Of a stretch of 54,748 nucleotides of DNA, positions 1 through 54,748 are shown one piece after another. Numbering within the stretch: position 1 is the stretch's first letter; every line of letters begins with the position of its first letter. The DNA lies in NCBI GenBank assembly GCA_016840085.1, contig JAEOTA010000072.1, positions 1 through 54,748 on the forward strand, read 5' to 3'. The translations under genes and the position numbers were made by a program. Source of the DNA: Promethearchaeota archaeon (lineage in GTDB: Archaea; Asgardarchaeota; Lokiarchaeia; Sigyniarchaeales; SOKP01). Under the pieces are notes generated by a model. It saw only the letters and a list, made by a program, of their open reading frames with translations, was not told the DNA's origin and searched no databases.

Positions 1-2
1 AA

Positions 3-128
3 GAATTACCCCCTACTGCGTTTAAATTTAAACAAGAGGGGGATGATAAAGATTTAAAGAATATTGAAGAACATATGTTCGATTTACCTCCAGTTAAGGA
101 GGATAAAAAAGAAGAGGAGGAGGCATAG
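3..128 (+). CDS. hdrC: 3' end of probable heterodisulfide reductase subunit C (truncated by window edge)
   Basis: Open frame ELPPTAFKFKQ...EEEEA* ending at TAG 126-128, 2 nt before hdrB; ELPPT resembles the HdrC C-terminal motif; hdrCB order is standard. Confidence 0.65.
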   Translation, partial: ELPPTAFKFKQEGDDKDLKNIEEHMFDLPPVKEDKKEEEEA

Positions 129-130
129 AA

Positions 131-1051
131 ATGGTTAAAGAAAACACTTTTGCTTTCTTTTTAGGATGTTTAATGCCAAATCGATATCCTGCTATTGAAA
201 AATCAACGAAATTTGTAATGGATAAATTAGGATATGAACTCTTAGATATGGAGAGAGCAACCTGTTGCCCAGCTCCAGGAGTATTTCGATCTTTTAATAA
301 AGTTGATTGGATGGTAGCAGCAGCAAGAAATATTTGCATAGCAGAACAATTAGATGCTGATATATTAACTGTTTGCAATGGATGTTTCGGAACTCTCCAA
401 GAGGTTAACAAACACTTGAAAACAAATGAAGAACATCGTGGAATGGTAAATAAAAAATTGAAGCTTATTGGAGATTATGAATTTAAAGGAACGATAGATG
501 TTCGACATATTGCTGAAGTTTTAGGCTTTGAGATAGGTCCATGGGGAATTGAAGATCATATCGTTCGAAAAGTTAATGCTAGAGCTGCTATTCACTATGG
601 GTGTCATTTTTTGAAACCAACAAGGATTAGAGAGATTGAAAGTTCAGAAGGACCAACAATTGTAGAGGAATTTATTGAAGTATTAGGAATAGAATCAGTC
701 AGATTTAAAGAACAACTTACTTGCTGTGGAGCTGGAGGCGGGGTCAAAGCATATGATGGAAACTCAAGTATGATAATATTTGCTGATAAAATGAAAAATA
801 TTGATGAAGTAAAACCCGATTTTATTTTGGATATTTGTCCATTTTGTCATTTACAATATGAAACCGGACAAGATTACCTAAATAAGAATAAAAATTGTAA
901 TTATGATTACCCTGTAATTCATCTTTCTCAATTAACTGCCTATTGTATGGGGATGGATCAAGAATTTATTGGTCTACAATATCAATTAATGGGTAAAGAT
1001 TATATCTTTGGGAGAGAAGAAATAAAAAAGGAAGGAGAGGAGGCAATATAA
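131..1051 (+). CDS. hdrB: Heterodisulfide reductase subunit B (two CCG domains)
   Basis: FLGCLMPNRY, TCCPAPG, CNGC, HYGCH, CCGAGGG and CPFCHLQ motifs of the non-cubane Fe-S sites; GGAGG upstream. Confidence 0.95.
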   Translation: MVKENTFAFFLGCLMPNRYPAIEKSTKFVMDKLGYELLDMERATCCPAPGVFRSFNKVDWMVAAARNICIAEQLDADILTVCNGCFGTLQEVNKHLKTNEEHRGMVNKKLKLIGDYEFKGTIDVRHIAEVLGFEIGPWGIEDHIVRKVNARAAIHYGCHFLKPTRIREIESSEGPTIVEEFIEVLGIESVRFKEQLTCCGAGGGVKAYDGNSSMIIFADKMKNIDEVKPDFILDICPFCHLQYETGQDYLNKNKNCNYDYPVIHLSQLTAYCMGMDQEFIGLQYQLMGKDYIFGREEIKKEGEEAI

Positions 1052-3082
1052 TTGACAGTTAAAAATCAGAAAATAAAAGAAACAGAAGAGGTCGAGGGCA
1101 TGGTAATATCCGAAGATTCTAAAGAACCTAGAATTGGTGTTTTTGTTTGCCATTGCGGTCATAATATAGCTGGAACTGTTGATGTAGCTGAAGTCGCTGA
1201 GCATGCAAAAACTTTACCTAATGTTGTTAAAGCTGAACATTATATGTTTATGTGTTCAAAACCGGGAGTTCAGATGGTTAAAGATTCTATAAAGGAATTA
1301 GGAGTTAATCGAACTGTGGTAGCTTCTTGCTCTAAAAATCAACATGGCAAAACATTTGCTAGAGCAATTGAAGAAGTAGGTTTGAATAAACACCGTCATC
1401 AACAAGTTAACGTGAGAGAATATAATAGTTGGGTTCATAAAAAAGAAAAAGAAAAAGCAACTCAAAAAGCTATGAAGTTGGTTGAAGCAGGAGTGAATCG
1501 AGCTAGAAAATTAGAGGATGTAGAAACAAGAAGAATTCCAACAACAAAAGTGGCATTAGTTATAGGAGCGGGAATTGCTGGACTCCGATCAGCTTATGAC
1601 ATGGCGGAATTAGGAATTCCCGTATATTTAGTGGAAAAAGAATCTACTATTGGAGGTCATATGACTCGATTAAACAAAACCTTCCCAACTTTAGAGTGTC
1701 CACAATGTTCAATATCCCCTCTCACGAATGGAGTAGCTAATCATCCTTTAATAGAACTTTATACTAATGCTCAAGTGAAAAGCGTTGAGGGATCATTAGG
1801 AAACTTTGAAGTTGAGATTGAAGTTAAACCCAGGTATGTTAAAGATAATTGTACTTCTTGTGGCGAATGTGCTGCACATTGTCCTGTCGAATTACCCAGC
1901 GAATGGGATATGGGGATGTCCATGAGGAATGCAATCTATAAAGCATATCCACAAGCAATACCTGCTACTTATGTAAGAGATAAGAAAAATTGTATTGAAT
2001 GCAATACCTGTATTAATATTTGTCCTGTCCAAGCAATTGATTTCTCAATGAAACCAGAAACGAAAACTGTGAAGGTTGGTTCAATTATAGTTGCTGCTGG
2101 ATATGATGAATATGATCCTTCTGAAATTGAACCCTATCATTATGGACAAGAGGGATTCGAAGATGTGATTACACAATTAAAATTAGAACGGATGATGTCT
2201 CCAACATCGCTTACTAATAGTGAGGTTCTACGACCTTCTGATGGAAAAATCCCTAAAAGTGTTGTCATGATCCAATGTGTAGGAAGTCGAAATGATCAAG
2301 TTGGAAATCAATATTGTACTGGTGTATGTTGTAAATTTGCAATAAAAAATGCAAGAATTATTAAAGAAATGTATCCTGATACTGATGTATCAATATGTTA
2401 TATAGATATTCGAACACCAGGATTAAATTTTGAAGAATTATATAAATCTGCCCAAGAGATTGGGGTAAGGTTTATACGAGGAAGGCCATCCGAGATTATA
2501 AAAGATCCAATTTCGGGAGAATTACAAGTAATTGTTGAAGATACATTAAGTCAGACACCTTTAAAACTAAAAGCTGATTTAGTTGTTCTTTCTGCTGCTA
2601 TGGTTCCTCCTGAAGGAATTGGTCCACTTGGTTCTAAACTTCATGTTTTAAGGTCCAAAGAGGGATTTTTAAAAGAGTTTCATATAAAAATGAATCCTAC
2701 TTTAAGTAGTAAGGGAGGGATTTTCTTGGCAGGTGCAATTCAAGGTCCAAAGGATATTTCAGAAACGGTTGCTCATGCTGGTAATGCTGCTGCTTTAGCC
2801 GCAGCTCCTTTAGTGAAAGGATATATCGAAAAAGAAATACTAATTCCTTCGATTGATTATGATTTATGTGTAAATTGTGAACTTTGTAAAACAGTATGCG
2901 CTCCAGCAGCAATAGACATCGATGAAAATGGATCTCCAGTTATAAATGAAATTGCTTGTAAATCTTGTGGTATGTGTATGCCTGTATGTCCTACAGGCGC
3001 GATTCAATTAATAAATTTTAGAGATGATCAACTATTAGATGAAATAATTGCCGTATCTGGCGGAGGTGCTGTTTGCGAATGA
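1052..3082 (+). CDS. hdrA: Heterodisulfide reductase subunit A (FAD, electron-bifurcating type), TTG start
   Basis: GVFVCHCG, GAGIAG, LNKTFPTLECPQC, inserted and C-terminal 2x[4Fe-4S] ferredoxin domains, QCVGSR..YCTGVCC, QGPKDI. Confidence 0.97.
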   Translation: MTVKNQKIKETEEVEGMVISEDSKEPRIGVFVCHCGHNIAGTVDVAEVAEHAKTLPNVVKAEHYMFMCSKPGVQMVKDSIKELGVNRTVVASCSKNQHGKTFARAIEEVGLNKHRHQQVNVREYNSWVHKKEKEKATQKAMKLVEAGVNRARKLEDVETRRIPTTKVALVIGAGIAGLRSAYDMAELGIPVYLVEKESTIGGHMTRLNKTFPTLECPQCSISPLTNGVANHPLIELYTNAQVKSVEGSLGNFEVEIEVKPRYVKDNCTSCGECAAHCPVELPSEWDMGMSMRNAIYKAYPQAIPATYVRDKKNCIECNTCINICPVQAIDFSMKPETKTVKVGSIIVAAGYDEYDPSEIEPYHYGQEGFEDVITQLKLERMMSPTSLTNSEVLRPSDGKIPKSVVMIQCVGSRNDQVGNQYCTGVCCKFAIKNARIIKEMYPDTDVSICYIDIRTPGLNFEELYKSAQEIGVRFIRGRPSEIIKDPISGELQVIVEDTLSQTPLKLKADLVVLSAAMVPPEGIGPLGSKLHVLRSKEGFLKEFHIKMNPTLSSKGGIFLAGAIQGPKDISETVAHAGNAAALAAAPLVKGYIEKEILIPSIDYDLCVNCELCKTVCAPAAIDIDENGSPVINEIACKSCGMCMPVCPTGAIQLINFRDDQLLDEIIAVSGGGAVCE

Positions 3083-3531
3083 GTGTGTGTGAAATCACTG
3101 ACGAATTGATAAAAGAAAAGATTCAAGATGTTGTTGTTTTTATGTGTAACGAATGTGGTCAAGGATCTGCTAATACTGCGGGTGTTGCACGAATGGGATA
3201 TAATCCAGCAATAAGAATAATCAGAGTTCAATGTACAGGTCAAATTGGTCCTATTCAAATTATGGATGCATTAAATAATGGAGCAGATGCTGTTGCTTGC
3301 ATTGGATGCTGTTTAGGAGCTTGCCATTTTTTTAATGGAAATATACTTTCAATGCATAGAATTAAACTGATGAAGAAATTATGCAAAGAGTTAGGATATA
3401 GTGATCAATTTTTAAACCAATATACATCTCGAGCAGCAGAAGGCGAAACCGCTGTAGGTGATTTTGAAGATATTATAGATAGATTATCAACTGCAATTAA
3501 AGATGAGGGAACGATTAAAGATGGATGTTAA
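3079..3531 (+). CDS. mvhD: MvhD/FlpD [2Fe-2S] subunit
   Basis: FMCNEC, IRVQCTG, GCCLGACHFFNGN; likely start is ATG 3079, overlapping the hdrA stop (ATGA). Confidence 0.9.
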   Translation: MSVCEITDELIKEKIQDVVVFMCNECGQGSANTAGVARMGYNPAIRIIRVQCTGQIGPIQIMDALNNGADAVACIGCCLGACHFFNGNILSMHRIKLMKKLCKELGYSDQFLNQYTSRAAEGETAVGDFEDIIDRLSTAIKDEGTIKDGC

Positions 3532-4756
3532 AGTATTTCAATTCAATGGTTGCAATAAATGTTTTAACGAAACGTTACTCCTAAAGTTGGATTCGAATTA
3601 TAAAATACAATTTATAAAAGAACCACAAAATTGGAAAGGAGTAAAAACAGAAGTAGCTGTAATCACTGGATATCTATTACCAGATGATAAAGTACATCTA
3701 GAGAAAATTAAGGTAAACTCAGAACGAGTTATTGCATATGGAGATTGTACAACCATGGGAGGAGTTTTTGCATTAGCAAACCAAAATGGTTATGAAATTA
3801 CACCTTTAAAAGAATTTATTGATTATCAAATAAATGTTAATGGTTGTTTAGGGGAAATTGAAGAATTAAAGTCGGTGATTGACAGAAAAGAACCATCAAA
3901 ACTAAAATCTCTCTGTGAGGTGTGTGCACGCAAGGCAACTTGTGAATATTTAGATGCTGTATACCGTCAGATTGAATCAGATGATAAAGAAACGTGTTAT
4001 AATGATTTAGGATTTCTATGTAATGGATTTATAGCTAAAGAATGTAAAGAACGATGTATCAACTACAACACACCCTGCAGAGGTTGCAAACCAATGGTAG
4101 AAAGATCTGGTATTAGAATGTTAGGAATGTTCGGCACACTTATGGGAAATATTGAAATTGTTACTGAGCACTCTGAAAAGGGCGCAACTGATAAACTTGG
4201 AGATGAAGAAGATGATGTAACAAGAAGTTTACCTGATATTCTTGGTAACTTCTTTAGATTCACACTGCCTACCTCCGGTTTGCCTAAAGGAAGAATAAAA
4301 TCTTCAGGTACAACATTAGAAAATGTTTTTACAGGAAGATTAATTGAAGAATTGCCATTAATTTCTGGATTATTAGGGGGAAGTAAGTCAATTTCATTAA
4401 CACTAAAAATTATTGAATCCTATGAGGAGGCAAATCAAATTGAAATAAGCGAGAGAACAAAGAAATATCGTGAAGAATTATTGAAATTAGAAACAGATCT
4501 TGAGAAAGCGTTGGAAAATGAAGATTCAAAACAGTATAAAGAAATAACTAGTGAAATTCGAAAAATTGCTGGTAATATGAATTTATCTAACATCTTCTTT
4601 GGTGGATTTAAATCCCAAATTAATGAAAATGACAATTTTGATGATTACAAAAGCCACATTTTTGAAGTGGTTGAAGGAACCTATAAGCACGGTTCAGTTG
4701 AATATACAATAGATCCTAATGGTATAGTTAAAGAAATTAAGATTAAAGAGGGATGA
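3521..4756 (+). CDS. MvhG-like hydrogenase small subunit fused to a degenerate, Cys-less MvhA-like N-terminal fragment
   Basis: GCNKC, YGDC..GG, NGC, LCEVC, CYNDLGFLCNG, PCRGC and DILGNFFRFTLP match MvhG; the C-terminal ~150 aa resemble the large-subunit L1 region without cysteines; likely start ATG 3521. Confidence 0.8.
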   Translation: MDVKVFQFNGCNKCFNETLLLKLDSNYKIQFIKEPQNWKGVKTEVAVITGYLLPDDKVHLEKIKVNSERVIAYGDCTTMGGVFALANQNGYEITPLKEFIDYQINVNGCLGEIEELKSVIDRKEPSKLKSLCEVCARKATCEYLDAVYRQIESDDKETCYNDLGFLCNGFIAKECKERCINYNTPCRGCKPMVERSGIRMLGMFGTLMGNIEIVTEHSEKGATDKLGDEEDDVTRSLPDILGNFFRFTLPTSGLPKGRIKSSGTTLENVFTGRLIEELPLISGLLGGSKSISLTLKIIESYEEANQIEISERTKKYREELLKLETDLEKALENEDSKQYKEITSEIRKIAGNMNLSNIFFGGFKSQINENDNFDDYKSHIFEVVEGTYKHGSVEYTIDPNGIVKEIKIKEG

Positions 4757-7230
4757 ATATGAGTTTTGAATTATTGAAAAAAGAAATTATTGACGTTGGA
4801 TTATGCCAAGGTTGTGGATTATGTACCGGTTCCTGTAAGCATATTGAGATGGAAGTATTACGGCCTATATTAAAGGATTATTGTATCCTTGAAAGAGATG
4901 GACAAGATTGTGGCAAATGTTATCAAAGTTGTCCTCAAGTTATCCAGAAAAAGTTTAAACAAAAACAACCTAAAGCAATTTATTCTTTAAGAAGCAAAAA
5001 TCCTGAAATTTTGACTAAAGCTGCTAATGGTGGTGTAGTTACAACCCTAGCTAAAAATCTATTAGATAATCAATCACTTGCTAAAATAATTATGGTTCAA
5101 GATTTCAATGAAAAACCTCAAGCAGACATTGTAACTGACCCTGATGAAGTTGTAAAAAAGGCTGGAGTAGTATACGGACGTTCAGGAGTTTTAGAAAAAT
5201 TAGTAGAAGTTGTTGGAGAAACTTTCGAACCTATAGGAATAGTTGGGGTTCCTTGTGAGATGAGAGGTGCTGCTGAATTGGAGGAAGAAATGAATAGAGA
5301 AATTTTAAAAATTGGTTTATTTTGTAATTCTCAAATGCAAACAGAACAAACTGACAAAGGCATAGTATGTTCTCCTTGCTGTAGTGGTTGTCCATCAGGG
5401 GTAAATGCACAAGGATATATTTCCCTAATTAGACAAGGTCAATATCAAGACGCTGTTGATTTAATCCGTGAAAGTAACCCACTTCCTTCTATATGTGGAA
5501 GAATTTGTACTAATGAATGTGAACATGGTTGTACTTTGATTGGAGATGACCATCCAGTAGCAATCCGAGAACTAAAGAAATTCGTGACTGAATGGGAGAT
5601 AGAACAAGCTAAAAAGAATAGTGCAAAAGGTAAAAGAAATATTAAAAAAGGTGCTAAAAAAGTAGCAATTATAGGTTCTGGACCAGCAGGGTTAACTGCT
5701 GCATATTTTTTAAGAAGAATAGGGTATGCACCAACTATTTTTGAAAAATCAGATCAAACAGGAGGCATGCTAAGATTCGGAGTACCGCAATTTAGATTAC
5801 CAAATTATGTATTAGATTACGATGTACAAAATATTCAAAATTCAGGGGTCGAGATAATTCTAAATAAACCATTAGGACCCGAAATGACGATTGAAGACTT
5901 AAAAAATGATGGATTTGAAGCTATTTTTATCGCTACTGGCCAATATAAACTTCGGACACTTCATTTAGAAGGAGAAGACCTTCCTAATGTTCATGTAGCA
6001 ATTACGTTTCTAATGGATAGAAAATACCGCTATTGGGAAAATAAAGAAGAATTTAAGGGAAAAACTCTGGGGATAATTGGTGGTGGTCCTGTAGCAATTG
6101 ATGTTGCTCAAACAGCTCTTCGATTAGGTGCAACCAAAGTTCATCTTGTTGATATAATGACAGAAGGACAACTTGAACTAGTTTTAAAAGACATTCCAGA
6201 AAATGAAATTGATTATATGCAATATCATTTTACTACGTCAACATCTAGAATTACTCAGAATAATGAAGGAAAACTCATGTTAAATTGTTATAAAATTGAA
6301 TGGGGAACTCCTGATGAAAATGGTAAAAGACCGTTAAATAAGATTGAAGATTCAGATTATGAAATTCCAATTGATTCAATTGTAATTGCTGTTGGTCAAG
6401 CTGTTGATTTTGACCAGATTGATGTTGCTACTGATAATAAATTAGAAAAAGAGCGAAATAAGATTAAAATAAATGAAGTCACTTTTGAAACAAACATACC
6501 TGGAGTATTTGCAGGTGGAGACATAATTAATAATTCAAAAGCAGTAGCAATTGCGGCAATAGCTCATGGAAAAGAAGCTGCTATCTCAATAGATAAATTT
6601 CTAAAAGGAGAGGATTTAATAGCCGGACGATATAAACAAGATAAGATGTTTTTTACTGGACCTAAAAAATCTCCAAAAGATTATTCGCCTAAACCAGGAA
6701 ATTTAGAAGAAGCTACTGAAGAAATTCAGTGGAGTTTTGAAGAGATTGATCAAATGTTTAATGAAGATATGGCATTAAAAGAAGCTCGCCGATGTTTAAG
6801 TTGTAATCATTTTTGCTCTCATTGTCAAGATTTTCCAGCAATTTATTCTGATTTAACTGCTGGTGAAGTTGGTTCTCAAAAAGGATATACAACAGTTGTA
6901 GTTTGGACTGATAAAGGTAAAGAAATCGTAGAGTCAGCAATCAAAAACGGTTTATTTGAAGAAGGAGAAGTGAACGAGGGTGAATTAAACAAAGCAATTA
7001 ACCTAAAGTCAAAACGAGAGCTCTTAACTTTTGAAAAAACTCCAAGACAGCAAATCTTAGATTATATCACCATCCAAGGACAAAGTACTATAAGTGATCT
7101 GGCAAAACAGTTAGATATTGAACCTAAAAAAGTACGATATGAAGCACTTCGACTAGCTCAATTAATGCAAATTGAAATGAAAGTTGATCCTGATATGGAT
7201 GAGCCATTATTTACTTTAATATGTGATTAA
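4753..7230 (+). CDS. Ferredoxin-FrhB/FdhB family protein with an inserted GltD/NfnB-type FAD/NAD(P)H oxidoreductase module and C-terminal wHTH
   Basis: CQGCGLC..C, NGGVVT, VGVPCE, IGLFC (FrhB N-part); PCCSGCP, NPLPSICGRIC, GSGPAG, GGMLRFGVP, GGGPVA, FAGGD, EARRCLSC (GltD); CSHCQDF..DLTAGEVGS..TTVVV.TDKG (FrhB C-part); QQILDYI..TISDLAKQL (HTH). Confidence 0.85.
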   Translation: MNMSFELLKKEIIDVGLCQGCGLCTGSCKHIEMEVLRPILKDYCILERDGQDCGKCYQSCPQVIQKKFKQKQPKAIYSLRSKNPEILTKAANGGVVTTLAKNLLDNQSLAKIIMVQDFNEKPQADIVTDPDEVVKKAGVVYGRSGVLEKLVEVVGETFEPIGIVGVPCEMRGAAELEEEMNREILKIGLFCNSQMQTEQTDKGIVCSPCCSGCPSGVNAQGYISLIRQGQYQDAVDLIRESNPLPSICGRICTNECEHGCTLIGDDHPVAIRELKKFVTEWEIEQAKKNSAKGKRNIKKGAKKVAIIGSGPAGLTAAYFLRRIGYAPTIFEKSDQTGGMLRFGVPQFRLPNYVLDYDVQNIQNSGVEIILNKPLGPEMTIEDLKNDGFEAIFIATGQYKLRTLHLEGEDLPNVHVAITFLMDRKYRYWENKEEFKGKTLGIIGGGPVAIDVAQTALRLGATKVHLVDIMTEGQLELVLKDIPENEIDYMQYHFTTSTSRITQNNEGKLMLNCYKIEWGTPDENGKRPLNKIEDSDYEIPIDSIVIAVGQAVDFDQIDVATDNKLEKERNKIKINEVTFETNIPGVFAGGDIINNSKAVAIAAIAHGKEAAISIDKFLKGEDLIAGRYKQDKMFFTGPKKSPKDYSPKPGNLEEATEEIQWSFEEIDQMFNEDMALKEARRCLSCNHFCSHCQDFPAIYSDLTAGEVGSQKGYTTVVVWTDKGKEIVESAIKNGLFEEGEVNEGELNKAINLKSKRELLTFEKTPRQQILDYITIQGQSTISDLAKQLDIEPKKVRYEALRLAQLMQIEMKVDPDMDEPLFTLICD

Positions 7231-7264
7231 GACTAAAACTAATAAATATTAAAAGGTAAAGAAT

Positions 7265-7501
7265 ATGAAATTTGATATGGAATTAAATGTCTGCGGATTA
7301 GTATGTCCTGTTCCAGCTTTAAAAACAAAGAAACAACTCATGAAAATGAGACCTGGAACTGTTTTGAAGGTTATAACAGATTACAAACCGGCAAGTGAAT
7401 CTGTTCCACGTGATTTAGCAAAAACGAAACACAAGCATTTAGGAACAGACTTTATAGAAGACGATGAGCAATGGTATATCTATTTTGAAGCAGTGAAGTA
7501 A
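7265..7501 (+). CDS. tusA: TusA/SirA-family sulfur carrier protein
   Basis: LNVCGLVCPVP (CPxP motif), G.VLKVITD..A..SVP; 78 aa. Confidence 0.9.
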   Translation: MKFDMELNVCGLVCPVPALKTKKQLMKMRPGTVLKVITDYKPASESVPRDLAKTKHKHLGTDFIEDDEQWYIYFEAVK

Positions 7502-7641
7502 GATTAAAATTATATCTTTTTATCTTTATTTTTTATTAAATTTTATTCTCTTGATTTCAATTTTTACATTATATTTAAAATTATAAGTAGCTTATTAATG
7601 TTAATTATAGTTATAAGATTATAATTCCAATCAGAGGAGTA

Positions 7642-7918
7642 TATGTCTCAATCAGAACCAAGAGAATTAACTCAAGCTAAAGAATTATTTAAAGAAGGGA
7701 AATTAGTAGACTCTCTTCAATTATTAGAGGATTTAAAAAGGTGATACCTTAGAACGAGCAGCAAATATTACTGGAGCCTTATTGTGGGATCTTTTTGATG
7801 AAATGAAAAATCGGGGTATAACTTCAAAATTTGATATCGATCAAGAGAAAGAAACATATCTACGTGTTTTTGGGAAAGTTAATAAAGTATTAAAAGATAA
7901 AATAAGAGATCTTCAATA
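7642..7918 (+). pseudogene. Chimeric remnant: 5' end of a TPR-like gene joined out of frame to the 3' end of a UPF0175-like antitoxin
   Basis: GAGGAG then MSQSEPRELTQAKELFKEGKLVDSLQLLE*; in another frame TLERAANITGALLWDLFDEMKNRGI..DLQ*. Confidence 0.5.
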
Positions 7919-7980
7919 ATAAAGGATCAGCGTTTTGCAGAACCACTACCATAGTATATCCATGGGAAAAATATAAGTTT

Positions 7981-8148
7981 ACAATTGTTCAAACATTAGT
8001 GCCATTATTTGGAGTAATCTTCTCTGCTATATTTTTACAAGAGGAATTTGATGTTTCCATCTATCCTTTTGCCTTATTATTAGTAATATTTGGAATCACC
8101 CTTATAAATCGTAATTCCTCCTATAAAGAAGAAGAAAAATCTAGTTAA
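7981..8148 (+). pseudogene. EamA/DMT transporter 3' remnant (copy a)
   Basis: QTLVPLFGVIFSAIFLQEEF..PFALLLVIFGITLIN*; no 5' part; homologous to 9749-9910. Confidence 0.65.
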
Positions 8149-8232
8149 AGTGTTATAAAATGCAATTCAAATAAAATTTAAATTTTAACACTTCATAATA
8201 AATATTAATATATATATAGTATATTTGTATAC

Positions 8233-8532
8233 ATGAGGTATATTAATATGTCGATTGTGAAAATAAAAAATAAGAAAGCATTGGAACAGTTACAAGCTAA
8301 ATTAACACTAAGACTAGGGCGAAAAGCTACGCAGATAGAAATACTTGATTATTGTTTAATATTAGCAAATGATAATTTTGAAAAATTGGTGGAATTAGTG
8401 ACCTGCATGCCAATTTTAAGTCTTGAAAAATCTGAGCAAATTATCGAAGCGAGAAATAAACTTAAGAATGTAATTTATGATGAAGAAGCTTCCTTTGGCA
8501 GTAGAGATGATGAAGATATTTATAATGAATAA
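8233..8532 (+). CDS. Putative VapB-type antitoxin
   Basis: Small protein with basic N-terminus and acidic tail (RDDEDIYNE), directly upstream of a PIN gene. Confidence 0.7.
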   Translation: MRYINMSIVKIKNKKALEQLQAKLTLRLGRKATQIEILDYCLILANDNFEKLVELVTCMPILSLEKSEQIIEARNKLKNVIYDEEASFGSRDDEDIYNE

Positions 8533-8541
8533 TTCAGTATA

Positions 8542-9003
8542 ATGGTGAGAATAATGGGGGTTTTTCTTGATACGGGGTTTTACTTGGGGTTGTGTCATCC
8601 TAAAGATCAACATGCACAAGAAAGTGAAAAAATGTTGAAATTGCTTAGTATGGGAGAGCATGGATTATTATATAGTTCCAATCTTATCATTAGTGAAGTC
8701 ACAACTTTAGCAGCTGTGCGTTCCAATAATAATGTCAATGTATTAAACCATCTCGGAAATTTAATATGGGGAAAACAAAAAATTGCCACAGTCTTACATT
8801 TTGAATCGTATTTAGAATCTGAAACTTGGGAATTATTTAAGAAAATAAATACCATCGATTTGAAAGACTCAAGGCCAATGAGTTTTGTTGATGTATCATC
8901 AATTGTTTTATGTCAACACCATCAAATTGATAAAATTGTAAGTTTTGATCCACATTTCGATAGATTTTTGGAAAAAATCAAAATGCTTCGTATTACTGAC
9001 TGA
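8542..9003 (+). CDS. vapC: VapC/PIN-domain toxin
   Basis: VFLDTG, HPKDQH, IISE, MSFVD, IVSFDPHF PIN motifs. Confidence 0.92.
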   Translation: MVRIMGVFLDTGFYLGLCHPKDQHAQESEKMLKLLSMGEHGLLYSSNLIISEVTTLAAVRSNNNVNVLNHLGNLIWGKQKIATVLHFESYLESETWELFKKINTIDLKDSRPMSFVDVSSIVLCQHHQIDKIVSFDPHFDRFLEKIKMLRITD

Positions 9004-9109
9004 TACACTTTTTCTTCTTTCGCATCAATTTTACAAAATAATAGGAGATAAACTATGTTAAAATAGATTTTAAGAAGAAATTAAAAAAAATAACCAAAAC
9101 ACATAAAAT

Positions 9110-9214
9110 TTGTTCACAGGCATAATCTTTGAATGATCTTTTTTTATTCGGTCTAAAACAATCTCAGTTTTAACCTCTTCTACTCCAGGGAGGTTGCGGA
9201 GCGTTTCAATAAGA
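9110..9214 (-). pseudogene. Lrp/AsnC regulator 3' remnant (copy a)
   Basis: LIETLRNLPGVEEVKTEIVLDRIK; homologous to 9905-9986. Confidence 0.7.
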
Positions 9215-9300
9215 AAAAAACTTAGTAAGAGTGAAATAGATTAAATTAACACTCTTATTTTAAATTTATTGATATATTAAAAAAAAATTTTAATTTGATA

Positions 9301-9480
9301 TTAATAATGAATTATCCGCTTTTTAGACCGCATTTCAATAATTATAGCTATAATAGCTACTCCACTTATTGCCAATATAAGGATACTCGTTGTGACATAA
9401 TCCAAACCAATTGCAGGACTTACCTTTTTTATTGTAACCGATTCTGAGGCAAGATGTCCTAACGTATCACTAATACTTTT
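9301..9480 (-). pseudogene. C-terminal remnant of a membrane-anchored surface protein
   Basis: DTLGHLASESVTIKK, then a hydrophobic helix and basic tail; no credible start or signal peptide. Confidence 0.5.
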
Positions 9481-9748
9481 TTGTCTCTTAATAGACTTTA
9501 CGTAAAAATATAATAAAATATTATTCAATCATTTTGCAACATTATAATCTGATTTTCTTACCGAAAACCACTGAAAAGTGTAGCAAAAACACATAAAAAA
9601 CAAAAAAAATGTTGAGATTAATGTTTAAATTTGATCGTTGACATCTTTAATTTATTTGTTTTTGATTTTAAAAAGTAAGGTTTTTCTTAATCTTCAGTTT
9701 GTTGGTATCTTTTAATCTGAAAACATTAAACACTGATACGTTTACTTA

Positions 9749-9910
9749 GAAGGATTTATGCGTTTAAATACTAAAAGAGCAGCGATATTCCAAATCTTAG
9801 TGCCATTACTTGGAGCAATTCTCTCTACTATTTTCTTACAAGAACAACTCGATGTGTTCATCTATCCTTTTGCATTGTTTTTAGTAATATTAGGAATAGT
9901 AATTAAATGA
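9749..9910 (+). pseudogene. EamA/DMT transporter 3' remnant (copy b)
   Basis: RLNTKRAAIFQILVPLLGAILSTIFLQEQL..PFALFLVILGI; runs directly into the Lrp 3' end. Confidence 0.65.
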
Positions 9911-10342
9911 TCTTCTTTTATTCGGTCAAGAACAATTTCAGTCTTAACCACTTCTACTCCAGGAAGGTTGCATCGTTTTTAATAAGCCCCATAGAATCTT
10001 GATGGTTTAGACATTTTGCCATAATAAACAAAGGATATTCTCCAGTAACTACATACGCATATTTGATTTTTTCCATATTTTCAATCTCCTGTTTCACGAG
10101 CTCTAATGGTTTTGTAGCATTTACTCTTAGAGACGCCATAACCATTTCTCGATACCCTAACTGGTGACAGTCAATTAAGGCTACATATTTTTTAATTAAT
10201 TTTTTCTCTAATTTTTGAATTCGAGATCTAATCGCTGTCTGGCTTTTCTTTTCATCTAAATTTTCTTCAATTTTTTCTGAAATTTGTTTAATTGTGATTT
10301 TTGCATCTTCTTGTAAAAGTTCGAGAATTTGCCTATCGACTC
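9905..10342 (-). pseudogene. Lrp/AsnC-family regulator, 5'-truncated and frameshifted
   Basis: VDRQILELLQEDAKITIKQIS..RSRIQKLE..YVVTGEYPL; no start codon; frameshift near 9975 relative to copy a. Confidence 0.85.
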
Positions 10343-10357
10343 TAACTAAAATAGTGA

Positions 10358-10570
10358 ATGAAATATTTACAGCGTTGCTATAGGTATATTTGTTTAGACG
10401 CGGGGCATATCGGTCAAAATTTTTATATAGTAGCTGAAGCTCTTGGATTAGGGGCTTGTACTATTGGAGCGATTGATGATGATGAATTGAACAATCTGCT
10501 CGAAATTGATGGGATTAATGAAATTTCAATCTATGTTGGTGTGTTATGTAAAATTAAAGAATATAAGTAA
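10358..10570 (+). pseudogene. SagB/nitroreductase-family 3' remnant
   Basis: KYLQRCYRYICLDAGHIGQN..AEALGLGACTIGA.DDD; N-terminal part missing. Confidence 0.8.
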
Positions 10571-10706
10571 AGTTAAAGTTATAAATTTGAATATTCTGGA
10601 TGTTTTAGTCAAGAATAAAAATATATAAAATGGTTTTTTCCTACCTCAATTGTTACCAGGATTCACACTCCAGCTACTCTTGTCCTATTAAATAAATTGA
10701 TTACTT

Positions 10707-11150
10707 TTAGATCCTTTTTAAAATGAATTCTTCTGGTGTTTGGATTGAAATGCGTTTAAGCCATAAAAAGTGGTTTTTATTATAAGATATTAAATCAAAG
10801 CCAGTATTTTCACATTGAGTACCAATCATAAAATCTCGAAAATGGTGGCGAAAAGTGAGAGTTTCTTTATTATTTAGAGCGTTTTTTAGAACTTCTAAAA
10901 GAATGACTGAATCCCATTCGAGAAAAATACCATTAAATTTTTCTATTTCTTTGAGAAAATCTTCCCAAGTAATACCTTTAGTGAGAAAATAATAGCCAAT
11001 TTCAAAACTCACTATGGAAGGAATATATACTTTGATTTCTGCTTTATTTATTCTTAGATAATTAATAAAATTTAGATTACGGAAGACATTAGAATCAATT
11101 GCGATCTTTTCTAATTTTTCCTCGTGCTCCCCAATTCTTTTTTTGCTCAT
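10707..11150 (-). CDS. vapC: VapC/PIN-domain toxin
   Basis: IAIDSNVF, VSFE, DFMIG, ISYNKNHF; ATG at 11150 overlaps the antitoxin stop. Confidence 0.88.
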   Translation of the reverse strand: MSKKRIGEHEEKLEKIAIDSNVFRNLNFINYLRINKAEIKVYIPSIVSFEIGYYFLTKGITWEDFLKEIEKFNGIFLEWDSVILLEVLKNALNNKETLTFRHHFRDFMIGTQCENTGFDLISYNKNHFLWLKRISIQTPEEFILKRI

Positions 11151-11470
11151 ATTCCCAACCCAGAATCCCAATTGTTTAGAATAACTTCATCAATAGTACT
11201 AGGTCCTTTTTTTAATTTTTCTTGAATTTCTCGAGTTTTTATATCATCTTCCCAAACTGCATCCGTTGCTGCTTGAAGGATTGTATCAATTTCCTTTTTG
11301 AATTTTTCCTTGCTTGTATTTGGATAAACGTTTTTATTAATAACGGATTTTTCAAATTCCGCGATAGCTCGTTTAATCACTTCGCCCTGGGATATGTCTA
11401 ACCATGCTGCTAGTTTCTTAATTATTTTTCGTAGATCACTATCAATAGCTACAGTTGTTTTAACAGTCAT
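11147..11470 (-). CDS. RHH (CopG-type) antitoxin
   Basis: KTTVAID..LRKIIKKLAAWLDISQGEVIKRAI; translationally coupled to the PIN gene. Confidence 0.82.
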   Translation of the reverse strand: MTVKTTVAIDSDLRKIIKKLAAWLDISQGEVIKRAIAEFEKSVINKNVYPNTSKEKFKKEIDTILQAATDAVWEDDIKTREIQEKLKKGPSTIDEVILNNWDSGLGI

Positions 11471-11530
11471 AATATTATAGAAGGTATAAAAATATATAAA
11501 TATATCAATTAAATTAATTGAATAAATAAG

Positions 11531-11648
11531 AACTATAAATCCGCTAGTGAAATTGTTCCACGTGATTTAGCAAAAACAAAAACATTTAGGAACAGATTTC
11601 ATAGAAGACGATGAGCAATGGTATATATATTTTGAATCCGTAAAATAA
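11531..11648 (+). repeat. Diverged direct copy of the tusA 3' half (matches 7379-7501), with a 5-nt deletion
   Basis: Shares gttccacgtgatttagcaaaaac and atagaagacgatgagcaatggtatat exactly with tusA. Confidence 0.95.
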
Positions 11649-11806
11649 GTATAAGTACGTTATAACTTACTTTTTTTTATACTTTCTTTTTTAAATCTCT
11701 TTTTTGATTTTTTTTTGAAGAATTCAGAAATCTGATTAAAAATTATTATTAATTTTGATATACTTACAATATCAATCATTAATCAACTAAGGGAAAGGAA
11801 AATTAA

Positions 11807-13198
11807 ATGAAAATTGTTGTTTTAAATGGAAGTCCTAAAGGAGATTTAAGTGCTACAATGCAATATATCCAATATATTCAGAAAAAATTGCCTGAACACG
11901 AACTTAAAATCTTAAACATCGCTCAGCAAATTAAAAGACTCGAAGAAAATGAAGAATTTTTTAAAGAAACTATAGAAAATGTGAAGAATTCTGATGGGGT
12001 TATCTGGGGTTTTCCTTTATATGTTATGCTTGTTCCATCTCAATATAAAAGATTTATTGAATTAATAACAGAAAGAAATAAGGAGAAAGCTTTTAAAAGT
12101 AAATATACAGCTGTTTTAACCACATCGATACATTTCTATGACCATACAGCGATAAATTATTTGAATGCAATCTGCGATGATTTGGAAATGAAATATGTAG
12201 GATTTTTTTCTGCTGATATGTTTGATTTAATGATAAGGAAACAAAGAGAACAGTTGATCTTATTTGCTGAAAATTTCTTTTACACTATTGAAAACAATCT
12301 ACCAACATCAAAACAAAATCTCTCATTAAATTATCATAAATTTGAATATAAACCCAGTTTGGATATAAATGATGAGGAAAAAATAGATAGTGAAGATAAA
12401 AAAATATTGATTGTATCGGATTCTACAAATGAAAATACTAACTTAGGCAAAATGATAGAAAGGTTAAAATTTTGTTTTTACGGAGATATCAAAGTAATAA
12501 ATATTTATGATCTTGAGATTAAAGGAGGATGTTTAGGATGCGTACAATGTGGTTATGATAATAAATGCGTTTATGAAGATAAGGATGAATTCACAGAGTT
12601 TTGGAATTCATTAAAATCATTCGATATTATAATTTTCGCAGGAGTTATAAAAGATAGGTATTTATCATCAAGATGGAAATTAGTCTTTGATAGAAGTTTT
12701 TTCAATGGTCATATACCTACTTTGAGAGGAAAACAATTTGGTTTTATTATTACAGGTCCATTAGGCCAAATATTCAACTTAAAACAAATTTTAAATGCAA
12801 TTCCTGAGCTTCAAGAGAGTAATCTTGTGGATATAATTACTGATGAATATCAAGATTCCAGTAAAATTGATTCTTTGTTGCTTAATTTTGCTAAAAGGTT
12901 AGTTCTATTTTCAAAATCTTGCTATATTAAGCCACATACATTCCTTACGGAAGGTGGTATGAAAATTTTTCGAGATGCTGTCTATGGAAGAATGAGATTT
13001 GTTTTTCAGGCAGATCATAGATTTTATGAAGAAAATGGGTATTATGATTTTCCTCAAGATGATGAACGTGCAAAAAAAATGAACGATATGTTAATCCCCT
13101 TAACTCAAAATGAGAAATCAAGGAAAAACTTCTATTCAATGTTGACAAGTCAAATGATTAAGCCCCTACAAGGTATTGTAGCCGATCCAAATAAATAA
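11807..13198 (+). CDS. Tandem flavodoxin-fold NAD(P)H-dependent FMN reductase / iron-sulfur flavoprotein
   Basis: IVVLNGSPKG, FPLY...PSQYKRF; second domain with GCLGCVQC....C. Confidence 0.85.
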   Translation: MKIVVLNGSPKGDLSATMQYIQYIQKKLPEHELKILNIAQQIKRLEENEEFFKETIENVKNSDGVIWGFPLYVMLVPSQYKRFIELITERNKEKAFKSKYTAVLTTSIHFYDHTAINYLNAICDDLEMKYVGFFSADMFDLMIRKQREQLILFAENFFYTIENNLPTSKQNLSLNYHKFEYKPSLDINDEEKIDSEDKKILIVSDSTNENTNLGKMIERLKFCFYGDIKVINIYDLEIKGGCLGCVQCGYDNKCVYEDKDEFTEFWNSLKSFDIIIFAGVIKDRYLSSRWKLVFDRSFFNGHIPTLRGKQFGFIITGPLGQIFNLKQILNAIPELQESNLVDIITDEYQDSSKIDSLLLNFAKRLVLFSKSCYIKPHTFLTEGGMKIFRDAVYGRMRFVFQADHRFYEENGYYDFPQDDERAKKMNDMLIPLTQNEKSRKNFYSMLTSQMIKPLQGIVADPNK

Positions 13199-13222
13199 AT
13201 AAAACTAAATTTAAATATTTTT

Positions 13223-13957
13223 ATGGAGAATATTAGTAATTTATTTCAAAAAATTCTTAAATCTAAAAATCCCGAAGAACTTAATGATTTTTTAATTAAA
13301 TTAAGTGAGGATCCTAGTAATGAGTACCTTAATTTCATAGATCATTTTATTAATAATTTGGAAATTCAAATCTTAGAAAAAATAAAATTAAACTTAATTT
13401 TTGTTCTTGGCGAAATCGGCAAAATTGTATCAATGGATGAGAAATACTTAGAATTTTTATCAGAAACTTACTATACCTCAGATAGATGGATAAGGAAAGA
13501 AATAATCCAAGCATTCCATAAAATCTCTGAAAACACAGCATTAGCAAATAAAACTATAGAATTAGTTGGGTATGCATTAAACGATGATTATATTCCCATT
13601 AAAATTAGCGCTCAAAAAGTATTATTATCTTTAAGAGTGCTTCCAAATAAAATATTAAAAAACATTTTTCATACGTTAAATTCTAAGGAATCCGAAGTGA
13701 TAAATTATAGTTCAAAAATTTTTGAGAAGCATTTTAAAGATACTAACCAATTATTCACTTCATTAAAGGAATCAGAAAATTTTAAGATTTTAAAACCACA
13801 AGGAGTTAGAACCCTTCTCTTAATTTGTTTTAAATCTTTAATCAATTTAGAAGCACTTAGAGAGATGATATTAGGCTCGGATTGGCCTGATACCTCTAAA
13901 ACGGTTTACTTAAAAGAAATTAAAACGTATGAAAGGATTTTGTTAAAAAATCTATAA
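13223..13957 (+). CDS. HEAT/ARM-repeat protein
   Basis: Helical repeats FVLGEIG, DRWIRKEIIQA, ALNDDYIPIK. Confidence 0.65.
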   Translation: MENISNLFQKILKSKNPEELNDFLIKLSEDPSNEYLNFIDHFINNLEIQILEKIKLNLIFVLGEIGKIVSMDEKYLEFLSETYYTSDRWIRKEIIQAFHKISENTALANKTIELVGYALNDDYIPIKISAQKVLLSLRVLPNKILKNIFHTLNSKESEVINYSSKIFEKHFKDTNQLFTSLKESENFKILKPQGVRTLLLICFKSLINLEALREMILGSDWPDTSKTVYLKEIKTYERILLKNL

Positions 13958-13967
13958 TTTATATTAT

Positions 13968-15221
13968 TTATTGATAATTGCTGAGAATATCTTCCAATTT
14001 TTCGTTAGATAAAATGATTTCATTAAAGATTTTTATTAATAACTTTATAATTTGTCTAGGATTGCCATTAGCCTTATTGAATATATATTTTAAAATGTCC
14101 TCATTTAAAGGATAATAAGATTCTGAGAAATCCTTAAAATAATCATTATAATTAATACTTGCAAAAAAAAATTCTAAATTTCTCTTATAGAATTGATATA
14201 TGTCACTTTCTGCAAAATCTAGGAGAAATAATGGTTCTTTTAGAAGGGGTATAAAGTCTTTATTTTCTTTTTCAATTTCTTTTTTAATTTCTTTTTTAAT
14301 TTCTTCAAAATATTCTATTGATTTAAGAGTTATAATAATTCTTAATCCCTTTATCTTTTGCAATTCAAGAATTTTGTCTAATATTTTCTCAGCAGAAGAT
14401 TTTTCGGGGGTTTTTTTACTCCCGTATAACCATCGAGGGTCAAAAACTTCTTCGATATCTTCAATCTCTTCTGCTTCTTCAGTTGTTTCATAAATTTGCT
14501 TCCGATTCGAAGTTATTTTTTCAACATCATCAATAAAGAGTACACTTTTTAATTTAGAATTTTCAATTAATATTTTTAACATTGTAAATGCATTTTTCGT
14601 TTTTCTAAGGTCATTTGTCAAATTTAATCGAGAAAGATCTCTAACATCCATTAATTCACCGATAAGCCAACTTTCTGCTTCTCGTTTTTTATATGGATCA
14701 ATTTGATGGGTTGTTATAGCATAAATAGCATCTTTCAAAGCATTAATATTATCAAATTTGGGTGCACATTTTTCTAAAGCTACTTTTCTGATCTTTTCAA
14801 TATCAGCTAAATGAAAAAAACCATGTCTTCTTTCTGAAGCACCCCATTCATTACATAACTGTTTTGTTATGTTTCTTAATGGTTCAACACCCATATTTTC
14901 AATGAATTCAGAATATAAATTGTAATAAAATTTTTTATAAACAGTTTCTAATGAGATATAGATGATATTATAGTAATATAATCTATGTTTTAACGCCCAA
15001 TATAAATGTGTTTTTCCTGATCCGACATTCCCAATAACAGGTAAAATAAAATTTTCATTTTTATCAATCTCATTAACAATTGATTCTAAAAATTCTTCTC
15101 TTGATTGTACTATTCCAAGCTCCTCTTCAATTTCACTGGTAGAAACAAACTTTTTAAAAGGAGAACCAGTGAATTTTAATGCATTGAGTAGTTTTTGTTT
15201 TTTATTTTCATATAATAACAT
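13968..15221 (-). CDS. P-loop AAA+-type ATPase of unknown function
   Basis: Walker A GNVGSGKT, Walker B VLFIDDVE, C-terminal GNPR. Confidence 0.8.
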   Translation of the reverse strand: MLLYENKKQKLLNALKFTGSPFKKFVSTSEIEEELGIVQSREEFLESIVNEIDKNENFILPVIGNVGSGKTHLYWALKHRLYYYNIIYISLETVYKKFYYNLYSEFIENMGVEPLRNITKQLCNEWGASERRHGFFHLADIEKIRKVALEKCAPKFDNINALKDAIYAITTHQIDPYKKREAESWLIGELMDVRDLSRLNLTNDLRKTKNAFTMLKILIENSKLKSVLFIDDVEKITSNRKQIYETTEEAEEIEDIEEVFDPRWLYGSKKTPEKSSAEKILDKILELQKIKGLRIIITLKSIEYFEEIKKEIKKEIEKENKDFIPLLKEPLFLLDFAESDIYQFYKRNLEFFFASINYNDYFKDFSESYYPLNEDILKYIFNKANGNPRQIIKLLIKIFNEIILSNEKLEDILSNYQ

Positions 15222-15249
15222 TTTCCAAATTAAAGTAAATTTAGTTTTT

Positions 15250-15876
15250 TCATTTTTTCAATTCTTCAACGCCCAGTATTATTATATATTTTACAACTTT
15301 ATCATCTACATTAATAAAGGATTCATAACTTACGTTGAGTTCATCGTTTTCATCCCTTCCTATAATTAAACAATCATAAAAAACAGGATCACCGTTTTGA
15401 TCAATAACAACTCTATCAGCAACAATAATTCCATTCGTAATTAACGCAACAGGATTTTTCAAAATTTCATCTTTAAAAAAATCAAGATGATTGATTTGGA
15501 ATTCAGGATCATTCAAATGTAATCCTGCTGTATGTAACAAGTTAATAGTGTATGGAAAGTCATCAGAAAATTGTTCTTTATCATAACGTTCCATAGTATT
15601 CTCTGGAATTAAAATAGAGTATTCTAATGGAGATAGTTTCAAATCGGACCAATTAAAATCGGATGTCTTTGAGAATGCTATCTTTTTATTATCATTATCT
15701 TCAAACCCAACTATTAAACCTTGAGATATTGATATTCCTTCAGAATCAAATATCTTTAAATTATCGGAAAAAATAATTTTATCATGGCATTTTGAAATAA
15801 TTGATCCCGTAAATTCTCCTATAACTTTTCTATTTTTTAATGAATCATATAGTATAAAATCCGTCGATTCTTTCAT
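15250..15876 (-). CDS. Hypothetical acidic protein
   Basis: 208-aa ORF, co-oriented upstream of the ATPase. Confidence 0.65.
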   Translation of the reverse strand: MKESTDFILYDSLKNRKVIGEFTGSIISKCHDKIIFSDNLKIFDSEGISISQGLIVGFEDNDNKKIAFSKTSDFNWSDLKLSPLEYSILIPENTMERYDKEQFSDDFPYTINLLHTAGLHLNDPEFQINHLDFFKDEILKNPVALITNGIIVADRVVIDQNGDPVFYDCLIIGRDENDELNVSYESFINVDDKVVKYIIILGVEELKK

Positions 15877-16133
15877 GACAATTGTTTATCCATGAATATT
15901 TTTTACATGTATTTTATTCATTATTTAAGGTATTTAACATTCATCCTATATATAATAGTTGGTCTTGTTTATTGAAATATTTTATTGAGGACTTGAGTAT
16001 TAAGGTTATTTTTAATTTATCTCTCCCCAAGAAATATTGTTCTTTTAGTAAAAATATAAAAAGCAACCTTTCAATACATGTTATGGTAAGAATATAGTCA
16101 ATATTATCAATATAATAGAAATTTTCCAATAAT

Positions 16134-17381
16134 ATGCACTCAACTGTTTTACATCAAAAAGTTTCAGAGTTATCAAAACTAGATCTCCTAGAAAGAGCAA
16201 ATCAATTTATTTTTTCAACGGGTTTAAACGATGGTACCTCAAAATTATGTAAAGCTAATATGAAATATGGTCTTGCACAATTTCAAATTATTCAAGAAAA
16301 ATATGGATTTGAACCTAAAGCCACTTTTATTTCTTCTCCTGACGAAACGATATCGAGGAATAAATATAGGTGGAATTCTGGCTTAGGATATGGAGGAAGA
16401 TTGAACTGGGGAGATGGGAATGAAAAAATAATATTTTTAAATGTAAAACCAAATTGTTGTGGAATACTAGTAGGAGGTTTGGAAGAGCTCCCAGACCCAT
16501 TTAATTTGATAAAAAAAATGGATAAAATAAAATCACAAGAGCTTTATCTTAATAATGTACTTATAAATTGGGATTATGGAATATCTAATCATTTTATTAA
16601 TTGTTTAGAAACGAAAAAATTATCTGATATAGATCTGCCTCCTTATATATTTTTAATCCATGGATCTGCTCCTGAATTTCGAGATGATAAATATGGTGGA
16701 ATTGGTCTTTATATTGATAAGTCAAAAATATTAAGAGCCATGGCAAAAGAAGAAAACACTAAATTTGGTACACAATACATACTCTTAGATTCTGATGCTA
16801 AAGCATATCTTAAATACCATAAGAAAGCTTTAGAATTTTCAAGTAAAAAAAGAGAAATTATTGCTAATCACCTTTTTGATTATGGATACAAGATTATTTG
16901 TAATCAGCCGCACCAATTCCTTAAAGATTATAATAATATGTATTTAGGTAGTAATTGTACAGATATTAGTTGTAAATCAATCACTTCTAATATATTTCCA
17001 ACCACACTACGAGCAGATATTGCTGCATATCTTTTTAAAGGTAAAAAAAATCTCTCTGAAACTACTTTAAAGAATCAAGATTTATTCGAAAGAGGAGAAA
17101 ACTTAGAATTATTAGAATTGCTTACGAATGCTTTTATTCTCCCCCATGGGGGAGGATATGATTTTAGAGATGTTAAAGATGTATTAGATGTTTTAGAATA
17201 TAAGGACCAGAGATACTTTGTGACTTCCTTAAAATCAAATATTAGTAGACTGAAAATAATTAGAAATGTTGGAGAATTGCAGTTTGAATATCGAGGAAGA
17301 GATATTGTGCTTAAAACAATTCAATTAGATCTTGGAGATATAATCGCTCGTTTAAATCCATTATTTTCTTTGAAACTATAG
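16134..17381 (+). CDS. Divergent RtcB-family RNA ligase-like protein
   Basis: Ordered motifs SPD..G.GYGG, PNCCG, SNHFI, IHGS, PHQ, PHGGG, RLNPL..LK. Confidence 0.75.
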   Translation: MHSTVLHQKVSELSKLDLLERANQFIFSTGLNDGTSKLCKANMKYGLAQFQIIQEKYGFEPKATFISSPDETISRNKYRWNSGLGYGGRLNWGDGNEKIIFLNVKPNCCGILVGGLEELPDPFNLIKKMDKIKSQELYLNNVLINWDYGISNHFINCLETKKLSDIDLPPYIFLIHGSAPEFRDDKYGGIGLYIDKSKILRAMAKEENTKFGTQYILLDSDAKAYLKYHKKALEFSSKKREIIANHLFDYGYKIICNQPHQFLKDYNNMYLGSNCTDISCKSITSNIFPTTLRADIAAYLFKGKKNLSETTLKNQDLFERGENLELLELLTNAFILPHGGGYDFRDVKDVLDVLEYKDQRYFVTSLKSNISRLKIIRNVGELQFEYRGRDIVLKTIQLDLGDIIARLNPLFSLKL

Positions 17382-17382
17382 T

Positions 17383-19443
17383 TCATTCAACTTTTGAACC
17401 TAGAGGAATATCTTTATCTGGAGTTAAGATAGATACAGTATCTCCTTCCACAGCAGCAAGCAACATTCCTTCGCTAGTAATTCCTCTTAACTTCCTAGGT
17501 TCTAAATTAGCTAAAATAACAATCTTTTTTCCTTTCAACTCATCTGGATTGTAATGTTGAGCTAAGCCTGCTACTAAAATTCTTTTTTCTGTACCTAAAT
17601 CAATTGTTATTTTATATAGTTTATCCGCTTTAGGTACTTTTTCAACCTCTTCTACTTTAGCAACTCTTATATCTAATTTTTGGAAATCATCATAAGATAT
17701 CAGTTCTTTCTCACCTTCTTTTGGTTTTCCTTCTTTTAATTTTACATATTCTTTCTTTATTTCTTCAATATCTAATTTTTGAAAAAATGGTTTAGGTTTC
17801 TTAATATTTTGCCCTACTTTCACAGAATTTTCATTTACACTATCCCATTTAAGTTCTGATAATTTTGGAGCATTCAAATTAGATAGAATCTTTTCAGAAG
17901 TTTCTGGAATAAAGGGCCCTAATAAAATTGCCAACGCATATACTACCTGAGCACAAATATTAAACACATGTCCCGCAGCTTTTTTATTTTTCTTAATTAA
18001 ATGCCAAGGAGCTTTTTCATTTAAATAAATATTTCCTTCTTTTCCAAAACTGACTATATCTCTTATTGCTTTTCTTAATTTAAAATTAAGTAAACTTTCT
18101 CCTACTTCTATACCAATATTAGTTAATTTTTCTACAAATTTTTTGTCTATCTCATCATATTCTATCTTTTCCGGAATCCTAAGATTAAACTGCTTTTCAA
18201 TAAAAGTTAAAGTTCGATGGATAAAATTACCAATGTTATCGTTTAAAGTTTTAATATTATTTTCAAATTCAGACCATAAAAAAGACGTATCACTAGTTTC
18301 TGGACGGTTAAATATTAGATTAAACCTCCAATAATCTAGAGGTGCCAATTTTAAAGCATCATCAATCCAAATTCCAATCCCTCGTGATTTAGAAAACTTC
18401 TCACTATCATACATTAAAAATTCTGTGGATGATACATTATAAGGCAATACAAGTTTTTCACTATCCTCTTTGTTATCATTATATGCTATTAATAAACCTG
18501 GGAATACAATCAAATGAAATATAATATTATCTTTTCCTATAAAGAATACTGTTTTTGTCTCTTGATCCTTCCAGAAGTATTCGAATTTCTCAGGTTCTCC
18601 AATCAACTTATCTGCCCATTCTTTTACAGCAGTTATATACCCTAATACAGCTTCAAACCATACATAAATTGTTTTATTTTCAGCTCCCTTGAAGGGTGCA
18701 GGAATCCCCCATTCTAGATCTCGTGTAATGGCACGTTCAGGTAATCCCTCTGCAATGCTATTTAAACACATTTGTCTTGCGTTAGAAGGTATAATTTTAT
18801 TCTCTTCAATTAATCTTTTCAATTGATCCTGTAATTTAGGTAAATCCAAATACCAATGTTTCGTTTTTCTAATTACCGGAGTATTTCCACAAATTGCACA
18901 TCTTGGTTTTATCAATTCTAATGGTGTTAGTAACTTTTGGCACTTATCACACTGATCTCCTCTAGCCCCCTCATCTTTACAGTTAGGACAAGTCCCTTCT
19001 ACAAATCTATCAGGCAAGAATAAGTTATCATTTTCACAATAAAGTGATTCTATTTCTTTTTCATTTATATACCCATTTTTCTGTATATCTAAATACATTT
19101 TCTGAACAAATTCAATATGGGTGGGATTATGAGTTATTGTGTAATTATCAAAAGATATTTGCCATTTTTCATGTAAATCTTTTATAATGTTATGATATTT
19201 CATAGCTAATTCTTCAGCAGAAACATTAACTCTTTTAGCTTCAACTGAAATAGGTGTTCCATGAGAATCAGATCCAGAGACAAATACTACCTCTTCTCCT
19301 TTCATTCTCAGGAATCTTGTAAATACATCTGCTGACAATGTACTTCCAATTAAATTACCTAAATGAGGTGTAGCATTTACATAAGGCCACGCAGAAGTAA
19401 CAACCCATTTTCCTTTATGATTATTAGTTAATTGAATCACCAA
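17383..19443 (-). CDS. metG: Methionine--tRNA ligase with C-terminal tRNA-binding OB domain
   Basis: TSAWPYVN, HLGN (HIGH), Zn knuckles, VWFEA, GKDN, KFSKS, C-terminal LRGITSEGMLL. Confidence 0.98.
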   Translation of the reverse strand: MVIQLTNNHKGKWVVTSAWPYVNATPHLGNLIGSTLSADVFTRFLRMKGEEVVFVSGSDSHGTPISVEAKRVNVSAEELAMKYHNIIKDLHEKWQISFDNYTITHNPTHIEFVQKMYLDIQKNGYINEKEIESLYCENDNLFLPDRFVEGTCPNCKDEGARGDQCDKCQKLLTPLELIKPRCAICGNTPVIRKTKHWYLDLPKLQDQLKRLIEENKIIPSNARQMCLNSIAEGLPERAITRDLEWGIPAPFKGAENKTIYVWFEAVLGYITAVKEWADKLIGEPEKFEYFWKDQETKTVFFIGKDNIIFHLIVFPGLLIAYNDNKEDSEKLVLPYNVSSTEFLMYDSEKFSKSRGIGIWIDDALKLAPLDYWRFNLIFNRPETSDTSFLWSEFENNIKTLNDNIGNFIHRTLTFIEKQFNLRIPEKIEYDEIDKKFVEKLTNIGIEVGESLLNFKLRKAIRDIVSFGKEGNIYLNEKAPWHLIKKNKKAAGHVFNICAQVVYALAILLGPFIPETSEKILSNLNAPKLSELKWDSVNENSVKVGQNIKKPKPFFQKLDIEEIKKEYVKLKEGKPKEGEKELISYDDFQKLDIRVAKVEEVEKVPKADKLYKITIDLGTEKRILVAGLAQHYNPDELKGKKIVILANLEPRKLRGITSEGMLLAAVEGDTVSILTPDKDIPLGSKVE

Positions 19444-19534
19444 TTTACTCTCGTTTATATATAAAACGAATAGTAGCTTAAATATTTTAAAGAAAAAGAT
19501 TTTTTGGTTTTATATTTCTTTTATTAATAATATG

Positions 19535-20716
19535 TTAATCAGAAATGATATTAGCACCACAGTACCTGCAAGCATGAATTTCCTTATTCATTTTTTCTAA
19601 ACAAGGTTCATGATAATATGCATGACATTTCTCACATTGATATACTTTAAAATCACCTAAAAAAATGCTATGACAATATGAACAAGAAGCATCTATTTGA
19701 TCTATTTTTTGATTTGGAATTAGTATCATCTTCGTTTCTAATGCGTCATCTTCATCTATAATTTTTATTTGTTGCATTACTTCTTCATTATTTTTAATAA
19801 ATTTCAAAGCTGCTTGTGGTAATTCTAATAGAAAAAAGCAGAAAGGGCATCGAAAAACGTGTTCTTTATATTCACTTTTTTTTGCCCACATAGCAGCACA
19901 TGATAAATGCATAGCTCTTTCACACGAAGGGCAATAACGTCCCTCACTATAGAAATCCGCTCCTGTTATTGGGGCTTTACTTGAATGACAAATTTGACAC
20001 TTTTCTTGTGCTTTTTCTTTTCTGTTCATTATTAATCGGATTTCTAAAATTGTAGGTCTTCTTAATGGCAATGCTATGTCGCTAACTAAAGGAGCAATTT
20101 TATCTTTTCCTTCTGGAGAAAACGGATCTGTTGTTTCTTTGACATCCTTCTTTGATGCAAATGCTTTACCTGCATTTATTAATGCTTTAGAATTATTAAA
20201 ATAACCATATTCCGCATTCGTTAATTGAGTGATCCTTTTTAACATATTTTCTTCGAAGTCTTGAGATCCACCTAATTGGCAAGCATCAATGAAAACTCCT
20301 AATCCCTTAGCAATATTAATCATTTTTTCTAGTCTTCTTGGTTCAATAATTAATTTATTATCGCTAATGATAAATATTCGGGGTGTTTTGCCTCCAATTT
20401 TACGCATCTCTTCGACTAAAACTTGTAAAGCAAAAGCAATTCCTTCATGTAAAACACCTCTTCCAGAAATTCGCACTTTTTTTAATGAATTTATTAGTTT
20501 TTCTTGTTCAAACGCAAAATTAATCAATTTTTTTGGAGTTTCTCCTAATGTAATTATAGAAATTCTGTCTTTCATATCAATCGACAGTTTAGTTTGAATA
20601 AAATTTTTTGCAGCTTGAAGTTCAATTGCTAATCTGCTTGGTTTAAAATCTTTTCTGAGCATAGACCTAGACGTGTCTAAAAGGAGAATTGTATCTTCTA
20701 TTTTCAACTCTGGCAA
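19535..20716 (-). CDS. vWA domain plus two RING/PHD-like Zn fingers (Ssl1/p44- or Rpn10-like vWA)
   Basis: LDTSRSM..DFKPSRL MIDAS; CQIC..CPSC..H..C..W..CPFC; CSYC..YQCEKC..H..C..HACRYC. Confidence 0.8.
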   Translation of the reverse strand: MPELKIEDTILLLDTSRSMLRKDFKPSRLAIELQAAKNFIQTKLSIDMKDRISIITLGETPKKLINFAFEQEKLINSLKKVRISGRGVLHEGIAFALQVLVEEMRKIGGKTPRIFIISDNKLIIEPRRLEKMINIAKGLGVFIDACQLGGSQDFEENMLKRITQLTNAEYGYFNNSKALINAGKAFASKKDVKETTDPFSPEGKDKIAPLVSDIALPLRRPTILEIRLIMNRKEKAQEKCQICHSSKAPITGADFYSEGRYCPSCERAMHLSCAAMWAKKSEYKEHVFRCPFCFFLLELPQAALKFIKNNEEVMQQIKIIDEDDALETKMILIPNQKIDQIDASCSYCHSIFLGDFKVYQCEKCHAYYHEPCLEKMNKEIHACRYCGANIISD

Positions 20717-20839
20717 ATTTCTCTAAAATTACCTTAGATATTTAGAATTAATAAATTAATAGAAGTAAAATCTTATAAATTTCTATATTTTTCTTAGAAT
20801 TTCCAAGAAGTTGAGTTAAATTGCCAAATCTAATCAATT

Positions 20840-22186
20840 TTACTTCAAGAAATCATAAGCAAATAACGAATAAACTTTAATTGCATTAATGAAATCCTGA
20901 ATTGATATATATTCATTAATTGCATGAGCAGTTCCTGCCATCCCTGGTCCAAATAATATTGTTGAATTGCAATAATTGCTATTACGATAATAAGCAGCAT
21001 CAGCACTTGCAGGTAAGAAGAAATAGATAGGTGTTTTTTCATAAACTTTTTCTATGATATTGTGGAAACGTGTCAAAACTGTAGAATTTCTCCAATTTTC
21101 CCAATATGATGCCTCACCTTGCTTAAGCACTTCTATATATACAAATATTTCTTCAGGACTCCCCGTAGGCTTTTCTTTAATTTGATAACCTAAATTATTG
21201 ACTAATTTTCTTAATGCATTTAATACCATTTCAGTTGTTTGACCCGGTAATAATCTAAAATCCATCACTGCTTCACATTTATTGGGAATAACATTTGGTT
21301 TTATACCTCCATTAATCATAGTTAAACTTTTCGCAAAAAGAGTGTTAGCTTTGATGACATTCTGTAATAAAGGTTGTTCACTTAGTATTTTCTCAAAGAT
21401 ATCTTTACTAGGAAATGCTTCACTCATTTGCTTTTTTAATTCACTTGAGGACATTGGAGGTTCAATTTTAGGAATATTATCCTTTAATTTTTCTAGATTT
21501 TGAATTATTTCGCTCATCATATAAATTGCATTTTTTCCCATAAATGGTGCAGATGCATGACATGAAATTCCATTTGTAACTATTTTTAGTTCAATACGCC
21601 CTTTCTCTCCAAGTATTATGGCTTTTGGCAATGGATCTAACCCTGATGGTTCTCCAATAACAGCAAAATCACACTTTTGAGTAGTTAATTTATTTTTAAG
21701 GACCCATCCTGTTCCAAGTACCCCTCCTGTTTCTTCATCTGCTACTGCCGTTAAAATAAGGTTTCCAGATAGTTTTAAATTTAATTTTTTCAATATTTTT
21801 AAAGCGATAACCATAGCAGTCAACCCTCCCTTCATATCTGCCGCACCCCTTCCAAAAACTTTTTTCCGTTTAATGGTTGCTGAAAGAGGAGGATTTTTCC
21901 ATTCTTCTTCGGAACCTGGGGGAACAACATCCATATGTCCATTATATAAGAGATTTTTACCTTCAATGTTATCATTTAAATAAGCAATTAAGTTCGCACG
22001 GTTCTCGCCAAAAGGGAAAATTTCAGATTTTATATTAGAATTTTTTAAATATTTATCAATAATTAAAGCTACATTTTTTTCATTTCCAGGAGGATTATAT
22101 GATTCAGCTTGTAAGATGTCTCTTAATAATTGAATATATATATCTTTATTCTGTTCAATTTCATTTAATATTTGATCTTCGCTCAT
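20840..22186 (-). CDS. M20 family metallopeptidase (ArgE/DapE-like)
   Basis: NGHMDVV, GRGAADMKGG, DEETG, GEP, HAS, NVIP, AHAINE. Confidence 0.95.
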   Translation of the reverse strand: MSEDQILNEIEQNKDIYIQLLRDILQAESYNPPGNEKNVALIIDKYLKNSNIKSEIFPFGENRANLIAYLNDNIEGKNLLYNGHMDVVPPGSEEEWKNPPLSATIKRKKVFGRGAADMKGGLTAMVIALKILKKLNLKLSGNLILTAVADEETGGVLGTGWVLKNKLTTQKCDFAVIGEPSGLDPLPKAIILGEKGRIELKIVTNGISCHASAPFMGKNAIYMMSEIIQNLEKLKDNIPKIEPPMSSSELKKQMSEAFPSKDIFEKILSEQPLLQNVIKANTLFAKSLTMINGGIKPNVIPNKCEAVMDFRLLPGQTTEMVLNALRKLVNNLGYQIKEKPTGSPEEIFVYIEVLKQGEASYWENWRNSTVLTRFHNIIEKVYEKTPIYFFLPASADAAYYRNSNYCNSTILFGPGMAGTAHAINEYISIQDFINAIKVYSLFAYDFLK

Positions 22187-22259
22187 TTTTAATTTCCTTC
22201 AACTTAATGGCGTTTTTTAGTACTAAGAAATCATTGTAGTTTTATAATATTTTGTCATT

Positions 22260-25200
22260 TTGACATCTCACGCGATAAACTTAAAAAAATTAGGAAATTT
22301 TAATACTTTTAAATTATTTTATAAACAAAAAATAGGTATTACGGTTATTCTCTTGATTCGACGAAAAAAGGAAATTAAACGCAAATTCTTTGTTTTAATT
22401 TTCATTTCATTAATCCTATTGTCTAATGTGGTAATCCTCCACAATTTCACTAAAAATAAGGGAATAGACGATAATTATTATGATAATGAATTAGATAAAA
22501 ACCCTAAAACTTCTGATCCTAATTTAAATGATTATATTAACGGGACAGGAGTAAATCAAGATGTAAGAATTTATGGAAATAATAAATCTAAAAATTTAAA
22601 TGATAACCAAGAATTTTTTGAGATTCCTACATATAATTCCGATGATATGTATCTCTCATATGGAGATTTTAACTTTACATTTCAAAATAATTTTACAACA
22701 GAGTATATTATAGAAGACAATGATGCTTTATATCCTTTAGGAAATTTCATTTTATATGATTTTAATACAAGCACGGATTATTCTAATATAACATTTCACA
22801 ATGGAACTAGTATTGGTCCATTTAGTAGGTTATATGATAATAGCAATGCTACAGCTAATTCGATTTATGCTTCTACTACTCTTGGTGTTATCAATTTTAC
22901 AATAGCAGCAAATTTTTTCGGCACTACATATTCTTCTCTTAAATTTAATAGCTCACATATATTAGGACTTATTTCAGCTTTAGATCTTAAAATCCTTCAA
23001 GATGTATATTTAACAATAAGATTAAAGGATACAGCAGATTCGACTTGGAAAACTGTCGTAAATCCAACCTTTGTTAATAGTAGTTTAGGAACTCAAAGGA
23101 TAAAAAATAGACTTATTAACACTAATTTGAATCATATTGATTCGTTAGAAAGTTGTTATATACAGTTCATTTTTGAAAATATCACCAGTGATGGTGATAT
23201 ACAGCTCTATCTACATGAATTCAACATGCAATCTACATATGCAATTGATTTACCAATTACTAATACTAGTTACGTTGCATTAGAATTCGATTTAAAGGGC
23301 TTAAATTCTACTATCAATGGATTTTATGCGTGGATAAGGACTTTAGACTTACAAGAAGCATTAAATGCTGAATTAAATATTTCACTTTTTAGAGCTAATA
23401 CAACAGTAATACGTGATGATGATTTATATCCAAATGGTGGAAATTTGCGACTTGAAAGTTTAAAACCTAATATGAGTATTAGTTCTTTAATCGATACAAA
23501 TATAACACAATACAATCAAGATAAACTCTTTTATTTCAGATTTAATACAGGCTACACTTCAGATTTAGAGCTATATAATTATTTCATTGTTATTAAATCT
23601 AATATCTCTAAACCTATATATAGCTTAGTGACCCTTCCATGGACGGGTTATGGAGATAATAAAACAGAACATCAATTAAAAATCTCTAATGATGGAGGGG
23701 GATCATGGAAAAATGCTAAAATTAATATAGATACTATTTCAATACCTCAATTAGATGCTAGTTCTTTTAAATTAAACGTAATAAGAGGTTATATGCCATC
23801 TGATTTCATTGTTAATTATAATCAAACCTTAAGAATTCAAGATTTACCTTTTGAGAATTTAGAGAATAAAACAGCTCCCTATAATGAAAGTTCTTATCTA
23901 ACATGGGGATTAGGTCGATGGAACCACAATTTTACTACTCAAATAGATGATAAAGTGGGTAATAAATTTCAAATTGAACTTAGATGGAATAAAACAATTA
24001 CTAAAGGATTCACATTTAATGTAACTTATTCTATCAATGCATATTGGATTGAAAATGCTTCGGCAACTTATAATGTAATATATAATGAAGATCCTGAATG
24101 GATATTTGAATATAATTTAAGTAAAAGCGATCAAAGATTTACAAATTGGAGTTTTCTTGAATTTTGGTTTGTATATCATACGTATTTTAATGCGCAAAAT
24201 TTAACTAACCCTAATAGTAAAAAAATTCTTAACGTAACAGTTGAACAGACAATTTTAGAAAGGAATCCAGGTAAGTTTAAAATTGTTATTCTTAATACAT
24301 CTATTAATCCAAGCGGTCCATACATCCTAAATTTAACTAGTTTCAATTTCATAAATAGCATGCATAGCTATATCAATTATAATGACACATTATGGGAAAC
24401 AAATGGCTTTATGTATGGAGATAATATTTCTGTTAGTGGAACAGTACAAGATCATGCTTTAAATGCACCTAAAACTGGCAATATAAATGTCACTCTTTTT
24501 TATCCTAATGGTACCACATACCCTACCCCAATATTTAAATCCTCCTCAGGGATAATTAATGGATCTGTTTTGTTTTATGACTTTAACAATTATCCAATTT
24601 TGAATTTAACTAATGACTTAACTGTATTCGGAGAATATCATTTAGGATTCTTCTGGTTTAATGGGTCTGCAATAGGTTGTAAAGAGTTGACAATTTATAT
24701 AGATACCTATGATATTGAATTGGAGGATTTCAATTATTCTTCAGACTTGAATAAGAATATACTTAGTGGAAAAATGAATAATATGGTATATGATAATTAT
24801 ACTATTTTTATTGCCTCTGTAAATGAAACTACTGACAATCCGAACCCAGATTTTTATCCTATAATTAATAATGAAGTAAATGAACAATTTTCTCACGAAA
24901 TTGGAGGTCAACAATTACCTGTAGAGATAAAATCTTTTAATCAAAGTGAAAATATTTTGAATCCTAATGAAACTGTTAATATTAAAACTTCTATTCAAAA
25001 TATTCATCCTTTTATACCTCTTGATGTAAAAATTCAAGTTAATTTAGTATCTTGTGCTAATGAGAAATGGATAATAGCACAAAATACATCTAATTCAGTA
25101 AAACTAAACTTTTCCGGACATCCTGATGATACATATGAATTTAGTGTTAACCTAACAATACCTAATTTAGATATAGCTACGAAAATATGGCCTGGAGTCA

Positions 25201-26462
25201 ATGCGCCAGTTAGATTAGGAGGAGTAAAGACTATAATAACTGTATTTATTGAAGATTCAGACGTTGGGGATTTCATTTCTAAAGATTATTCATTAATGAG
25301 TAATCAAACGAGAGGTCTTTTTGATGGGTACATTATTACTTTGAGAACTGTTGAAGAAACAGGATCACCAAGTATTATAAACGTTTTTGAGAGAAATGAA
25401 TCTATATATTACCCAAATCAGTCTTTAATTATGGTAAATGTTTATGATCGCAATTTTGTAAGCAGTTATAATCAGTTTTACGCAAAATTCTCTTTAAAGC
25501 AAAATAGTAAATTTACTAATATTACAATAACACCTAACAATCCTATTAAAGGTCAGATCTTCAATATTGATTCGATTCTAGCTACTGAATTCGAAGAACC
25601 ATTATCAAATAGAAATATCACTTGTCAATATTATATTAATAAAGAGTGGATAACAGTTGATACAAAATTAAGTGATGATATTGGATATACAATCTTTTCA
25701 ATAAATACTATAGATATTAATTTTACAGAAGATTTAATTGTTAAGGTGTTTTGGAATGGGGATGAAATCAATGGTGTTTCAAAAAATATAACGATAAATG
25801 TAATCCACGAAGTAAACGAATTATCTATTAATATTAACAAAAATATTCCTCAAATTTATAGAAATCGAAAAACTACTATGACAATTACTCTTGATAACAC
25901 TGGTGATTCAAATCTAAGAATTTCAAATATAAATATTTCATTAAGTAATGGATTAGAATTTTTTATTGTGGAAGCAAATTATTTGCAACTCAACTCATTA
26001 TCTCCAGGTGAAAAAACAAGTTTAATTATTGAAATAAAAATAAAAGAAATAAAAAAATTAGAAGTTAATGTCTCTATTGTAGCACAAAACATCATAACCA
26101 ATGAAAGTGCTACATTTTCTCACGAATCTTCATTTAAAATATTTGATCCTCCCATTTATGATTATTTCATCAAATTCTTTAGCTTTTTTATTATATCTCT
26201 AATTGCTTTAATATGGGTTATTGCTCTCGTTTATTCAAGAAGAACTAGGAAAAAAATTGAAACTCCCGTTGAAGAAGCTCCAAAGAGACCAAGACGGGAA
26301 AGATATGTTAAAGTATCTGAATTGAAAAAACCAACACCCCCTAAAATAATTTCAAAGAAAAAAGAAGAACCCAAAGAAATAGCACCTAAGGAAAAAACCG
26401 ATTTAGACACTCTATTAGAAGAAAGAGGCTTAGTAGAGAAAAAAAAGAAGCAGAAGAAATAG
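22260..26462 (+). CDS. Very large membrane-anchored surface glycoprotein
   Basis: N-terminal basic plus hydrophobic segment, beta-rich body with many N-x-S/T sequons, CARDB-like LDNTGD, C-terminal TM and K/P/E-rich tail; true start probably slightly downstream. Confidence 0.85.
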   Translation: MTSHAINLKKLGNFNTFKLFYKQKIGITVILLIRRKKEIKRKFFVLIFISLILLSNVVILHNFTKNKGIDDNYYDNELDKNPKTSDPNLNDYINGTGVNQDVRIYGNNKSKNLNDNQEFFEIPTYNSDDMYLSYGDFNFTFQNNFTTEYIIEDNDALYPLGNFILYDFNTSTDYSNITFHNGTSIGPFSRLYDNSNATANSIYASTTLGVINFTIAANFFGTTYSSLKFNSSHILGLISALDLKILQDVYLTIRLKDTADSTWKTVVNPTFVNSSLGTQRIKNRLINTNLNHIDSLESCYIQFIFENITSDGDIQLYLHEFNMQSTYAIDLPITNTSYVALEFDLKGLNSTINGFYAWIRTLDLQEALNAELNISLFRANTTVIRDDDLYPNGGNLRLESLKPNMSISSLIDTNITQYNQDKLFYFRFNTGYTSDLELYNYFIVIKSNISKPIYSLVTLPWTGYGDNKTEHQLKISNDGGGSWKNAKINIDTISIPQLDASSFKLNVIRGYMPSDFIVNYNQTLRIQDLPFENLENKTAPYNESSYLTWGLGRWNHNFTTQIDDKVGNKFQIELRWNKTITKGFTFNVTYSINAYWIENASATYNVIYNEDPEWIFEYNLSKSDQRFTNWSFLEFWFVYHTYFNAQNLTNPNSKKILNVTVEQTILERNPGKFKIVILNTSINPSGPYILNLTSFNFINSMHSYINYNDTLWETNGFMYGDNISVSGTVQDHALNAPKTGNINVTLFYPNGTTYPTPIFKSSSGIINGSVLFYDFNNYPILNLTNDLTVFGEYHLGFFWFNGSAIGCKELTIYIDTYDIELEDFNYSSDLNKNILSGKMNNMVYDNYTIFIASVNETTDNPNPDFYPIINNEVNEQFSHEIGGQQLPVEIKSFNQSENILNPNETVNIKTSIQNIHPFIPLDVKIQVNLVSCANEKWIIAQNTSNSVKLNFSGHPDDTYEFSVNLTIPNLDIATKIWPGVNAPVRLGGVKTIITVFIEDSDVGDFISKDYSLMSNQTRGLFDGYIITLRTVEETGSPSIINVFERNESIYYPNQSLIMVNVYDRNFVSSYNQFYAKFSLKQNSKFTNITITPNNPIKGQIFNIDSILATEFEEPLSNRNITCQYYINKEWITVDTKLSDDIGYTIFSINTIDINFTEDLIVKVFWNGDEINGVSKNITINVIHEVNELSININKNIPQIYRNRKTTMTITLDNTGDSNLRISNINISLSNGLEFFIVEANYLQLNSLSPGEKTSLIIEIKIKEIKKLEVNVSIVAQNIITNESATFSHESSFKIFDPPIYDYFIKFFSFFIISLIALIWVIALVYSRRTRKKIETPVEEAPKRPRRERYVKVSELKKPTPPKIISKKKEEPKEIAPKEKTDLDTLLEERGLVEKKKKQKK

Positions 26463-26517
26463 GATATTTTTAAATTAATCCTTCTATTTTTTGTTTAAAT
26501 AAAAGGAGAAAATAAAA

Positions 26518-26871
26518 TTATAAGTTAGATATTGAAATAAGATTACGTTTAAGAAGACCAAGGCTGGCCTTTCCATCTAATCCTGCAAGAGCAATTAAGA
26601 CATTATCTTTTGAACCTACTAAAACAGCAAATCCATTTTGAAGTTCTATTGTGGTAGTTTTAAGAGAACCTTTTCCTATATCATTCCCCAAATTGTTGGA
26701 ATTCTTTATAATTGTTGCACATGCCTTCGCAATTTTAGTATGATCCATATCAGTAATCGTTTGCCCTACTAATACTTTACCATTCGTATCAGCAGCAATC
26801 AATCCTTCTGTTTCAGGCACGATATCCATTAATTCTGCTAACTTTTGCTCTAGAACTTTCTTATCAACCAT
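26518..26871 (-). CDS. Roadblock/LAMTOR/MglB-family protein
   Basis: EGLIAADTNGKVL, IAKACA, IELQNG, C-terminal helix SLGLLK. Confidence 0.85.
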   Translation of the reverse strand: MVDKKVLEQKLAELMDIVPETEGLIAADTNGKVLVGQTITDMDHTKIAKACATIIKNSNNLGNDIGKGSLKTTTIELQNGFAVLVGSKDNVLIALAGLDGKASLGLLKRNLISISNL

Positions 26872-27017
26872 AATAAAAATCCTTATAGAATTATTTCAAT
26901 AGATTTGAATTCTGAAATTGGTAAAGAATTTAAAATTAATAAATATATAGGTTGAAGTAATTTAAATTTATCAAATATATAAAAAAGGAAAAGTGAAAAA
27001 ATTACGTTTTATAGAAT

Positions 27018-27314
27018 TTATTTCAATATAATTAAAATGAGATTCTCCTCAAGTGCGACCATGGTTTCACGTGATTCCCCTCCTTCAGACGTTTCTAATC
27101 TTATGAAGTTCAATTCACCCTCACCTAATGCTTCAACAACTTGTTTTCCCTTGCCGATTAGTGATGTTACATACGCTGCAACCTCTTCACTGAGGTCTAT
27201 CTTCATGTTTGAATCAATTGGTAAACCGCTAGAATCACAAATGATGACACCCCGAATTCCTTCCCTCTCTTCGAAGCGTCTTATGATGTTTTTTACTTCT
27301 TGTCTATTTATAAT
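27018..27314 (-). CDS. Roadblock/LC7 protein (dynein light chain-like) with non-canonical ATT/ATA start
   Basis: Frame extends upstream of the tracked ORF: EVKNIIRRFEEREGIRGVIICDSSGLPIDS..LNFIRLE..ETMVA; AAGGTG lies 8 nt before ATT 27314. Confidence 0.85.
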   Translation of the reverse strand: MINRQEVKNIIRRFEEREGIRGVIICDSSGLPIDSNMKIDLSEEVAAYVTSLIGKGKQVVEALGEGELNFIRLETSEGGESRETMVALEENLILIILK

Positions 27315-27461
27315 CTTGACTACACCTTGAGAAATATATTCTAAATTTTTAATATTATAATAGATTTAATGTTTTTAAAAATTTATATTAAAGTATTTAG
27401 AATTAATTGCTCAGAAAATTTTTCGCTTTGAGAGACAATGCAAAAAAATTAGTTTTTTTTA

Positions 27462-28106
27462 CTAAAGAAAGTATTCTTTGAACATATTATGTTTTCTTTC
27501 TTCTCCGACTGAGGTAAGAAATCCACTGTAGCTATGACCTGAAAATATAAGAAAATTATCCGTAATTTCAGGATTATACATAATTTTATTTTTAATTGAT
27601 GCGAATAACGTATTTGAGTTTCCTCCTCCGAAATCCGATCTCCCGATGCTCCTTCGAAAAATTAAGTCACCTGTAAAAATAATGCCATCAATTTTCTGTC
27701 CCTCATACTCTTTTACATCTTTTGAATAAAAACACAATGAATCAGGTGCATGCCCTGGAGTTTCTAAGACTTGTAAAGTAAATTCACCAATTTTGATTGT
27801 GTCTCCTTCTTTCAACTCTCTATTAGCTCCATCGCTAGAAAATCTTCTAGATTTTTTATGAAACATAATAGGAATATCGTAATAATTCGATACTACTCCA
27901 GCTGCTCCTACGTGATCCCCGTGCCCATGTGTAAGCAGGATAGCGATCGGTTTTACTTCCAATTCTTCGATTATATTGGTAATCCTCTCTGGCTCACTGC
28001 CAGGGTCAATAACTACAACTTCTTTTGTTTCTGATGAACCAAAAATGTAGGTATTAGTAATATAAAATCCAACAACTAGGTGTTTTAATATCAAAAAAAA
28101 AATCAC
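27462..28106 (-). CDS. MBL-fold hydrolase (glyoxalase II-like)
   Basis: THGHGDH, TPGH, FTGD. Confidence 0.93.
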   Translation of the reverse strand: MIFFLILKHLVVGFYITNTYIFGSSETKEVVVIDPGSEPERITNIIEELEVKPIAILLTHGHGDHVGAAGVVSNYYDIPIMFHKKSRRFSSDGANRELKEGDTIKIGEFTLQVLETPGHAPDSLCFYSKDVKEYEGQKIDGIIFTGDLIFRRSIGRSDFGGGNSNTLFASIKNKIMYNPEITDNFLIFSGHSYSGFLTSVGEERKHNMFKEYFL

Positions 28107-28142
28107 TTTTTAGGGAATATAGGTTTAAATATAAGTGAGCAC

Positions 28143-28427
28143 TTATTTCTTAATTAAATTATTGATTTCATCTAATTTATTATAAACTTCTAAGCCCTTT
28201 TCGGTTAATTTAATGTATCTGACTTTATTGGTGTTTTCTATGTCTATTAAGCCCTTTTTTATGAGTTCATCCTTAACGCGAAAGAAAGAGTTGTAATAGC
28301 TGAACTTATTAAGTTCATTATAGAAAGTATGTTTATCAGTTTTGTAATCCTTCTGATTAATCAACACATGAAAGGTATCCTTAAATCCTTTCTTCTTTAA
28401 CAAGCCTATTAAATCCTTAAAAATCAT
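28143..28427 (-). CDS. Small winged-helix DNA-binding protein
   Basis: ELIKKGLI...YIKLTEKG wing motif. Confidence 0.8.
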   Translation of the reverse strand: MIFKDLIGLLKKKGFKDTFHVLINQKDYKTDKHTFYNELNKFSYYNSFFRVKDELIKKGLIDIENTNKVRYIKLTEKGLEVYNKLDEINNLIKK

Positions 28428-28751
28428 ATTCTATACCTAATTAAAATGATAATTAATGTTATACTTAATTGTAATTGAAAATTAAATTTACTTAAAAAAC
28501 CTTATGATGATAAAAAATTAAAAAATTTTTCATAAAGAACTTCATTTTCTCTAATTTGATTTTAAAAAAATTCAGATCTAATACTTAAACGTTGAACAAA
28601 TTTCAAGTATAGGATTTATAACCTTAAATACTCTATCCTTGTTTGTGTCACGTGGGAAAAATGTGGGTAAAGTTTAAATATGAGATAGTATATATAATTA
28701 ATCAAAAAAGATTTAGAAAATTAAAAAATGTTTAGGAGTGATGCAAAAAGT

Positions 28752-28907
28752 TTGAACAAAGAATTAAGAACGGTTATTTTGGGTGTAAATCCTGAGAATC
28801 AAGATAGGATAATTAATAAAATACCCTCTAATCAAACAACAGAATTTTATGAGATCAAAGAGCAGATTCTACTTAGCTATTTTGACATTCTTAAAGAAAA
28901 GGGATAA
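28752..28907 (+). CDS. Unannotated 51-aa small protein
   Basis: TTTAAATA box near 28673, AGGAGTGA SD-like motif, TTG start, MNKELRTVILGV..DILKEKG*, T-rich tract downstream. Confidence 0.55.
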   Translation: MNKELRTVILGVNPENQDRIINKIPSNQTTEFYEIKEQILLSYFDILKEKG

Positions 28908-29014
28908 ATTGAGAATCCATCTTTAATAAAAAATAAATAAATCTTTTTTACTTTTCTATATTTTTTCTATTTGCTATTTTATGATTATTAATTCAATAAG
29001 CTTGAATTGAATAA

Positions 29015-29914
29015 ATGATAATCGAGTCAGATATTGTTATTCTTGGGCATTTAGCCGTTGATATAATTGAAGTAGATGGAAAAAGCTATACTTCATTAGG
29101 GGGAGCTGTTTTTTACGGTGGAATTGCTGGTTCTCATATGGGGTTAAAAGTCACGGTTATTACACGATTAAAGAAAGAGGATTATTCACTTTTAGAAGTG
29201 TTTAAAAAAAAGGGAATAACATACTACGCGCATCCCTCAGGGGAAACATCAGGTTTAAGAAATATTTATTCATCTACAAATATGGAGTTTAGAGATTATA
29301 AACCTCTTGGATTTGCGGGTTTATTTACTAAGGAAGAAATCCCAGACTCACTCAAGACAAAAATCTTTGTTATAGGCCCAATTATGGCTGGTGAAGTCGA
29401 CTTAGATTTATTACAATTTCTTAAAAAGGAGTATCCGAAAGTTTTATGCCTCGATGTCCAAGGGTTTATAAGATTTAGAGATAAAAATAAAGTTTCTTAC
29501 TCTCGATTATCTGTTAAAGAAAAGAAAGAGATCATTTCAGATATTAATGTATTAAAGCTAGATCAAACTGAAGCTGAAATTCTGACAGAACAAAAAATTG
29601 TTAGAAAGGCAGCCAACGATTTGCTTACATTTGGACCTAAGGAAATTCTTATCACTCATGAGAAAGGAATTAGTGTTTTTACGTCTAACGCTTCTTTTCA
29701 TTTTCCGTGGAGAAATAAGAATAATAACGGTCGAACTGGTAGGGGAGACACCGCTTTTATTAGTTATTTAGGTTCCCGGTTAACTAAGAATCTCGAAGAA
29801 TCTTTGAAGTTTGCAGCTGCGCTCACATCGTTAAAATTAGAAACTCCGGGTCCATTTAATTTACCATTATATCAGGTTGAAAGTTTAATTAAAAGGGAGT
29901 ACGATATAAAATGA
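29015..29914 (+). CDS. PfkB/ribokinase-family kinase
   Basis: LGGAVFY, LDVQG, LKLDQTEA, RTGRGDT. Confidence 0.9.
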   Translation: MIIESDIVILGHLAVDIIEVDGKSYTSLGGAVFYGGIAGSHMGLKVTVITRLKKEDYSLLEVFKKKGITYYAHPSGETSGLRNIYSSTNMEFRDYKPLGFAGLFTKEEIPDSLKTKIFVIGPIMAGEVDLDLLQFLKKEYPKVLCLDVQGFIRFRDKNKVSYSRLSVKEKKEIISDINVLKLDQTEAEILTEQKIVRKAANDLLTFGPKEILITHEKGISVFTSNASFHFPWRNKNNNGRTGRGDTAFISYLGSRLTKNLEESLKFAAALTSLKLETPGPFNLPLYQVESLIKREYDIK

Positions 29915-30657
29915 AAATTGGGGGCTTAATTGACATTTCTACTAAAGATATACCTCATAAATCAGCTATGGTTATCTTTACTGTCGGTTGTAATTTTAAA
30001 TGTGATTATTGTCATAATAAATATTTATTACAACCTAATGTTGGAAGAGAGTATGAAATTACGGAGCTAATGCAAACAATAAGAACTAATGTATTAGTAA
30101 ATGGAATAAGCATAAGTGGAGGGGAACCTACTTTACAACCGGATTTGTTAGAATTATGTAAAGAAATCAATACTATAGGAAAATATATTAGCATCGATAC
30201 AAATGGTTCGAATCCTGAAGTCATAAAGAAAATTGCTCCATATATCAATAGAGTTGCGTTAGATCTAAAAGGTCCAATTGATTCAGAAAAGCTTAAGAAA
30301 ATCACAGGAGTTAACGTAAATATTGATAGAATTGCTCAAACTATTGAATTTGTTAATAGTCAAGATGATATAGGTTTTGAAATTAGAACTACATTTGTAG
30401 TAAATTTACACAAACCTGAAGACATTAATGAAATCATTGATTTCCTTAAACGATCAGAATTTAGGGGTAATTTTGTCCTTCAACAGTATCAATTTTTAGA
30501 GGGTGTTGGAGAAGAGTTCAAAAGAGTATTTTCAAAGCCAGAACACGATGTTCTACTTAATCTTTTGAAACCTTACAAAGATGAAAAATTTCCCTTTAAA
30601 ATTTATTTGAGAGATGAAATTGTAGGATATTGTAGTATCGATGAATTGTCAGTTTAA
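29911..30657 (+). CDS. Glycyl-radical activating radical SAM enzyme (NrdG/PflA-like)
   Basis: GCNFKCDYCHN, SGGEP, DTNG, DLKG, EIRTT. Confidence 0.9.
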   Translation: MKIGGLIDISTKDIPHKSAMVIFTVGCNFKCDYCHNKYLLQPNVGREYEITELMQTIRTNVLVNGISISGGEPTLQPDLLELCKEINTIGKYISIDTNGSNPEVIKKIAPYINRVALDLKGPIDSEKLKKITGVNVNIDRIAQTIEFVNSQDDIGFEIRTTFVVNLHKPEDINEIIDFLKRSEFRGNFVLQQYQFLEGVGEEFKRVFSKPEHDVLLNLLKPYKDEKFPFKIYLRDEIVGYCSIDELSV

Positions 30658-30685
30658 ATAAAAGTGAGATATTTTGCAGTAATTT

Positions 30686-32020
30686 TTAATTTCGTGTTTT
30701 TCCCAATGATTTTGTGTCAATTTTTGATTTCATAACGTAGAAAACTCCAATTCCACAGAATATTATGATTATCTGAATAAGAACTATAAGCCAATCAAAA
30801 GTAAATAATAAACCAATACATATGATTGACCCTAATAGAGCGATTAGGGGAAACCCTTTAATACTTGGTTTTAATTCAAAAGGTCTTTCAATATCTGGTT
30901 TCGATTTTCGTAAAGCTATTAAGCTTATATTAACCAAGAAAAAGTTAATGAGAACACCAAAGACAGTGGCATGAGCAACTATTGAAATATCACCAAAAAA
31001 GATTGGAATTATTGTAAAACACATAGTTAATAGTACAGCAATTGTTGGAGTTCTATATTTTGAAGATATTTTGCTAAGTTTTTCGGGAAGCGCTTTATCA
31101 CGTGCCATACCATACATCATTCTAGAAGTTACAATTAACATAATGAGAACTGTATTCGCTGTCGCAAAGAGCGCTATCAACGACATAACGATACCACCAC
31201 TAGGTCCTAAAATTTCTGTAGCAACTTCATTTAACGGAGCCTCAGATGCCGCAATTTGATTAAACGGTAATATATTGACCACTGCAATGGCAGTAAAACA
31301 GTAAAGAATAGTGGTAATTATAATTGAATAAATAATTGCTTTAGGTAAGTTTTTATGAGGTTCTTTTACTTCTTCAGCAATATTAGCTATATCCTCAAAA
31401 CCGATATAAGCGAAGAATATCAATGCAACTGCGGAAAATATAGCTCCAATTGATGACCCTGTTGGTAGAACGAAATAATTCGGGTCCTGTTGTCCAAAAA
31501 AACCAATTATTATTATTATTATTAAACCTGAAGCTTCAATCAATGTAAATATTATATTAGTACGGGTAGATGTCTTAATTCCAATAAAATTTACTATACT
31601 GAGAATTAATACAAGAAATATAGCGAAAATAATATTTAGTAATATTGAGGGTATGCCAAATAAATTAGAAAGATATCCACCAAAAGCCAAAGCAACAGTC
31701 GAAGCGGATAAAATACCTGAAAAGATAATTATCCATCCTAAAATGAACGACAGAATCCGTATTCTAAATGCTTCTTCAGTATAAACAAACTCAGCAGCAC
31801 TTCTAGGATACATTGCAGAAAGTTCTGCATATGATAGCCCTGTCAATGCCCCAGTAATAGATGCTAATATAAATGCAAGCCATGAGATATTCCCCGTAAT
31901 TCCCACAACTTCTCCTATTAACGCATAAATTCCAGCACCTAATACATTTCCTACCCCATAGACAGTTAGTGCAAATAGAGAAACTCTTCTTTTTAGTTTA
32001 GGTTTTTTAATTTCTTCCAT
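30686..32020 (-). CDS. APC-family amino acid permease
   Basis: GAGIY, SYAELS, FFAYIGFE, EE.K.P.KNLP, SRMMYGMARD. Confidence 0.95.
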   Translation of the reverse strand: MEEIKKPKLKRRVSLFALTVYGVGNVLGAGIYALIGEVVGITGNISWLAFILASITGALTGLSYAELSAMYPRSAAEFVYTEEAFRIRILSFILGWIIIFSGILSASTVALAFGGYLSNLFGIPSILLNIIFAIFLVLILSIVNFIGIKTSTRTNIIFTLIEASGLIIIIIIGFFGQQDPNYFVLPTGSSIGAIFSAVALIFFAYIGFEDIANIAEEVKEPHKNLPKAIIYSIIITTILYCFTAIAVVNILPFNQIAASEAPLNEVATEILGPSGGIVMSLIALFATANTVLIMLIVTSRMMYGMARDKALPEKLSKISSKYRTPTIAVLLTMCFTIIPIFFGDISIVAHATVFGVLINFFLVNISLIALRKSKPDIERPFELKPSIKGFPLIALLGSIICIGLLFTFDWLIVLIQIIIIFCGIGVFYVMKSKIDTKSLGKTRN

Positions 32021-32131
32021 TATTGCTCCCTTTATAAAGATGTATTATTATTATATTTTCAATTTTATAAATACAATAGTTACTGAAAACAAGTTATTTA
32101 GATTTAAATAAAAGGATATTCATACTTACTT

Positions 32132-32450
32132 TTATTTTTCAGGTCTTGCTATACACAGTTGTTGTGTATGTTTATGTTTTTTTACGTGGTGTAATCTGGT
32201 CTCTCTTCTTTTCTTTGCGTCTTCAAATCGACGTTTTACCTCTTTAGTTTCTAAAATAAGTTTTGGAACTGAAGTTGGTTTGTCATTTTCATCTAAAGCA
32301 TCAAAGGTTAAATAAGCAGACCCAACATGAGTATGAGTTCCTGTTCTTAGACATTCTGCTTCGATTCTTACTCCAATTTCCATTGATGTATTTGAGATGT
32401 AATTGCAAGAAGCTTTAGCAAACACAAGATTTCCAATGAATACTGGAGAT
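32132..32450 (-). pseudogene. Acyl-CoA thioesterase (hotdog fold), 5'-truncated
   Basis: SPVFIGNLVFAKAS.NY...TSMEIGVRIEAE..YLTF.ALDE..KP; N-terminal helix region absent. Confidence 0.8.
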
Positions 32451-33047
32451 ATAATATTCGCACTATTCAACAAATCACTCCTTTATGGATATTTTATTTT
32501 TTTCCCAATATTATCCGCAATTATTATGTTATTCATTCCAAGTGAGTTGCATTCTAATTGGAAGGAAGAATGGAAAAATTGGGTTAAAAATGATTCAATC
32601 TCCTTTTTATATTCGCTTTCAATAATAATTATTCCTGTAGTTTCTTTCTTAGTATTATACAATTTAATTACTGAATTAACGATGAGTTTTACAATTCCTA
32701 TATTCAGTTTCTCTTCTTTACCTTACATAGTTCTTGGACTAGGTTCTGGAATTATGGATTATTTATATTTAAGAGAAATGAAGGGGCATCATGCTATGAT
32801 TCTAATGATACTTCGACCTATTTCAATTTTAATATTCCTAGCATTTGTAACTCTTCCCCCTTTCCCTATCTTAGGGGGAATTTTTGCTCATGTTTTATTT
32901 ATAATCTTAACTGGAGTTATCCTTTATTATATTCGGAGCTTAGTAATGCTTTTATCAAAAATTTATAAAAATAGTTCTTCTCTCTACTTCTTAATAATGC
33001 TACCATTTGTGATCTTTTATATGCGAGTATTTTTTAGAATTATTTAA
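32450..33047 (+). pseudogene. Multi-pass membrane protein, probably 5'-truncated
   Basis: About 6 hydrophobic segments; the 5' end abuts the truncated thioesterase head-to-head with no room for a promoter. Confidence 0.5.
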
Positions 33048-33097
33048 TTTATATAATTGGAAAAATAAGCTTAGCTAATTTTAGATTGATTTACTAA

Positions 33098-35512
33098 ATG
33101 TTGAGAAAAAATTTGATTTCAGATAAAAATCTTAGAAGACCCTTGAGATTAAAAAATAATCTCTTGTCCAGTAAATATGAATTATGCATTGAGCGTATGA
33201 AGTACTTCACAGAAGTTTATAAAAAATTTCCCAATGATCCTGAAATTATAAAGAGAGCTAAAGCAATAGCTCATACTTTAAGAAATATGACCATTTTTAT
33301 TAGAGAAGATGAATTATTAGTTGGAAATGAAACGAGTAAAAATCTTGGTGAAAAGATTAATCTTGACTTATATCGTTATGATGGAACCCTTGATAAACGA
33401 AGTAGTATTCAAAAATATGGAAAAAGGAAATTACAACCCTTTTTTATGGAAGAAAATGAGATTAATGAATTATTAGAGATTATTCCTTTTTGGAAAGGAA
33501 AAGCATTATATAGTGATATTATCTCACAGAAACTCTATAATGAAAAGTTAATCACGGGATTAGATAGAATTGGAACTGCAGCACCTAATATTGCTATAGT
33601 AAATGGGACTAATGAAGGACATATTTGTGTAGGATATGAAAAGCTGCTAAAAAAAGGGTATATAGGAATTATTAAGGAAGCAGAATCATATCAATCAAAA
33701 TTAAGTAAAGATGATTATTATTATCAAGATAAATTTAATTTCTATGAATCTATAAAAATTTGCTTTCATGCAGCTATACAATTTTCAAGGAGATATTTTG
33801 AACTTGCTTATAAAATGGCTTTAAATGAAAAAAGTGAACAAAGAAAGAAAGAACTTGAAAATATTGGAGCCATAATGGAAAAGTTTACCAAAGGAACTGC
33901 GGATTCATTCTTTGAAGCTGTTCAACTGATACATTTTACTCAAAACATTATAAATATAATTTACCAAAGAAGTGTTGTTGCTCTAGGTAGGTTGGATCAA
34001 ATTCTATGGCCATATTATAAAAAAGATTTAGAAGAAAATAAAATTACTAGAGAATTTGCTTTGGTACTGATTGAAGAACTAAATCTAAAGTTAACTTGGA
34101 ATGTAACATTATTACCAACAGATTATACTACAATAGCAAATGCACTTGGGCAAAATACGCAAACGATAACTATTTCAGGTGTAGATAAAGAAGGAAATGA
34201 TGCTACAAATGAAGTTTCATATTTATTTCTTGAAGCATATAAGAATATTAAAGCATTAACCACAGATCTCTCTATAAGAGTTCATAAAAATACTCCAGAC
34301 ACATTCTTAAAAGAAGTATTAAAGATTTTTCGATTCACATCTGGAATCGCCTTTTATAATGATGATATAATTATTCCTGCTATGATTAAATCTGGATACT
34401 CTAAAGAGGATGCAAATAACTATGCAATAATAGGATGTGTAGAACCTACGAGTCAAGGAAATGCATTCGCCGCAACAGGTCGAATGTTTATAAATTTACC
34501 TGGTATTCTAGAACTTACTTTAAATAATGGATATTGTAATTTGACAAAGCAAAAAAGTGGGTTTGAAACAGGAGATCCTATTAACTTTTTGACTTTTGAG
34601 GAGTTGTACAAAGCTTTTATACATCAATTACGCTATAATATTGAAAAAGCTGTAAAAATTGTCAGAATTGGAGATCAAGAAACAATTAATTATTTCCCCC
34701 AACCATTTGTTTCTGCTATTATCGAAGGGTGTATGGAAAGTGGTAAGGATTATACTGCTGTTGGAGCACTTTACAATTTTTCATCTATTACAGCATATGG
34801 GTTTGCAACGTTGGTTGATTCATTATATAATATTAAAAAAATAGTCTATGAAGAGAAATTCATGACACTTCCCGAGTTAATTCAAATTTTGAAATCTAAT
34901 TTTAGGGGAGAAGAAAAATTTAGACAGAAATTAATAAATAAATATAATAAATGGGGAAATGATAAAGAGGATATTGATCAATTTGCAAAAGAGCTGTGGG
35001 ATTTATACTGTTCTGAAGTAGTTAAACATAAATGTGTAAGAAATGGCCGCTTTAATCCAGGAGCGTATTCCATGGGAGTGCATGTAATTGAAGGACTTTT
35101 TACAAGAGCTTCTGCTGATGGTAGAAAAGATACACAATCATTATCAAACAGTTTATCCCCTGTAAACAAAATGGAGAAAAATGGTCTTACTGCTACATTA
35201 AATTCAATTGCAAAATTAAATTACGATCTAACTACAAATGGAGTAGCTGTAAATATAAGGATACATCCACAAAATATTGAAAGAAGTGAGAATTTAGATA
35301 AATTTTATCACCTTTTAAAAAGTTATTTTAAGTCAGGAGGGATGCAAATACAACCTACTGTCGTTTCAACTGAAACACTTAGAGATGCTCAAAAACATCC
35401 CGAAAAATATCCCGATTTAATAGTAAAAGTTGGAGGATATAATGCTACTTTTGTCGATCTTGGTACTCCAATTCAAAATGATATTATTGATAGACTAGTA
35501 CATAATTTTTGA
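33098..35512 (+). CDS. Glycyl radical enzyme (PFL2/dehydratase-like class)
   Basis: ELLVG, LGRLDQ.L.PYY, Cys loop IIGCVEP, Gly loop DLIVKVGGY. Confidence 0.93.
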   Translation: MLRKNLISDKNLRRPLRLKNNLLSSKYELCIERMKYFTEVYKKFPNDPEIIKRAKAIAHTLRNMTIFIREDELLVGNETSKNLGEKINLDLYRYDGTLDKRSSIQKYGKRKLQPFFMEENEINELLEIIPFWKGKALYSDIISQKLYNEKLITGLDRIGTAAPNIAIVNGTNEGHICVGYEKLLKKGYIGIIKEAESYQSKLSKDDYYYQDKFNFYESIKICFHAAIQFSRRYFELAYKMALNEKSEQRKKELENIGAIMEKFTKGTADSFFEAVQLIHFTQNIINIIYQRSVVALGRLDQILWPYYKKDLEENKITREFALVLIEELNLKLTWNVTLLPTDYTTIANALGQNTQTITISGVDKEGNDATNEVSYLFLEAYKNIKALTTDLSIRVHKNTPDTFLKEVLKIFRFTSGIAFYNDDIIIPAMIKSGYSKEDANNYAIIGCVEPTSQGNAFAATGRMFINLPGILELTLNNGYCNLTKQKSGFETGDPINFLTFEELYKAFIHQLRYNIEKAVKIVRIGDQETINYFPQPFVSAIIEGCMESGKDYTAVGALYNFSSITAYGFATLVDSLYNIKKIVYEEKFMTLPELIQILKSNFRGEEKFRQKLINKYNKWGNDKEDIDQFAKELWDLYCSEVVKHKCVRNGRFNPGAYSMGVHVIEGLFTRASADGRKDTQSLSNSLSPVNKMEKNGLTATLNSIAKLNYDLTTNGVAVNIRIHPQNIERSENLDKFYHLLKSYFKSGGMQIQPTVVSTETLRDAQKHPEKYPDLIVKVGGYNATFVDLGTPIQNDIIDRLVHNF

Positions 35513-35586
35513 ATCATTAAAAGAGTTTAAATCTTAAAAAATCAAAATTATATTTAGTAATTTGAGTAAAATAAAATCCACTTAAA

Positions 35587-36099
35587 TTGTCAAATTGTTA
35601 TTATTGTAACGAAAGAATAATGGATATACCATACAGATGTACTTTCTGTGGTATGAAATTTTGTAGTAAACATCGATTACCTGAAAATCATGAATGCCCA
35701 TTTGATTTAAAGAAATCGTCTGAATTTGAAGATTTAATAAATAAATGGGATATACTTTATCAAGATGCACTAGATTTTATGAATAAAGAGTTAACAGTAG
35801 CTAAGATTTACGAATACTTCACTACAAAACAGATGAATAAGGAAGAAACTATAGAACTATTAAATTATATCTTAGAAAATAGTGAAAACACTGAAATTCG
35901 AAGAATAAGTATTATGGCATTCAAAGTAATGGAATTAAAGGATGATAAAGTCTTTACTACCCTTGAGAGCTGTATTCTTTCAGATGAAGATCCAATTGTA
36001 AGAAAAACGGCTGTAGAGGTAATGCAACAAATTTTTCCTAAAAAAAGTAAAGATCTTATTAGATGGGTTAATACTCATAATAAGAATTTACATGATTAA
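35587..36099 (+). CDS. AN1-type zinc finger plus HEAT-repeat protein
   Basis: CYYC..YRCTFC..FCSKHRLPENHEC; C-terminal EIRRISI..DEDPIVRKTA. Confidence 0.85.
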   Translation: MSNCYYCNERIMDIPYRCTFCGMKFCSKHRLPENHECPFDLKKSSEFEDLINKWDILYQDALDFMNKELTVAKIYEYFTTKQMNKEETIELLNYILENSENTEIRRISIMAFKVMELKDDKVFTTLESCILSDEDPIVRKTAVEVMQQIFPKKSKDLIRWVNTHNKNLHD

Positions 36100-36130
36100 A
36101 TTTAAGAACATCTTTAAAAAGTGAGTTTTA

Positions 36131-36958
36131 ATGAATATATCATATGAATTAGAATCTATCACCCCTCTAACAGTAGCTAATACTACTGGCGAAGGACGTG
36201 GTAATGCGGGAGGACTTTCTTTACGTAATTTTTGTGTTGCTATTGATAGTACAATGTATGTGAAAACGGGAGAATTACTAAGGAAGAATTTGGAAAGCCA
36301 TTTTGGTGTTCCAGTTAAATATTTAGTTGTTACTCATTACCATGGAGATCACATATTTGGATTCAAGCCCTTTAAAGATGTTTGTATCCTAAGCAGTGAA
36401 TTGACATCAAAAATAATGTTGAATAAGGAAACTAAATCTCGATATCAAGATTTTATAAAAGAATTAGCAAAAGAAGGACCAATTGGCGAAGGTATCGAAT
36501 ATATAGTTCCTACGCTTCTATTTACAGATAAATTAATTATCCAGGATGATGATTTACACATTGAGATTTACCATACAGGAGGACATACTGCCGGTAGTTC
36601 GTTTATCTCTTTTCCACATGAAAAAGTTGTTTTCGCGGGAGATTTAATTTTTGAGAATACGTTTCCTTACGCAGGAGATCCTACTTGTAACCCTGAGCTT
36701 TTAATTAAGGCATTGGAGAAAATGCAAGACATCAAAGCAGATATATATATTCCTGGACATGGTCCGATTTTAAAAGGACCAAGTGCACTAAATAGGCACA
36801 TTAAATTTTATAAAGATCTTAGGAATATTATAAAAGATGCAATAAATGACAACCTTAAAGCAGCGGACGTTTCTGTTCCAGACGTTTTCGGAGAACCTGA
36901 AGATGAGCGTAAAAATATGACCGTAAACACCTGGGTAAATTTTTATAAGAACAAGTAA
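36131..36958 (+). CDS. MBL-fold hydrolase (cyclase-like)
   Basis: THYHGDH, GHTAG, FAGDL, IPGHG. Confidence 0.92.
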   Translation: MNISYELESITPLTVANTTGEGRGNAGGLSLRNFCVAIDSTMYVKTGELLRKNLESHFGVPVKYLVVTHYHGDHIFGFKPFKDVCILSSELTSKIMLNKETKSRYQDFIKELAKEGPIGEGIEYIVPTLLFTDKLIIQDDDLHIEIYHTGGHTAGSSFISFPHEKVVFAGDLIFENTFPYAGDPTCNPELLIKALEKMQDIKADIYIPGHGPILKGPSALNRHIKFYKDLRNIIKDAINDNLKAADVSVPDVFGEPEDERKNMTVNTWVNFYKNK

Positions 36959-36972
36959 GAAAGAGAAAAAGA

Positions 36973-38262
36973 TTAAGTACTTATATTATTTATTTTTTCA
37001 TTTACTTTTTTAATCGCATCCGTATCATCGAAATCAACTTTTCTAATATTGGTAAAGATCCAAATTGAACCCGCAACAATTAAGCCTAATATTGCACTAA
37101 AGAAGAACAAATATGGGATCCCAAGAATTTCTGCTAATGGTCCGACAAGAATGGTTCCGATTGGAGCTGTTGATATAGTTAAAGTAGATGTAATAGACAT
37201 CACCCGCCCCATTTTATCTGGTGGCACTGTTGTCTGTATAAATGTCGTAATTAACGAACTTGTAATTGGAAATGTTAAACCCATTATTATTGCACCTATA
37301 CTTATTATGATATATGAACCTTTCGGTGCGAGGGCGAGTATAATATATCCTATCATTCCAATCGCAAGATTACTAAAAACTACTCTAATTTTATGAGGCC
37401 ATTTCTTTTTAACAAAAGTAATTAAGGCCCCTAATACCATTCCACCTTGAAAAAATGTTAAAGTTAAAGCATAATGTCCAGCTAGACCACCATGAACACC
37501 ATATACATAAAGTGACATTAAAACCTTTAAGGGCATCATTAAAAGATTGACAAGCATATACATTATTATGATTATTACGAGCCCAGGAATTAATTTTAGG
37601 GTTTTAATACCTAAAATAAATTCTTTGAAGAATGAGCTTTTTCCCTCCGCTTTGATATTTGTTTTTGGTTTGCTTTTTACTGAAGGTATTTTAATTATTA
37701 TCAATGGTATTAATGCGATTAAAAAAGTAACAATATCTACCCAAAGAATTATTTGAATTGGAAAAATTAGCCAAAGAATTGCAGCTACTAACTGAGCAAA
37801 AATTTGGATTACTCCTACAAAGAAAAAACTAATTGAATTAATCCGGATTAACTTATCTAAAGGAACCATAGTAGGAGTAATCGCAGCTACCGTAGGCATG
37901 TGAAAAGCTTGAAATATGCTACGAACGCTCATAAATATCAGTACAGTAATAATTGTCATAAGATCAAACTGAAATAATATAGTTCCTATAAGCGTCACAA
38001 CAGCCTGTAATGAATCAACAACAACAATGAGGATTTTGCGATTGAATTTATCTGAAAATACTCCCGCAATGGGCATACAGACAGTCGACGCAAGGATTGT
38101 CAAAAAAGATGCAATCGCAAGAATCATAGCACTTCCAGTTTCGATTGTTATCCACCATATTAAGACAAAATAGACAATTGTAGAGCCAAAAAGAGAACAT
38201 AATTGTCCTCCCCAAAAAAAGAGGAATTGTCTATATGTTGACTTAGTTGAAGTTCTTTCCAG
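36973..38262 (-). CDS. MFS transporter (MefA/DHA3-like), probable CTG start
   Basis: Frame extends 45 codons beyond the tracked ORF to CTG GAA AGA..FFWGGQL; TTAGGGGA upstream as in paralogs. Confidence 0.85.
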   Translation of the reverse strand: MERTSTKSTYRQFLFFWGGQLCSLFGSTIVYFVLIWWITIETGSAMILAIASFLTILASTVCMPIAGVFSDKFNRKILIVVVDSLQAVVTLIGTILFQFDLMTIITVLIFMSVRSIFQAFHMPTVAAITPTMVPLDKLIRINSISFFFVGVIQIFAQLVAAILWLIFPIQIILWVDIVTFLIALIPLIIIKIPSVKSKPKTNIKAEGKSSFFKEFILGIKTLKLIPGLVIIIIMYMLVNLLMMPLKVLMSLYVYGVHGGLAGHYALTLTFFQGGMVLGALITFVKKKWPHKIRVVFSNLAIGMIGYIILALAPKGSYIIISIGAIIMGLTFPITSSLITTFIQTTVPPDKMGRVMSITSTLTISTAPIGTILVGPLAEILGIPYLFFFSAILGLIVAGSIWIFTNIRKVDFDDTDAIKKVNEKINNIST

Positions 38263-38326
38263 TTTTAATCCCCTAATATTAAATTAATACTAATGATTCC
38301 TAAAATCTATTACATAAAAAGAAGTT

Positions 38327-39591
38327 TTACCTTTTACTATTGATATCTTTAAGTTTATTAATTTCTTTTGTATAATCAATATGGCGAATTCCGGTGAATA
38401 AATATGGTAAAATTGTGATGATTATTCCTAATATCGCACAAATCAGGTATAAAAGAGAAACACCTAGGATCTCACTTAATGGACCCGCTAAAATAGCTCC
38501 AAGAGGTGAAGCAACCATCATAAGTGTATTAAGAGTAGAAGAGACTCTTCCCATTTTATCTGGAGGAATTGTTTTTTGAACAACTGTTAATACTAGTATA
38601 TCCACAACTGGTAGAATGAACCCCATTATGAAAGCACCTAATCCTATTATTGAATAATTTCCTATAGGAGCGAGTGCATATAGTAAATAACCGATATTTA
38701 TTATAATCATTCCGATAAATAATACTCGTATTTCATTTTTCCATTGTTTTTTGAAAGAAGGGATTAAAGCGCCTAAAATCATACCACCTTGCAAAATCAT
38801 TTCAATAAATGCTAACGTGAAATTATTCCCGCCATGTATGATCTTTATGAAGAAAGGAGCTAACACCATTAAGGGTTGTGTCAACATATATAATAACATT
38901 GCAATCAACATGATTATTAAGAGCCCAGGGATAGTTTTTATCACTGTAAAACCTTCCTTAATTTCTTTAACAAATGAATTCTTATCAACTCGATCTGCAT
39001 TCATATGAATAACAGGAATTTTGATTTTTAATAGAGGAATTAAAGCAATAAAGAAAGTAATAACATCTACCCAAAAAATATATTCTATTGGAAAAAAGAA
39101 TAATAGAGTAGCTCCAACTGCAGGACCTATCAATTGAACAATTCCTATGAAAAAATATCTGATGCCATTTACTCGGCTTAACTTATTTTTCGGAACCATA
39201 ATAGGCAATATTGCCATTACTGCTGGTGAATGAAATGATTGACATATACTTCGAATACCTATAAATAGAAAAATAAGCCAAATCTCTGTAAAGTCAAAAA
39301 TGAAAAATAAAGCTAAAACTGCTGTTAAAAATGCTAGTGTTGAATCTACCACCAATATTATAAGCTTTCTATTATATCTATCTGATATAACACCCGCAAA
39401 AGGAGTTATAATTAACATGGGAATCAAGAAAATGAAATTTGCTAGTGATAACATTAACGCACTGCCAGTTACATCTGTAATCCACACAAATATAACAAAA
39501 AAGAGGACAGTGACCCTAATAATGAAAATAACTGTCCAACCCAAAAATACATTTAACTTCTGAATGTTTCTTGATTAGCAGTCTCCTCCAA
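38327..39591 (-). pseudogene. MFS transporter paralog with disrupted 5' end
   Basis: TTG-EETANQETFRS*(TAA)MYFWVGQLFSLLGS, then a 1-nt frameshift near 39510 into the long frame. Confidence 0.8.
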
Positions 39592-39651
39592 ATTTCTCTG
39601 ACCTAGTTAAAGTCTTGCTTTTTTTTTAAAATATTATCTAAAATTATAATT

Positions 39652-39756
39652 TTAGCTTTCAAGAAAGATAATTGTTGAACCAAAAAGAGAGAATAATTGT
39701 CCCGCCCAAAAAAAAAGATAATTCCTATATGTTCTCTTATTTGCTAATTCTTCCAT
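39652..39756 (-). pseudogene. 5' remnant of a further MFS paralog
   Basis: MEELANKRTYRNYLFFWAGQLFSLFGSTIIF then premature stop. Confidence 0.85.
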
Positions 39757-39765
39757 CTTATTCAT

Positions 39766-41052
39766 CTAAACTTTATTACTATTTTGTTCTATTTCATTTT
39801 TATTTGAATTATTTAGATCAATCTCTTTATCATAGTCTATATGACGTATGCCTGTGAGATAATATGTTGCTATTGTAATTATAATCCCTAAGAGGGCACA
39901 ATATAAATACAAGGGGGCTACTCCAAAAATAACACTTAATGGTCCTGAAATAATTGCTCCTATAGGTGATATAACCATTGAAAGTGTGCTAATGATAGAT
40001 GAAACTCTTCCCATTTTATCTGGAGGAATAGTAGTTTGTACCACAGTAAGAAGGATTGTATTGACGATCGGTAAAATAAAACCTAATATAAATGCGCCCA
40101 CCCCCATTGTATAATAAAACCCTAGTGGCGTAATCGCATATAGCATATATCCAATATTGAATACAATTATTCCAATAAACATTGATCTTACCTTATTTTT
40201 CCATTGCTTTTTAAAAGAGGGGATTAATGCACCGATAATCATACCACCTTGTAAAATCATCTCTAGTATTGCTAACACAAAATTGTTGCCACCATGTACA
40301 ATTTTAATATAGTACGGCATCAAAACAAATAAAGGCTGAATCAGGAAGTTAAGCATCATCGCTAATATCAAAATTGTTATCAATCCAGGAAAAGCTTTAA
40401 GAATTGTAAAACCTTCTTTAATTTCTTTTGTAAAAGAGCTCTTTTCTCCATTTTCACTATTAATATGAACATTAGGAATTTCAATTAGTAATAAAGGTAC
40501 TAAAGCAATTAAAAAAGTAACCACATCCACCCATAGAATGTACTCTATTGGAAAAAAGAATAATAAAGTTGCGCCAACAACAGGTCCAACTAATTGGATA
40601 ATCCCTGTAAATAGAAAATTAATTCCGTTAATTTTGCCTAATTTATCTTTTGGAACCATTACGGGAATAATAGCACTTATGGCAGGCATATGAAATCCTT
40701 GAAATATGCTCCGTAGACTGATAAATATAAATACAAGCCAAATATTAGTAAAACCCGAAATAAAAAATATAGTTAAAATTACTGTTAAAAAAGCTTGCAT
40801 TGAATCTACTATTAAAATTATCTTTTTACGATCATACCTGTCAGTTAATACACCAGCAATAGGTATTACTATTAACATTGGGATCATATAAAAGAAGTTA
40901 GCCAATGAAAGCATTACGGCACTACCCGTTATATCTGTAATCCAAACAAATATTGCGAAAAAGATCACTAATGAGCCAAGCAAACTGAATAGTTGCCCCG
41001 ACCAAAAATATAAATAGCGTTTGTAAGTGTTTTCATTTGCGTATTCTTCCAT
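39766..41052 (-). CDS. MFS transporter (MefA/DHA3-like)
   Basis: FWSGQLFSLLGS, AGVLTDRYDRK, DKMGRV; 12 TM pattern. Confidence 0.95.
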   Translation of the reverse strand: MEEYANENTYKRYLYFWSGQLFSLLGSLVIFFAIFVWITDITGSAVMLSLANFFYMIPMLIVIPIAGVLTDRYDRKKIILIVDSMQAFLTVILTIFFISGFTNIWLVFIFISLRSIFQGFHMPAISAIIPVMVPKDKLGKINGINFLFTGIIQLVGPVVGATLLFFFPIEYILWVDVVTFLIALVPLLLIEIPNVHINSENGEKSSFTKEIKEGFTILKAFPGLITILILAMMLNFLIQPLFVLMPYYIKIVHGGNNFVLAILEMILQGGMIIGALIPSFKKQWKNKVRSMFIGIIVFNIGYMLYAITPLGFYYTMGVGAFILGFILPIVNTILLTVVQTTIPPDKMGRVSSIISTLSMVISPIGAIISGPLSVIFGVAPLYLYCALLGIIITIATYYLTGIRHIDYDKEIDLNNSNKNEIEQNSNKV

Positions 41053-41074
41053 TTTTCAAATCAACTTTTAAATT

Positions 41075-42349
41075 TCATTCATTTTGTATAATTTCAGAAT
41101 TTTGGTTCATATCCTCTATATACTTATCATAATCTACATGTCGAACTCCAGTAAATATATAGAATGAAAGTGTAACGATAATAATTGCTAAAGCACTAAA
41201 AAAGAATAAATTTTGAATTCCAATTAATTCAGCTATAGGTCCTGCTAAGATAGTAGCAAGAGGAACAATCACTACAGAAAGAGTACTGTCAATTGATGTC
41301 ACCCTCCCTAGCTTATCTTGGGGTACAGTAGTTTGCAAAATTGTCTGATATATAGTATTTATGATTGGTAACACAAATCCCATTATCATTATTACAATTC
41401 CTATATAAACGAAAATTCCATTAGGAGTATATGCTAAAAACGCATATCCAACGCCTGCAATCCCTATTCCGATAAATGAGTCCACAATTTTGTGTTTCCA
41501 TTCTTTTTTAATGGAAGTAAGGAATGCTCCAACCATTACACCTGCTTGTAGAAATATTAAAACTAATGCATACTCAAATTCTTCTCCACCATGTATAGTA
41601 TGAATAAAATATGGTAATAAAGTGCCTAATGGTTGTATGAAAAAGTTAACAAGCATCCCCATAAAGAGAAGTATTATTAAACCAGGAATTGCTTTTAAAA
41701 TAATTATCCCTTCTTTGAAATCTTTTGTAAAGGAACTCTTTTCCTTTACCTCTTTTTCTTCTCTTATAACAGGTATACTAATTAAGAGTAAAGGAATAAG
41801 TGCAATGAAGAATGTAATTATATCAATCCATAAGATTTCTCCAATAGTAAAGAATTGTAGTAGTAATGCTCCAATTCCCGGACCAAGTAATTGTATTAGT
41901 CCAATAAATAAGTAATTTATACCATTTATTCTACTTAGTTTATCTTTTGGAACCATTGAAGGTACTATCGCAGCTACTGTTGGTTGATGGAACGCTTGAA
42001 AGATGCTTCTTAATCCAATAAACAAAAAGATAATCCAAATATTTACAGCATCAAATATGAAAAATAAAATAAGAATAAAAGTGACAAATGCTTGCAATGA
42101 ATCCACTGTCAGGATAATACTTTTACGTTTCCACTTATCTGAAAGTACTCCTGCGATTGGCATAAATAATATTACTGGTAAAAAATAAAAAAATTGACCT
42201 AAAGATAGAAATGTTGGACTTGCCGTCTCTATTTCTATCCACCATACCAAAATAAAATGAACAACCATCGATCCTAATAAAGAAAATAACTGACCGACCC
42301 AAAAAAACATATAACTTCTAAAACTCTTTCGTGTTGGTTCTACTTCCAT
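41075..42349 (-). CDS. MFS transporter (MefA/DHA3-like)
   Basis: FWVGQLFSLLGS, AGVLSDKWKRK, DKLGRV. Confidence 0.95.
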   Translation of the reverse strand: MEVEPTRKSFRSYMFFWVGQLFSLLGSMVVHFILVWWIEIETASPTFLSLGQFFYFLPVILFMPIAGVLSDKWKRKSIILTVDSLQAFVTFILILFFIFDAVNIWIIFLFIGLRSIFQAFHQPTVAAIVPSMVPKDKLSRINGINYLFIGLIQLLGPGIGALLLQFFTIGEILWIDIITFFIALIPLLLISIPVIREEKEVKEKSSFTKDFKEGIIILKAIPGLIILLFMGMLVNFFIQPLGTLLPYFIHTIHGGEEFEYALVLIFLQAGVMVGAFLTSIKKEWKHKIVDSFIGIGIAGVGYAFLAYTPNGIFVYIGIVIMIMGFVLPIINTIYQTILQTTVPQDKLGRVTSIDSTLSVVIVPLATILAGPIAELIGIQNLFFFSALAIIIVTLSFYIFTGVRHVDYDKYIEDMNQNSEIIQNE

Positions 42350-42429
42350 TTTATATCCCCTAATTACAAAAAATTATTTTAAATTTGAAAATATTTAATA
42401 GTATTTTTCTTTTATGAATCCTATCCTTC

Positions 42430-43716
42430 TCAGCTCACATTAATGTTATTAATTTTATCTGTTATATTAGCTAGCTCAAACTTATCATCATAATTAATAC
42501 GACGAACTTTGGTAAAACGCCAGGTCAAAAATGTAATTATCACACCTATGAACGCACTATAAATAAACAGATTTTGCACTCCAATAAGTTCAGCTAATGG
42601 CCCTGAAATTAATGTTCCGATTGGAAAGATTGCCATTGATAATGATTGATCTACAGATGATACTCTACCCATTTTATCTACTGGAACAACTCTTTGTATA
42701 ATTGTCATATAGATAGTGTTTACAATAGGTAATGTCATTCCTGTAATAACTGCTACTCCTGCCATTAATATGAAATAGCCTTTTGGCGCAAAACCTAAAG
42801 TTGATAAAGTTCCCATTGTGATCATTAATCCTGAAAAATAAACAAAAATTTTATGCTTCCAGTTTTTCTTCAAGCTAGTTATTACCGCGCCAATTATCAT
42901 ACCTAAATTAAATCCTGTTAAAATAAGTGCTAAATCTGATGCTGTTCCGAGATGTGTAATATTTACAAAATAAGGCAATAACACATTGAGTGGTGTAATT
43001 AGGAAATTGAGAAACATTGATAAAAGTAAAATTGTTAGTAATCCCGGTATCATCTTAATGGTGAGCATTCCCTCTTTGAATTCTTTTTTAAACGATACCT
43101 TTATCTCTGTTTCTGTTTCTGCTATTTTTCTTACAGATGGTATCTTAATTAATAACAAAGGGATTATAGCAATACCAAATGTTATTACATCCATCCAAAG
43201 TATTAACTTTATCGGAAAAAATGCCATAAATGTAGCGCCTATTACAGGTCCGATTAGCTGTATAAAGCTTGTAAATAAAAAATTAATTCCATTTATTCTA
43301 CTCAGCTTTTCTTTAGGTACCATTGAAGGCATAATTGCACTTACTGTGGGCATGTGAAATGCTTGACATATTCCTCTTAAACTATTTATCAACACAATAA
43401 CTAAAGGATTTACATTATTACTGTAAAATAATACTATTATCCATACCGTTACTAACGCCTGTGTAGAGTCTGCGATAGCAATTATTTTTTTACGATTTAA
43501 TCTATCTGTAAGTACCCCAGCAAAAGGTGTAATAAATACCATCGGTAAAAAATATAAAAACATACCTACAGATAGATAAATCGCACTGCCCGTAACCTCT
43601 GTTACCCACCATGTAATTACAAATTGAACTATTAGTGAGCCTATTAATGAAAATAACTGCCCTGACCAAAAAAATAAATAGCTTCTAAATGTGTTTTGAT
43701 TTGCTAACTCTTCCAT
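42430..43716 (-). CDS. MFS transporter (MefA/DHA3-like)
   Basis: FWSGQLFSLIGS, AGVLTDRLNRK, DKMGRV. Confidence 0.95.
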   Translation of the reverse strand: MEELANQNTFRSYLFFWSGQLFSLIGSLIVQFVITWWVTEVTGSAIYLSVGMFLYFLPMVFITPFAGVLTDRLNRKKIIAIADSTQALVTVWIIVLFYSNNVNPLVIVLINSLRGICQAFHMPTVSAIMPSMVPKEKLSRINGINFLFTSFIQLIGPVIGATFMAFFPIKLILWMDVITFGIAIIPLLLIKIPSVRKIAETETEIKVSFKKEFKEGMLTIKMIPGLLTILLLSMFLNFLITPLNVLLPYFVNITHLGTASDLALILTGFNLGMIIGAVITSLKKNWKHKIFVYFSGLMITMGTLSTLGFAPKGYFILMAGVAVITGMTLPIVNTIYMTIIQRVVPVDKMGRVSSVDQSLSMAIFPIGTLISGPLAELIGVQNLFIYSAFIGVIITFLTWRFTKVRRINYDDKFELANITDKINNINVS

Positions 43717-43799
43717 ATTTTATCCCCTAATTTCCTAATTTTTTATTTTCCTAATTCCTAAATATTATTTTTTTTTTAAATCCCCTTTAAAAAATAATT

Positions 43800-44711
43800 T
43801 TACATTTTATCAATCATTTCAAAAAGCTTTGCAATAACCTCATCAAGGTCATTTGTAAATTTAAATACTCCCTCTTCTAGGTTTCCCTCAATACCCTCTG
43901 CTGCTAACTCATAAATTAAATTTTCAGCCTGCTCTTGTGAAATATTAAGTGCCTGAGAAAACTTTTCTAAAGGTATTGATTTCCGAAGTTTAATTAATCC
44001 TTGAATACGCTTCTTTATTCGCTCTTTATCTAGCTTTTTTTCAACATGGACTTGTATTTTAGGTTTCACTTTCCCAAATTGAGCTTCAATTTTATCCCCT
44101 AGCTCCTCTATTCCTGAATCTTTTACCGATTTTTCAATTCTTTCACCCATTTTATCTAGTTTCTTTCCCCATGATTCTAACTTTGCTATATCACCAATGT
44201 TATTCTTAACAAATTTCATCGATTTTCGAACTAACTCTGACACTGAAGCACCTAAGCCTTCTGCCCAGTCCTTCCATTCATCACTCATCTCAGGATCAAC
44301 TGAAATATTTATTCGCTTTACTGCTTTTTTTCTTGCTTTATGAAGTTTTTTTCTTATTTTTGCTCTTAATTTGGCCTCATATCTATACACTTTTTCTCTT
44401 AAACTTTCAAGCTTCTCTTTTACATGTTCAATTCGCTCCTTCGCATCCTCTCCTAAATCCTCTAACCCCCCCCTTACATCTCCAAATTCACCTAGTAAAG
44501 TTTCTCTTTCCATCTCAAGTTCTTCCAAATCTTCTATTAAATCTTCTTTAATATCATCTGCGTCTTCAATTATATCATCTATATCATCTATGAAGTCATC
44601 ATGTAAATCATCTATTTCTTCCAAAAGATCATCTCGAATATCATTCAACTCCCATTTTATCCTTTCGGTCTCTTTCTTATCCTTTTCATTATTTTTTTCA
44701 TCATTTGACAT
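43800..44711 (-). CDS. Acidic coiled-coil plus RHH plus C-terminal PCI/wHTH-like protein
   Basis: D/E-rich heptads; RINISV..WK.WA..G.SVSELVR; SIPLEKFSQALNIS..AENLIYEL. Confidence 0.7.
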   Translation of the reverse strand: MSNDEKNNEKDKKETERIKWELNDIRDDLLEEIDDLHDDFIDDIDDIIEDADDIKEDLIEDLEELEMERETLLGEFGDVRGGLEDLGEDAKERIEHVKEKLESLREKVYRYEAKLRAKIRKKLHKARKKAVKRINISVDPEMSDEWKDWAEGLGASVSELVRKSMKFVKNNIGDIAKLESWGKKLDKMGERIEKSVKDSGIEELGDKIEAQFGKVKPKIQVHVEKKLDKERIKKRIQGLIKLRKSIPLEKFSQALNISQEQAENLIYELAAEGIEGNLEEGVFKFTNDLDEVIAKLFEMIDKM

Positions 44712-44749
44712 GTTAACACCACATTTCTGTATATTGGTTAATTTTAATA

Positions 44750-45427
44750 TTATTCTTCATCTAACTGAATTTGAATAGGTTCATTAGCTAAAGTGACTTT
44801 TTGGTGAACTTCGATATTGTCAATATAATAAATTACTCCTGCGACCTCTGTTCCCTTACCTATCTTCACGTCTCGTCCTCTTACATCCCCATTAACAAGT
44901 GCTCCAGTAATATCAGCTATATTTGCAGCAAATATATTTCCATGTACTTTGAATGGTTGTTTTAATATTTTTCTTTCCCGCATGAGGCGTGTGCCAATAA
45001 AAACATCATCTCCCTTTATGTTTCCATCAATTATCACCGAACCCTCAATATCAATGGTTTTTTGAGATAATAGATCACCTTGAACTCTTGCGGAACCTGA
45101 AAGCCTAATTCCTTCAATTGCTTCAACTTTATCTCCTGTCCTAAATGAGCCTGAACCTCCTAATACTCCCCTGATTAAAACCTCCCCACCTACTGATGAG
45201 GAACCAGAAAATTTAGCATTACCATCTCCATGAAGGAATCCTGCAATTCTAAATGATCCAGAACTTTTAACATCACCACGAACCGTCAAATTTCCCTCGC
45301 CCCTTAAAGAACCAGATGATTTAAACCCATTACATTCAAAATCCCCAGCTATCTTCGCAGAGCCTGAAAGATTTATCTCATCATTAATTTTCCCTTCTGA
45401 AAGTCTTCCTGATCCAGATATTCTCAT
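44750..45427 (-). CDS. Bactofilin-like (polymer-forming) beta-helix protein
   Basis: Recurring SGS / V.GD glycine-rich beta-solenoid repeats; V.GDV.G.DV.IG..TEV.G.IYY. Confidence 0.75.
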   Translation of the reverse strand: MRISGSGRLSEGKINDEINLSGSAKIAGDFECNGFKSSGSLRGEGNLTVRGDVKSSGSFRIAGFLHGDGNAKFSGSSSVGGEVLIRGVLGGSGSFRTGDKVEAIEGIRLSGSARVQGDLLSQKTIDIEGSVIIDGNIKGDDVFIGTRLMRERKILKQPFKVHGNIFAANIADITGALVNGDVRGRDVKIGKGTEVAGVIYYIDNIEVHQKVTLANEPIQIQLDEE

Positions 45428-45480
45428 ATTTTTTTAACCTCTTTCTTTAATTATTTAATAATATATTTATTAATTTTATC

Positions 45481-45570
45481 CTAACAAATTATAGGACTCC
45501 TGAATAATAATTTGGAATATGTGTTAGCTTTTACCTTCTCTAAATCTTCATATCCATTCGTTATTTTCAT
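45481..45570 (-). CDS. Putative 29-aa sORF
   Basis: AAAGAGGT, A-run, ATG; MKITNGYEDLEKVKANTYSKLLFRSPIIC*. Confidence 0.45.
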   Translation of the reverse strand: MKITNGYEDLEKVKANTYSKLLFRSPIIC

Positions 45571-45674
45571 TCTTTTTTTACCTCTTTTTTATTTTTTATT
45601 TTTCATTTTTTTTTGTTTGATAATTTGATAACTTTGATGATCGTGAATAAAAATATAAAAAAAAATTGAATTTA

Positions 45675-45746
45675 TTAAAATCTGTAGGCATAATACATGT
45701 TTTTAACAATTATTAACTCTTTTCCGTCTAAACTTTTTTTATTCAT
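45675..45746 (-). CDS. Putative 23-aa sORF
   Basis: AAAGAGGT, A-run, ATG; MNKKSLDGKELIIVKNMYYAYRF*. Confidence 0.45.
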   Translation of the reverse strand: MNKKSLDGKELIIVKNMYYAYRF

Positions 45747-45773
45747 TTTTTTTTACCTCTTTTTTATTTTTTT

Positions 45774-45938
45774 TGTTGTGTATTGTTGTGTATTTTTTTT
45801 TTTTTCTAAATAAAAAATATACACACTAGTATTTAAATGTTGTGGATCAAGTGTGTATATGATCAATTGTGACAATGTGATTATTATGAGAAAAAGTTGT
45901 CTAATCATACTCTATTATGTTGTGTATTGTTGTGTATT
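45774..45938 (-). promoter_or_regulatory. Promoter with operator array: 11-bp inverted repeat around a TATA box and two tandem TGTTGTGTAT pairs
   Basis: atatacacact 45817-45827 / agtgtgtatat 45850-45860 flank TTTAAATA; (tgttgtgtat)x2 at ~45774 and ~45918. Confidence 0.7.
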
Positions 45939-45952
45939 GGTATTTTTTGTTA

Positions 45953-46387
45953 TTATTTTGTATATTTTAATTTCTCGAGGTATTTGACAACATCTGGTGG
46001 TCCACGTTTAATGCCATAAACTCTGAAGGAATCTATAGTTTTTTTGACTAATTCTAAATCAATGTCTTTGCTAAATTTAATTAATCCTACAACGAATATT
46101 TTTAGTTTTTGTTTTTTGCTTAAAATTTTTTCGAGAAAGTCTCGAGAGATTATGGTTATACCAACTGCAATATGATTTTCTTCGTTTTTTTCATCTCTGA
46201 GCCGTTTTGTTTCAGTTTCAATTTCGTAATCATTTTTACTTATTTCATTTTTGACAGCAACTCTGATAAATTCAGCTCTTGAGTTATAGAATCCTTGTTC
46301 CACAAAATAATCTATTTTTCCTACATCCACAAAAGGTAGATTTACAGTAATTTTTTCATATATTTTTTTAATTGGTTTATCATTCAT
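45953..46387 (-). CDS. CopG/RHH transcriptional regulator
   Basis: EKITVNL..VDVGKID..V..GFYNSRAEFIRVAV. Confidence 0.88.
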   Translation of the reverse strand: MNDKPIKKIYEKITVNLPFVDVGKIDYFVEQGFYNSRAEFIRVAVKNEISKNDYEIETETKRLRDEKNEENHIAVGITIISRDFLEKILSKKQKLKIFVVGLIKFSKDIDLELVKKTIDSFRVYGIKRGPPDVVKYLEKLKYTK

Positions 46388-46409
46388 AATTACATCATCT
46401 AATTTTTCT

Positions 46410-46440
46410 TAACATCCCTATGGAATCTAGTGGGATGTTA
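46410..46440. promoter_or_regulatory. Inverted repeat, putative autoregulatory operator
   Basis: taacatccc-N13-gggatgtta between TTTAAA (~46447) and the regulator start. Confidence 0.6.
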
Positions 46441-46580
46441 TTTCATTTAAATGTTTCGATCCAAGAAGTGATCAAAAATAGCGAGGATTAAGGATAGAAG
46501 GTTAATATTAACATTTCATTAAGATTTCATAAAATGATGTAATGTTGTAATTGTGTAAATTTTAACCTTCTCTCTTCAAA

Positions 46581-46814
46581 TTATTCTAACACTCGATTTG
46601 GTGGATACTTTTTCATTTTTTTATAGTCGAGAGAGATAACTAAGACAAAAATACATACAAATGAGAAAAGGAGGAAAATAGCGCCTATAAACGACCAGAG
46701 TTGTAAGCTTGAAATGGTATGTGAAAATCGCAGAATAGAAACTATTAATAATACAATTCCCACAATTGGATATGGAAGAAATTTAGAATAATATTGTTTT
46801 GGAGACTTATTCAT
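46581..46814 (-). CDS. Small 2-TM membrane protein
   Basis: Two hydrophobic segments, ATG start. Confidence 0.55.
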   Translation of the reverse strand: MNKSPKQYYSKFLPYPIVGIVLLIVSILRFSHTISSLQLWSFIGAIFLLFSFVCIFVLVISLDYKKMKKYPPNRVLE

Positions 46815-46828
46815 CAGAGATTTATAAT

Positions 46829-47284
46829 CTAATATAGGTGTGTTATGTGTTCAAAGAGATTTCCTCTGCTAAAATAATTATGGATTTTGTTGATTGTGCA
46901 TACTTGAAAATGGGAGTCATAGCACCGAAAGAACTCCAGAAATGGGATTGAAGAACCAAAAACTTGGGTATGATGACTCTTGGTTAGGTCTAATTTCAAA
47001 CTAAAGGGACAATCTTTAATTATGATATCAGAACACTTCAATAAATATAAAACCTCAAACGTACAATGTTCGAATTTAATATTTTTACATCTATTCAAGG
47101 TGAGATACTTGAAGGAGCAATTTTTCAGTATGATATGGAGAGAAGTATCTTTAATAATCGATTGCTGCGAGAAGGAATGAGGAGATGCAATTAGAAAAGG
47201 ATTTTCAAGAGTTCCGTTTCCTTTCCACTTTTCATTAATACTTTTTTTTATTATATCGTTTTTAAAATATTTGAAATATGACAT
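46829..47284 (-). CDS. Short parallel beta-helix protein, possibly truncated
   Basis: G.GT.ENPF then L..C.NI....C.F repeats. Confidence 0.6.
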   Translation of the reverse strand: MSYFKYFKNDIIKKSINEKWKGNGTLENPFLIASPHSFSQQSIIKDTSLHIILKNCSFKYLTLNRCKNIKFEHCTFEVLYLLKCSDIIIKDCPFSLKLDLTKSHHTQVFGSSIPFLEFFRCYDSHFQVCTINKIHNYFSRGNLFEHITHLY

Positions 47285-47410
47285 TTTATTCAGCTCTTTT
47301 TTATTATTCCCGCAGTATGTGAGAATATTTTATAACTTTATAATTAACTTCGGATTTTTAAATTGTTAATGATTGTATGTAATCATCTAAAAAGATTTGA
47401 AAAAAATAAG

Positions 47411-47812
47411 TTATTTTAATTTTTTCTTTAATTTACAAACTGTTATCAAACCCCCCAAAGGTATAAAAAGTGATATCAGCATGATTGAATAACCTGATAT
47501 AACGCCATTCTTCAATTTGGTAGGTTTATATTCAATCTCAATTTGTTTCTGTGTAATACCATACATATTTTTCACCTCTACGTTTATTGTGTAATTACCT
47601 GCTTTATTATCACTTAAACTCCAATTAATTAATCCTGAAGGTTTTATCCATTCAGTCCAATCTGTTCCGTTTAAGATCTGGAATAAATAATCATCATCGA
47701 CCTCTCCATCATTATTATTATCAGCATCAAAAATAGATATGTTTAACTTGATATTTGTTGAATTAACAACCAAAGTTCCTTGATCAACGTAAATTTCAAA
47801 ATCTGGGGGTAA
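47411..47812 (-). pseudogene. C-terminal remnant of a membrane-anchored surface protein
   Basis: Ig-like GNYTINVEVKN.YG, ISGY + TM + KKKLK tail; no 5' part. Confidence 0.6.
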
Positions 47813-47834
47813 TTGTGAAAGGGGGAGTTATAGC

Positions 47835-47993
47835 AGAATATTAACAGTAATATTATCAAAGCCTTGAAGTTTTTGCTGATAAATAAGATGTATCAATTCT
47901 GCTATTGGTTTAGCCTGTATATGAAAGTCAAATTCTACATTTTGGACTGGAATTTCACGTTCTTTATAATATTTAGTAAGTTTATTGAGTATA
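47835..47993 (-). repeat. Diverged internal copy of the CARF-wHTH gene (matches ~53598-53754)
   Basis: ILNKLTKYYKEREIPVQNVEFDFHIQAKPIAELIHLIYQQKLQGFDNITVNI versus the intact gene. Confidence 0.95.
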
Positions 47994-48013
47994 ATTTACT
48001 TCTCCAAATACTT

Positions 48014-48835
48014 TCAAAATATTCTTTTTGTGTCCTCAGATGTCGATTCAATTAATTTATTACCACAATAATGACAATATAATGCCTTTCCAAGATTCTC
48101 TGAACCGCATTCTTCACAAATTATTACATTTTTTTCATGTTTAGGATATGCAATCTTTTTAAAGTCATCATAAAGAGAATTGAGTTCTTTTTTCTTAATT
48201 GATAACTTAAAGTTTTCTATATTTTTTTTTATTAAATTTATTAATTTTTCCCATTTTTTCCATTCCGAAGAGTCCACTTTCAAAACAGAAATGTTTTCCC
48301 CTTTGCCAAAAAGATGGCTACCACTATGAAATACTAATATATCTTCTTTTCCTTTTGCAATTTTAAATCTTATCCTTTTTAAATTCTTCCTGAGTTTTCT
48401 CTTTTGGAGAAAGGTAAAATCTGATTCATCCAATATAAAATTTGAAAAACTTTCTTTTAATTGAAAATTATTGTTACCATCTTTTTGAAAACAAATCTCA
48501 TCAGATGAAATAGATTTTCTTATAATATTTTTCCTTCTTTCAATCTCAACTTCAATATCTTTTTTAATTTCTATTATTTTTAGACCAATATCTTTATAAA
48601 TTCCTTCAAATGAAGTGGGAATCGGTTCTATAGAATTTTTATTCTTTGAAATTGGTTTCACAATGTCTGAGTTTATTGCAACGCTCTTCTTATTTATAGG
48701 AATATTCAAAAATCTCGTATTTAAGGGTATTCTGCTAATATTACTTGACTGAAGGTAATTTCTATTAGGAAAGTTAATTCTTTGCATAGTTACATAACTA
48801 GCCATCCTTCTAGAGTTACCTCTTCTTCTTCTCAT
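48014..48835 (-). CDS. Hypothetical basic protein with C-terminal zinc ribbon
   Basis: CEECG..N...A.YCHYCG. Confidence 0.7.
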   Translation of the reverse strand: MRRRRGNSRRMASYVTMQRINFPNRNYLQSSNISRIPLNTRFLNIPINKKSVAINSDIVKPISKNKNSIEPIPTSFEGIYKDIGLKIIEIKKDIEVEIERRKNIIRKSISSDEICFQKDGNNNFQLKESFSNFILDESDFTFLQKRKLRKNLKRIRFKIAKGKEDILVFHSGSHLFGKGENISVLKVDSSEWKKWEKLINLIKKNIENFKLSIKKKELNSLYDDFKKIAYPKHEKNVIICEECGSENLGKALYCHYCGNKLIESTSEDTKRIF

Positions 48836-48951
48836 TTTCTTATTATCCTTTTTATATCTTTAATTTATGATTAGTAAACTTTTATTACAAAAATCTCACA
48901 ATTATGAATGATTATTCAATAGTTTTTAAAGTTTATTTTTATTAAAATAAA

Positions 48952-48975
48952 GTGTTTGAGTGTTTACTCAAACAC
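48952..48975. other. Perfect 10-bp hairpin/palindrome
   Basis: GTGTTTGAGT-gttt-ACTCAAACAC. Confidence 0.7.
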
Positions 48976-48984
48976 ATCATTAAA

Positions 48985-49221
48985 TTAAAGATTTAATCTC
49001 TGGAAATCTTTATACCCCTTGTGAACTGTTGGCTCGGTAATTTCCGTAATGACAGCCATCTGTATTTGAGTCACATTAATACAGTATTTCATACACGTGT
49101 AGTAAATTGCTCCTGCACAGATGCCTTTTGGATTCATGCCTATGAAATGATTATGCGATAGAGCAATATTTATTAATTTTATTATTACTTTCTCCGTTTT
49201 TGCATCTATATCCAACTTATC
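48985..49221 (-). pseudogene. Transcription factor B (TFIIB) C-terminal cyclin-repeat remnant
   Basis: GMNPKGICAGAIY..VTQ.QMA....ITEPTV...YK. Confidence 0.8.
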
Positions 49222-49496
49222 TTAAGGAAGAACCGTATATACCTTACTGGGAAATAGAAAATATAACTGAGTTTACAAAAACTATTCAAATATCTCCACC
49301 ATTTCAAGGTAATTTATTTATTTTGTTTTATGCTGAAGAATATCCTGTTGGTGAAGAAGATGATATTTTATATTATAGTGAGATAATAGTGAAGTATATT
49401 CGCTATGCTTCAAGTTATGGGCCTTTTTTTCTTGGCGTTGTAGTTTTATTGGTTTCATCCTATGCTTATCGTAGATATAAATGGAGGCGCAAATAG
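49215..49496 (+). pseudogene. 3' remnant of a membrane-anchored protein
   Basis: C-terminal TM and RRYKWRRK tail; 5' end fused head-to-head with the TFB remnant. Confidence 0.5.
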
Positions 49497-49790
49497 TAAA
49501 TGTTCTCGTTTCTATACCTTCAATTATCAAATTTAACATATCTTAACATTTAATAGACTAAAAAGGTTTTGTATAAGTAATTTCATTTAAAGTATCTATT
49601 AATAGTACCTCTGGGATAAAGATATAAAAAGTTAAACTTAATTTTTTTCTCTCTTTTTTCACTTTCAATTATATTTGAATATTTTTTAAATTAATTGAAA
49701 AATATCAAGGCTATAGCTTCAGTCATTAATCGGCTTTTATAGAGTGTTTTAAGAAACATTTAAATAGAGATCTTTTCTTTATTATCTGAT

Positions 49791-50699
49791 TTGATTGTAA
49801 ATAAGATTCATAACAAATTGGAAAGATTGATTGATTCTTTAACTATTTCAGAGAATCAAAAACTCTTTCTTAGAGAAAAAGCATATACTTTGTATAATGG
49901 ACTAAAGAAAATTTCTCAAAATCTAATTCCTTATTGGTCTTCTCTTTACTTATCAAAAGACACCTATCAATACACCTTAAAAGGATTTTGGTTTGAAGCT
50001 TCTTTCGATATGGGACTTTTCATCAAAAATCGATTTGATGTTGATATTCATTTTATATTTGGAAAAAATAATACTGACTCCCTTGAACAAAATAATTTAA
50101 TAGGAAGCATACTTTTCGAATTACTTTATTCTCATCTTAAAGTTTTTCAATTCAATTATAGAAAATATATGAAACTATTAAAGGACCCGCCTTATATACG
50201 TGCTATTCCTATTCGAATAGATTATAACAGTATCTCAATTCTTTTTAACTGTATTCCCGCAATTGAATTACCTAACGGATACCTTATTATTCCTAATGGA
50301 CTTGGAGAAATAAAAAAAATCAAACCAAAATCAGAAATACAAACACATTCTAAAATAAATAGAAAGCAAAATGGAAGAATTACAAAACTTGTTCTTCTTA
50401 TGAAATACTGGAATTTCAATTGGGGCAAACCTATAAAAGGACAATTAATCGAACACCTCGTAGAGTTTATATTTGATAAAATTGAAATTCGTAGCTGGGA
50501 TCGAGCTGTAAAAACTTTCTTCAGTCGAGTAATCTACTTCTTAGATAAGAAAAAACTTTTACATCATGGTATATATACCCAACTTTCTATATTAGAGGAG
50601 TATTCGGGTGATGAATTAAACGAATTTCTTGAAGTCCTTAGAGAAGCAGAAATATATGCCCAGAAAGGTAAATGGCAAAAAATATTTAATGATTTATAG
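49791..50699 (+). CDS. SMODS/CD-NTase (cGAS/DncV/OAS-like) nucleotidyltransferase with degenerate active site
   Basis: ASF....I...DVDI, FNCIPA, YLIIPNG, KPK, KLVLLMKYWN, LIEHL. Confidence 0.7.
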   Translation: MIVNKIHNKLERLIDSLTISENQKLFLREKAYTLYNGLKKISQNLIPYWSSLYLSKDTYQYTLKGFWFEASFDMGLFIKNRFDVDIHFIFGKNNTDSLEQNNLIGSILFELLYSHLKVFQFNYRKYMKLLKDPPYIRAIPIRIDYNSISILFNCIPAIELPNGYLIIPNGLGEIKKIKPKSEIQTHSKINRKQNGRITKLVLLMKYWNFNWGKPIKGQLIEHLVEFIFDKIEIRSWDRAVKTFFSRVIYFLDKKKLLHHGIYTQLSILEEYSGDELNEFLEVLREAEIYAQKGKWQKIFNDL

Positions 50700-50739
50700 T
50701 TCTTTAATTTCCTTTAAGTCCAAATTTGTACCTCTTCAA

Positions 50740-51084
50740 CTATTCTTTTGAATTATATTTCTTATAAGCCTTTATTTTTCTATGAATGTTGTCAATTATC
50801 GTGGTTGGGAATTCATCTAATGATTTATCTTTAAATTGCTCATAACAATAACAACAAAACTTCAATTCAAAAATTTCAATATTTTTATGAAAACGATGAT
50901 TCCTCCTAGTTGTACGGTCAAGTTTTCTTTCGCAATTAATACAATAATTAAAAAATTTAGAAACCTTCTCTCTCTCAATTTTTTTCTTTATCTTCTCAAC
51001 TAGATTTGCATTATTTAATAAGTAATTTTTGATTACTTTACTCAGACGTTCTGAATCTGGTAAAAATCTAGTAAAATTTCTCAT
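50740..51084 (-). CDS. Small Zn-binding protein
   Basis: CINC and CCYC pairs. Confidence 0.6.
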   Translation of the reverse strand: MRNFTRFLPDSERLSKVIKNYLLNNANLVEKIKKKIEREKVSKFFNYCINCERKLDRTTRRNHRFHKNIEIFELKFCCYCYEQFKDKSLDEFPTTIIDNIHRKIKAYKKYNSKE

Positions 51085-51445
51085 AAGTTTAATTTTCTTA
51101 AAAAATTAATCTCATTCTGTCAAAAGAATTGATGCAATTTTGCTTTATAAATATTCTGTTTAACTAAATACGATTTGAGTTTTAATGAAACCATATTATT
51201 ATGAATTACCTATGGTAAAGAAATTCTCGCTCTCCTACAGGCTCTCCCGACGCAAAATTAATTCAATATCTCTCACTTAGGAAAAATTCTAATTCTTTTA
51301 ATAATTTCCAATCATCATCTAATAAAGAAATCGGTTTAATGAATAACTATAATGGAGAATTCATTAAAAGAGAAATTTAATAAATATTATCATTCCTATT
51401 TTTAATTAAAGACTTTAATAACAATCTATAACAAATCGAGATTAT

Positions 51446-52144
51446 ATGCATAATCAATCTAATGAATTAGAGAGAACAAAAAACCGAACACTATTATTGT
51501 TAAAGTTTTTAATTTTAGGATTTTTATCATGCTTTATCGGAATAATCATACTAACAGCTTATTATCGAGATTTAATTAAAGAATGTTATTCTGGTCCTTT
51601 AGGTCCAGACTTTTTTCCTGGTTCTTTAGTTCCAATTTATCAAGAATTAGCCTTAATTGAAATTTTCTGGTTGTTAATTTTATTAATTTCATTCATTTTT
51701 ATGAATGCTATTATATGGTATTACATATCTTATGATTTAATTAAAAAAACAGCAATAACCCAAAAGTTCAGTGAAAAAATCGGTGATAATGAAAAGATAT
51801 GCTATAAGTGTCATACTCATATACCAACTAAAATGCTTACAAAAAATAGTTCAGAGTTAACACCCATTAGAATATTTAACGTAAAGGGATATTTTTGTGA
51901 ACAATGCTATAGGCATTATGTTATGATCTCTCTCGGAACAATCATATTAGTTCCAATAATTTACTATCTGTATATGCCTTTTACAGTTTTTATTCTATAT
52001 TTATTCAATTTGCCATCTATGCCTCCTGAACACTATTTAATCGAATCAAGCTTTCCAGTTTTAATTTTATCATTTTTCGTAATTTTTATTTATGCTATAT
52101 ATGGTAGTAAGAAGATTTCTAAAATATATAATGGTAAAGACTAA
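51446..52144 (+). CDS. 4-TM membrane protein with internal Zn ribbon
   Basis: Two TM, CYKC..FCEQC, two TM. Confidence 0.7.
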   Translation: MHNQSNELERTKNRTLLLLKFLILGFLSCFIGIIILTAYYRDLIKECYSGPLGPDFFPGSLVPIYQELALIEIFWLLILLISFIFMNAIIWYYISYDLIKKTAITQKFSEKIGDNEKICYKCHTHIPTKMLTKNSSELTPIRIFNVKGYFCEQCYRHYVMISLGTIILVPIIYYLYMPFTVFILYLFNLPSMPPEHYLIESSFPVLILSFFVIFIYAIYGSKKISKIYNGKD

Positions 52145-52199
52145 AAATTAATTGTTTAATAAGAGAACAGTCAGTAAATTAAGAGAAGTAGATAAAATA

Positions 52200-52856
52200 A
52201 TGAAAATCAGGGTATTATTAATCAGTCTTCTTGTAGTGGGCCTTATTTTTTTTCCTGTATTTTTAAATTTAACTGTAATTAAATCAAGAATCTATTACTT
52301 AATTGATTACGATGTACAAGGTTCAAATAGAGAGGAAATCATAACTAAAGTCGAAACATTAAATTATACAGGGTATTTGAATAATTATATGGAACGAGAT
52401 GATGAATTTGAAAATTTTATTGATGTGGATTTTATACGATATCTGAAGAGTCGAATTGAGAATGACACGAAATTCCACTGGGAAATGTCTTATGAACATT
52501 ATTTGAGATATTTTTTTATTGCAGTTGATAATTCTAAATTATATTTATCTTACAGCAACAATACGATATTTAATGTAAAAGATCAGAACAATCAATCACT
52601 GTTTTCAGTAGAAAATTATTTGAGGGCTGAAATTGCATGGTATTTGAATTTCACGCAATTATCATACGTTTACAGTGATACTACTACAATTTTATTGAGT
52701 AATGTTATTTTTATTGAAATGTATTTAGATTATGGTTATCACTGTGGGAATGTATGTGGATTATGGTACTCTATCGATCAATATCTCGTGTTAAGCCCAA
52801 ACTTAGATGCCCTTATGATTTTTATCCCACAATACAAAGGTGTAGTAGTTTCTTAA
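52200..52856 (+). CDS. Membrane-anchored exported protein with CGNVCG motif
   Basis: ATG 52200 followed by a signal-like hydrophobic segment; N-glycosylation sequons. Confidence 0.65.
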   Translation: MKIRVLLISLLVVGLIFFPVFLNLTVIKSRIYYLIDYDVQGSNREEIITKVETLNYTGYLNNYMERDDEFENFIDVDFIRYLKSRIENDTKFHWEMSYEHYLRYFFIAVDNSKLYLSYSNNTIFNVKDQNNQSLFSVENYLRAEIAWYLNFTQLSYVYSDTTTILLSNVIFIEMYLDYGYHCGNVCGLWYSIDQYLVLSPNLDALMIFIPQYKGVVVS

Positions 52857-53115
52857 GATTATTATATAGATTTTTTATAGAGGATTATTAAATAATTTAA
52901 ATATAATCTTCACGATCCTAATATTAAGAATAACTATATTAAACATTAAAACCTCTTCAGCAGAACAGTATGGCGCTCATTAATTACCACGGATATTTAC
53001 AATACCACCATAGAAGATCTCTTATGGTAGCGATCCAGAAAGACGGTAGAAATAGAGAAAGGAACGTTTACCCCACTTAAGGATACTAAAATCTATTGTC
53101 AAAATAATTCTAATT

Positions 53116-53895
53116 TTATTTAGATTTTAAAAACAATTTATGTAGAAAATATGCGATTCCTATGTAGCTAATCTCTACAGTCTTTTCTTTTTTATCCTTT
53201 GGATTTGGATACAAGTTAAGGGCAGAGATTTTACTTAATTTCTGGATAAACCCATAAATTGAACCTCTTGAGAGTGAATCGCCTCTTTTTTCTTCTAACG
53301 CTTCACGTAACGCTTCTAGTGAGTCATATTTTCTCCGGTTAAACAGAAGCGAGTTATTATTAAAGGATAAATCTGGATTAAAAAAATCATTATAATTATC
53401 ATAGGGATTGAAAAATAAATCCAAGAATTCAAATTGTTTATCTGTGATGAGTTGAAAGGGAATAGTGGTTAAAGTCATATTAGAATATATGCCGACTTCT
53501 TTAGAGCCCTCATAAATATAATCGCCATGAACAATTTTAGTATTCGTTATTGAGCATGCGATATATAACCAAATAACCATGTAACGAAGCCCTCCAGAGA
53601 TATTAACGGTAATATTATCAAAACCTTGAAGTTTTTGCTGATAAATAAGATGGGTTAATTCTGCAATTGGTTTAGTCTGTATATGAAAGTCAAATTCTAC
53701 ATTTTGGACCGGAATTTTACGTTCTTCATAGTATTTAGTAAGATTATTGAGTATCTTTTTTGCTTCAGGAGTTCCTGAAAGCGGTTCTTTTTCTGTGATA
53801 AAGATTATTTTATGAACAACTTCTTTATCAATAGAAAAAATTAATTTTTCAAAAAAATGACCGACTAAAACAATCTGATTTTGGCTTTCATTCAT
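53116..53895 (-). CDS. CARF-like (Csa3/DUF6293-type) domain plus wHTH regulator
   Basis: IVLVGH, VNISGGLR, ITDKQFEFL, HTH SRGSIYGFIQKL, wing VEISYIG. Confidence 0.75.
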   Translation of the reverse strand: MNESQNQIVLVGHFFEKLIFSIDKEVVHKIIFITEKEPLSGTPEAKKILNNLTKYYEERKIPVQNVEFDFHIQTKPIAELTHLIYQQKLQGFDNITVNISGGLRYMVIWLYIACSITNTKIVHGDYIYEGSKEVGIYSNMTLTTIPFQLITDKQFEFLDLFFNPYDNYNDFFNPDLSFNNNSLLFNRRKYDSLEALREALEEKRGDSLSRGSIYGFIQKLSKISALNLYPNPKDKKEKTVEISYIGIAYFLHKLFLKSK

Positions 53896-53970
53896 GATTT
53901 ATCCTTTTTCTTTGTTATTATTCATTAAGTACTATTCTCTCATTAAAATTATTATTTTCTAATTAATAAT

Positions 53971-54010
53971 ACTTTTTTATGATTATGCATACTATTTTAT
54001 GATTATGTAT
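53971..54010. promoter_or_regulatory. 20-bp tandem repeat in a divergent promoter
   Basis: acttttttatgattatgcat / actattttatgattatgtat; third partial ttttatgata at ~54039. Confidence 0.55.
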
Positions 54011-54175
54011 ATGAAAAAGTATTTAAAGGAAAAAATCATTTTATGATATAAATCCCTATAAAAAACTCTATAAAGATTTAAAAAATGAAAAATGCTATGG
54101 AACCAGAAAAAGCAGATCTTATAAGAACAATACTCCATTTTGCATTTTTAATTATTATAGGAATATCTGATTAAT

Positions 54176-54466
54176 ATGCCAGAAGTTTTAGAGGAGTTGA
54201 AGAAATATGAGAATCTATCTGAGAGTGAATCAGATATAATTAAAGTTCTTGAAAAGAATGAAGGGAAAGCTTTAACATTTGCTGAATTAGCAGATTTAAT
54301 TTATTCACATAGACAAGATAAAGTAGAAACACCTAAAGATAAATTTATCAAAGTAGGTATTACTTTTACTGAAATTCTATCATTAAAATTTGTTTTAGAA
54401 AATTTATTGAAGAAAAATAAAATTCATAAAATATTTGCTAAAGGTAAGGAATATTATTTTGTATAA
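54176..54466 (+). CDS. Small winged-helix protein
   Basis: IIKVLE....KALTFAELA..LENLLKKNKI......YYF. Confidence 0.7.
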   Translation: MPEVLEELKKYENLSESESDIIKVLEKNEGKALTFAELADLIYSHRQDKVETPKDKFIKVGITFTEILSLKFVLENLLKKNKIHKIFAKGKEYYFV

Positions 54467-54748
54467 TAATCTAAATTTAAGATTTTGTATTATTTTTGGA
54501 AACTCATTATAAAACTCATTTTTTAAGTAAAATTAAAACAGTATCAAAGGATTTTAAAGTCTGAATCCTCTTGAACTGTATCTTTTTACATTAAATCTTG
54601 ATTCTAATTTTGTATATGAAGATATTATATTTTGTTTTTTGCATTATTTGATGGTTTACCACAAAGTTTATTAGAAAGAAGTGATAATATTTATGTATGC
54701 AACTACAAAATATTGTTCCTAATTCATTTCTGAATTTGGGAGTTAAAT

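Follow-up and report, generated by a model that had tools for sequence, protein, structure and literature searches.

Among the closest described relatives of the lokiarchaeal complex considered here are the MvhAGD-HdrABC and VhuAUGD-HdrABC complexes of class I methanogens (5ODC, 9SFI, 9SW2), which supply the closest chains to its HdrA, HdrB and MvhG. The bifurcation and active-site residues are common to both, whereas the lokiarchaeal complex is without the Ni-Fe site and the H2 input; a flavoprotein and linked sulfur carriers are added, and the host is not a methanogen. In ElpABC-HdrABC (Nomura et al. 2025, PMC12350162), a dead enzyme subunit and a flavoprotein of the FrhB/FdhB family similarly replace the H2 input. 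That complex, however, is of formate dehydrogenase origin and transfers electrons from F420H2 to CoM-S-S-CoB, while in Lokiarchaeia the dead subunit is MvhA-derived and is not part of an FdhA-FdhB pair. The sHdr-LbpA systems of sulfur oxidisers (PMC11094781) also combine an Hdr-like complex, always, with TusA and DsrE transferases, and here, too, TusA and DsrE are linked and have their active Cys. Their layout is C1B1A-hyp-C2B2 with lipoate-binding proteins, in contrast to the single methanogen-type BC pair with MvhD/G in Lokiarchaeia; a single hdrCBA with mvhD/G was found in 40 loci, and no LbpA gene within the cluster. FlxABCD-HdrABC and the type III GltD-inserted HdrA, or HdrL (PMC12054007), are alike in that Hdr is NADH-linked and a GltD insertion adds a nicotinamide site. 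In Lokiarchaeia the insert lies in FrhB rather than HdrA and the link is to TusA/DsrE rather than DsrC; flxABC genes were found in none of the 40 loci.

Two published accounts concern copies of the cluster itself. In Methermicoccus shengliensis it was named FrhBG-HdrA2B2C2 (BP07_RS03515-03555) and read as an F420H2:CoM-S-S-CoB/ferredoxin enzyme, with tusA and dsrE outside the model and the MvhA remnant described below unmentioned; the cluster is transcribed, and FrhB, 'FrhG' and HdrC2 were found in the proteome (Kurth et al. 2021, PMC8630106). This copy (dsrE-dsrE-hdrCBA-mvhD-'frhG'-frhB-tusA) is orthologous, with flanks as in loci L079 and L083, and its 'FrhG' is a fusion of MvhG to an MvhA remnant (MvhG::A'), 32% identical to the window protein; the lokiarchaeal copy adds the GltD insert and a bigger relay. 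More recently, a figure-legend hypothesis of Nobs et al. 2025 (bioRxiv 10.1101/2025.07.22.663070) had Hdr reduce TusA- and DsrE-bound persulfides with H2 from a group 3c hydrogenase. The cultured lokiarchaeon Nerearchaeum marumarumayae carries the same gene set (LOKIASV2_09800-09920), judged by consecutive locus tags alone; LOKIASV2_09900 is labelled plain MvhG, and a search of that study's supplement did not turn up LOKIASV2_09910, which from its position is the FrhB::GltD gene. Because the methanogen copy had been named and an Hdr-TusA/DsrE persulfide link proposed from the cluster, the 'undescribed system' of the original prediction is not supported in that form. What is new here is that the hydrogenase arm is dead and that NADH is the probable input: a literature search, with subscription papers mostly outside its scope, found no account of the MvhA remnant or the FrhB::GltD subunit.

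The window, i.e., the whole stretch of DNA analysed, covers positions 1-54,748 (forward strand) of contig JAEOTA010000072.1 from a 98.8% complete genome of a Promethearchaeota archaeon (Lokiarchaeia; Sigyniarchaeales; SOKP01; GCA_016840085.1). The operon originally proposed is real (Table 1), with successive intergenic gaps from hdrC to tusA of 2, 0, -4, -11, 2 and 34 nt and each domain confirmed by Pfam/NCBIfam. As had also been claimed, no large subunit, maturation protease, Fdh or Flx gene lies within 3-7501. The operon is truncated here: in relatives it begins about 2.5 kb upstream with tusA-dsrE-dsrF-dsrH-dsrE2, and in the same genome tusA-dsrE-dsrF is found at the end of contig C15. The remaining HdrC tail is 97% identical to the C-terminal end of HdrC in a relative; the full-length protein has a 2[4Fe-4S] domain. 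Bacterial consensus patterns, which carry little weight here, gave no promoter or terminator around tusA.

Table 1. Features of the hdr operon in the window.
Feature	Position	Strand	Remarks
hdrC 3' end	3..128	+	last 41 codons only, rest cut by contig edge
hdrB	131..1051	+	class I methanogen type, two CCG domains
hdrA	1052..3082	+	FAD site and all Fe-S motifs
mvhD	3079..3531	+	[2Fe-2S] connector; PF02662 E 1.5e-30
mvhG::A', whole fusion ORF	3521..4756	+	
MvhG part of fusion	3521..4306	+	residues 1-~262, three Fe-S cluster sites
MvhA remnant (A')	4307..4756	+	~150 aa, without Cys, without Ni/Fe ligands
frhB::gltD-wHTH (sixth subunit)	4759..7230	+	Pfam, PDB matches, alignment with insert-free orthologues
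tusA	7265..7501	+	PF01206 E 6e-19; CPxP intact (C14)

The HdrABC-MvhD core retains its catalytic residues. In HdrB, which matches 9SFI, 8RVU and 5ODC (E~1e-88), the two CCG domains are accompanied by the non-cubane cluster ligand Cys (39/39) and the equivalents of H154 and E87 (H159 in 39/39, E91 in 38/39). HdrA matches 5ODC_A (E 1e-194) and probably still bifurcates, judging from its FAD site, its full Fe-S set and residues E379/K432 (E356/K409 of 5ODC), conserved in 42/42 sequences. The six Cys of MvhD are likewise conserved in 42/42.

By sequence and modelling, the hydrogenase arm is a metal-free stub in which the MvhG Fe-S wire is retained. MvhG, with its 13 Cys invariant (42/42), and MvhD are both present as in group 3c, and the MvhG part of the predicted fusion model matches 5ODC_E (Z 21.0, rmsd 3.2, 245 aligned); the model has a pLDDT of 92.8 from a deeper alignment and of 52 from close homologues alone. 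Residues ~263-378 of the tail align to MvhA 39-187 (HH-align probability 95, E 3e-8) and the tail profile matches FrhA, VhuA, MvhA and SHI-alpha chains in the PDB (best E 4.4e-6); the vestigial mvhA, only guessed at earlier, is thus real. The folding run used the whole MvhG::A' chain rather than the remnant by itself, so the resemblance to FrhA 6QGT_A (Z 10.6 with rmsd 6.2, extending to residue 411) is supporting only. PF00374 gives no match to the remnant, and the C-terminal hairpin has no significant match to MvhA 353-396 (HH-align probability 1.5). At the position of the Ni motif RxCGxC the remnant reads GLLGG, fusion residues 256-411 are without Cys and CxxC occurs in 0/24 tails; hence neither the L1 (RxCGxC) nor the L2 (DPCxxCxxH) Ni ligands of a group 3c large subunit are present, in agreement with the claim of a dead hydrogenase with an intact wire. 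The MvhA segments left, the L1 helices and the GG..HP loop region, are presumably the small-subunit-facing ones. Pseudogene decay was considered and rejected, as the frames are open and the Cys invariant across 42 aligned sequences.

The sixth subunit consists of a 2[4Fe-4S] ferredoxin, the FrhB N-half, a GltD/NfnB-type NAD(P)H flavoprotein insert, the FrhB C-half and a winged helix, with PDB matches to NfnA/FDH diaphorase and FrhB. Alignment with insert-free orthologues places the ~490-aa insert where FrhB has its segment between GLFC and CxxC, which we take from FrhB structures to be the F420 side; FrhB is therefore not continuous in the window, whereas M. shengliensis has the F420-side segment. 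Beyond the second Rossmann strand, 38/39 inserts, that of the window among them, have Asp/Glu in place of the NADPH-type Tyr-Arg-Arg; YRR was found in locus L048 only. From these motifs, NADH is most likely the donor in this genome. Of the original prediction of NAD(P)H or F420H2, the NADH part therefore stands, while F420H2 is unlikely because GltD replaces the F420-side segment and carries an NADH-type motif.

The donor module is exchangeable across lineages while TusA is constant: full FrhB is found in M. shengliensis, lid-less FrhB in Thorarchaeota and locus L063, NADH-type GltD in most Lokiarchaeia, NADPH-type GltD in L048 and ferredoxin-wHTH only in Ca. Harpocratesius repetitus. That the ferredoxin and winged helix are the sole parts kept in all variants would also fit a subunit acting mainly as a redox-sensing regulator beside a separate true donor, or else F420H2 could be the donor here too through the FrhB half, with the four FrhB cluster Cys invariant, a full FrhB in M. 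shengliensis and an F420 ligase gene in the genome. The position of the insert and the conservation of the GltD Cys and FAD motifs (about 39/42 sequences) make either version very unlikely.

The sulfur carriers follow the complex closely, and the predicted conservation of frhB::gltD and tusA along with this Hdr was borne out. Core gene order is kept in 40/40 loci and the 3' tusA in 38/40; upstream, tusA-dsrE-dsrF is found in 30, dsrH in 31 and dsrE2 in 33. Of the loci without upstream tusA-dsrE-dsrF, nine are contig ends and the other is the rearranged one of H. repetitus. The dedicated TusA keeps C14, P15 and P17 in all 36 orthologues compared, which come from three lineages, and the carrier Cys are retained in upstream TusA, DsrE and DsrE2. 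The cluster is present in 65/151 Lokiarchaeia (about half), cultured strains such as P. syntrophicum MK-D1 (DSAG12_01149 region) and Ca. L. ossiferum B35 included, and, flanked by the same TusA, in some Thorarchaeota and in M. shengliensis, a methanogen in pure culture that expresses it. Of the 151 genomes, 62 carry both the dedicated TusA and MvhG::A', 3 and 10 have one without the other and 76 have neither, counts that overstate the association since related genomes are not independent; the mismatches are mostly contig breaks. Between distant Lokiarchaeia, the 3' TusA is 70-73% identical, on par with HdrA, and MvhG::A' 41-54%, while tree support for the dedicated TusA group is just 69/84. 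Transcripts of tusA and dsrE vary with those of the hdr genes in M. shengliensis, with r=0.97 between tusA and hdrA over six non-independent values from two strains (PMC8630106 Table S2). Chance adjacency of tusA was rejected, as it is found in three lineages and on either side of the cluster. The thiosulfate importer YeeE/TsuA does not track the cluster (24/75) and was not found in this genome. A HdrB-TusA complex prediction scored 0.00 and, its controls not having folded, carries no weight either way.

Genomic association suggests TusA as the substrate of HdrB. Against this, HdrB passes the cut-off of the CoM-S-S-CoB reductase equivalog TIGR03288 (360.5 bits, cut-off 345.15) and the methanogen copy resides in a CoM/CoB-rich cell. 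A small-molecule disulfide might accordingly be reduced at HdrB by the same dead-hydrogenase, NADH- or F420H2-fed complex, CoM-S-S-CoB in Methermicoccus and X-S-S-X in Asgards, with TusA/DsrE as co-regulated helpers supplying, for example, sulfur for clusters or cofactors. Kurth et al. 2021 (PMC8630106) interpret the methanogen copy in this way, the MK-D1 models (Imachi 2019) leave a thiol/disulfide pair unnamed, HdrB scores of 360 and 439 bits on TIGR03288 and about 51-53% identity to Methermicoccus HdrB agree with it, and this genome has a ComDE-like pair (C71:33955-35009). In the same 98.8% complete genome, however, no ComA was found, cysteate synthase scored far below the cut-off, and the 3' TusA is conserved as much as HdrA. 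In addition, we know of no need for operon-encoded TusA/DsrE in class I methanogen Hdr complexes. We regard a small disulfide as unlikely, though a serious contender.

We tentatively propose, at somewhat under an even chance, that HdrABC-MvhD with a former [NiFe]-hydrogenase input arm is fed by NADH and reduces a TusA-bound persulfide or disulfide. In this soluble complex, MvhG remains as an Fe-S wire, with the fused metal-free MvhA fragment as its cap. The flavin of the GltD insert would oxidise NADH, and the electrons may reach the HdrA flavin by way of the clusters of GltD, FrhB and ferredoxin and then MvhG and MvhD; from there, one branch would lead to ferredoxin and the other through HdrC to HdrB. 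At HdrB, the dedicated TusA, possibly loaded by DsrE/F/H/E2, would present a persulfide or disulfide that is reduced with release of sulfide, providing a fermenter with an H2-independent sink for electrons in sulfane sulfur. More generally, a bifurcating HdrABC with a TusA-persulfide couple and donors swapped through a hydrogenase-derived wire is possible, a proposal that we hold with clear reserve.

The potentials concerned are -320 mV for NADH, about -260 mV for sulfane sulfur and -420 to -500 mV for ferredoxin. NADH-driven reductive bifurcation is hence near equilibrium or uphill, which makes the direction, like the persulfide substrate itself, unsure. The same potentials favour oxidative confurcation, in which reduced ferredoxin and TusA-SH/HS- would reduce NAD+ and sulfide would become a protein persulfide for a TusBCD-like biosynthetic relay of TusA/DsrEFH. 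DsrE/F/H match TusD/C/B models, weakly, no NIR_SIR sulfite reductase was found in the genome, and sHdr systems oxidise sulfur bound to TusA/DsrE (PMC11094781). We nevertheless consider it improbable: IscS-IscU-DsrE-TusA is already encoded on contig C14, and M. shengliensis ZC-1 transcripts on methanol, at 0.6-1.4 times the ribosomal-protein mean, look high for a small biosynthetic flux.

It had also been suggested that the system bears on how Asgard Hdr-Mvh loci are counted as evidence of H2 metabolism. This claim is weak because the host has an intact selenocysteine (Sec-type) Mvh/Vhu hydrogenase elsewhere, on contig C41; PF00374 matches in 61/65 cluster-bearing genomes and misses the remnant. 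The MvhG, MvhA, Sec-peptide and hyp genes on C41, the large subunit in nearly all cluster genomes and a YeeE/TsuA gene 2-9 kb from intact mvhA in 18 genomes would allow H2 to be the donor after all, an intact group 3c hydrogenase feeding this Hdr as modelled by Nobs et al. 2025. Yet that hydrogenase has its own mvhG, hdrC and hdrB, the operon brings its own flavin input, and a remnant with the small-subunit-facing MvhA segments should block a second large subunit, so that H2 input is the least probable of the readings weighed here.

The case for H2 metabolism in Lokiarchaeia is thus unchanged, an intact hydrogenase being kept elsewhere. The published reading of the methanogen cluster is challenged in that 'FrhG' is MvhG fused to a dead MvhA, and so is the H2 part of the lokiarchaeal Hdr-persulfide model, which H2 need not drive. 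Beside Elp-Hdr, this would be a second case of a dead enzyme retained as a wire. For the Hdr substrate of non-methanogenic Asgard archaea, the cluster supplies a concrete, testable candidate. If the proposal is true, it would identify X-S-S-X in the case of one Asgard Hdr and give Asgard archaea and one methanogen family a soluble sulfane-sulfur reductase or sulfide-activating enzyme.

The operon originally predicted on contig C68 (the window) of the 4.68 Mb host genome, whose homologues point to Promethearchaeota/Lokiarchaeia as the host group, was recovered as seven genes in one orientation at positions 3-7501, separated by 2, 0, -4, -11, 2 and 34 nts and encoding the tail of HdrC, HdrB, HdrA, MvhD, an MvhG fusion (411 aa), FrhB::GltD-wHTH (823 aa) and TusA. 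It encodes an intact Hdr core of the class I methanogen type. HdrB scores above the TIGR03288 cut-off, matches 9SFI, 8RVU and 5ODC in the PDB (E ~1e-88) and keeps, in an alignment of homologues, the cluster cysteines and the equivalents of the proton-path residues H154 and E87 (PMC13518236). HdrA matches 5ODC_A (E 1e-194) and retains E379 and K432, corresponding to E356 and K409 (PMC12054007), in 42/42 aligned homologues.

The arm derived from a hydrogenase is dead. Residues 1 to ~260 of the fusion form a complete MvhG (model pLDDT 92.8; Z 21.0 and rmsd 3.2 against 5ODC_E), whose 13 cysteines are invariant among homologues, and the Fe-S wire is intact. The tail matches MvhA 39-187 (HH-align probability 95, E 3e-8), and its profile retrieves [NiFe] large subunits from the PDB (best E 4.4e-6). 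GLLGG stands at the position of the Ni-binding L1 motif, the L2 motif is absent from the tail and CxxC was found in none of 24 tails checked, which bears out the predicted fusion of a vestigial mvhA to mvhG. What survives of MvhA, namely its L1 helices and the region of the GG..HP loop, faces the small subunit; the remnant would cap MvhG and shut out an intact MvhA. Elp-Hdr is a characterised precedent for a dead subunit and a flavoprotein in place of Mvh (PMC12350162).

The sixth protein consists of a ferredoxin, an FrhB and a winged helix; a GltD/NfnB-type flavoprotein splits the FrhB at a point between GLFC and CxxC, and all four FrhB cluster cysteines are still present. After the second Rossmann strand, Asp/Glu stands in 38/39 inserts at the place of the YRR of NADPH enzymes, a pattern indicative of NADH. 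Of the donors proposed earlier, NAD(P)H is thus favoured in its NADH form, and the insert replaces the FrhB segment that forms the F420 side; F420H2 as donor, or a regulatory sixth subunit, is quite improbable. The input module is exchangeable, as shown by natural variants that differ in their donor part (see table). The YRR insert, seen in one genome, lies in a protein with just 52% identity, where relatives reach ~71%, which suggests a swap of the insert. The N-terminal ferredoxin and C-terminal winged helix are the sole parts retained in every lineage. Two genomes carry a second frhB::gltD paralogue (42-47%) directly downstream of tusA.

Features of the cluster and of related loci
Feature	Location	Remark
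Intact Mvh/Vhu hydrogenase	host genome C41:11240-15568	
YeeE/TsuA near mvhA (examples)	G106:C1:3731626/3736261; G060:C13:122185/124721	
Input variant, full FrhB	M. shengliensis	
Input variant, lid-less FrhB	Thorarchaeota and one Loki	
Input variant, NADPH-type (YRR) insert	L048 (G074) 6134-8605	
Input variant, ferredoxin-wHTH only	Ca. Harpocratesius repetitus	
Winged helix of sixth subunit	window ~7030-7227; L039:8365-8793	candidate roles: DNA binding or docking
Second frhB::gltD paralogue	L042:1647-4090; L132	
ComD/ComE-like pair	host genome C71:33955-35009	
796-aa ORF	host genome C14:42003-48383	
tusA-end direct repeat	window 7382-7565 and 11534-11712	

The fusion gene occurs in 65/151 Lokiarchaeia genomes, in Methermicoccaceae and in a second Asgard family, where 6 genomes have it, two of them named Thorarchaeota. 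It belongs to a small protein family: a search of 1.8 billion proteins gave 20 representatives at E<=1e-30. As predicted, frhB::gltD and tusA are co-conserved with hdr: core order is invariant in 40 Loki loci, with a 3′ tusA in 38. Wherever the contig extends, tusA-dsrE-dsrF-dsrH-dsrE2 lies upstream of hdrC, except in the rearranged H. repetitus; the full cluster is present in MK-D1 and Ca. L. ossiferum B35, and a C15 contig end in the host carries tusA-dsrE-dsrF (~90% identity to a close relative's copies). Both the dedicated TusA and the fusion are present in 62 genomes, just one of the two in 3 and 10, mostly explained by contig breaks, and neither in 76; these genomes are related and hence not independent. 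The linkage of tusA in three distant lineages, on either side of the cluster, carries more weight.

The 188 nt direct repeat at the tusA end (77% identity) copies the 3′ end of tusA and flanks ~4 kb of PIN/RHH toxin-antitoxin-like pairs and gene fragments; comparable duplicates occur in loci L131 and L136. The pattern resembles an insertion at a hot spot that duplicated a long stretch of its target.

The cluster is real and conserved; within the Hdr family it is a variant, not a kind of its own. The claim of an undescribed system is not supported as put, parts of the idea being already in print. In M. shengliensis, FrhBG-HdrA2B2C2, read as an F420H2:CoM-S-S-CoB/ferredoxin enzyme, is flanked by tusA and two dsrE-type genes that vary alongside (Kurth et al. 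2021, PMC8630106). For a cultured Loki listed with the same gene set, H2-driven Hdr reduction of TusA/DsrE persulfides was proposed (Nobs et al. 2025, bioRxiv 10.1101/2025.07.22.663070). Expression of Loki hdrABC and frhB without mvhADG has been reported (Orsi et al., 10.1101/826495), which fits the cluster without pinpointing the window locus.

The linked carriers retain their active cysteines, and sHdr is a precedent for Hdr working with TusA/DsrE (PMC11094781). All subunits would form one complex, through which electrons would pass, probably with bifurcation, to a TusA-persulfide substrate in the reductive direction. Such a reductive sulfane-sulfur sink is our leading, still tentative reading, at somewhat below an even chance. 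That a small-molecule disulfide is the substrate and the conserved carriers are helpers is unlikely, and oxidative persulfide formation more so. Elsewhere in the host, a ComD/ComE-like sulfopyruvate decarboxylase pair lies above the TIGR03846 cut-off, neither ComA nor cysteate synthase being found in that genome, and an ORF that resembles FAD oxidoreductases, carries two rhodanese domains and adjoins iscU, iscS, dsrE and tusA is a candidate NpsR-like persulfide reductase.

A separate intact hydrogenase in the host comprises mvhG (440 aa, C-terminal cluster domain duplicated), mvhA with RICGIC, a short L2 ORF, hdrC, hdrB and hyp genes. Its MvhA lacks L2, as do 26/30 class MvhA sequences at the C-terminus; a 49-aa ORF at 13907 bears L2 with an in-frame TGA and is VhuU-like, the TGA probably being read as Sec. 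Large subunits were found in 142/151 class genomes and 61/65 cluster genomes, and H2 supplied to the window's Hdr through the intact enzyme is the least probable reading. In 18 class genomes, YeeE/TsuA, an importer of thiosulfate, is encoded 2.3-8.5 kb away from the intact mvhA, hence the H2-using Hdr locus may likewise be sulfur-linked.

Follow-up and report, generated by a model that had tools for sequence, protein, structure and literature searches.

An MvhG-type [NiFe]-hydrogenase small subunit carrying a C-terminal domain homologous to the large subunit in Asgard archaea

Why does an MvhG-type small subunit, encoded in an hdr operon with no gene for a catalytic large subunit, carry about 150 additional residues at its C-terminus? 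The question is raised by a gene on contig JAEOTA010000072.1 of a Promethearchaeota archaeon, analysed here as a window of 54,748 nucleotides. A preliminary description, made from the letters of the DNA, had proposed that the extension is a fossil of the [NiFe] large subunit, fused to MvhG and kept as a structural lid over the proximal Fe-S cluster after catalysis was lost. Three independent lines of evidence, namely profile homology in the L1 region and, co-linearly, the APRG hairpin, an HMM search of a whole protein library that reached a genuine group-3 large-subunit fragment, and structural alignment of the tail over its full length with large subunits and NuoD, support the central claim that the tail is a large-subunit remnant.

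The fusion gene, its operon and its distribution

Homologues of the protein (n > 370, 403-431 aa) begin at MDVK, which corresponds to M7 and to the ATG at nt 3521 (Table 1). An in-frame ATG upstream, at 3503, gives an alternative product of 417 aa, and residue numbers are counted from it throughout. At its 5' end the gene shares 11 nt with the end of mvhD, and it overlaps the downstream gene by an ATGA. The strings FFRFTLP (residues 250-256), LENVFTGRLIEELPLISGLLGGSKSISLTLKIIESYEEANQIEISERTKKYRE (272-324), IRKIAGNMNLSNIFFGGF (352-369) and NGCLG (113-117), on which the preliminary description was built, are all in the frame of the ORF 3503/3521-4756 on the plus strand. MvhG homology stops at about residue 265, which places the tail at nt 4298-4753, near-identical to the 4300-4756 first proposed.

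Table 1 Features of the fusion gene and its neighbours (positions in the window; residues counted from the ATG at 3503)
Feature	Position	Strand	Basis
hdrB	131-1051	+	Pfam CCG
hdrA	1052-3082	+	Pfam FAD/4Fe-4S
mvhD	3073-3531	+	Pfam FlpD
Whole fusion gene, 411 aa from ATG 3521	3521..4756	+	ORF list, sequence
MvhG-type [NiFe]-hydrogenase small-subunit domain, residues 1-265	3521..4297	+	PF01058, PDB matches, fold
Tail, mini large subunit, ~150 aa, residues 266-417	4298..4753	+	AF2, VIA-align, dN/dS
Segment homologous to large-subunit residues ~42-117 (helices around the L1 nickel-binding motif)	4316..4528	+	hhalign, HMM, BLASTP
LLGGSK, degenerate L1 motif aligned to RICGIC	4370..4387	+	hhalign register, column counts
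AGNMNLSNIFFGGF, best-conserved tail stretch	4568..4609	+	Conservation
Strands aligned to the large-subunit 'EAPRG..H....D..G' hairpin (large-subunit residues ~353-397)	4643..4741	+	hhalign
FrhB split by a GltD-type 2x[4Fe-4S]/FAD/NAD(P) module, wHTH at end	4753-7230	+	Pfam, NCBIfam
tusA	7265-7501	+	Pfam, NCBIfam, synteny

Directly 5' of the fusion gene lie hdrB, hdrA and mvhD, with overlapping stops and starts, and directly 3' of it a gene with FrhB_N and FrhB_C domains, whose FrhB::GltD product is the probable electron-input flavoprotein. The absence of hdrC from the window is explained by the window beginning at the contig end; the related locus L002 has hdrC plus dsrE/F/H upstream. The order hdrCBA-mvhD-fusion-frhB::gltD-tusA is conserved across Asgard lineages, with synteny in 66/66 related loci, and no PF00374 gene was found in the operon, either in the window or in those 66 loci. 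The single PF00374 large subunit of the genome is encoded on contig 41 with its own adjacent small subunit of 440 aa.

The first part of the protein is an MvhG-type domain by sequence and by fold. PF01058 scores 44.1 bits against a cut-off of 27, the single sequence matches PDB 9sw2_E and 5odc_E at E ~1e-13, and a family profile brings the 9sw2_E match to E 4.7e-32. In the PDB search with the full-family profile, the best 60 of the 106 matches were all small subunits or NuoB. The small-subunit fold is present in the model (5odc_E, Z 20.5, rmsd 3.1, 244 residues aligned over model residues 7-265 with VIA-align; E 1.2e-14 with Foldseek). Twelve cysteines are conserved in an alignment of 117 sequences, nine of them invariant (C82, C115, C138, C141, C165, C173, C185, C192 and C195) and the remaining C17, C20 and C181 kept in at least 90%, which should suffice for three [4Fe-4S] clusters. 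C17, C20, C82 and C115 are the predicted proximal ligands, and the others would serve the medial and distal clusters. The change from PGCPP to NGCLG, which had been listed among the alterations of the proximal-cluster site, is indeed seen here but is restricted to the Loki clade, as Thor-clade and methanogen members retain GCPP; the proximal-cluster cysteine within the motif is kept in all members.

The fusion occurs in 81 of 400 Asgard species genomes. Its homologues come from several Asgard classes, and the gene is also present in the cultured Promethearchaeum syntrophicum. The same fusion and operon, adjoining a plain FrhB, are found on a Methermicoccaceae-like contig (L112). The frames measure 412-452 aa; the exceptions are four short ones (28-334 aa) and one that reaches 477 aa, and the majority of them sit near contig ends. 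A variant of 470 aa at locus L060 was rejected as a true length variant, being due to a scaffold gap. The dN/dS of the tail is 0.06-0.21, equal to that of the Fe-S domain, and the tail is conserved under purifying selection. To annotation pipelines the paralogue resembles Mvh:Hdr, and they label the protein "F420-reducing hydrogenase gamma subunit" or "NuoB family protein".

Homology of the tail to the large subunit

The tail had been aligned by eye to the L1 region of group-3 large subunits through the pattern FE....GR..EE.P.I..RICG.C, and this alignment proved far above chance. With hhalign, a profile of 53 diverse tails matched the L1 region of Asgard group-3c large subunits at E 2e-6 (probability 89.5%); the score of 48.3 lies about 13 standard deviations above 150 column shuffles (mean 14.4, maximum 24.0), and shuffling in blocks of 8 columns reached at most 28.8. 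When only close relatives were included, the hhalign match was weak (E 0.009). BLASTP of the tail against the large subunit of its own genome gave 17/60 ungapped identities (E 6e-5) in the L1 register, and the register GRxxEExPxIxxxxxG is common to the tail and the large subunits. The end of the tail matched the APRG hairpin at E 0.003 on its own and at E 0.021 as a second alignment, co-linear with the L1 match. Of 22 Asgard large subunits, an HMM of the first segment matched 19, always in the same place and with up to 25 bits, and these 19 are all the group-3c-type ones among the 22. The tail is closest to the ~435-aa MvhA/VhuA-type Asgard large subunits.

Searches without preselection reached genuine large subunits as well. 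The tail profile had only 25 matches among 1.84 billion proteins, mostly family members or fragments but also three repetitive proteins of 1,300-2,100 aa. One match, P0145 (E 8e-4), carries RICGACSVAH and is assigned by NCBIfam to ShyA/VhuA/FrhA, and a genome search matched a real large subunit of 446 aa (E 4.6e-4). P0125, P0133 and P0145 lie on contigs of 642-1140 nt, which makes them fragments and not split genes, and P0125 and P0133 were rejected as stand-alone tails.

At sequence level the match is confined to these two segments. A second part of the by-eye alignment, of IRKIAGNMNLSNIFFGGF with I..GG..IHP.....GG, was no better than chance (hhalign score 10.1, shuffle mean 10.7), and no L2 signal was detected against large-subunit residues 118-353 or the whole subunit. 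The expected profile similarity to Asgard large subunits is borne out by hhalign; PF00374 itself is silent, even with the threshold relaxed to E 10. With the tail alone as query, the hits in Pfam and NCBIfam (IR1-M, DUF272, NusG_myco) all stayed below threshold, and a HMMER profile of 46 tails against PDB sequences gave nothing under E 0.3. As leads only, PF00374 clusters ranked 5 and 10 (scores 0.88 and 0.87) in a feature search of the ESM Atlas. One homologue carries a precomputed PF28234 annotation.

The metal ligands of the large subunit are gone from the tail, in agreement with the preliminary description, according to which RxCGxC had been replaced and DPCxxC was missing. The positions aligned to RxCGxCxxxH (L1) read LLGGSKSISL; in all 53 representative sequences the first L1 nickel-ligand cysteine is replaced by Gly, Tyr or Phe and the second by Lys, Arg, His, Tyr or Asn, while the central glycine is kept in 52. 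The DPCxxCxxH (L5) ligands are also absent, the protein stopping right past the equivalent of the APRG hairpin. Among these representatives, every column of the tail holds less than 35% Cys and less than 30% His, so that neither residue is conserved. The best-conserved stretch is instead AGNMNLSNIFFGGF, in which G357, S362 and G368 are invariant and N358, L361, N363 and F369 reach at least 90% conservation. This stretch belongs to the central third of the tail, which has no sequence counterpart in large subunits, and none was detectable for the motif itself.

The predicted structure extends the resemblance to the whole tail. The AF2 model, built without templates, has a pLDDT of 93.6 and a pTM of 0.92; an alignment of 26 close homologues alone reached a pLDDT of 39, and the value of 93.6 was obtained when Thor-clade, methanogen and other divergent members were added. 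In this model the tail consists of a short helix, four helices, the conserved loop and a three-stranded sheet, and the pTM indicates that it would pack firmly onto the Fe-S domain. VIA-align matched residues 268-417 to FrhA (6qgt_A; Z 12.0, rmsd 2.8 Å, 149/150 tail residues), and further to 5aa5_C (Z 11.1), the NuoD-type chains 7zm7_C and 8qby_D (Z 10.1), MbsL (Z 9.7) and HyhL (5yxy_A; Z 9.3), bearing in mind that Z values of 10-12 with this method can arise by chance in helical proteins. Six large-subunit or NuoD entries align over 145-151 residues of the 150-residue tail, and no unrelated fold covers the tail range among the VIA-align matches listed. These matches come from the wide search with VIA-align, the Foldseek PDB list consisting of small subunits throughout. 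The structural similarity that had been anticipated was thus found, for large subunits and NuoD alike.

Taken as a whole, these results show common descent of the tail with the large subunit and a shared core fold, made up of the L1 helices and the APRG hairpin.

Possible roles of the remnant and competing explanations

We consider it likely that a group-3c (MvhA/VhuA-type) large subunit was cut to about 150 aa, lost its nickel ligands and became fused to the C-terminus of MvhG, yielding an electron-transfer subunit. From the residues that are missing, we infer that the protein no longer activates H2 and that the complex has almost certainly stopped using hydrogen. The fusion protein would form a three-cluster wire within the Hdr complex. 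Electrons would enter at the FrhB::GltD flavoprotein, donated by NAD(P)H in Asgard archaea or, with a plain FrhB, by F420H2. From there they would pass along the Fe-S chain to the [2Fe-2S] cluster of MvhD and finally reach the bifurcating FAD of HdrA. The relic may have been retained because the small subunit requires a partner surface at its proximal-cluster face; in that position it would shield and stabilise the cluster and very likely also offer a docking surface to the partner at that end of the wire.

It is possible, though we put this forward tentatively, that the relic serves mainly as a docking adaptor or a new active pocket and not as a passive lid. With most of the large subunit gone, the proximal cluster would then lie near the surface, where the relic and the small subunit would bind FrhB::GltD or a sulfur-relay protein (TusA/DsrE) at a site analogous to the NuoB-NuoD quinone site beside cluster N2. 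The distal cluster is where the redox partner docks in Frh as well as in Mvh:Hdr, and here MvhD and FrhB, both normally at that end, share a single three-cluster wire. Such a role is consistent with the presence of tusA in the operon and of dsrEFH upstream, and with a tail constrained as strongly as the Fe-S domain; the lack of a large-subunit counterpart for the best-conserved motif, AGNMNLSN..FGGF, suggests a new interface. On the other hand, the tail has no conserved Cys or His for handling sulfur or a cofactor, and shielding and docking are compatible with each other. In the formate-dependent Hdr complex of Methanospirillum, FrhB-family proteins can reportedly dock directly on MvhD, and with such docking the fusion would be a side branch. 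By analogy with complex I, the relic and the small subunit might even create a soluble equivalent of the NuoB-NuoD pocket, a site with a new function beside the proximal [4Fe-4S] cluster, where FrhB::GltD or a persulfide bound to TusA/DsrE would exchange electrons. We regard this as rather unlikely. If true, it would be a second, independent re-use of the hydrogenase active-site cavity for a different redox chemistry, found in the archaea most closely related to eukaryotes.

Other explanations would remove the remnant altogether. That the tail is an unrelated helical/beta extension, resembling large subunits by chance or convergence, would agree with the silence of Pfam, NCBIfam and HMMER against PDB sequences, with the weak hhalign match of close relatives and with the caution due to the structural Z values. 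It is largely refuted by the profile of diverse relatives with its distance from the shuffles, the two co-linear segments in a shared register, the coverage of nearly the whole tail by six structural entries, the unbiased searches that reach genuine large subunits and the fusion of the tail to the cognate small subunit, and we hold it to be very improbable. We think just as little of the idea that the fusion still works in a hydrogenase, with the full-length large subunit of contig 41 binding in trans. The genome does have one PF00374 large subunit, and the ligands of all three Fe-S clusters are kept; but that large subunit has its own small subunit next to it, the model predicts firm packing of the relic against the small-subunit domain, the operon lacks a large subunit in every one of the 66 loci, and on the Methermicoccaceae-like contig the same operon adjoins a plain FrhB. 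Decay into a pseudogene, a frameshift at an mvhG-mvhA junction or an artefact of assembly, to which only the unusual architecture and the 470-aa variant could point, is refuted by conservation: more than 370 proteins of 403-431 aa occur in several Asgard classes and a methanogen family, their dN/dS is low, and the fold is confident and compact.

The likely reading, a truncated large subunit turned electron-transfer module, has consequences for genome-based models of metabolism. In those of Asgard archaea, "MvhADG-HdrABC" is counted by matches to MvhG, MvhD and Hdr, including in hydrogen-dependence scenarios for the origin of eukaryotes; with the catalytic subunit missing, the fusion paralogue should not count as a hydrogenase. 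The fusion would also be a snapshot of how a hydrogenase turns into an electron-transfer module, here in a soluble group-3 enzyme; to our knowledge, complex I and Mbx/Mbs are the main other cases in which this change has been recognised. As two-thirds of the large subunit have been deleted, the retained parts define the minimal piece that the small subunit apparently needs. Since Promethearchaeum syntrophicum and Methermicoccus shengliensis are cultured, the hypothesis is open to experiment.

Comparison with known systems

The closest relative of the small-subunit domain, by sequence and fold, is MvhG of the group 3c MvhAGD-HdrABC/Vhu-Hdr complexes of methanogens (5ODC, 9SW2), and mvhD and hdrABC adjoin the small-subunit gene here as they do there. 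However, a FrhB-type flavoprotein gene takes the place of mvhA, and, unlike MvhA (~435 aa), the tail measures about 150 aa, is fused to MvhG and has lost all four Ni/Fe-binding cysteines.

A related cluster has been described in Methermicoccus shengliensis, where FrhB1-FrhG-MvhD-HdrA2B2C2 is expressed and has been put forward as an F420H2-dependent Hdr (Kurth et al. 2021, PMC8630106), FrhBG-HdrA2B2C2 being a putative ferredoxin-dependent F420H2:heterodisulfide oxidoreductase; a table in that paper gives transcript values for the cluster and apparent protein-abundance values for FrhB1 and FrhG. Its gene order, frhB-'frhG'-mvhD-hdrA-hdrB-hdrC, is identical to that of L112, which has the fusion, and the 'FrhG' (BP07_RS03525) is probably a member of the same family. 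In the paper the protein is named FrhG and nothing is said of a large-subunit remnant, of which our literature searches found no description. Unlike this cluster, the Asgard operons have a GltD insert in FrhB and sulfur-relay genes around them.

The loss of nickel ligands in a large subunit kept beside a small-subunit homologue and its proximal cluster is shared with NuoD/NuoB, MbsL/MbxL and Ehr, and the tail aligns structurally to NuoD-type chains (Z ~10). Those proteins have the full-length fold (~370-430 aa), as separate subunits or NuoC-D fusions, and belong to membrane-bound group 4 with a new quinone or sulfur site, whereas the relic belongs to soluble group 3, has lost two-thirds of its length and is fused to the small subunit. 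Fusion as such has a parallel in the HyhS-HydA hybrid of archaeal group F [FeFe] hydrogenases, found in Lokiarchaeia (Greening et al. 2024, PMC11216029), in which a group 3 [NiFe] small-subunit domain likewise bears a C-terminal fusion, showing the modularity of the small subunit. What is attached in that hybrid is an active [FeFe] H-cluster domain, with a complete [NiFe] large subunit still encoded alongside, whereas in the Asgard fusion it is the large subunit itself, inactivated, that has been attached.

Descent of the tail from a large subunit

The preliminary description, whose quoted strings are all present at their places in the fusion ORF, had read the tail of the fusion protein (residues 266-417, numbered from ATG 3503) as the remnant of a [NiFe] large subunit. 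Profile alignment, a co-linear hairpin, one homologous protein and the predicted fold support this descent. No Pfam or NCBIfam family matched residues 266-417. BLASTP against the genome's own large subunit aligned tail residues 6-65 with residues 37-96, the region of the N-terminal nickel-binding motif RxCGxC (L1), ungapped and at E 6e-5. As a profile, 46 close tails matched a 22-sequence alignment of Asgard large subunits at an hhalign E of 0.009, a score reached by 0 of 200 column shuffles. Against 1.84 billion representative proteins, the same profile gave 25 matches, mostly family members or fragments (divergent ones at 31-52% identity among them), with three repetitive proteins of 1,300-2,100 aa. 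Another of the 25, P0145 (E 8e-4), carries RICGACSVAH in the same register as the tail and is a group-3 large subunit by NCBIfam (ShyA 2e-14, VhuA 3e-12, FrhA 2e-11). With 53 representatives of all clades, hhalign aligned tail 6-76 with large-subunit residues 42-117 (probability 89.5%, E 2e-6); the score was 48.3, against a mean of 14.4 (SD 2.6, maximum 24.0) for column shuffles and at most 28.8 for block shuffles. The C-terminal strands of the tail aligned co-linearly with the EAPRG…H…D..G hairpin (large-subunit residues 353-397; E 0.003 alone). An HMM of the first tail segment matched 19 of the 22 large subunits at the same position, all of the ~435-aa MvhA/VhuA type, and a tail search of 400 Asgard genomes also matched a genuine large subunit, of 446 aa (E 4.6e-4).

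AlphaFold gave a pLDDT of 39 with 26 near-identical sequences, and a pLDDT of 93.6 and pTM of 0.92 with 117 sequences including divergent clades, without templates. The Foldseek match list was filled by small subunits. Model residues 268-417 were placed by exhaustive VIA-align search on FrhA (6qgt_A, chain range 39-402; Z 12.0, rmsd 2.8 Å, 149 aligned), an actinobacterial large subunit (5aa5_C; 11.1, 2.5 Å, 147), HyhL (5yxy_A; 9.3, 2.7 Å, 145), the NuoD homologues 7zm7_C (10.1, 2.6 Å, 149) and 8qby_D (10.1, 2.7 Å, 150), and MbsL (6u8y_l; 9.7, 2.7 Å, 151). Since nearly all tail residues were matched in the order given by the sequence alignments, with no unrelated folds among the VIA-align matches listed, the tail as modelled is a large-subunit core minus ~285 residues; lost from it are the hairpin at the N-terminus, the bulk of residues 118-352 and the last 40 residues. 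The pTM indicates that the tail would be packed in a fixed position on the small-subunit domain.

In the hhalign register, RICGIC aligns with LLGGSK. The first nickel-ligand Cys position holds Gly, Tyr or Phe in 53/53 representatives and the second Lys, Arg, His, Tyr or Asn, while the Gly between them is retained in 52; no tail column has a conserved Cys or His, and the C-terminal DPCxxC is absent. The proposed replacement of RxCGxC by LLGGSK(S) and loss of DPCxxC are thus confirmed, and together these sequence features exclude a [NiFe] site in the tail. Retained are GR..EE.P.I upstream of L1, the helices after L1 and a highly conserved loop, AGNMNLSN..FGGF. The suggested equivalence of this loop with the large-subunit motif GG..HP….GG had no support at the sequence level, as hhalign against large-subunit residues 118-353 scored 10.1 and shuffles averaged 10.7 (maximum 19.5); the loop may be a new feature. 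Thor-clade tails (P0136, P0147-P0173) mostly end in GIIREWSCEL; the Cys of this ending is Tyr or Ile in some of them and is missing in the Loki clade.

Residues 1-265 are an MvhG-type small subunit with PF01058 as sole Pfam match. The closest solved proteins, 9sw2_E and 5odc_E, are the MvhG/VhuG of Hdr-hydrogenase complexes (E ~1e-13 with the single sequence, 5e-32 with the family profile), and 5odc_E superposed with the model over 244 residues (VIA-align Z 20.5). Twelve Cys, invariant or nearly so in 117 family members, are predicted to be enough for the proximal, medial and distal [4Fe-4S] clusters. The change of GCPP to GCLG described earlier is real but confined to the Lokiarchaeial clade, with the Cys retained; Thor-clade and methanogen members read GCPP.

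Gene context and distribution

The gene for the fusion is invariably flanked by those for MvhD/HdrABC and for an FrhB flavoprotein, in an operon that has no large-subunit gene. The order hdrB-hdrA-mvhD-fusion-frhB::gltD-tusA was identical in 66 of 66 loci, as far as contigs reach. All homologues start at MDVK…; read from there, the fusion gene shares its first 11 nt with the end of mvhD, and its stop and the start of the next gene form a common ATGA. In the product of that next gene, a complete GltD-type module sits between the FrhB N- and C-domains, and the terminal wHTH is HVO_A0114/TFIIE-alpha-like. The window begins where the contig does. In the locus most closely related to it, hdrB is preceded by hdrC and dsrE-dsrF-dsrH-dsrE2; the Hdr operon is thus framed by sulfur-relay genes, with tusA downstream, which suggests a protein persulfide, not CoM-S-S-CoB, as substrate.

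Features of the fusion operon and of the loci compared with it
Feature	Locus	Position (nt)	Strand	Basis or remark
hdrB	window	131-1051	+	Pfam
hdrA	window	1052-3082	+	Pfam
mvhD	window	3073-3531	+	Pfam
Fusion ORF	window	3503/3521-4756	+	ORF list; start at second ATG (MDVK…, nt 3521) = 411 aa
FrhB split by GltD-type module (Fer4_20 + Pyr_redox_2), 825 aa, C-terminal wHTH	window	4753-7230	+	Pfam
tusA	window	7265-7501	+	Pfam
434-aa PF00374 large subunit and adjacent 440-aa small subunit	L001 (same genome, G000, contig 41: 11184-14420)	57-1379 and 1384-2688		ORFs
dsrE, dsrF-like, dsrH, DsrE2-type gene, hdrC	L002 (closest related locus)	374-2625		upstream of hdrB
Methermicoccaceae-like fusion copy	L112	7001-8179		
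Plain FrhB, C-terminal wHTH	L112	8166-9350		

The single true large subunit of the genome is encoded on contig 41. It ends in …KLPDPWIK, without the C-terminal DPCxxCxxH, as do all ~435-455-aa Asgard large subunits compared. Such an ending agrees with a report that Asgard archaea have VhuA split from VhuU, the latter being a separate Sec-containing peptide (PMC11291895); no VhuU-like ORF turned up when the genome was searched for simple motifs. The neighbouring small subunit seems to have a duplicated Fe-S segment.

Two word-indexed searches listed >370 proteins of 403-431 aa, labelled Loki-/Promethearchaeota, Thor-, Hermod-, Hod- and Odinarchaeota and including DSAG12_01149 of the cultured Promethearchaeum syntrophicum. 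The tail was present in 81 of 400 Asgard species genomes. Among its 82 matches there, 77 lay in frames of 412-452 aa, one in a 477-aa frame and four in short frames (28-334 aa), mostly near a contig end, and no convincing split version of the fusion was seen. Short "stand-alone" tails were rejected as separate genes, being fragments on ~1-kb contigs. Pairwise dN/dS was 0.06-0.21 for the tail and 0.06-0.22 for the Fe-S domain; with the frame lengths, this supports the expectation that the fusion is conserved under purifying selection. The operon is patchily distributed even among close relatives, occurring in 32 of 53 genomes of the genus to which the window belongs and in 64 of 134 of the family, in part perhaps because genomes are incomplete; it thus behaves as an accessory rather than a core module.

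Outside Asgard archaea, P0132, from a divergent cluster, is labelled Methermicoccaceae, and a 69%-identical copy lies on a 236-kb metagenome contig in the order hdrC-hdrB-hdrA-mvhD-fusion-frhB, where FrhB lacks the GltD insert yet keeps the wHTH. By sequence, the copies from this family of Methanosarcinales (P0132/P0134, L112) seem closer to the large subunit than those of Asgard archaea, because GCPP is intact and an Arg occupies the L1 position (ASRVFG/ASRIYG). The explanation is either an ancient fusion or a transfer. For Methermicoccus shengliensis, Kurth et al. (2021, PMC8630106) gave the gene order FrhB1-"FrhG"-MvhD-HdrA2-HdrB2-HdrC2, tabulated expression values for these genes and proposed a ferredoxin-dependent F420H2:heterodisulfide oxidoreductase. 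The order is the same as on the Methermicoccaceae-like contig, and this "FrhG", judged by gene order, probably belongs to the fusion family.

Proposed function and relation to known systems

All our functional statements draw on sequence, fold and gene context. The complex would have abandoned H2, and reducing equivalents would come in via FrhB::GltD, from NAD(P)H through the GltD FAD in Asgard archaea or from F420H2 where FrhB is plain. Electrons would then pass from the small-subunit clusters through the MvhD [2Fe-2S] cluster to the bifurcating FAD of HdrA, and HdrBC would reduce a disulfide or persulfide; a hint that the acceptor in Asgard archaea is a protein-bound sulfur species comes from tusA and dsrEFH. 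We infer that the small subunit kept the relic because its proximal-cluster face arose in a buried position, covered by a large subunit. In Frh and Mvh:Hdr, the normal docking point of FrhB and MvhD, respectively, is the distal end, so one of them may now use the relic-covered proximal end. That docking, or a new site, is the primary function of the relic seems to us rather unlikely; such a role is compatible with shielding.

Nickel-free descendants of the large subunit are established in NuoD, MbxL/MbsL and Ehr, and the tail is like them in its descent. It is also like HyhS-HydA, a C-terminal fusion on a group-3 small subunit that likewise occurs in Lokiarchaeia (PMC11216029), and NuoB-C-D fusions have been reported (PMC11237513). 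MK-D1 was said to have "only one hydrogenase, MvhADG-HdrABC" (PMC7015854), and the papers searched on Asgard hydrogenases and Hdr make no mention of the relic or the fusion, which is apparently undescribed. It is the combination that sets the fusion apart: a soluble group-3c pair whose large subunit has been cut to one third and joined covalently to its own small subunit, inside an Hdr complex.

Follow-up and report, generated by a model that had tools for sequence, protein, structure and literature searches.

An FrhB-family flavoprotein with an inserted GltD/NfnB-type module in a hydrogenase-free Hdr operon of Promethearchaeota

The window, a contig of 54,748 nucleotides (JAEOTA010000072.1) from a Promethearchaeota archaeon, encodes an FrhB-family Fe-S flavoprotein, in which a complete GltD/NfnB-type module takes the place of the 57-59 residues that otherwise separate ligands two and three of the FrhB [4Fe-4S] cluster. 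We consider the chances slightly better than even that this fusion serves as the NADH-input subunit in a bifurcating, hydrogenase-free HdrABC-MvhD-MvhG' complex, which acts on TusA/DsrE-bound sulfur in Loki-type Asgard archaea. The features of the locus are listed in Table 1.

Table 1. Genes and protein segments of the hdr operon in the window (aa, amino acids; residues are those of the fusion protein)
Feature	Position	Strand	Basis
hdrC, 3' end, gene cut by contig start	3..128	+	matches HdrC C-terminus in L070
hdrB, 306 aa, two CCG domains	131..1051	+	Pfam CCG, E 1.6e-35
hdrA, about 660-676 aa, Cys form, no in-frame TGA	1052..3082	+	Pfam FAD and Fer4 domains
mvhD, [2Fe-2S] FlpD domain	3073..3531	+	Pfam FlpD, E 1.5e-30
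mvhG', mvhG-like [NiFe]-hydrogenase small-subunit homolog, 417 aa	3503..4756	+	Pfam Oxidored_q6
frhB::gltD fusion, 825 aa	4753-7230	+	stop-free translation
N-terminal 2x[4Fe-4S] ferredoxin domain, residues 1-70	4753..4962	+	eight invariant Cys
FrhB N-part, residues 71-191, FAD motifs, cluster ligands C168 and C191	4963..5325	+	Pfam FrhB_FdhB_N
Inserted GltD/NfnB-type module, residues 192-687	5326..6813	+	Pfam Fer4_20, Pyr_redox_2
Second dinucleotide fold, GGGPVA (443-448) to beta2 end LVDIM (465-469)	6079..6159	+	GGGxVA invariant
Permuted segment, residues 660-685 (WSFEEIDQMFNEDMALKEARRCLSCN)	6730..6807	+	homologous to N-terminus of canonical NfnB
FrhB C-part, residues 688-763: C688xxC691 cluster ligands, GE705VGS loop, conserved basic helix	6814..7041	+	ungapped alignment to 3zfs_C
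C-terminal winged helix-turn-helix, residues 764-825	7042..7227	+	AF2 model, Foldseek
tusA-like sulfur carrier gene, 78 aa, CPxP motif	7265..7501	+	Pfam TusA, E 6e-19

Architecture and authenticity of the fusion protein

The database start of the fusion protein is an ATG located 6 nt downstream, which gives 823 aa. The search for the predicted domain architecture matched all four Pfam families: FrhB_FdhB_N (residues 77-148; 48 bits versus a cut-off of 22); Fer4_20 (residues 192-285; 83 bits); Pyr_redox_2 (residues 302-606; 90 bits); and FrhB_FdhB_C, in two stretches, the best of which (residues 670-741; 69 bits versus a cut-off of 23) covers profile positions 79-148 of 150. The landmarks of the split given in the original prediction were exact: IGLFC (residues 187-191) ends at nt 5325, and C688SHCQDF opens the FrhB C-part at nt 6814. 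The interval from C191 to C688 comprises 496 residues, and 490-496 in the rest of the fusion family, as opposed to 57-59 in ordinary FrhB paralogs, of which four from this genome were compared.

The eight invariant cysteines of the ferredoxin domain in the family alignment are C18, C21, C24, C28, C44, C53, C56, and C60; FwdI (8rja_E), CODH-zeta (8riu_B), and Fsr (7np8) have ferredoxin domains at their N-termini that align with this one. The motifs NGGVVTT, AGVVY, and VGVPC are retained in the FrhB N-part, as judged from alignments to the FrhB family. C168 and C191, also invariant in the fusion family, are the counterparts of Cys104 and Cys134 in FrhB of M. marburgensis (PMC3591093). Since NGGVVTT and AGVVY are kept and the FAD motifs of the GltD module are invariant across the family, two FAD sites are plausible, in agreement with the two-flavin protein originally proposed. 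A separate, linear GltD-Fd-FrhB fusion also exists (P0149).

The GltD module consists of the Fer4_20 clusters, the FAD domain, the NAD(P)H domain, a linker, and the permuted segment EARRC681LSC684. A PDB sequence search with this module retrieved 9n5u_A (E 2e-84), with further matches to 9bov_A, 8oh5_C, and 4ylf_B. By sequence, the insert is a circularly permuted form of the StnC/NfnA type. Residues 660-685 matched residues 20-45 of the organism's own NfnB (L004) in BLASTP (50% identity, 81% positives, E 1e-9), while the Fer4_20 match lacks the first profile positions and begins at position 13-30. The permuted insert starts with C209x3C213P and finishes with RC681xxC684, so both chain ends should meet at one cluster. 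The FrhB cluster ligands C688xxC691 follow only three residues later; C209, C213, C681, C684, C688, and C691 are all invariant in the family alignment.

AF2 modelled the full-length protein with mediocre confidence (pLDDT 69, and below 50 in the Fe-S regions; pTM 0.46). In this model, the two FrhB halves come together into one predicted FrhB fold, as anticipated: FrhB chains 9r51_B and 6qgr_B superpose on both halves with Z scores of 21.2-21.6 over 226-235 residues (model residues 68-766). VIA-align gave Z scores of 26-27.7 between the GltD insert and NfnA, StnC, and NfnB (27.7 for 9bov_A; 27.6 for 4ylf_B).

This architecture is found in more than 120 protein clusters (90% identity; 817-825 aa) from NCBI, JGI, ENA, and Logan, and in about 70 species genomes, all of Promethearchaeota, including the complete genome of Ca. 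Lokiarchaeum ossiferum (closed chromosome CP104013). The junction residues are invariant in the family alignment. These observations refute an assembly or gene-calling chimera of frhB and gltD, to which we assign practically no probability. The architecture is unusual and the window is a MAG contig; nothing else speaks for a chimera.

Cofactor sites and the C-terminal winged helix

A nucleotide preference other than NADPH had been predicted from the replacement of YRR by VDIM, and this replacement was confirmed. VDIM occupies residues 466-469; the canonical NfnB of the same genome reads AYRRSE where the fusion protein reads LVDIMTE. LVDI is kept in at least 90% of A2 in the alignment. In our census, position 467 was Asp or Glu in 121 of 122 family members, whereas YRR was present in about 120 of the 145 other GltD+linker modules. 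An acidic residue and two hydrophobic residues replace YRR family-wide. By the established rule for the end of beta2 in Rossmann folds, an acidic residue speaks against binding of the 2'-phosphate and for NADH. Because of this substitution, we infer that the GltD module prefers NADH over NADPH. The NADP-like GxGxxA is retained and the EMPA that usually follows YRR is also altered; the site could therefore lack nucleotide binding or bind something else.

The segment replaced by the insert corresponds to FrhB residues 135-191, which contain the sheet 148-172 and the turn 163-IGKGK. In FrhB, this three-stranded sheet with the IGKGK turn adjoins F420 (PMC3591093). An ungapped alignment to residues 191-247 of 3zfs_C places C688 and C691 on Cys192 and Cys195 and E705 on Ser209. 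Position 705 is Glu or Asp in every family member examined: the search pattern fitted 112 sequences, all of them acidic here, and 7 of the remaining 16, inspected by eye, are acidic as well. All solved F420-reactive homologs possess Ser or Cys at the Ser209 position. I749, K752, and R755 of the FrhB C-part are invariant. F420 binding had been described as retained, altered or lost; the loss of the IGKGK sheet and the exchange of the F420-facing Ser209 for Glu/Asp narrow this to a site that appears at least remodelled. Use of F420 by the fusion protein is uncertain.

The predicted terminal winged helix is real at the fold level, according to an AF2 model of residues 745-825 (pLDDT 81; H-H-H-beta-beta topology). 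Its Foldseek matches were MarR/ArsR regulators and the Zalpha domain of PKZ (59-60 columns at an rmsd of 1.1-1.3 A), the latter also retrieved by a profile search against PDB (E 2e-4). None of the winged-helix or DNA-binding families in Pfam scored above cut-off; HVO_A0114 was detected below threshold in 27 of 36 members.

Operon context and related systems

The reading from nt 3, ELPPTAFKFKQEGDD...EEEEA*, represents the hdrC tail, which tblastn located in 49 related loci, immediately before hdrB. HdrB exceeded the cut-off of NCBIfam TIGR03288 (CoB_CoM_SS_B; 360.5 versus 345 bits), while hdrA, preceded by a TAA stop, scored 740 and 631 bits with the HdrA2 and HdrA models, under their equivalog cut-offs. 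PDB sequence matches of mvhG' (residues 99-268) are MvhG 5odc_E and 9sw2_E. No [NiFe] large-subunit gene was present in the operon in the ORF and Pfam survey. The mvhG' stop overlaps the ATG of the fusion gene as ATGA, which suggests translational coupling.

The overall gene order is tusA-dsrE-dsrE-dsrH-dsrE2-hdrC-hdrB-hdrA-mvhD-mvhG'-frhB::gltD-tusA. From hdrC to the last tusA, the order is unchanged in all related loci with sufficient flank, including those of Ca. Lokiarchaeum ossiferum and Sigynarchaeum, and the upstream tusA-dsrE-dsrE-dsrH-dsrE2 array occurs in 38 loci. This array was not found in the source genome, whose contig begins inside hdrC and which gave no match to a DsrE2 query. 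Of the 65 related loci with a tusA copy (70-98% identity), most have it immediately after the fusion gene; in L076 it is located about 4.4 kb further downstream.

The best matches to residues 193-687 are the GltD-like domain of StnC from Sporomusa ovata StnABC (8OH5) and NfnA of Bfu-type NfnABC (9BOV, 9N5U/9N5V), with E values of 2e-84 to 5e-76 and Z scores of 26-27.7. They share the permuted order, from PCx3CP to EAxRCxxC, and the embedding of a GltD module in a larger Fe-S protein as the pyridine-nucleotide site. However, they carry VYRR, of the NADPH type, in the alignment, are joined end to end with NuoG/Fdh-like domains rather than inserted into an FrhB fold, and have HydB/HydC-like partners instead of Hdr. 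Also comparable are FrhB-family F420 (de)hydrogenase modules: FrhB (4OMF/3ZFS, 6QGR, 9R51), Fsr (7NP8), and, from Ca. Ethanoperedens, FwdI (8RJA_E) and CODH zeta (8RIU_B). Like the fusion, they combine an N-terminal 2x[4Fe-4S] domain with a downstream FrhB fold and have a basic C-terminal helix, FAD motifs, and four Cys ligands. Such modules act as plug-in electron inputs or outputs on larger Fe-S enzymes (PMC11493965), as the fusion probably does. The latter differs in having a 496-residue flavoprotein in place of the 57-residue three-stranded sheet and IGKGK segment, Glu for Ser209, and an added winged-helix tail. GltD inserted into HdrA (P0143, P0137, P0155, P0258) also lies within an Fe-S flavoprotein of an Hdr complex, as a proposed NAD(P)H mid-potential donor entry, but the host is HdrA, the examples found have YRR or LCLE rather than the acidic residue, and such forms are described with mvhADG association.

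As in MvhAGD-HdrABC of methanogens (5ODC), hdrC/B/A, mvhD, and an mvhG homolog occur together, with an HdrB that passes TIGR03288; in contrast, the operon lacks the [NiFe] large-subunit gene, FrhB::GltD replaces the hydrogenase input, and TusA/DsrE genes are on the flanks. The Loki-type Asgard archaea with this operon are not known to make CoM/CoB. Clustering of Hdr-type genes with TusA and DsrE-family carriers is shared with sulfur-oxidising sHdr systems, which use TusA/DsrE sulfur transferases (PMC11094781), and with the Hdr-TusA/DsrE persulfide model of the asgardarchaeon Nerearchaeum (bioRxiv 10.1101/2025.07.22.663070). This neighbourhood points to protein-bound sulfane sulfur as a substrate. 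However, sHdr is devoid of MvhD/MvhG and uses lipoate-binding proteins, and the Nerearchaeum model, in which Hdr is coupled to a 3c hydrogenase, makes no mention of an FrhB::GltD subunit.

Alternative readings and proposed function

Alternatively, the FrhB FAD could still handle F420 and the GltD module NAD(H), with an Fe-S chain linking both pools so that either feeds HdrA. The genome encodes F420 biosynthesis (CofH, CofD, and CofE exceed their cut-offs), and the family conserves the four cluster ligands together with the FAD motifs of FrhB. Behind the FrhB C-part lies an invariant basic helix, AINLKSKRE; in FrhB, the C-terminal helix has a similar start, which is conserved, positively charged, and located at the F420 entrance (PMC3591093, PMC10229431). 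A natural deletion variant of 381 aa, found full-length five times, each on a separate contig (NCBI, JGI, and Logan), keeps FrhB and the winged helix without the flavin/NAD domains, which implies a substrate of its own for the FrhB part. The FrhB site may, therefore, still use F420; the linear fusion P0149 also fits such a dual input. However, the sheet beside F420 is missing, also in the deletion variant, which has no IGKGK loop, and the small residue at the F420 density has become acidic. This makes dual input or transhydrogenation possible but doubtful.

A second bifurcation site, at the GltD FAD, had also been suggested and is very unlikely, despite the homology of the module to NfnB with its bifurcating FAD (4ylf_B). 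NfnB requires a second exit via the [2Fe-2S] cluster and FAD of NfnA, but no NfnA-like gene occurs in the operon across about 60 loci, and the genome's only NfnA adjoins the canonical NfnB elsewhere. In addition, the module is of the permuted StnC/NfnA class and of GltS/DPD-like wiring, in which both electrons leave via the two clusters. Less likely still is a redox-sensing transcription factor, whose winged helix binds DNA and whose flavin/Fe-S body senses NADH/NAD+ or F420 and regulates the operon. The winged helix is canonical in fold and conserved, KKVRYEALRL forms a basic recognition helix, and nucleic-acid binders are the best fold matches. Yet the gene comes last in a tightly packed enzyme operon, with the ATGA overlap, as is typical of a stoichiometric subunit. 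A sensor would hardly need two flavin domains and five clusters, winged helices also act in protein docking, and the Pfam DNA-binding families all stayed under threshold.

In the favoured NADH-input role, NADH, not NADPH, would give a hydride to the GltD FAD, and single electrons would run via both GltD clusters to that of FrhB, with the FrhB FAD as its side station. HdrA would drive one electron uphill to ferredoxin and pass the other downhill via HdrC/HdrB to a disulfide or persulfide on TusA/DsrE proteins, whose genes lie on both sides of the operon; gene neighbourhood alone suggests this sulfur as the HdrB substrate. The old F420 pocket would be remodelled and perhaps no longer the main substrate site, and the winged helix may be a docking or regulatory appendage. 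Since its gene closes the enzyme series of a conserved Hdr operon that lacks a hydrogenase and has sulfur-carrier genes on its flanks, the fusion probably delivers electrons from NADH to a sulfur-reducing complex that splits them.

Domain organization of the FrhB::GltD fusion protein

The window comprises contig C68 in its entirety; the source assembly is 4.7 Mb in size and 98.8% complete, with a G+C content of ~30%. The fusion gene encodes 825 aa, and a GltD/NfnB-type module (referred to as the insert, residues 192–687) separates the two parts of an FrhB-like domain. All four Pfam domains that follow from the original prediction were found, FrhB_FdhB_C in two stretches and without profile positions ~40–78. 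PF04422 and PF04432 both scored above their gathering thresholds, which places the protein in the FrhB/FdhB family. Two CxxCxxCxxxC-type motifs lie within the N-terminal 70 residues. The predicted cofactor set of the protein consists of five [4Fe-4S] clusters and two FAD.

Features of the operon and domains of the fusion protein. Gene positions are nucleotides of the window; domain positions are residues of the 825-aa product
Feature	Position	Remarks
hdrC, 3' part	3–128	window starts inside the gene
hdrB	131–1051	above TIGR03288 cut-off
hdrA	1052–3082	same frame as hdrB
mvhD		after hdrA
mvhG' (MvhG-like small subunit)		417 aa; after mvhD
Fusion gene	4753–7230 (+)	overlaps the mvhG' stop as ATGA
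FrhB_FdhB_N	residues 77–148	Pfam 48.3 bits, cut-off 22
Fer4_20	residues 192–285	Pfam 83 bits
Pyr_redox_2	residues 302–606	Pfam 90 bits
FrhB_FdhB_C	two stretches, the larger at residues 670–741 (profile 79–148 of 150)	Pfam 68.9 bits, cut-off 23.3
tusA	7265–7501	78 aa; 35 nt downstream of the fusion gene

The FrhB N-part had been proposed to end with IGLFC at about nt 5325 and the C-part to resume with CSHCQDF at about nt 6813. IGLFC ends exactly at nt 5325, and CSHCQDF starts at nt 6814. The spacing between LFC and CxxC, taken from motif positions, is 496 residues in the fusion protein and 490–496 in its relatives, as compared to 57–59 residues in four ordinary FrhB paralogs of the same genome; a module of ~490 aa in place of a short segment had been expected. 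Cysteines C168 (VPC), C191 (LFC), C688, and C691 (CxxCxD) do not vary across 27 sequences. In HMMER alignments to FrhB of M. marburgensis (3zfs_C), C688/C691 correspond to Cys192/Cys195 and C168/C191 to the VPC/LFC cysteines. Since the [4Fe-4S] cluster of the latter protein is ligated by Cys104/134/192/195 (Mills et al., PMC3591093), the insert is located exactly between the second and the third ligand of the FrhB cluster. These correspondences were drawn from motif positions and HMMER-to-PDB alignments, because a MAFFT alignment with the ordinary FrhB paralogs (A3) left the 490-residue gap closed and put the C-parts out of register.

The full-length AF2 model, built with 27 close homologs, is of medium quality (pLDDT 69, pTM 0.46, below 50 in the Fe-S regions), and its use was restricted to rigid domain superposition. 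Within a single superposition, solved FrhB chains cover both halves of the FrhB domain in this medium-confidence model: 9r51_B aligns over 226 of 282 residues (Z 21.6, rmsd 4.2 Å, model range 69–762) and 6qgr_B over 235 residues (Z 21.2). In this model, the two halves thus come together as one FrhB fold.

For the insert, the matching folds are those of NfnA from NfnABC (9bov_A, Z 27.7), NfnB (4ylf_B, Z 27.6), GltD (2vdc_G, Z 27.5), and StnC. The presence of Fer4_20 and Pyr_redox_2, together with the matching fold, assigns it to the GltD/NfnB/DPD-N family. Scores of the fusion protein against NCBIfam models for NfnB and the NADPH-dependent glutamate synthase small subunit were below their equivalog cut-offs: 282.7 for TIGR01316 (471.75), 236.9 for TIGR01318 (482.95), and 384.6 for NF009410 (516). 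Canonical NfnB and GltD proteins begin with one continuous run, EAxRCxxC-x4-C-x3-CP. This run is broken up in the fusion protein, with Cx3CP at residues 209–214 and EARRCLSC at residues 677–684. The Fer4_20 match lacks the first 13–30 profile positions, the module opening at C209-x3-C213-P, and the residues at its end (660–685, WSFEEIDQMFNEDMALKEARRCLSCN) match residues 20–45 of the genome's own NfnB (identity 50%, positives 81%, E 1e-9). C209, C213, C681, and C684 are unvarying in the 27-sequence alignment.

Judged by this order of motifs, the insert is a circularly permuted GltD module, and StnC and NfnA display the same permuted order. Both chain termini of the module would meet at a single [4Fe-4S] cluster, which would explain how a unit of 496 residues fits into a loop; it is this joining of the ends that would have made the insertion possible. 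In the sequence, the end cluster would be three residues away from the FrhB ligands C688/C691, so that the wire would be continuous. The fusion protein is a clear natural case of domain insertion enabled by circular permutation, with a natural deletion variant as control.

The C-terminal residues 745–825 are conserved across 36 sequences. Their AF2 model (pLDDT 81) consists of three helices followed by a beta hairpin, i.e. a winged helix-turn-helix (wHTH) fold, and matches PKZ Zalpha (rmsd 1.1–1.3 Å) and the MarR/ArsR regulators. The wHTH profile retrieved PKZ Zalpha from the PDB with an E-value of 2e-4, and all Pfam wHTH matches were below cut-off (the best being HVO_A0114, 21.8 versus 27.6). 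The terminal wHTH of the original prediction is therefore borne out at the level of the fold; it may bind DNA or act in docking.

Nucleotide and F420 sites

The second Rossmann motif (GGGPVA, residues 443–448) is followed by VDIM at residues 466–469, as first read from the sequence. The end of beta2 reads LVDIMTE in the fusion protein versus AYRRSE in the canonical NfnB of the same genome. This replacement of YRR is a family trait: position 467 is Asp or Glu in 121 of 122 family members, and HLVDIM was seen 100 times. Among 145 other GltD modules with linker, ~120 have YRR, ~15 have xCLE, and just three, all unrelated, are acidic. YRR also occurs in HdrA-inserted GltD modules and in HdrC-GltD-HdrB proteins encoded by other Asgard genomes. 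Where beta2 of a Rossmann fold ends in an acidic residue, this residue binds the hydroxyls of the adenine ribose and shuts out the 2'-phosphate, which is bound by an Arg pair in NADPH-dependent proteins. The acidic residue 467 thus argues for NADH rather than NADPH as the nucleotide of the fusion protein. Alternatively, nucleotide binding may have been altered or lost; the GxGxxA fingerprint is kept, and EMPA following the YRR position is also changed.

A 920-aa paralog (L002:718–3480 (-), equal to G000:C24 ~124440–127202) combines an HdrC-like Fer4 dicluster, a GltD module, and two HdrB-like CCG domains. Between the GltD part of this paralog and the insert, identity is 55%, and LVDILTE is shared. 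Proteins of this architecture from other Asgard genomes (P0129, L079–L081) are only 41–43% identical and carry IYRR. This pattern points to a module that was exchanged or duplicated between the paralog and the fusion protein in this lineage.

In FrhB, F420 adjoins Ser209/Val210 and the 163-IGKGK turn of the three-stranded sheet 148–172, and the F420 access channel is formed by this sheet and the start of the C-terminal helix (PMC3591093). The sheet with the IGKGK turn is absent from the fusion protein, the whole LFC–CxxC segment being swapped for the GltD module. Ser209, a small residue facing the F420 ring, aligns with Glu705, a position occupied by Asp or Glu in all 112 pattern-matched family sequences and in the 7 of the 16 others that were inspected by eye; at this site, F420-reactive homologs with a solved structure read GSVGS, GSIGS, or GCVGS. 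Several features, however, count against outright loss of F420 use. The FrhB part retains its FAD motifs, the basic helix AINLKSKRE is invariant, and CofH, CofD, and CofE of the genome score above cut-offs. The same is indicated by P0126, a natural internal-deletion derivative of 381 aa, in which FrhB and the wHTH are kept and the FAD/NAD domains are missing. Five full-length copies of this variant (P0126, P0273, P0279, P0280, and P0281) were found, each on a contig of its own; the contigs are from NCBI, JGI, and Logan, and those with a name belong to Promethearchaeota MAGs. It keeps remnants of the insert, namely the equivalent of residues 259–292 (Fer4_20) and RCxSC, and is therefore derived, not ancestral. 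Taking these sequence features together, we regard F420 use by the fusion protein as possible, if rather doubtful.

A second bifurcation site at the GltD flavin, which was also part of the original prediction, is unlikely because an NfnA-like partner is not encoded in the operon and the canonical NfnAB pair is located elsewhere. Neither the operon of the window nor the related loci encode an NfnA-type protein ([2Fe-2S] + FAD); NfnA was found only beside the canonical NfnB (L004). An unlikely further scenario is that a single Fe-S wire connects two functional hydride sites, the GltD flavin reacting with NADH and the remodelled FrhB flavin with F420 or a different carrier. In that case, the Asgard Hdr complex would connect the pools of NAD, F420, and ferredoxin to a sulfur relay of protein persulfides, and DNA binding by the wHTH might depend on the redox state of the enzyme. 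If true, this would be a multi-donor bifurcating enzyme of a hitherto undescribed type.

Distribution and gene neighbourhood

A word-indexed search retrieved >120 clusters (90% identity) with the same Pfam set each; they are 73–100% identical to the query and 817–825 aa in length, except for two shorter or partial entries. The named members come from MAGs of Promethearchaeota/Lokiarchaeota and other Asgard archaea. When 1.84 billion representatives were scanned exhaustively with HMMER, the full architecture was found in just two more 50% clusters, P0122 (57% identity) and P0123 (46%), plus fragments; the piece 206–693 by itself occurs in thousands of multidomain proteins. With one genome scanned per species, the fusion was found in ~70 genomes, all of Promethearchaeota, the closest relative being MAG ABR05 (93% identity). 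Among these genomes are those of Ca. Lokiarchaeum ossiferum (closed chromosome; 56%) and Sigynarchaeum (53%), and the junction residues of the fusion are invariant. An assembly chimera, the caveat attached to the original prediction, is thereby ruled out.

No FrhB::GltD insertion was found outside Asgard archaea among the top 150 representatives; the sole other combination was linear. This protein, P0149 (855 aa, a 13-member cluster from ENA/JGI), consists of a permuted GltD module, a ferredoxin domain, and an intact FrhB-like domain; it has an unusual beta2 end (VFSILSRRE) and a divergent FrhB loop. A GltD module inserted into HdrA was described in a 2025 paper, and a literature search that covered non-subscription papers returned no description of the insertion into FrhB.

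The genes from hdrC to tusA abut or overlap in the window. A selenocysteine codon at the in-frame hdrB/hdrA junction was considered and rejected, as the stop is TAA. The order hdrB-hdrA-mvhD-mvhG'-fusion is retained in all related loci with enough flank, the downstream tusA is 70–98% identical in 65 loci, and tusA-dsrE-dsrE-dsrH-dsrE2-hdrC lies upstream in 38 loci. The upstream context is known from relatives, since the contig begins inside hdrC and a DsrE2 query gave no match in the window's own assembly. Pfam detected no [NiFe] large-subunit domain (MvhA) in the operon genes of the window, and the gene order is the same in ~60 loci.

Several further observations concern this region. The MvhG-like protein carries a Cys-free C-terminal extension of ~150 residues (window 4310–4756, residues ~270–417) that matches no Pfam family and no PDB sequence. 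In one locus (L025:10518–13332), the downstream tusA has been duplicated (two full copies and one partial), and in another (L076:14898–15131) it lies ~4.4 kb further downstream, so that the spot 3' of the operon seems prone to insertions. In the window, positions 8233–9003 contain a small ORF (99 aa, no Pfam match) and, after it, the gene of a PIN-domain protein (153 aa, E 5.6e-5); the two look like a VapBC-type toxin–antitoxin pair just downstream of the operon. The hdrC frame of a close relative (L070:2830–3375) has no ATG, GTG, or TTG between the upstream stop and codon 3043, and the homologous protein starts ~70 codons earlier, which points to a start codon of a non-canonical type. A candidate regulator of the operon in Ca. 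Lokiarchaeum ossiferum is a 176-aa AsnC/HTH_24 protein encoded between dsrE2 and hdrC (L067:2269–2799).

Proposed electron path and its implications

In the path that we propose, NADH would reduce the FAD of the GltD module, and the FrhB cluster, with the FrhB FAD beside it, would receive the electrons via both clusters of the GltD module. They would continue through the N-terminal ferredoxin domain to MvhG', MvhD, and the HdrA flavin, where one branch would lead to ferredoxin and the other to a sulfur substrate that is brought by TusA/DsrE and bound to HdrBC. Hdr-dependent reduction of TusA/DsrE-bound persulfides, coupled to a 3c hydrogenase, has been proposed for another Asgard archaeon, Nerearchaeum, in a preprint (bioRxiv 10.1101/2025.07.22.663070).

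In Loki-type Asgard archaea, Hdr and Mvh genes are routinely taken to encode an Mvh/Hdr complex that depends on hydrogen, and this reading also enters the metabolic models behind hydrogen/sulfur syntrophy scenarios of eukaryogenesis. Instead of a hydrogenase large subunit, the conserved operon encodes a dedicated flavoprotein with a fingerprint pointing to NADH, and genes for TusA/DsrE sulfur carriers flank the operon on both sides. The ortholog in the cultured Ca. Lokiarchaeum ossiferum makes the idea testable. If true, the Hdr complex of these archaea would tie NADH oxidation, ferredoxin reduction, and sulfur reduction together without H2.
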